The position numbers and the translations under genes are program-made. A stretch of DNA of 22,554 nt from assembly GCA_031459535.1 (NCBI GenBank), contig JAVKIJ010000050.1, forward strand, positions 1 to 22,554, read 5' to 3'. This document shows positions 1-22,554 of this stretch, piece by piece. Position 1 is the stretch's first letter. The number at the start of each line of letters is the position of its first letter. The DNA comes from Candidatus Fervidifonticultor quintus (lineage in GTDB: Bacteria; Sysuimicrobiota; Sysuimicrobiia; Sysuimicrobiales; Humicultoraceae). The notes beneath the pieces were generated by a model. That model had not been told where the DNA came from, did not search any database, and was given only the letters and a program-made list of their open reading frames with translations.

Positions 1-60
1 CCGCGGCGCTTGAGGGGCATCTCAAGGAATTAGCGGCGCCGGCCCGAAACACCTCTGAAA

Positions 61-1290
61 GTGCGGCTGCTAACGCGTATCCTCCTTGGCACCACGCTTC
101 TTTTGCTGCTCGGGACGGTCGACTGGACGTTAGCACAGCCCCCGTCGCCAGCGACACCCGGACCCCGAACCTGGCCAGGCGTGGATGTTCTCCTGGAGTC
201 ACCAGGCCTCCTGCAGGGCCGTCGTCTGGGGCTGGTGACCCATGCCGCAGCCGTCACCAGCGGTGGCGAGGCCACGTGGACGGTCCTCTTGCGGGACCCC
301 CGCTTCACCGTCGCGGCGCTATTCGCCCCTGAGCACGGACTGGCGGGAACCATTCCTGCCGGTCGAGCGGTGCCCACCGTGAACGGTCGCGTCCCGATCT
401 ACAGCCTCTACGGTAGCACGAACCGCCCAACGCCGGCCATGATGGCCGCCGTCGACGCTCTCGTCGTCGATCTCCAGGATATCGGCGCCCGAACCTACAC
501 GTATGTGTCCACAATGGCGCTGGTGATGCAGGCTGCCCGCGAAGCCGGCACGCCTGTCGTAGTGCTCGACCGACCCAATCCCCGCGGTGGTGTCCAGGTG
601 GACGGCCCCGTGCTGGACCCGGCCTTCCGGTCGTTCATCGGGATGTTTCCGCTCCCCATGGTCCATGGGATGACCATCGGCGAGCTAGCGTGGATGTTCA
701 ACGAGAGCTTCGACATCAACGCCAACCTTACGATCGTGCCCATGCGCGGGTGGACGCGGTCAATGGTGTGGGAGGAGACCGGCCTGCCGTGGGTCCGTCC
801 TTCTCCCAATATCCCGGGGATGCACACGCCCATCTACTACGCGGCAACCGGTGTCATGGACGGCACGAACCTGTCTAACGGCGTCGGCACGGCGAATCCG
901 TTCGAAGTGGTGATCAGCCCCTGGTTGGACGGCCGGCGCCTGGCGGGCAGACTCAACACCCTGGGCCTCCCAGGCGTCTCATTTGAACCGTATGCCACGG
1001 TGCTGACCGGCGGGTTGTTCAGCGGTGTGCGCCTGGTGGTGACCGATGCCCTGCGGTTTCGGCCGGCCACGACGGCCATCCACGTTCTGATCGAGGCCCG
1101 CAGACAGCACCCCCGGCACTTCCGATTCGTCGCCCGCAACGGACGGCAGGTCTTCGACTACGTCTGGGGCACCGACAAGATCCGCAAAGACATCGAGCGC
1201 GGAGCGCCGGCGTCGGCAATTGTGGCACGCTGGGAGCCCGATCTGCGGCGCTTCCAGGCGCTCCGTAACGCCTTCCTTATCTACCCCTAG
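61..1290 (+). CDS. namZ: Exo-beta-N-acetylmuramidase NamZ-like (DUF1343/YbbC family), with predicted signal peptide
   Basis: Family motifs LFAPEHG, DLQDIGARTYTY, VLDRPNP, HGMTIGELA, WVRPSPN, FDYVWGTD, and C-terminal FLIYP. N-terminus is basic then hydrophobic (MRLLTRILLGTTLLLLLG). Confidence 0.88.
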   Translation: MRLLTRILLGTTLLLLLGTVDWTLAQPPSPATPGPRTWPGVDVLLESPGLLQGRRLGLVTHAAAVTSGGEATWTVLLRDPRFTVAALFAPEHGLAGTIPAGRAVPTVNGRVPIYSLYGSTNRPTPAMMAAVDALVVDLQDIGARTYTYVSTMALVMQAAREAGTPVVVLDRPNPRGGVQVDGPVLDPAFRSFIGMFPLPMVHGMTIGELAWMFNESFDINANLTIVPMRGWTRSMVWEETGLPWVRPSPNIPGMHTPIYYAATGVMDGTNLSNGVGTANPFEVVISPWLDGRRLAGRLNTLGLPGVSFEPYATVLTGGLFSGVRLVVTDALRFRPATTAIHVLIEARRQHPRHFRFVARNGRQVFDYVWGTDKIRKDIERGAPASAIVARWEPDLRRFQALRNAFLIYP

Positions 1291-1306
1291 CCAGGTCGGC
1301 TCGGCC

Positions 1307-1675
1307 GGGGAGCAGGCCTGTAAGCCGGGTTCTGTGCGTCGGCACGCGCGATGGCACCCGCCGACGCGGCAGTCATCCCTCTGGGGCCTCCGGTTACCCG
1401 GGACCTCAAGCGGCCTACCCGGGGATCGGCGGGCCGCCTCATCTCCCCCTATCTGGCCTTGCTCCGGGTGGGGTTTGCCTGGCCGGCCCGTCGCCGAACC
1501 GCCGGCGGGCTCTTACCCCGCCATTGCACCCTTGCCGGCTGGCAGTGCCGGCCGGCGGTATGTTTCTGTGGCACTATCCCTGGGGTTGCCCCCGCTGGGG
1601 ATTACCCAGCACCCTGCCCTGCGGAGCCCGGACTTTCCTCGGCACTCCCGTGCCGCGACCGCCCGGCCTGCTCCC
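1307..1675 (-). ncRNA. rnpB: RNase P RNA, bacterial type A
   Basis: Minus strand has GAGGAAAGTCCGGGCTCC, AGTGCCACAGAAA, GGTAAGAGC, GGCAAACCCCACCCGGAGCAAGGCC and ACAGAACCCGGCTTA. P1 is formed by GGGAGCAGGCC / GGCCTGCTCCC. Confidence 0.97.
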
Positions 1676-1681
1676 GTCGAG

Positions 1682-1690
1682 ATAGTAGCA
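1682..1690 (-). promoter_or_regulatory. Extended -10 promoter of rnpB (TGcTACTAT)
   Basis: Minus strand TGCTACTAT lies 6 nt upstream of the rnpB P1 5' end. Confidence 0.7.
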
Positions 1691-1701
1691 CGGGAGGCGG
1701 G

Positions 1702-3000
1702 TCACGCAAAGGCCTCATAGACGAGCCGGCCCACTTCGGCGATCGCCATGGCCCCATCCAGGTCCACCTTGAGGTCCCGGGTGAACGCGCAGACGAGCAC
1801 CGGGCCGCGCGGCGCAAACAGAACCCCGGCGTCGTTGCGGACACCGGCAATGGATCCGGTCTTATGCGCGATGTCGGTCCCGGGCGGCAGGTGGAGAGGC
1901 AAACGGTCGCGCACCTGCTGCTTGCGCAGGTAGAACAGCGCCTGCTCCCGTACCGAGCGGGGTAGCCGGCCCTCGGTGACCAGCATCTCCAGCAGCGCGA
2001 TCATCTCCCGAGGGGTGGTGACGTTGTTCTCCGTGTCGGCATACGGCCTGCCGGCGAACACCCGCGGCCGTGTCCTCAGGATCTGCTCGACCTCCAGGCG
2101 AGCCTCAGGCGTAAACGGGCCGCCGGGACGCCCGGCGAGCTCGAAGAGCAACCGCCGGCAGTCCATAGCCACCCGCGTCACGCGAAAGCCCCAGGAGGCG
2201 AGACGCCGGTTGATGGCCTCGATGCCCACGCGTCCCATGAGGATGTCTGTCGCGGTGTTGTCGCTGATGACGACCATCAGCATGGCCAGATCCGAGAGGC
2301 TCAGGACTGGAGACGACGTCAGTTCCTTCAACACGCCGGAGCCGGGAGACTTGGCCGCTTCGGTCACCGGTACCCGCTCATCCAGGCTGAGACGCCCTTC
2401 CTCGGCCTGGAGCAGCAACTCGAGCAGCACCGGGATCTTGAACACGCTGGCCGTAGGAAACGTCCGATCCGGCTCCAGGTAGAGCTCGAGGCCGTCCCAG
2501 CTGGACTTGATGCCAACCCCCATAACGCCGTCCAGGCCCGCGGCGAGTCGCTCCAGCCGCCGGCGCAGGTTGTCGACACCGTGCCCGTCGGCCAGCGCGC
2601 CGGCGCGCTCATCGATCGCGCGGTTGGCCAGCGCATCCGCCGCCGCATTGTACGCCCGGGAGACGTGTGTGATGCTCCAGTCGGAAAACCCAGCCAGTGC
2701 CTGCTTCGCCCGGGCGTGTAGGGGTGCCAGTTGCGCGCTCCTGACCCTGTAGGCACCCTGGAGCTGTTTGACGAGCAGGGCGCTGTCGGCGTAGATCTCG
2801 ATCTGGCTGGCACCCAGCTCCCTGGCTCTGTCAAGCCCGCGCAGCAGGGCGCGATACTCGGCGACGTTGTTGGTGGTCTCGCCCAGGTATTCGCCCATCT
2901 CCACCACAGTGTGCCCCTGGACATCCTGCAGCACCACGCCGATGCCTGCGGGGCCGGGATTGCCGCGGGAGGCGCCGTCGATGTGCAGCTTCAGCCTCAC
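1702..3000 (-). CDS. Fusion of ribonuclease HI (N-terminal) and a class A beta-lactamase-fold serine hydrolase (C-terminal)
   Basis: RNase HI motifs IDGASRGNPGPAG, TNNVAEY, YADSALL, HVSRAYNAAADALAN. These are followed in the same frame by SxxK (ASVFK), SDN and KTG. Start placed at GTG 3000 (MRLKLHIDG), just after the upstream stop at 3002-3004. Confidence 0.88.
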   Translation of the reverse strand: MRLKLHIDGASRGNPGPAGIGVVLQDVQGHTVVEMGEYLGETTNNVAEYRALLRGLDRARELGASQIEIYADSALLVKQLQGAYRVRSAQLAPLHARAKQALAGFSDWSITHVSRAYNAAADALANRAIDERAGALADGHGVDNLRRRLERLAAGLDGVMGVGIKSSWDGLELYLEPDRTFPTASVFKIPVLLELLLQAEEGRLSLDERVPVTEAAKSPGSGVLKELTSSPVLSLSDLAMLMVVISDNTATDILMGRVGIEAINRRLASWGFRVTRVAMDCRRLLFELAGRPGGPFTPEARLEVEQILRTRPRVFAGRPYADTENNVTTPREMIALLEMLVTEGRLPRSVREQALFYLRKQQVRDRLPLHLPPGTDIAHKTGSIAGVRNDAGVLFAPRGPVLVCAFTRDLKVDLDGAMAIAEVGRLVYEAFA

Positions 3001-3001
3001 G

Positions 3002-3724
3002 TCAGCCCTCCGGAAGAACGACCAGCAGGCGCCCGCACCCGTCGCAGGCCGCGACGAGATCGGCATCGCGCTCGAGCCTGGAGCGCAGGCGCTGTGGCAC
3101 GATCACATGACAGCCGCCGCATACGCCCTGGCGCACCGCGACGACAGCGATCCCACCCTTGTTCTCCCGCAGCCGCTCGTACCGGCGCAACAGAACTTCG
3201 TCGATATCCGCGGCCAGTGCCTGGCGTCTGGCGGTGAGCTCGGCGATCTCCTGATCGAGCGAGGCGGACGCCCGGGCGAACTCCTCAAGGGTCCGCGCCA
3301 GCGCCGCCTGCGCCTCTTCCAGCTCGGCCTGCGTCTCGCGCCGCTGGGTCTCGAGCACCTCGAGCTGCTCCAACAGCCCCAGCGTCTCGTCCTCCAGGTG
3401 GCCGATGTGACGACCGAGGGCCGCCGCGTCGCTCTGCATCGCGGCCAGTTCCTTGGGATTGTTGATGCGGCCGCTGTACATGTCCACCTCGAGCCGGGCC
3501 CGCTTGGTGCGCACGGATTGCGTCTCCAGTTCGAGGGTCCGCTGCCGCGCCCTGGCCGCCGTGATCGCTTTGGAGAGTTCCTCGAGCCTGGCCTCGGCCG
3601 CGGCCAGCGCCTCGCGTTGCGGTGTGCCGTCGTTCAGGCGCCGGCGGTGGGCCACGGCCGCCGCCAGCGCGGCATCTACCTGCTGAAGCGCGTACAAGCG
3701 CATGATGGTCACTGGACGCTCCAC
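3002..3724 (-). CDS. Coiled-coil protein with C-terminal C4 zinc ribbon (DUF164/CT398-like)
   Basis: LYALQQVD start, long heptad-rich helix, then YERLR..GGIAVV..CGGCH..CDGCGRLL. Sits next to RNase H and rnpB, as is typical for this family. Confidence 0.88.
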   Translation of the reverse strand: MERPVTIMRLYALQQVDAALAAAVAHRRRLNDGTPQREALAAAEARLEELSKAITAARARQRTLELETQSVRTKRARLEVDMYSGRINNPKELAAMQSDAAALGRHIGHLEDETLGLLEQLEVLETQRRETQAELEEAQAALARTLEEFARASASLDQEIAELTARRQALAADIDEVLLRRYERLRENKGGIAVVAVRQGVCGGCHVIVPQRLRSRLERDADLVAACDGCGRLLVVLPEG

Positions 3725-3921
3725 GTTGAGTAACCAGCGCCTCTCTTCGAGCTACAAGGCGAGCACCCCTGGCCATTGCGCAGGCCAGGCGCCCAAGCCC
3801 GCTGGCGAGGCGCGCGCAACCGCAGCGGCATTCTGGCACACAGCAGGCCGCCGGCGACCCAGACAGGGACGACGCGGGGGGCCCGGTCCCGTATACACCT
3901 CTCGGAGGGCCGCCGGTCTGA

Positions 3922-4620
3922 TCAGCGTCGGCTCGATGGCGTTCCCGACTTGCTGCCGGGTCTCGGCTTCGGCCTAGCAGGGGACTTGGGCGCTGGCTTG
4001 GCCTTCACTACTTTCACCGGCTTGAGTGCGGGTTTGGCCAGCACTCGCAGCGTCGGCTTCCCTGCGGTGACCTGCGGGGCGGGGGCGGGACGGGCGATCG
4101 CTGTCCCCGACGGGCCCGGGGAGGCCGGCCTCGGCGGCACCACCGGTCGTGCCGGAAGCGGCGGCCGTGTCCGGGCCACCGTGAGCGACTTGGGCGCGCC
4201 GCTCGTGGGTGGGATCGGTGGGAGAGGCTTCAGGCGCTTGCGTTTGGCATCCCACCATTTGACGTAGTCGTGCCCGAGTCGCTCGAAGTAGTCGAAGGCA
4301 TCGGGCCAGTCGAGCTCCCTGCGCATCCCCATGATGATCGGTTCGACCTTCGCCCACGGGATCGGGAAGAGCTCGTACACAGCCTCTCGATCCACCGCCT
4401 CGGTCTCGACCAGAAACCCGAGGTTGTCGCAGAAGACCGCCACCCGCAGCAGGTTGTTGAAGCGGATGCTGCCCGGCGGGCACTCGATGATGAACTGCTC
4501 GTAGTCCTTGAAATCGAACTGGAACACGACATACTGGAGGGCCTCGAAGTTCTGGGGGGAGTCGGCCATCTCCATCAGGCGCACGACCATGTCAGTATGC
4601 GCCGGCGTGAGCTTCTTCAC
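3922..4620 (-). CDS. Hypothetical protein: about 125-aa globular domain (possibly DUF4760-like) plus Pro/Lys/Ala-rich basic tail
   Basis: SD-like GAGGTG upstream of the GTG and coding-like codon bias. Aromatic-rich N-domain (..WPDAFDYFERL..), low-complexity tail (AKPALKPVKVVKAKPAPKSPARPKP). Confidence 0.7.
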   Translation of the reverse strand: MKKLTPAHTDMVVRLMEMADSPQNFEALQYVVFQFDFKDYEQFIIECPPGSIRFNNLLRVAVFCDNLGFLVETEAVDREAVYELFPIPWAKVEPIIMGMRRELDWPDAFDYFERLGHDYVKWWDAKRKRLKPLPPIPPTSGAPKSLTVARTRPPLPARPVVPPRPASPGPSGTAIARPAPAPQVTAGKPTLRVLAKPALKPVKVVKAKPAPKSPARPKPRPGSKSGTPSSRR

Positions 4621-4819
4621 CCATTGTCACCTCGATCGGCCATGACTCATCCCGCAGGATGCCGTTCGGCCTATGACCGCCAAACTCGGGGCGATCTGGC
4701 CGGAAAATTCGCTTTTGAAAGGATTTTCCCTTCGCTCATCAGCTCGAACGTGACCCCTCGCCCGATTCCGCTGAATTCTTCCCCGGAGGGGCCCTCTAGT
4801 GTGCAGGACAAGAGGGAAT

Positions 4820-4837
4820 GGTTCATTTAAACGAACC
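4820..4837. promoter_or_regulatory. Candidate dimeric transcription-factor operator (imperfect 18-bp palindrome)
   Basis: GGTTCATTTAAACGAACC matches its reverse complement at 16 of 18 positions and lies in an AT-rich divergent intergenic region. Confidence 0.45.
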
Positions 4838-4928
4838 TATTCTGCCAGTCCCGCAGAGCGATGTACGCAGGTTTTCCACAGGATGTTCAGTATGCTCCCC
4901 GATCCCCTATCCGCTCGCGACCCGACTC

Positions 4929-4937
4929 TGGTATACT
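4929..4937 (+). promoter_or_regulatory. Extended -10 promoter of tRNA-Val (TGgTATACT)
   Basis: TGGTATACT ends 5 nt before the tRNA 5' end. Confidence 0.7.
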
Positions 4938-4942
4938 GGCCA

Positions 4943-5017
4943 GGGCGAGTAGCTCAGCGGTAGAGCGCCTCCTTTACACGGAGGTGGTCGGGGGTTCGAA
5001 CCCCTCCTCGCCCACCA
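4943..5017 (+). tRNA. tRNA-Val (anticodon TAC), CCA encoded
   Basis: Acceptor stem GGGCGAG/CTCGCCC, D arm GCTCAGCGGTAGAGC, anticodon arm CCTCC-TTTACAC-GGAGG, T loop GGTTCGAAC, 3' ACCA. Confidence 0.97.
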
Positions 5018-5098
5018 CTCCGCCTCTTGCACCACCGACCCGCCATCGGCCTGCAGAGGAGGCTGCCGAAAGGATTTCCTCATGCCCTGAAGAATAAA

Positions 5099-5113
5099 CC
5101 TATAGGCTATAGG
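5099..5113 (+). promoter_or_regulatory. Candidate GntR autoregulatory operator / promoter region
   Basis: CCTATAGGCTATAGG contains the palindrome CCTATAGG and a tandem CTATAGG x2, about 28 nt upstream of the gntR GTG. Confidence 0.4.
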
Positions 5114-5140
5114 ATCGCGCCACCGGGGACCGCCACCAGC

Positions 5141-5839
5141 GTGCAGATCATCTCCGAGCAGGTCACCGACATTCTCCGCCAGCGCCTGGTCGAGCAGGTC
5201 TACAGACCGGGAGAGCGCGTCATGATTGACCGGCTCGCCCGCGAGCTGGGGGTGAGCCACACACCGATCCGCGAGGCCCTGGGCCGGCTGCAGGGCGAAG
5301 GCCTCGTCGTCTACCGGAGAAACCAGGGCTACTACGTCACCCCTCTGACGGACCGCGAGATCCTCGAGATGCTGGACTGCCGCCTGATGCTCGAGACCTT
5401 CGCCGTCCAGCAGATCACCCCAATCACCGACGACCTCGTGGAACGCCTAGAGGCGATCCACGGGCGGTTCTGTCGTGCGACGGCGCTGCGACAACGATAC
5501 GAGACCAACGTGGCGGATCGCGAGTTCCACGAGGCCATCGTGGCGGCCACCGGAAACGCCCTCCTCCTCCGTCTGTTCTGCTCCATGAACTCGCACATGC
5601 GCACGATGCGCCTCTTCCACTCCAGCGAGGACATGCCGCCACGGAATCTGGCAGAGCACGAACGGATCATGGCCGCCTTCCGCCGGCGCAGCAATGCCGA
5701 AGCCGCTGAGGCGATCGCCGAACATCTCCAAAGCGTCAAGAGACGGGTCCAGACGCTGGCGCGGCAACGCGCCATCTCAGCGCCCTCGACACAGGTTGCC
5801 GCGACCCACCGGGACCCAGGAGACGGAGAAGAACCATGA
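5141..5839 (+). CDS. GntR family transcriptional regulator (FCD C-terminal domain)
   Basis: wHTH PGERV..LARELGVSHTPIREALGRLQGEGLV. FCD motifs DREFHEAIVAATGN and EHERI..AIAEHL. Start at GTG 5141 is inferred. Confidence 0.92.
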   Translation: MQIISEQVTDILRQRLVEQVYRPGERVMIDRLARELGVSHTPIREALGRLQGEGLVVYRRNQGYYVTPLTDREILEMLDCRLMLETFAVQQITPITDDLVERLEAIHGRFCRATALRQRYETNVADREFHEAIVAATGNALLLRLFCSMNSHMRTMRLFHSSEDMPPRNLAEHERIMAAFRRRSNAEAAEAIAEHLQSVKRRVQTLARQRAISAPSTQVAATHRDPGDGEEP

Positions 5840-6582
5840 ACGCCGCGTTGAGGTACTACGAGGCCGTGACCCGCATCATGCAGGCCGTGATGGACCACGA
5901 ACAGGAGTCCCTCGGCCGGGCGGCCGACCTGCTCGTAGAAAAGATCGCAGAGGATCGCCTCATCCACGTGTTTGGCACCGGCGGGCATTCCATCATGGGC
6001 GCCATGGAGATGTTCCAGAGGGCAGGGGGACTGTACCCCGTCAACGCCATCTTCCCACCGCGGATCTCTGTCACCGACAGCCACCCGAACACCGAACGCC
6101 TGGTGGGCTACGCGCCTGCGATCCTGGATCACTACGGGGTCCGCACGGGCGATGTGCTCATCATCGTCAACGTCAACGGCATCAATGCCGTGACCATCGA
6201 TTCAGCGCTGGAAGCAAAGCGCCGGGGGGTGACGGTCATCGCCGTCACGTCGCGAGAGTTCGCCTCCCACGTGCCCGCTGACAGCCCGGCTCGCCACCCC
6301 AGCACGCAGAACCTGCACGATCTGGCCGACATTGTCATCGACTGCCACGTGCCTGTGGGGGACGCCGTGCTGGACATCCCCGGAGTCTCCCACAAGGTAG
6401 CCGCCAGCTCCACGTTCCCCGTGGTGCTGATCTTGAACTGCCTGGTGGCCCTCACAGTGGAGCGCATGGCCCAGCGTGGCCTGGAACCGCTCGTGCGATT
6501 CAGTGCCAACCTGCCCGGAGGACGCGAGCGGAGTCTGAAGATTCAAGAGCGTTATCGGGGGCGCATCGTCCATCAATACTAG
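5836..6582 (+). CDS. SIS (sugar isomerase) domain protein, UPF0309-like
   Basis: IHVFGTGGHS, EMFQRAGGL, GDVLIIVNVNGINAVTID, VIAVTS, LHDLADIVIDCHVPVGDAVL, SANLPGG. ATGA overlap with the gntR stop. Confidence 0.88.
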   Translation: MNAALRYYEAVTRIMQAVMDHEQESLGRAADLLVEKIAEDRLIHVFGTGGHSIMGAMEMFQRAGGLYPVNAIFPPRISVTDSHPNTERLVGYAPAILDHYGVRTGDVLIIVNVNGINAVTIDSALEAKRRGVTVIAVTSREFASHVPADSPARHPSTQNLHDLADIVIDCHVPVGDAVLDIPGVSHKVAASSTFPVVLILNCLVALTVERMAQRGLEPLVRFSANLPGGRERSLKIQERYRGRIVHQY

Positions 6583-6682
6583 CGGCGGCAGCACCAACTC
6601 AGCGGTCGGCCTCGGGGTTAGAGGGCGCACCGGACGCTGGGTTGCCAACCTGAGCCCCGAGGCTGTTACCGCGTATCTGTTC

Positions 6683-7537
6683 GTGGCGCCTGCGATCCTG
6701 CTGCTGGCGACTTTGGTCGGCTATCCCTTCCTGCTGTCCCTCTACCTGGCTACCAGCGACGCAGTCCTCGGTAACCCCGGCCACTTCGTGGGTCCCGCCC
6801 AGTTCGCCCGGCTTCTCGGCCAGCAGATCTTCCAGCAGACTCTCCAGAACACGGCCATCTACGCCCTCGCGGCCGTGGCCGCCAAGGTCGTGCTGGGCAT
6901 GACGCTGGCCCTGATCCTGGCCGGGTTCAGCCGCCACCGACTCCCTGGGAGCCGCCTCGTCCGGGCCATGATCCTGCTGCCGTGGATCGTGCCCACCGCG
7001 CTGAGCACCGTGGGCTGGAAGTGGATGTTCGAGCCGCAGTTCAGCGTGATCAACTGGACGCTGGTCCGCCTCGGCACGATTCACTACATTTCCGACTTGC
7101 AGTGGCTGGGCGAGGCGAATCTCGCCCGCGTCGCGGTCATCATGGTGAACGTCTGGCGCGGCGTCCCGTTCTTCGCCATCAACCTTCTGGCCGGCCTGAT
7201 CGCCATCCCCGACGACCTCTACGAGGCCGCAGAAGCCGATGGCGCCACGCCGTGGGCCAAGTTCTGGCTCATCACGCTCCCACTCCTCCGCCCGGTGCTG
7301 GCCACGGTGGTGCTGTTCTCGCTGATCATGACCATCAGCGACTTCAACATCGTCTACGTGCTGACGCGGGGGGGCCCCTTGAACAGCACCCATCTGCTAC
7401 CGACCCTGGCCCACCAGGTCGGGCTGCTGACAGGCGAACTGGGCCGGGGCGCGGCCGTCTCATTGTTCATGCTGCCGTTCCTGATGATTGTGGTGTTCTA
7501 CCAAATGCGGTTGATGCGGAGGGCCTGGGAGTGGTAG
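6683..7537 (+). CDS. Carbohydrate ABC transporter permease (CUT1, MalF/UgpA-like); 5' end uncertain
   Basis: Multiple TM segments, ILLPWIVP, EAA loop (LYEAAEADGATPWAKFWLITLPLL), LTRGGP. Permease-like sequence (AYLFVAPA) extends upstream of the first usable start. Confidence 0.85.
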   Translation: MAPAILLLATLVGYPFLLSLYLATSDAVLGNPGHFVGPAQFARLLGQQIFQQTLQNTAIYALAAVAAKVVLGMTLALILAGFSRHRLPGSRLVRAMILLPWIVPTALSTVGWKWMFEPQFSVINWTLVRLGTIHYISDLQWLGEANLARVAVIMVNVWRGVPFFAINLLAGLIAIPDDLYEAAEADGATPWAKFWLITLPLLRPVLATVVLFSLIMTISDFNIVYVLTRGGPLNSTHLLPTLAHQVGLLTGELGRGAAVSLFMLPFLMIVVFYQMRLMRRAWEW

Positions 7538-7707
7538 CGGCTCGCGCACGCCGTGCCGCAGCCCACTACATGGGGCTCGACCGAGATCGGGGCACCCTGG
7601 CCCCGGGCAAACGAGCCGACCTGGTGCTGCTGGACGACCGGCTCGTCGTGCGCTCCACCATGGTTGGAGGTCGGATCGTCTACAGCCGCGACCCTTCCTC
7701 AACATGA
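7531..7707 (+). pseudogene. Remnant: C-terminal ~50 aa of a NagA-like amidohydrolase fused to a short orphan N-terminus
   Basis: AHYMGLDRDRGTLAPGKRADLVLLDDRLVVRSTMVGGRIVY matches the amidohydrolase C-terminal beta-sandwich motif (GxLxxGKxADLV). The catalytic barrel is absent. Confidence 0.75.
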
Positions 7708-7782
7708 CGATCCCGCTGCGGTGATCGGCCCTGGCAGTGCCGCAGCCGTGCTTGTGCGATTCCTATGGGCTCTCCTCCTGGG

Positions 7783-9732
7783 TCAGGAGGTAGGGGAGGA
7801 TTCCACGGAAGGCCTCACCGAGAGGCGGGTACCTGTCCGCGACAGATCGTACCCGCCGAGGGCAGCGACCGCTCGCCGGAAGTCGTCACGCTCCAGTACG
7901 GCCAGTACCTGCTGCACCCCAGGGGCTGCAAGGTGCTCGTCCGGGATGGCCAGATCGAAGCGTTCGTGGGCGACCGGCACGAAATCCAGGCCCATGGCCC
8001 GGGCGGCGGCGAGGATGCCCAGTCCCACGTCGGCTGCGCCCGTGGCCACCGTCACGGCCACAGCCATGTGCGTGTAGACCTCCCGGTCGTAGCCCCCAAT
8101 CTGCCCGGGCGAGATCCCGGCCCGGCGCAGCTCATAGTCGAGCAGCAGCCGGGTGCCGGCACCGCGCTGGCGGTTGATGAAGCGTACGCCGGGCCTGGCC
8201 AGGTCGGCGACCGTCTGGATTCGCTTGGGATTGCCGGGCGGCACCAGGAGGCCCTGCTCGCGATGGGCTAGGGTAACCAGCGTGACCGCCCGACCGGGAA
8301 GGTGGAGCCGTACGTAGGGCACGTTGTACTCGCCCGTGGTCTCATCGAGTAGATGGATGCCAGCCATGTGCGCCTCGCCGCGGTGAAGGGCGAGCAAGCC
8401 TCCCAGGCTGCCCACATGGGCGGAGGCGAGCGCGGCCGAAGGGTACTCGCGCCGCAAGAAGTCTGCCAGGACGTCCAGCGCCACATCGTGGCTGCCCACG
8501 ATGAGCACTGTGCCCTCGATGGCACTCCTGGGACGGAGGAGTTCTACTTCCACGTCCGCGCCAGCTTCGATGCCCTCGCTCGTTCTGGGAATGACGAGCC
8601 ATCCGTCCGCACGGACCAGCGAGGTCACCACGCCAGCCCCCCGGCTCAGCGGAGCTGCAACAACCCGGTCTCCCACCCGGCCGACGGTGACCCGGACGAA
8701 CTCGTCCAGCCCCATGGTCGAGTGGACCTTGCGCACCAGCGTCGCCCGGAGGCGCTGGCGTTCCGGAGGAACCAGACCCTGCAGTGCATAGAGCACCGGC
8801 CTCACGAACAGGTCGAAGGCGAGCATGGCAGAGACCGGGTACCCCGGGAGGCCGATGGCCGGCTTCCCGTGCACGATTCCCAGGATGACGGGCTTCCCGG
8901 GCCGGATGGCGACCCCGTGGACATGGACCTCCCCCAGCCTCCGAAACACCTCTGCGGTGTAGTCGTGGGAGCCGGCAGACGCTCCGGCGTTGGTGAGGAC
9001 CAGGTCGTACTGCGCGGCCCGATCCAGTGCCTCCATCAGCCGGTCTTCATCATCGGGCACCACGGGGTATCGCACAGCCTCGCCGCCGCAGCGAGCTATC
9101 TCCGCGGCCAACATGATCGTGTTGAACTCGGGAATTTGACCTGGTTGCAACGGACCGGACGGGTCCACCACCTCGTCGCCAGTGGGGATCAGCAGGACCC
9201 TGGGGCGGCGCCTGACGTTGACGGTGCGCAGCCCGGCCGCCGCCAGGGCGCCGAGATCCGCCGGTCGGAGCACGTGGTTGCTGGGGAGCAGCAACTCCGT
9301 GGCCACCACGTCCTCGCCGGCCGGCCGGACGTGCTGCCAGGGAACCGCGGGCGCTGTGATCTCCGCCTCACCGTCGGCTTCGTGGACGTCCTCGATCATG
9401 ATGACCGCGTCGGCGCCGTCGGGGAGGGGGTCGCCCGTGTCCACCGGAACGTACCGCTCCCGGGACAGACGAACCGGCGCGGTCTCCGATGCCCCGAACG
9501 TCTCCGCAGCCCGCACCGCGATGCCGTCCATCGCCGCCGCGTGATAGTGGGGAACAGAACGCGCGGCGGCCACGGCTTCCGCCGTGACCCGGCCACATGC
9601 CTCGGAGACGGGCACGGGCTCGCCGGGCAGGGGGCGCAGGAGGCCCCGCGTGCGCAGCGCGTCCATCCACTGCACGAGCGCCAGGTCCACCGGCACGTCG
9701 GTCAGGTAGATCCGCCGCTTGGAACGGTTCAC
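7783..9732 (-). CDS. moeA: Molybdopterin/tungstopterin metal insertase MoeA fused to a C-terminal PBP-type substrate-binding domain
   Basis: AAMDGIAV, VDTGDPLP, IPTGDEV, AGASAGSHDYT, AIRPGKP, GLPGYPVS. Then GSHD, HVGSLGGL, EAHMAGIHLLD, RFINRQRGAGTR, ADVGLGI. Confidence 0.95.
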   Translation of the reverse strand: MNRSKRRIYLTDVPVDLALVQWMDALRTRGLLRPLPGEPVPVSEACGRVTAEAVAAARSVPHYHAAAMDGIAVRAAETFGASETAPVRLSRERYVPVDTGDPLPDGADAVIMIEDVHEADGEAEITAPAVPWQHVRPAGEDVVATELLLPSNHVLRPADLGALAAAGLRTVNVRRRPRVLLIPTGDEVVDPSGPLQPGQIPEFNTIMLAAEIARCGGEAVRYPVVPDDEDRLMEALDRAAQYDLVLTNAGASAGSHDYTAEVFRRLGEVHVHGVAIRPGKPVILGIVHGKPAIGLPGYPVSAMLAFDLFVRPVLYALQGLVPPERQRLRATLVRKVHSTMGLDEFVRVTVGRVGDRVVAAPLSRGAGVVTSLVRADGWLVIPRTSEGIEAGADVEVELLRPRSAIEGTVLIVGSHDVALDVLADFLRREYPSAALASAHVGSLGGLLALHRGEAHMAGIHLLDETTGEYNVPYVRLHLPGRAVTLVTLAHREQGLLVPPGNPKRIQTVADLARPGVRFINRQRGAGTRLLLDYELRRAGISPGQIGGYDREVYTHMAVAVTVATGAADVGLGILAAARAMGLDFVPVAHERFDLAIPDEHLAAPGVQQVLAVLERDDFRRAVAALGGYDLSRTGTRLSVRPSVESSPTS

Positions 9733-11231
9733 CGGGCGAACACCTCGACGGCGACCTCTTCACCCACCTCGACACCCTCTGCGGCTTCGGGAATCACCGC
9801 CAGCCCGTCGGCGCCCACCATGGTCGAGATCAATCCCGACTTCCCCAGGATCGGCACCGCCCACAGTTCGTCGCCCCGGCTCTCCAGCCTGACGCGCAGG
9901 TAGTCTGCGCGGCCCGCGGACGACGCGATCCGCCGGCCCAGGCGGGCCTTCACCACAGGTAGGGGCCAAGGCTGCCTGCCCAGCAGACGGCCGATCATCT
10001 CCCTGACGAAGACGTGAAAGACGACCAGCACGGTCGTGGGATGCCCCGGCAGCCCGACGATCGGCACCTGCCCGCACAGCCCGATCACTGTGGGCTTGCC
10101 GGGCTTCATGGCGACCCCGTGCACGATCACGCCGGGGGGCCCGAGCGCATCGATGGCACGCGCCACTTCGTCGCGCAGTCCGATCGAGCTGCCTCCTGAG
10201 ATCAGCACAAGATCCGACGCCCCCCGCGCGCTGTCCAGCGCGGTCCGGACCACGTCGAATTCATCACGCACGATCCCGTAGAATGCTGGGGTCCCGCCCT
10301 CCGCCTCGACCGCCGCACACAGCGCCGGGCCGTTGATGTCGCGGATGCAACCTGGCGGTGGCGTCTGGTCCGGCGGCACGACCTCGTCCCCGGTCGAGAT
10401 GACCGCGACGCGCGGCGGCGCCGCCACGGCCACCCGCGTGACGCCCAGGCCAGCCAGCAATCCGATGTGCGATGGCCCAAGGACCGTGCCGGCCCGCAGG
10501 GCAACCGCCCCTCTCCTGACGTCCTCGCCGACCTGGATGACGTTCTCTCCCGGACCGACCGGACGGCGAACTTCGATGCCGGCCTCAGCGCCGACACCGG
10601 GGGACGCACCGGCTGCCAGGGTCTCCGTGTGTTCCACCATGACGACCGCGTCCGCCCCCGGCGGCAACACGCCTCCGGTGGAGATGCGCACAACCTGCCC
10701 GGCGCCCAACGAGGTTCCCAGTGCCCTGCCCATGAGCACCTCGCCGATGACCGCAAGGTATGCCGGCAGGGCCTCGCTCGCGCCGAACGTGTCGGTGGCG
10801 CGGACCGCAAATCCGTCCACGACCGACCGCGGGTACGGTGGCAGATCCTCAGGCGCCATGACATCCGCAGCGAGGACCCTGCCCTGACTTTCAGCGAGGG
10901 CGACGGTGTCGACTCGAGGCGGTGGAGGGGTCCACGCGGCCTGGAGCCGGGCCCTGGCCTCGGCCACGCTCCTGATGTGCAGGAACTCCTGCAGCGGGGC
11001 CCCGCCGGCGATGGGAGGGAAGATCCCGACCTCATCACCCGGCCGCAGCACGTGGGAATCGTCACGCGCGATCCCGGCCACAAACACCTTTCGCACCGTG
11101 CCGGCGGGAATTCCGAGGCGGGCCACGAGTTCCCCCACGGTGGTGCCGTCAGGCACCTCGATCTGCAGCGCCGCCCGGCCGCCCGGCACCATCTCGCGCA
11201 GCGTGGCGTAGAGCCGGACGGCGACGATCAT
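9729..11231 (-). CDS. moeA: MoaD/ThiS-like domain fused in frame to MoeA (gephyrin-like)
   Basis: N-terminal VRLYATLR..GTTVGEL..LRPGDEVGIFPPIAGG. Then RSVVDGFAV, ISTGGVLP, ISTGDEV, ISGGSSIG, MKPGKPT, GLPGHP, PILGKSGLI. Confidence 0.92.
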   Translation of the reverse strand: MIVAVRLYATLREMVPGGRAALQIEVPDGTTVGELVARLGIPAGTVRKVFVAGIARDDSHVLRPGDEVGIFPPIAGGAPLQEFLHIRSVAEARARLQAAWTPPPPRVDTVALAESQGRVLAADVMAPEDLPPYPRSVVDGFAVRATDTFGASEALPAYLAVIGEVLMGRALGTSLGAGQVVRISTGGVLPPGADAVVMVEHTETLAAGASPGVGAEAGIEVRRPVGPGENVIQVGEDVRRGAVALRAGTVLGPSHIGLLAGLGVTRVAVAAPPRVAVISTGDEVVPPDQTPPPGCIRDINGPALCAAVEAEGGTPAFYGIVRDEFDVVRTALDSARGASDLVLISGGSSIGLRDEVARAIDALGPPGVIVHGVAMKPGKPTVIGLCGQVPIVGLPGHPTTVLVVFHVFVREMIGRLLGRQPWPLPVVKARLGRRIASSAGRADYLRVRLESRGDELWAVPILGKSGLISTMVGADGLAVIPEAAEGVEVGEEVAVEVFAR

Positions 11232-11521
11232 GCGGGGTCGGCCACCTTGGGGAAATACTGCCGGTACAGCAGGGCCATGTCCCGGCCAAAGATGGCCAGC
11301 TGATCGCCCGGCCTCACACGCCGGCTGGCGGCCGAGTACTGGCCGTTCAAGAAGAGATGGCTGACATCGCCCGGGTCCAGGCCCAGGGACGCTAGCACGT
11401 CCCGGATGGTGCCGGCCGAACCCACGGTCGCGTGCGTGCGCACCGGCTCAAAGGCCGACCGCCTTCCGAAGCGCTGCTGAAGCGCCCCGTAGATGCGCAC
11501 CTCCACCGTCACGCTAGACAT
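11228..11521 (-). CDS. MoaD/ThiS-like beta-grasp protein lacking C-terminal Gly-Gly (Ubl2)
   Basis: VEVRIYGALQ..TIRDVLASLGL..LFLNG..VRPGDQLAIFGRDMALLY. Start is ATG 11521 or GTG 11512; ATGA overlap with the next gene. Confidence 0.8.
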   Translation of the reverse strand: MSSVTVEVRIYGALQQRFGRRSAFEPVRTHATVGSAGTIRDVLASLGLDPGDVSHLFLNGQYSAASRRVRPGDQLAIFGRDMALLYRQYFPKVADPA

Positions 11522-11768
11522 AGAGCATGCGCATGTCCGTCGGGAAGACCCCCAGCCGGTCCCCGGACCGCACCGTCCGGTCCCAGGGCTGAGCGTCGTA
11601 TCGGCCGTTGACGAAGATGTTGCCGACCGCCGCGCGCTCGATTCCGAGCGCCGCCAGCGCCTGGGCGACCGTGCCTTCCGGCAGGTCGACCCAGGCGATC
11701 GAAGGACGGTGGACGCCGGACTGGGGCGCGAGCCGACGCAGCCGGCCGTACAGGTGGACCTCAATCAA
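11514..11768 (-). CDS. MoaD/ThiS-like beta-grasp protein lacking C-terminal Gly-Gly (Ubl1)
   Basis: IEVHLYGRLRR..TVAQALAALGI..IFVNG..VRSGDRLGVFPTDMRMLYV. TTG start overlaps the AOR TGA. Confidence 0.82.
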   Translation of the reverse strand: MIEVHLYGRLRRLAPQSGVHRPSIAWVDLPEGTVAQALAALGIERAAVGNIFVNGRYDAQPWDRTVRSGDRLGVFPTDMRMLYV

Positions 11769-13510
11769 TAGGCGTGCACCTTGTCCAGTTCTTCATCCGG
11801 CACATCGAACACCACATTGTGTGGCGGGAGCGGCTCGTACTTCATGAACTCCGGGAGCCGGTCGTGCGCCTTGGTGAATCCCGCCGCTTCGTTGAAGGCA
11901 CGCTCGGCCTTGAGGATCTCCAGCCCCAGCGGCACGATGTCGTTGGTGGTCCAGCTCGTCCCCACCACCGCCGCGCTGGATTCGACCATGCCCTCGGCGC
12001 CCTCAGGGATGTCGAGAATTGCGAAGGCGTCGAACAGGCACTATCCGGTAGAGTCGAGGAACGCTGTGGTGGCCTGGAACGCCCGCGACATCTCCGCCTT
12101 CTCCGGCTTGAAGGGATCGGCCTTGCCGCCGACGCCCAGGATCTCCGGCGCGATGGTGTAGCCGGCCGTGTGGTCGGCGCCCATGGTGGTCGTGGCGTAC
12201 GTCACGCCGATACCCTTGACGGCCCGCGGCTCGTAGGCCGGCATCGACTGTCCCTTGACGGTGGGGACGCGGACAACGCCGAACGCCTTGCCGGTAAACT
12301 CGGCGCCGTTGCCGATGATGCGGCCCAGCGGCGTGCCGCGGCGCACCTCTTCATTGAGCAGCCGTTTGGCACCGTCGGCGTCGCCGAACTTCAACAGGCC
12401 GCCCTCCATGGCCACCGCGATGGTCCCGCCCATCTCGATGGTGTCCACCCCGACGTCGTTGCAGGCCCAGATCAGGTCCGCGATGTCGTCCAGATTCCCG
12501 ATCCCGCAGTTGGCCCCCAGGGCCCACACCGACTCGTATTCCAACACCGACGTGTGGAACTTCCCGTCGGGGTAGGGATAGACGTTCGAGCACTGGATGA
12601 TGCAGCCCGGGTGGCAGGGGTGTCCGGTCGTGCCGACGCCGTCGCGCTTGTGGATGATCTCGCGGGCCGCCTCGCCGCTGATCTGGCCGGTGAGCTCGAA
12701 CCGGCCGCTGCGGAAGTTGCGGGTGGGATACCCGCCGGCCTCGTTCATGATGTTGGCCAGGACGTTGGTCCCATAGGTGTTGAGGGCTCCGTCCTTCTTG
12801 GTCACGTCGTGCTTGAGTGACGCGTCTGTGAGCTTCTTGATGGCCGCCCTGAACTTCTCCTCGTCAGCGATGGCCACACCCGGGCCGCCGGTGTCGTCGA
12901 TGATGATGGCCTTCAGCCCTTTGGCGCCCATCACGGCACCCATGCCGCCCCGGCCGGCGTAGCGCCCGGCGGTGTTCTCCATGTCGTTAACGCAGATGCC
13001 CGCCCCAGCCATGCGGAACTCGCCGGCGGGCCCGATGCCGATGATGGCCACGCCTTTCCCATGGCGTTCCCAGAGCGTGGCGCACACCTGGTACATGCCC
13101 TTGCCGACCAGGTCTGTCGCCGGTAGGAACTCGGCGCCGTCCTTGGTGATCTTGAGGAGCCAGAACTGTCCGGTGTCCCTGGGCTGGCCCTCGACGATGA
13201 TCGCCTTGATGCCCAACCTGGCAATCTGCTGGGACGACAGCCCACCCGCGTTGGTCTCTTTGATCGTGCCCGTCAGCGGGCTCTTGCCGCCGAACGACGT
13301 ACGGCCCGACGTGGGCGCAGCGGTGCCGCTGACAATCCCGGGCGCGATCACCAGTTTGTTGTTGGGACCGAGAGGGTGACAGGTAGGCGGGACCTCCCGG
13401 GCCGTGACCATGGAGGTCAGGCCGCGCCCGCCCCACAGGCGGTACACCTCGGGCACGTCCTCGAACGTCGCCCGCAAGTCGCTCATGTTCACCCGTAGTA
13501 ACCTGCTCAT
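11765..13510 (-). CDS. aor: Tungsten-dependent aldehyde:ferredoxin oxidoreductase (AOR family), 581 codons with one in-frame TAG at 12041-12043 (codon 490); recoded, pseudogene or error
   Basis: WGGRGL, KSPLTGTIKETNAGG, IGPAGE, AGRGGMGAVMGAKGLKAI, CHPGCIIQC, EYES, DVGVDTI, YEPRA, GADHT, then DSTG*CLF..ERAFNEAAGF..DRLPEF in one frame. ATG 13510 has SD GGAGGG. Confidence 0.93.
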
Positions 13511-13588
13511 GGAATCCCTCCGGTACACGTGGTCATTCCCGCAGACGCTGCGTGCGGACGCTCTCACCTCCTCCCTCAAGAACAACGG

Positions 13589-13618
13589 AGGAGACAACCC
13601 GTACCGGGGTCGTCTCCT
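13589..13618 (-). terminator. Hairpin (terminator-like expression platform) overlapping the riboswitch P1 3' strand
   Basis: mRNA AGGAGACGACCC-cggtac-GGGTTGTCTCCT forms 12 bp with one G-U pair, followed by a weak U-rich run CCGTTGTTCTT. Confidence 0.55.
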
Positions 13619-13696
13619 TTGCTACCGGCAGGCGGGGCGATCGCTCGCCCCACCCTCTCGCCCGTGTGTCCGCTGGGGGCATCGCGGGTCGGAGAC
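13612..13696 (-). promoter_or_regulatory. Moco RNA motif riboswitch, P3-less (tungsten-cofactor/Tuco-associated) type
   Basis: mRNA has P1 GTCTCC/GGAGAC, P2 GCCC-CCAG..CAC-GGGC, P4 GGGTGGGGCGA-GCGA(GNRA)-TCGCCCCGCCT, P5 GC-CGGTA-GC, then AAAGGAG. It lies directly upstream of aor. Confidence 0.85.
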
Positions 13697-13753
13697 CGTA
13701 TGTTGGTTCCAAGTGAGGTATACTCCACCCACCACCGGGAGCTCCTCCTTGGC

Positions 13754-14911
13754 CTACGGGCAGCGGACAATATCCTGCGCCCACAGGCAGTCCGCGCAGG
13801 ACGGCGCGTTTCCCCAACAGTCCTGGTTGCGCGCCGCGTAGGCGCAGGCCTCGCCGCAGTCCACGCACGAAGGAAAGCGAAAGTCTCGCACCCTGGCGCG
13901 AAAAGCCACGTACTCCTCGGAAGTCCATATCTCCGCCAGGGGCCGATCGGTCACGCATCCCAGCACGTAGCGCGAGACGTCCTTGCGCCTCCCGTAGATG
14001 TAGTACGGGTACGAGTGCATGAGCGCATAGCAGGGGCTCACGCCGCCGTCCCATCCGATCACGAGCGCGCGTTCCTCAACGAACCGGCAGCGCCGGTGCG
14101 CGCCCCACCGCAGGCGGGGCAGCCGGGCGATCCCCCACACCACCCAGTCCCCGCTCGCCACCGGCCAACCGGTCGGGACCGGCAGGGGCTCCTCTCGGTC
14201 GTAAAGGACGTCTTGGGCCTGCTCCGGCCCATGAGGCAGGAGATTGGACACCAGGACGAAGGCGGCACCCAGTGCGCCGGCCAGCGCCGGAAGCCGGGCG
14301 AGATCGTCGAAATTGCCTCGCGTGACCACGTACTCCAGCCCGACGCGCGGCGCCATCAGGCCCCGCTCCCGGGACAGGGCCCGCAGGGTCTTCACATTGT
14401 GCAGGACCCTGTCCAGGCCGCGGCTGAGACGGGCCCGCTCATAGGCCGCGATGTGCGCCGCGTCAATGGAGACCACCACGGTGTCGAGGCGGGCCTCCAG
14501 CAAGGCCTCCGCCACGGACCGGTCCAGCAACAGACCGTTGGTGGTCAGCGTGGTCCCCACGCCCAGCTCGGCGACCTTGGCGACCATCGCGACAATGTCC
14601 GGATGCGCCAGCGGCTCTCCAAACCCGCCAAAGATCACGCGCGTCAGCTCGGGAAGGGCTGCGAGCTGTGCGACGATCCGCTGAAAGGTCTGCTGGCTCA
14701 TCTCACCCGGCGCGTCCTGCCACACCTGGCGCACGCAAATGGCGCAATCCAGGTTGCACCGGGTGGTGGGCTCGATGTAGACGCGGCGCACATCGGGGCG
14801 AGCCTGCCAGAGCGAGAGGCCGTCTTCCCGGGACTCAGCGACCATCTCGGTGCCGCGGTACCTGGGTGGGAGGCGGACGGTGCCGTCTTTGCTGACCGCG
14901 ATCCTCTCCAT
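13754..14911 (-). CDS. Radical SAM protein, tungsten cofactor oxidoreductase maturase type, with Cys-rich SPASM-like C-terminus
   Basis: CNLDCAIC (CxxxCxxC), FGGFGEPLAHP, TTNG, SNLLP, CRFVE, GVSPC, FPSCVDC..C..DCWGNAPSCADCLW..CP. SD AGAGGAG; adjacent to aor. Confidence 0.9.
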   Translation of the reverse strand: MERIAVSKDGTVRLPPRYRGTEMVAESREDGLSLWQARPDVRRVYIEPTTRCNLDCAICVRQVWQDAPGEMSQQTFQRIVAQLAALPELTRVIFGGFGEPLAHPDIVAMVAKVAELGVGTTLTTNGLLLDRSVAEALLEARLDTVVVSIDAAHIAAYERARLSRGLDRVLHNVKTLRALSRERGLMAPRVGLEYVVTRGNFDDLARLPALAGALGAAFVLVSNLLPHGPEQAQDVLYDREEPLPVPTGWPVASGDWVVWGIARLPRLRWGAHRRCRFVEERALVIGWDGGVSPCYALMHSYPYYIYGRRKDVSRYVLGCVTDRPLAEIWTSEEYVAFRARVRDFRFPSCVDCGEACAYAARNQDCWGNAPSCADCLWAQDIVRCP

Positions 14912-15045
14912 GCTCCTCTTTCTCCCTCCGCGGGCATCACCGCGAGACCGCCCACAGCCCCGTCCTTCAGTATAGACCTCCAGGCTCGACTATTGTGGTA
15001 GAACCGGAAGCCTCGGCACCGCGGCGAGGCGGTCCCAGGTGCCTG

Positions 15046-15054
15046 TGATAGTAT
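15046..15054 (+). promoter_or_regulatory. Extended -10 (TGaTAGTAT) for a probably leaderless deoC transcript
   Basis: Located 7 nt upstream of GTG 15062, with no convincing SD in between. Confidence 0.55.
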
Positions 15055-15061
15055 TGAAGGC

Positions 15062-16045
15062 GTGACCACCCTGGCGTACCCGGGGGAGCCGCGGCTGGAC
15101 GTGCGCAACGCGGGCGTGCCGTTCGATCCCGGGTGGATCCGAAACCTCCATGTGAACCGCAGCGCCGTCGAGCGCCGCGCCGCCACCATCCCCACGCGCC
15201 GGACCGTCAAGGGGGAATGGCAGGCGGCGTGGCTGATCCGTGCAGTCGAGTGCCTGGACCTCACCACCCTGGCCGGTGACGACACGCCAGGGACGATCCG
15301 CCGGCTGGCCATCAAAGCGCGACATCCGGTGCGGCCGGAAGTGCTTCGAGGGTTCGGACTCGACCCGGGCGCGCTGCGGGTGGCGGCCCTGTGCGTCTAC
15401 CACAGCATGGTGCCTACCGCGGTCGAGGCGCTCCGCGATTCCGGGGTCCTGGTCGCGGCGGTCTCCACAGGCTTCCCGGCCGGCCAGAGCGCGTTTCGGA
15501 TCAAGATAGAGGAAATCAAGGAGTCGGTGGCCGCCGGCGCCCAGGAGATCGACGTGGTGATCTCCCGGGCCCACGCCCTCGCGGGCAACTGGGTCGCGCT
15601 GTACGACGAGGTCCGGGCCTTCCGCGAGGCGTGCGGCGCCGCGCACATGAAGACCATCCTGGCGTGCGGCGAGCTGGGCACCCTGCTCAACGTGGCCGCG
15701 GCCAGCTGGGTGTGCATGATGGCCGGGGCGGATTTCATCAAGACGTCCACCGGCAAAGAAGCGATCAATGCCACCCTCCCCTTCGGGCTGGTCATGGCCA
15801 GGGCGATCCGCGAATACTATGGGCAGACTGGATACCGCGTGGGCCTGAAGCCCGCCGGGGGCATCCGGACAGCGAGGCAGGCCCTGGACTGGCTGCTGCT
15901 CGTGAAGGAAGAGTTGGGAGAGGACTGGATGCACAGGTCGCGGTTTCGGATCGGCGCCAGCGGCCTGCTCACCGACATCGAGCGCCAGTTGTGGCACACG
16001 CTGACCGGACACTACGCCGCCACGCACCATCAACCCATGCCCTGA
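15062..16045 (+). CDS. deoC: Deoxyribose-phosphate aldolase, long (DERA-like) type
   Basis: LDLTTLAGDDT, VAALCVY, AAVSTGFPAG, GAQEIDVVI, HMKTILACGEL, GADFIKTSTGK, GLKPAGGIR, FRIGASGLL. Confidence 0.95.
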   Translation: MTTLAYPGEPRLDVRNAGVPFDPGWIRNLHVNRSAVERRAATIPTRRTVKGEWQAAWLIRAVECLDLTTLAGDDTPGTIRRLAIKARHPVRPEVLRGFGLDPGALRVAALCVYHSMVPTAVEALRDSGVLVAAVSTGFPAGQSAFRIKIEEIKESVAAGAQEIDVVISRAHALAGNWVALYDEVRAFREACGAAHMKTILACGELGTLLNVAAASWVCMMAGADFIKTSTGKEAINATLPFGLVMARAIREYYGQTGYRVGLKPAGGIRTARQALDWLLLVKEELGEDWMHRSRFRIGASGLLTDIERQLWHTLTGHYAATHHQPMP

Positions 16046-16066
16046 CGTCGCACCGGGAGCGTATCC

Positions 16067-18490
16067 ATGGGCGTCACCGAGATCCTGCGCACGATGGAGT
16101 ACGGCCCGGCTCCGGAAGCCGCTGGCCCGGCACTGCAGTGGCTGGACTCCCACGGCCGCCAGTTCCGGCTGTTCATCAACGGCCGCTGGGTGGAACCGTC
16201 CGGAGGGGTGTGGTTCGACAGCGTGAACCCGGCGACGGCCAGACCCCTGGCACGCATCGCGCAGGCCGCCCCCGAGGACGTGGACGCCGCAGTGCGGGCG
16301 GCGGCAGCGGCAGCGGAGTCCTGGGGGCGCACGCCGGGGCACGGCCGCGCCCGGTATCTGTACGCGATCGCGCGCCAGGTCCAGAAGCACGCCCGCCTGC
16401 TCGCCGTGCTGGAGTCCCTGGATAACGGCAAGCCGATCCGTGAGACCCGCGACATCGATATCCCGCTGGTCGTGCGGCACTTCTACCATCACGCGGGCTG
16501 GGCGCAGTTGCTGGAACGGGCATTCCCCGGCTACGAGCCAGTGGGTGTCGTGGGGCAGATCATCCCCTGGAACTTCCCCCTGCTGATGCTGGCCTGGAAG
16601 ATCGCCCCGGCCCTGGCTGCGGGCAACACGGTGGTCCTCAAGCCGGCCGAGTTCACTTCGATCTCGGCCATGGCCTTCTGCGAGCTTCTGCTGGAGATCG
16701 GGTTGCCGCCCGGCGTGGTGAACGTCGTGACCGGTGACGGGCAGGTCGGAGAGATGATCGTCCGGCACCCCGGCATCCACAAGATCGCGTTCACGGGCTC
16801 CACCGAGGTTGGCCGGATCATCCGCCGCGCCACCGCCGGCACCGGCAAGAGACTCTCGCTGGAACTGGGCGGCAAGTCGCCGTTCCTCATCTTCGACGAC
16901 GCCGATCTCGACAGTGCGGTCGAGGGCGTGGTGGACGCCATCTGGTTCAACCAGGGCCAGGTCTGCTGCGCCGGATCCCGGCTCCTGGTGCAGGAAGGCA
17001 TCGCCGAGCGCCTGCTGGGGAAGCTGCGCGCGCGCATGGAGAAGCTGCGCGTCGGTGACCCGCTGGACAAAGCCATCGACATCGGGGCCATCGTGGCGCC
17101 CGTCCAGTTGCAGAAGATCCAGCGGCTCTGCGAGCTGGGCGTCAAGGAAGGCGCGGTGATGTGGCAACCATCGTGGGCCTGCCCGCGGGAGGGGTTCTTC
17201 TTCCCGCCGACGTTGTTCACCAACGTGGCCCCATCGGCCACCATCGCCCAGGAGGAGATCTTCGGGCCCGTGCTGGTGGCCATGACGTTTCGCACCCCGG
17301 CCGAAGCGATCGCCCTCGCCAACAACACCCGCTATGGCCTGGCCGCCAGCGTCTGGACCGAGAACATCAACCTGGCGCTGGAGGCGGCCCGCCAGATCCG
17401 TGCAGGCACTGTGTGGATCAACGGCACGAACCTGTTCGATGGCGCCTCCGGCTTCGGCGGGTACCGGGAGAGCGGGTTCGGGCGCGAGGGCGGCCGCGAA
17501 GGCATGCTGGAGTACCTGCGGGCCCCCGATGAGACCCGGATGCTGGCCCACTCACCGACGCCCGGGCGGACCTCCGCCGCCGGTTTGTCGGCCCCGGACT
17601 ACGCGCGCGGGGCGCCGGCGGCAATGGCGGACGGCCAGCCGCCCATCGACCGTTCGCCGAAGATGTACATCGGGGGCAAGCAGGTGCGGCCAGACCAGGG
17701 ATACTCCCGTCTCGTATACGGCTCCGGGGGCCGGCTGGTCGGGGAGGTGGGTGAAGGGAACCGCAAGGACATCCGTGATGCGGTCGAGGCAGCGCATGCC
17801 GCCGCATCCTGGGGGCAGGCGACAGCCCATACCCGCGCTCAAGTTCTCTACTTCATCGGAGAGAACCTGGAACCCCGCGCGCGCGAGTTCGCCCGGCGAA
17901 TCGCGGCCATGACGGGCTGGTCCCTCAGAACGGCCCAGCGCGAGGTGCGACAGGCGATCGACCGGCTGTTCACCTTCGCCGCATGGGCGGACAAGTACGA
18001 CGGGGTGGTCCACAGCGTCCACATCCCGCCCCGCAACCTGACTATCGCCATCCACGAACCGGTAGGAGTGATCGGCATCGCCTGCCCCGAGGAGTCCCCT
18101 CTCCTGGCCCTCGCCTCGCTGGTGGGCGCGGCCATTGCCATGGGAAACACCACGGTGGTCATCCCGTCTCAGGCGCATCCCCTGGCCGCGACCGATCTCT
18201 ACCAGGTGTTCGACACCTCCGACCTGCCCGGCGGCGTCGTGAACATTGTCACCGGAAGCCGTGACGATCTGGCGAAGGTCCTGGCTCAGCACGACGACGT
18301 GGACGCGCTGTGGTACTTTGGGTCTGCCGAGGGCAGCGCGATGGTCGAGCTCGAGTCGGCCGCGAACATGAAGCGCACCTGGGTCAATCACGGCCGGCCG
18401 CTCGACTGGTCAGCGGCGTGGGCCGAAGGCGAGACGATCCTCCGCCACGCCGTCCAGGTGAAGAACATCTGGGTGCCCCACGGCGAGTAG
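16067..18490 (+). CDS. Aldehyde dehydrogenase, ALDH16-like (full ALDH plus a second truncated ALDH module)
   Basis: IIPWNFP, LKPAE, FTGSTEVG, LELGGKSP, NQGQVCCAGSR, EEIFGPV, FGGYRESGFGREGG. The second module (MYIGGKQ..EPVGVIG..LPGGVVNIVTG..KNIWVP) lacks the catalytic domain. Confidence 0.92.
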   Translation: MGVTEILRTMEYGPAPEAAGPALQWLDSHGRQFRLFINGRWVEPSGGVWFDSVNPATARPLARIAQAAPEDVDAAVRAAAAAAESWGRTPGHGRARYLYAIARQVQKHARLLAVLESLDNGKPIRETRDIDIPLVVRHFYHHAGWAQLLERAFPGYEPVGVVGQIIPWNFPLLMLAWKIAPALAAGNTVVLKPAEFTSISAMAFCELLLEIGLPPGVVNVVTGDGQVGEMIVRHPGIHKIAFTGSTEVGRIIRRATAGTGKRLSLELGGKSPFLIFDDADLDSAVEGVVDAIWFNQGQVCCAGSRLLVQEGIAERLLGKLRARMEKLRVGDPLDKAIDIGAIVAPVQLQKIQRLCELGVKEGAVMWQPSWACPREGFFFPPTLFTNVAPSATIAQEEIFGPVLVAMTFRTPAEAIALANNTRYGLAASVWTENINLALEAARQIRAGTVWINGTNLFDGASGFGGYRESGFGREGGREGMLEYLRAPDETRMLAHSPTPGRTSAAGLSAPDYARGAPAAMADGQPPIDRSPKMYIGGKQVRPDQGYSRLVYGSGGRLVGEVGEGNRKDIRDAVEAAHAAASWGQATAHTRAQVLYFIGENLEPRAREFARRIAAMTGWSLRTAQREVRQAIDRLFTFAAWADKYDGVVHSVHIPPRNLTIAIHEPVGVIGIACPEESPLLALASLVGAAIAMGNTTVVIPSQAHPLAATDLYQVFDTSDLPGGVVNIVTGSRDDLAKVLAQHDDVDALWYFGSAEGSAMVELESAANMKRTWVNHGRPLDWSAAWAEGETILRHAVQVKNIWVPHGE

Positions 18491-18644
18491 GAGCCGACCC
18501 CCAGACCACGTCCTCCCAGACCCGGGCGTCCGCGATCCGTGGGTACGGGCACGGTCATATCGGCCTGTCACCCGATGGCCAGCCGGCAGCCACAGGGGTA
18601 CGCTCGGTGTGCTCCGCCATGACCGGTGAAGAGGAGGCGGTGCG

Positions 18645-20078
18645 ATGCGACGACGCCCGCTTGTAGTCGCGGCCATCTTCCTGGCCGCCGCGGCCGGGGC
18701 CGGCGCGTACAGGGTCCGCCTGGGCAGCCCGCCTGCCGTGGAGGTGGTTGCCGTCCGCCGCGGGACGATCGCGGCCTCGTTCACGGCAGACGGCGTCGTC
18801 AAGGGCAAGACGGTGGACCTGGCCGCGTCGGTTGCAGGCCGAGTCCGGGCACTGCGCGTGGTCGAAGGCCAGCCCGTGGCGGCCAGGCAGGTCCTGGTCC
18901 TGCTGGACGACCGCGAGTGGCGGGCTGGCGTCCGCGAGGCGCAGGCTGCGGTGCAGAGTGCACGCATCCTGCTGGCGCAGGCCGAGGCGGCGCTGGTGCT
19001 GGCGCGGGAGCAGGCCGCCGCTCGCGAGGCCCAGGCGAAGGCGCACCTGGCGGCTGCGCGCGCGCAGCTCACACAGACGCTGGCCGGGCCCCGTCCGCAG
19101 GAGGTCGCTCAGGCGCACCAGCAGGTGGAGATGACGCGGGCTAGTCTTTCAGCCGCAGAGCAGGCGGTCAGGCGCGCCCGGCAACTGCATGCCGCAGGTG
19201 GACTGGCACGAGCAGACCTGGATGAAGCCGAGGCCCGTTATGAGGTTGCGCGAGCGCAGCATCGGGCGGCCACAGAGGCCCTGGATCTGATGCGGGCCGG
19301 GGCCCGTCCCGAAGAGCGGGCGGCCGCCGCCGCCCAGGTGGAGGCGGCGCAGGCACAACTGGAGGCCGCGCGGGCCGCCTGGCAGGAGGTGGCGCTCCGC
19401 CGGGCCGACCTGGAGGCATCGCGAGCGCGGGTCGCGCAGGCTGAAGCGGCCCTGGCTCGGGCGGAAGTGGCTCTGGCGAGCACCGCGCTCACCGCGCCGT
19501 TCGACGGCGTGGTGAGCCGCATCGCGGTCGAGGTGGGCCAGATGGTGACGCCGGCCATGCCGCTGCTCACCCTGGTGAATCCTCGAGACCTCTGGATCAG
19601 CGCCGACGTCGCCGACGAGGACGCAGCAAAGGTGCATGAGGGACAGGAGGTGATCGTGACCGCCCCTGCGTTTCCAGGACGGCGGTTTCGCGGACACGTA
19701 CGCAGCCTGGCGACCGCCGCAGAGACGAAGCCGGACGCAGCCATCCAGACCCGGGTCGTGCGCGTCACGATCCGGCTGGAAGACGGTCTGACCCTGCTGC
19801 GCCCGGGCCTCGAGGTGGACGTGGAGGGCACCGCCCACGTGGTGGCTTCGGCACTGGTGGTCCCCAGCGACGCGGTGCTGCTACGGGACGACCGCACGGC
19901 GGTCTTCGTGGTCGAAGACGGGGTGGCGAAACTGCGCGAAGTCCGCCCCGGCTACTCCAACTTCGTGCTCACAGAGATTCTGGCCGGTCTGAGGGATGGC
20001 GAGCTGGTCATCGTGAGGGGCAAGGATGGGCTGGCGGACGGCCAGCGGGTGAAGATCGCCCGCGTCAGCGGTGACTGA
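18645..20078 (+). CDS. Efflux periplasmic adaptor subunit (HlyD/MacA-like) with long coiled coil
   Basis: N-terminal TM, VAGRVRALRVVEGQPV, Ala/Glu/Gln-rich hairpin, LTAPFDGVV, LRPGL, LVVPSDAV, EILAGLRDGELVI. SD GAGGAGG. Confidence 0.92.
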   Translation: MRRRPLVVAAIFLAAAAGAGAYRVRLGSPPAVEVVAVRRGTIAASFTADGVVKGKTVDLAASVAGRVRALRVVEGQPVAARQVLVLLDDREWRAGVREAQAAVQSARILLAQAEAALVLAREQAAAREAQAKAHLAAARAQLTQTLAGPRPQEVAQAHQQVEMTRASLSAAEQAVRRARQLHAAGGLARADLDEAEARYEVARAQHRAATEALDLMRAGARPEERAAAAAQVEAAQAQLEAARAAWQEVALRRADLEASRARVAQAEAALARAEVALASTALTAPFDGVVSRIAVEVGQMVTPAMPLLTLVNPRDLWISADVADEDAAKVHEGQEVIVTAPAFPGRRFRGHVRSLATAAETKPDAAIQTRVVRVTIRLEDGLTLLRPGLEVDVEGTAHVVASALVVPSDAVLLRDDRTAVFVVEDGVAKLREVRPGYSNFVLTEILAGLRDGELVIVRGKDGLADGQRVKIARVSGD

Positions 20079-20080
20079 CC

Positions 20081-20797
20081 GTGGGACGAGACGGCCCGCC
20101 CCTGGTGCGCCTCGAGCATGTCTCGAAGATCTACCGGATGGGCCTGGTCGAGGTCCCCGCGCTGCAGGATGTCGACCTCGAGGTGCGCCGGGGCAAATTC
20201 GTGGTCATCCTAGGACCCAGCGGGTCGGGCAAGACCACCATCCTCAATATGGTGGGCGGGATCGATGTGCCCACGTCCGGCCGCGTGCTCGTGAGCGATG
20301 TGGACATCGCCACCTACACTGACGCGCAGCTCACCGCGTACCGCCGGGACCACGTGGGATTCATCTTCCAGTTCTTCAACCTGATTCCCACGCTCACGGC
20401 CCGTGAAAACGTGGAGCTGGCCGCGCAGCTCGTCAGGCATCCGCGGGACGTGGACGAGGTCCTGGACGCGGTGGGACTCCGAGATCGCGCCGCGCACTTC
20501 CCCAGCGAACTCAGCGGCGGCGAGCAGCAGCGCGTGGCCGTGGCACGGGCGCTGGTCAAGAACCCACCGATCCTCCTGTGCGATGAGCCCACCGGCGAGC
20601 TCGACTTCGAGACCGGACGACGAATCGTGCAACTGCTGCGGCAGATCAACCAGCGGGAGGAGCGCACCGTGCTCCTAGTCACCCACAACTCGGCGATCGC
20701 CGCCATGGCGGATCAGGTGGTGCGGTTGCGCAGCGGCCTGATCGTCTCCCGCGAGGAGAACCCGGCCCCGATGGATCCTGCTCAGCTCCAGTGGTGA
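20081..20797 (+). CDS. ABC transporter ATP-binding protein (LolD/MacB-like)
   Basis: Walker A GPSGSGKT, GFIFQFFNL, LSGGEQQRVAVARAL, LLCDEPTG, VTHN. Confidence 0.95.
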   Translation: MGRDGPPLVRLEHVSKIYRMGLVEVPALQDVDLEVRRGKFVVILGPSGSGKTTILNMVGGIDVPTSGRVLVSDVDIATYTDAQLTAYRRDHVGFIFQFFNLIPTLTARENVELAAQLVRHPRDVDEVLDAVGLRDRAAHFPSELSGGEQQRVAVARALVKNPPILLCDEPTGELDFETGRRIVQLLRQINQREERTVLLVTHNSAIAAMADQVVRLRSGLIVSREENPAPMDPAQLQW

Positions 20798-20798
20798 G

Positions 20799-22554
20799 AT
20801 GTCGGTTCTGGCGCTGAAGCTGATCCGCGACCTGTGGCAGTCGCGCTGGCAGCACCTGGCCGTGGGCACCATGGTGTTGCTGGGCGTCGCGTTCTTCGAC
20901 GCGGCCTACATGACCTATAGGAACCTGGAGGCGTCGTACGCCACGTCGTATCGGCGCCTGCGCTTCGAAGACTTCTCGGTAACCTTCCATGCCGCACCTG
21001 AGCAGGCGGCGGACCGGGTGCGCCGCATTCCCGGCGTGACCGCCGTCGAGGGCCGTCTGGTCGAGGACGTGATCATCGAGTTGCCCGGCCGGTCGACGAA
21101 GAAGCTGGTCGGCCGGCTGATCGGCGTGCCGGCCGACCGCCGTCCGGCCGTCAACGACATGTTCGTGACCCGCGGCCGATACCTCAGCAGCCGAACCGCC
21201 CGCGAGATCCTGCTGGAGAGCAGCTTCGCCAAGTTCCACCGCGTGGATCCCGGCGACGTCCTGGATGTGGTGCGCGGCGGCGGGCGCGCGCGGCTCCGCG
21301 TGGCCGGCATCGTGCAGAGCCCCGAGTACGTGTATGTAGTTAGGAGTAAGCAGGACATCATGCCGTTCCCGGAGGCCTTCGGCGTGATGTTCATCTCGGG
21401 TGACGTGCTCGGGCCGCTGGTCGGCAAGACGGGGCTGATCAACGAGGTGCACGGGACGGTGGTGGACCCGGCACGCCTGCCGGCCATCATGCGGGAGGCA
21501 AAGCGCCTGCTCGCTGCCTACGGGGCCCAGGATCCGGTGCCGCGCCACGACCAACCCAGCTATCAACTCCTGGACCAGGATTTGCAGGGGTTCCGGGCCT
21601 ATTCGGTGCTGTTCCCGCTGTTGTTCCTCAGCGTCGCCGGTCTGACGGTCTACACTTTGCTGACCCGCATGATCCACCTACAACGACCGACCATCGGGCT
21701 GCTCCGTGCCCTGGGTCTCGCCCGGCGTCAGGTCGTCACGCACTACCTGGGTGCTGCCGCGCTCGTCGGCATTGCAGGCAGCGCGTGGGGGACGCTGGCC
21801 GGACAGTGGCTGGCAGCGCTGACCACGCGCTGGTACGCCTCCTTCCTCTCGGTCCCCTATGTGATGGCCATCCCCCGCTGGGGCGTGATGGCCGCCGGAT
21901 TCCTGATCGGCGCCGGCAGCTGCCTGGCAGCCGGCATCCTTCCCGCGCGGGCGACGGCACGCATGGAGCCGGTCGAGGCCCTGCGGAAGGCAGCCCCGGA
22001 GGCGGGTCGGGTGGTGACTCTCGACCGGCTGCTGCCGGGGCTGGGCCGTCTGGCGCTGGTCTGGAGATTGCCATGGCGCAACCTCCTGCGCCACCCGCGC
22101 CGAACGGCATCCACGCTGTTCGGGGTCGGCGCGGCCATGGCCCTGATCATGACGGCGCAGGGTCTCCTGGACTCGTCGGAAGCGGCGCTGGATCTGCTCC
22201 TGCGCAGGCTGATCCAGGACGACGTGCGTGTGGAATTCGCCACTCAGCAGGACCTGACCGTGGTCAACCGGGTGCGGAGCTGGCCTGGGGTGGTCTGGGC
22301 CGAGGGCGTGCTTGAACTCCCCGCAGAGCTCCAGCGGGGACCTGTAACCTACTCGGCGTTGCTGGTCGGACTGCAACCCGATAGCAGGCTCCAGCGCCTC
22401 CTGGCGGAAGATGGCAGCCCCGTCCGACTCGATGGGAGAGGCCTCATTCTCGGGCAGACGCTGCGGGCCAAGCTCCACGTCGCACCGGGAGACGTGGTCT
22501 GGGTCACGCTTGCACGCGGGCGGACCGAGGAGGAACCACGGCCTCATCCCGTCA
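20799..22554 (+). CDS. ABC transporter permease (FtsX/MacB-like), truncated by the window end
   Basis: Read manually from ATG 20799: MSVLALKLIRDLWQSRWQHLAV..VAGIVQSPEYVY..IGLLRALG..MEPVEALR..WRNLLRHPRRT. Absent from the ORF track, consistent with no stop before the window end. Confidence 0.9.
   Translation, partial: MSVLALKLIRDLWQSRWQHLAVGTMVLLGVAFFDAAYMTYRNLEASYATSYRRLRFEDFSVTFHAAPEQAADRVRRIPGVTAVEGRLVEDVIIELPGRSTKKLVGRLIGVPADRRPAVNDMFVTRGRYLSSRTAREILLESSFAKFHRVDPGDVLDVVRGGGRARLRVAGIVQSPEYVYVVRSKQDIMPFPEAFGVMFISGDVLGPLVGKTGLINEVHGTVVDPARLPAIMREAKRLLAAYGAQDPVPRHDQPSYQLLDQDLQGFRAYSVLFPLLFLSVAGLTVYTLLTRMIHLQRPTIGLLRALGLARRQVVTHYLGAAALVGIAGSAWGTLAGQWLAALTTRWYASFLSVPYVMAIPRWGVMAAGFLIGAGSCLAAGILPARATARMEPVEALRKAAPEAGRVVTLDRLLPGLGRLALVWRLPWRNLLRHPRRTASTLFGVGAAMALIMTAQGLLDSSEAALDLLLRRLIQDDVRVEFATQQDLTVVNRVRSWPGVVWAEGVLELPAELQRGPVTYSALLVGLQPDSRLQRLLAEDGSPVRLDGRGLILGQTLRAKLHVAPGDVVWVTLARGRTEEEPRPHPV

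What the first reader, a model, noticed from the sequence alone, without database searches (positions are those of the whole stretch)
11765..13510. AOR with a single in-frame amber codon immediately before the fourth [4Fe-4S] ligand cysteine: candidate pyrrolysine/amber readthrough
Seen: the ORF track splits aor in two, but both parts share a frame and read ..AFLDSTG-TAG-CLFDAFAILD..ERAFNEAAGF..DRLPEF..HAY-TGA. This gives a normal-length 581-aa AOR with no other lesion visible. Known: DxxGxC is the conserved pterin/Fe-S motif carrying the fourth cluster Cys (Cys494 in Pyrococcus furiosus AOR). Termination at the TAG, or reinitiation at ATG 11989, would lose that Cys. The riboswitch, maturase, Ubls and both moeA genes look intact. 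An Asp (CLFD) occupies a position I recall as usually non-acidic. Inference: site-specific UAG decoding (Pyl or suppression) next to the cofactor site would be new for this enzyme family as far as I know. Equally live alternatives are a recent nonsense mutation (e.g. TAC/TTG to TAG) or a consensus error. TAG is an ordinary stop in six other genes here, and no pyl genes are in the window.
Basis: partly seen in the sequence, partly recalled or inferred. Interest (0 to 1): 0.82.

Follow-up and report, generated by a model that had tools for sequence, protein, structure and literature searches.

The report
Fresh amber nonsense mutation in AOR
A tungsten-type aldehyde oxidoreductase gene in a hot-spring bacterium carries a real but very recent Tyr-to-stop mutation, most likely an ordinary newly broken gene and not a case of pyrrolysine or programmed stop-codon decoding.

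Summary
The in-frame TAG is real. It lies at window 12043..12041 (minus strand), codon 490 of a 581-codon aor, directly before the Cys that aligns with the fourth [4Fe-4S] ligand of P. furiosus AOR. Contigs from 4 of 4 separately assembled runs of one study carry it, so it is not an error of the MAG consensus.

- All 165 other orthologous loci have a sense codon at the column: Tyr in 38, His in 127, stops in 0. The nearest relative (96% identical) has TAC.
- PylS, PylB and PylD are not found.
- No credible tRNA(CUA) is found.
- RF1 is present.
- TAG is the commonest terminator in the genome, 1016 of 2099.
- Only this one of 46 tested TAG junctions splits a protein domain.

The rest of the gene is pristine. 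After the stop ω is 0.024, and no clade-invariant column has changed. So this is a very young TAC->TAG nonsense allele in an accessory operon, found in 1 of 5 genus-mates. Weak near-cognate readthrough cannot be excluded. The finding is ordinary and of low interest.

The parts
12044..13510 (-). aor, codons 1-489 (N-terminal domain, the CxxCxxxC cluster motif, most of domains 2-3)
   Evidence: Open frame from ATG 13510. Aligns over residues 1-563 with solved AORs 9mqx_D (E 3.5e-89) and 1aor_A (E 1.4e-88). AFOR_C model positions 51-274 end exactly at the stop (L068).
12041..12043 (-). In-frame TAG (codon 490); orthologues have TAC/TAT (Tyr) or CAC/CAT (His)
   Evidence: Present with no variant row in contigs of 4 of 4 runs.
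12038..12040 (-). TGC, Cys491, the equivalent of Pf AOR Cys494 (fourth [4Fe-4S] ligand)
   Evidence: Alignment to 1aor_A, residue numbers counted along the printed row. The ligand role is recalled from the literature and was not read here.
11765..12037 (-). aor codons 492-581 plus the TGA stop (11767..11765); still looks fully constrained
   Evidence: AFOR_C resumes at model positions 287-346. Against L181 there are 26 synonymous and 3 non-synonymous differences, ω 0.024. 0 of 26 clade-invariant columns are changed.
13612..13696 (-). Candidate Moco/Wco riboswitch aptamer in the aor leader (sub-threshold)
   Evidence: RF01055, 26 bits against a gathering score of 36, E 3.5e-4. The alignment lacks the middle hairpin. 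Not found at the gathering threshold.
13754..14911 (-). Radical SAM/SPASM gene upstream of aor; ends in TAG
   Evidence: Pfam Radical_SAM and SPASM; stop codon TAG.
11228..11764 (-). ThiS/MoaD-like ubiquitin-fold gene directly after aor (the true start is probably internal to this ORF)
   Evidence: Ub-Mut7C domain at residues 85-159 of the 178-aa ORF.
9729..11231 (-). ThiS-MoeA fusion gene
   Evidence: ThiS, MoeA_N, MoCF_biosynth and MoeA_C domains.
7783..9732 (-). MoeA fused to a PBP-like (oxyanion-binding type) domain
   Evidence: MoeA_N, MoCF_biosynth, MoeA_C and PBP_like domains.

Best explanation
A single third-position change, TAC (Tyr490) to TAG, has recently put a premature stop into an otherwise intact tungsten/molybdenum-pterin aldehyde:ferredoxin oxidoreductase gene. 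The host is an uncultured hot-spring bacterium; the closest named records are MAGs labelled Armatimonadota. RF1 terminates at this codon. The main product is therefore a 489-residue fragment that lacks the fourth cluster Cys and the last 91 residues, and is presumably inactive. The allele dominates the local population. It is tolerated because the aor/cofactor operon is an accessory module and the genome has two other AOR-family genes. In short, it is a nascent pseudogene, or loss-of-function allele, and not a recoding site.

Shown: the TAG is in the DNA, the ancestral codon was Tyr, no decoding machinery was found, and TAG is a normal stop here. Inferred: termination at this site in vivo and loss of activity.
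For: 1. The TAG is real. It is in the covering contig, with no differing letter, in 4 of 4 runs laid (X1-X4; depth in that bin 9.9, 34.6, 31.3 and 7.8).
2. The ancestral state is known. 6 of 6 close orthologues from related genomes have TAC. Of 165 other loci (6 + 80 + 79; about 142 distinct), 38 have Tyr, 127 have His and 0 have a stop. The nearest, L181 (96.5% aa identity over residues 240-581), has TAC.
3. No decoding machinery was found:
- PylS best hit 21.2 bits against a cut-off of 178.
- PylB no match.
- PylD 20.7 bits against a cut-off of 150.
- 43 tRNAs at default ARAGORN settings, none with a CUA anticodon.
- The three CUA-like ARAGORN calls are spurious. One lies inside an amidase ORF with no Rfam hit at E<=1. 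Two appear only at a threshold that gives 377 calls, fold poorly and get no Rfam tRNA hit at E<=10.
4. TAG is a working stop here:
- prfA (RF1) scores 514 bits against a cut-off of 423.
- TAG ends 1016 of 2099 coding-like frames.
- TAG ends 4 of 12 Pfam-supported genes in the window, including the gene just upstream of aor.
5. It is a one-off. Of 46 TAG junctions tested, 32 had Pfam families on both sides. Only the AOR has one family running across the stop. The same census picked up two likely TGA-selenocysteine sites, so it can detect recoding.
6. The gene is dispensable. The operon (window about 7931-14912) was found in 1 of 5 other genomes of the genus, while the flanking aldehyde-dehydrogenase region was in 5 of 5. 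An aor orthologue was found in 6 of 24 family members sampled. There are two paralogues in the same genome.
Against: - There is no sign of decay after the stop. ω is 0.024 downstream against 0.05 upstream when compared with L181. 0 of 26 invariant columns are changed, and there are no indels or second stops. This fits a very young mutation, but it equally fits a tail that is still translated.
- The allele is the only one seen in four samples, which is unexpected for a strongly deleterious change.
- Only contigs were laid, not raw reads, so a minority TAC allele is not excluded. Three of the four samples may be the MAG's own source, and all four are from one study.
- The tRNA set is incomplete. 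No genuine tRNA-Tyr, Cys or Phe is in the assembly, and the genome is 88.85% complete. Missing machinery is therefore not proof of absence.
- No expression or protein data were available: 0 RNA runs were listed.
Confidence: 0.8

Rival explanations
1. Leaky stop (hypomorph). The origin is the same TAC->TAG mutation, but near-cognate tRNAs (Tyr, Gln, Lys) read the UAG at a low rate. Some full-length enzyme, part of it wild-type, is still made, and selection keeps the tail intact.
For: The tail is as constrained as the rest of the gene (ω 0.024; 0 of 26 invariant columns changed). The allele dominates four samples. In yeast, Gln, Tyr and Lys are inserted at UAG (abstract of PMC4150775), and Tyr would restore the ancestral residue.
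Against: The constraint signal is dominated by time before the mutation and cannot separate this reading from a young null allele. No stimulatory context or structure was identified; I did not search for one beyond reading the sequence. RF1 is present. The yeast data need not transfer to this bacterium. Basal readthrough in bacteria is low (recalled, not tested here).
Confidence: 0.1
2. Dedicated UAG decoding. A suppressor tRNA, for example a tRNA-Tyr with a CUA anticodon, or a Pyl system is encoded on an unassembled part of the genome and decodes this codon.
For: The genome is only 88.85% complete and its tRNA set lacks Tyr, Cys and Phe. The machinery could therefore be missing from the assembly. 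The ancestral residue is Tyr, which a supF-like tRNA would restore.
Against: - 0 of 165 orthologous loci have TAG at the column.
- No pylS, pylB or pylD was found.
- TAG is the commonest stop, 48% of terminators, which an efficient suppressor would disrupt.
- Only 1 of 46 TAG junctions splits a domain.
- RF1 is present.
- No paper among the 4 listed links AOR and pyrrolysine in its title or abstract (5 papers hold both terms).
Confidence: 0.03
3. Artefact or minority allele. The TAG is a sequencing or assembly error, or a variant that the assemblers happened to pick, while most cells carry TAC.
For: Only contigs, which drop rare variants, were available. Three of the four samples may be the source of the MAG, and all are from one study. 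The MAG has 5.24% contamination and two tmRNA genes.
Against: Four run-wise assemblies at depths of about 8-35 agree, with no alternative contig at this place at a 5% share. The site is not a homopolymer or repeat.
Confidence: 0.05

Closest known systems
Pyrococcus furiosus tungsten aldehyde:ferredoxin oxidoreductase (PDB 1AOR) and bacterial AORs (9MQX, 8C0Z)
   Same: Full-length alignment (E about 1e-88). The CxxCxxxC motif and the DxxGxC motif with the fourth Cys are in place.
   Different: This gene has a stop at the position of Pf Leu493. Its clade has Tyr there with a following CLFD, and a sister clade has His with CLFI.
Pyrrolysine-encoding UAG in methylamine methyltransferase genes (mtmB/mtbB/mttB) with the pylTSBCD cluster
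   Same: A single in-frame UAG inside an enzyme gene, near the active site.
   Different: In those genes the UAG is conserved among orthologues and pyl genes are present (recalled knowledge). Here the UAG is unique to one lineage (0 of 165) and pylS, pylB and pylD were not found.
Young nonsense pseudogenes / loss-of-function alleles of accessory genes in bacterial populations
   Same: A one-base change to a stop in an otherwise intact gene. The gene is patchily distributed in the genus, and paralogues are present.
   Different: Nothing of substance. Its only notable trait is that the stop falls one codon before a metal-cluster ligand.
AOR / MoaD-like / radical-SAM (Cmo-like) modules behind Moco/Wco riboswitches
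   Same: The same gene set surrounds this aor: radical SAM/SPASM, a Ubl, MoeA genes and a weak RF01055 hit. The same kind of module was noted elsewhere in this scan (e1-1431411, e1-1418021).
   Different: Here aor itself is interrupted, and the MoeA genes are fused to ThiS and to a PBP-like domain.

Membership tests
Pyrrolysine decoding system | Pyrrolysyl-tRNA synthetase (PylS) gene in the genome | tested here: not met
   TIGR02367: best hit 21.2 bits against a cut-off of 178.15. One control genome passed the cut-off. The genome is 88.85% complete.
Pyrrolysine decoding system | Pyrrolysine biosynthesis genes pylB/pylD | tested here: not met
   TIGR03910: no match. TIGR03911: 20.7 bits against a cut-off of 150.05. 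pylC and pylSn were not searched.
Pyrrolysine decoding system | tRNA with a CUA anticodon | tested here: not met
   None among 43 ARAGORN tRNAs. Three CUA-like calls were rejected. The tRNA set is incomplete, so absence is not proven.
Pyrrolysine decoding system | The in-frame UAG is conserved at the same column in orthologues | tested here: not met
   0 of 165 other loci have a stop there; 38 have Tyr and 127 have His.
Genome-wide UAG suppression or reassignment | UAG is rare as a terminator, RF1 is lost, or many genes carry in-frame UAG | tested here: not met
   TAG ends 1016 of 2099 coding-like frames. prfA is present at 514 bits. 1 of 46 TAG junctions splits a domain (32 informative on both sides, 14 not).
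AOR family (tungsten/molybdenum-pterin aldehyde:ferredoxin oxidoreductases) | Full-length similarity, with three Cys in CxxCxxxC plus the DxxGxC Cys | tested here: met
   Aligns over residues 1-563 with 9mqx_D and 1aor_A. The motifs PCHPGCIIQC and DSTG-X-C align with the Pf motifs. AFOR_C lies on both sides of the stop.
Pseudogene (decayed) | Relaxed constraint, further lesions or indels after the first lesion | tested here: not met
   ω is 0.024 after the stop; 0 of 26 invariant columns are changed; there is no second lesion. If it is a pseudogene, it is a very young one.
Pseudogene (nascent) / nonsense allele | A premature stop relative to all orthologues, one mutational step from their codon | tested here: met
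   TAG here against TAC in the nearest relative and in 27 loci overall.

The most novel reading that the evidence does not exclude
The amber codon is not a dead end. It is read through at a useful rate, either by near-cognate tRNA-Tyr/Gln or by a tRNA-Tyr(CUA)-type suppressor on unassembled DNA. The cell would then keep a small amount of full-length, largely wild-type AOR, and the stop would act as a strong down-tuner of an oxygen-sensitive tungsten enzyme. This would explain why the 91-codon tail shows no decay and why the allele dominates four samples.
Probability: 0.1. Interest if true: 0.45.

Novelty: already known. Interest (0 to 1): 0.1.

Why it matters
As it stands, this is an ordinary event: a newly arisen nonsense allele in an accessory gene. 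Its value is mainly cautionary. An in-frame TAG next to a catalytic residue looks like recoding when seen in a single sequence. Four checks settle the matter quickly: the codon in the nearest orthologues, the stop-codon usage of the genome, a genome-wide census of split domains, and a search for the decoding genes. If the minority reading (functional readthrough) were true, it would be a small natural example of expression tuning by a leaky stop in a bacterium.

Tried and rejected
- One search used the wrong Pfam accession (PF01939 is NucS, not PylS). It tells nothing about Pyl and is disregarded.
- ARAGORN's 'tRNA-?(Arg|Pyl)' on C54 was tempting because it has a long variable arm like bacterial tRNA-Tyr. 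It lies inside a 541-aa amidase ORF on the same strand and gets no Rfam hit at E<=1, so I rejected it.
- Relaxed ARAGORN (-ps90) gave 377 calls against 43 at default settings, among them two 'tRNA-Pyl(cta)'. Both have mismatched stems and no Rfam tRNA hit at E<=10, so I rejected them. The two 'tRNA-Tyr' calls at that threshold lie inside coding-like frames.
- The RBS/start-codon filter for adjacent genes was a weak discriminator because many true gene starts lacked a recognisable SD. It was used only to reduce 137 candidates to 74. The 63 dropped (36 TAG, 23 TGA, 4 TAA) were not examined further.
The 26 non-TAG junctions other than the two TGA controls were judged only by eye, from the translations that the call printed (up to L092). 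None looked like a split gene.
- Re-initiation at ATG 11989 or at non-canonical starts after the TAG: every possible start lies after Cys491, so no such product keeps the ligand. Rejected as a route to an active enzyme.
- No RNA run was listed, so expression could not be examined.
- Earlier notes on this genome concern a different contig and do not bear on the TAG.

Full report
OBSERVATION. On the minus strand the window reads ...CTC GAC TCT ACC GGA TAG TGC CTG TTC GAC.... The TAG occupies 12043..12041. Read through as X, the frame runs without any other stop from ATG 13510 to TGA 11767..11765 and gives 581 residues. The ORF list shows the two pieces, 12041..13597 and 11765..11989. The protein aligns over residues 1-563 with solved AORs (9mqx_D, E 3.5e-89; 1aor_A, E 1.4e-88). 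Counting along the printed 1aor_A row, D486/X490/C491 correspond to Pf Asp489/Leu493/Cys494. That Cys494 is the fourth [4Fe-4S] ligand is recalled from the literature and was not read here.

IS THE TAG REAL? One search found four runs of one study that hold 0.96-0.98 of the sampled words. These are hot-spring metagenomes from samples S1-S4, three of which may be the source of the MAG. When their contigs were laid, the record covering 12041-12043 had no differing letter there in 4 of 4 runs:
- X1 record 3: no differing letter anywhere.
- X2 record 9: no differing letter anywhere.
- X4 record 26: no differing letter anywhere.
- X3 record 16: two differences, at 11646 and 11650.
No variant row was reported at the site at a 5% share. 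These are contigs, not reads, so a minority allele is not excluded. An error confined to the MAG consensus is unlikely.

WHAT DO RELATIVES HAVE? Among 40 related genomes, six carry a full-length orthologue (80-88% identity), all without internal stops. All six have TAC at the column and all six have CLFD. Scans of named genomes (80 loci) and metagenomes (79 loci) bring the total to 165 other loci, about 142 distinct once identical pieces are collapsed. The column holds His in 127 (CAC 108, CAT 19), Tyr in 38 (TAC 27, TAT 11) and a stop in none. The nearest relative, L181 (96.5% identity over residues 240-581), has TAC. The TAG is one third-position step from the ancestral TAC.

IS THERE ANY MACHINERY FOR READING UAG? 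The assembly has 138 contigs, is 88.85% complete and 5.24% contaminated.
- PylS: best hit 21.2 bits against a cut-off of 178.
- PylB: no match.
- PylD: 20.7 bits against a cut-off of 150.
- ARAGORN finds 43 tRNAs, none with CUA, plus a tRNA-Sec.
- One odd call, 'tRNA-?(Arg|Pyl)' on C54, lies inside a 541-aa amidase ORF and gets no Rfam hit.
- At a relaxed threshold that yields 377 calls, two 'tRNA-Pyl(cta)' calls appear. Both fold poorly and get no Rfam tRNA hit at E<=10.
- RF1 is present (514 bits against a cut-off of 423).
One caveat applies. No genuine tRNA-Tyr, Cys or Phe is in the assembly, so the tRNA set is incomplete.

IS UAG A NORMAL STOP HERE? I used the strong GC3 signal of this 68.7% GC genome. 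Of 2099 coding-like frames, 1016 end in TAG, 958 in TGA and 125 in TAA. In 137 cases the same frame stays coding-like after the stop. After dropping 63 with a nearby start and RBS, 74 remained: 46 TAG, 23 TGA and 5 TAA. I scanned the halves of the 46 TAG junctions against Pfam:
- 32 had families on both sides.
- 4 had a family on one side only.
- 10 had none.
Only the AOR shows one family continuing across the stop (AFOR_C model positions 51-274, then 287-346). Three same-family pairs restart at an earlier model position and are separate genes: NuoM|NuoN, PilT|PilT and permease|permease. Two TGA controls behave like selenocysteine sites, because the domain resumes at residue 1 after the stop, with U-P-R-C and U-P-H-C motifs. 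The census can therefore detect recoding. In the window, TAG ends 4 of 12 Pfam-supported genes, including the radical-SAM gene just upstream of aor.

IS THE GENE DECAYING? No.
- Against L181, the 250 aligned codons before the stop show 44 synonymous and 8 non-synonymous differences (ω 0.05).
- The 91 codons after the stop show 26 synonymous and 3 non-synonymous differences (ω 0.024).
- Among 31 distinct Tyr-clade sequences, the own gene departs from 0 of 170 invariant columns upstream and 0 of 26 downstream.
If the tail had been neutral for the whole of the own branch, tens of non-synonymous changes would be expected on about 210 sites at a dS of 0.3-0.6. So either the stop is very young or the tail is still read. 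These data cannot tell the two apart.

CONTEXT. aor sits in a cofactor operon:
- radical SAM/SPASM (14911..13754)
- aor
- a ThiS/MoaD-like Ubl (11764..11228)
- a ThiS-MoeA fusion (11231..9729)
- a MoeA-PBP-like fusion (9732..7783)
The leader has only a sub-threshold Moco/Wco riboswitch hit, and none at the gathering score. The operon (window about 7931-14912) is found in 1 of 5 other genomes of the genus, while the neighbouring aldehyde-dehydrogenase region is in 5 of 5. An aor orthologue is in 6 of 24 sampled family members. The genome has two further AOR-family genes at 37% identity. The module is thus accessory and often absent, which fits a tolerated loss.

MECHANISM AND RIVALS.
- Most likely (about 0.8): a recent TAC->TAG nonsense mutation. 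RF1 terminates there, giving a 489-residue fragment without Cys491 and the last 91 residues, and the enzyme is lost. Termination and inactivity are inferred, not shown.
- Leaky near-cognate readthrough that keeps a little enzyme (about 0.1). In yeast, Gln, Tyr and Lys are inserted at UAG (abstract of PMC4150775; the listing was not otherwise read).
- An artefact or minority allele (about 0.05).
- A dedicated suppressor or Pyl system on unassembled DNA (about 0.03).
Re-initiation cannot rescue the ligand Cys, because every possible start lies after it.

KNOWN OR NEW. A full-text search for 'aldehyde ferredoxin oxidoreductase' together with 'pyrrolysine' found 5 papers that hold both terms (4 listed). 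None has either term in its title or abstract (listing only, papers not read, supplements not seen). There is no evidence here for such a link either. Earlier notes of this scan describe the same AOR/MoaD-like/radical-SAM module and P3-less Moco/Wco riboswitches in other genomes. They add context but do not concern the TAG. The finding is a real feature of an ordinary, already known kind: a fresh nonsense allele.

Noticed in passing
L034 (G000:C45:23818-24669, minus) and L038 (G000:C48:142-1002, minus); tRNA-Sec at G000:C130:2809-2904: Two likely selenoproteins. An AhpC/TSA-type redoxin and a Thioredoxin_3-type protein each have an in-frame TGA at the first Cys of the redox motif (..YY-U-PRC.. 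and ..TPT-U-PHC..). The Pfam domain resumes at residue 1 after the stop. A tRNA-Sec(UCA) is present. SECIS elements and selA/selB/selD were not looked for.
   Followed up: partly
aor column 490 and column 494, across L004-L009 and L100-L258: Two residues flanking the cluster-ligand Cys co-vary between clades: G-Y-C-L-F-D (36 of 38 Tyr loci) against G-H-C-L-F-I (120 of 127 His loci). Solved AORs have Leu or Phe at the first position. This may mark sub-families with a different cluster or pterin environment.
   Followed up: no
window 7783-11231 (minus): Two unusual MoeA fusions lie downstream of aor. One carries an N-terminal ThiS/MoaD-like domain. The other carries a C-terminal PBP_like (periplasmic-binding-protein-type, oxyanion-binding) domain.
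   Followed up: no
window 1702-3066 (minus): One ORF combines an RNase H-like/RVT_3 domain (residues 26-150) with a Beta-lactamase2 domain (residues 191-429).
   Followed up: no
window 1305-1674 (minus): Bacterial RNase P RNA, class A: 258 bits, full length. The ORF 1351..1965 (+) that overlaps it has no Pfam family and is probably not a gene.
   Followed up: partly
G000:C37:1334-1683 and G000:C52:45-391: Two tmRNA genes with slightly different tags (ANTQYALAA and ANTNYALAA) occur in one MAG. Together with the 5.24% contamination, this suggests two related strains or species are binned together.
   Followed up: no
window 13612-13696 (minus): The aor leader matches the Moco/Wco riboswitch model only below threshold (26 bits against 36), and the middle hairpin of the model is missing in the alignment.
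   Followed up: partly
window 14990-17551 (minus) against 16067-18490 (plus): A long 853-aa ORF without any Pfam family lies antisense to a strongly supported aldehyde dehydrogenase gene (Aldedh, E 3.5e-202). It is a typical high-GC shadow ORF and not a gene.
   Followed up: partly
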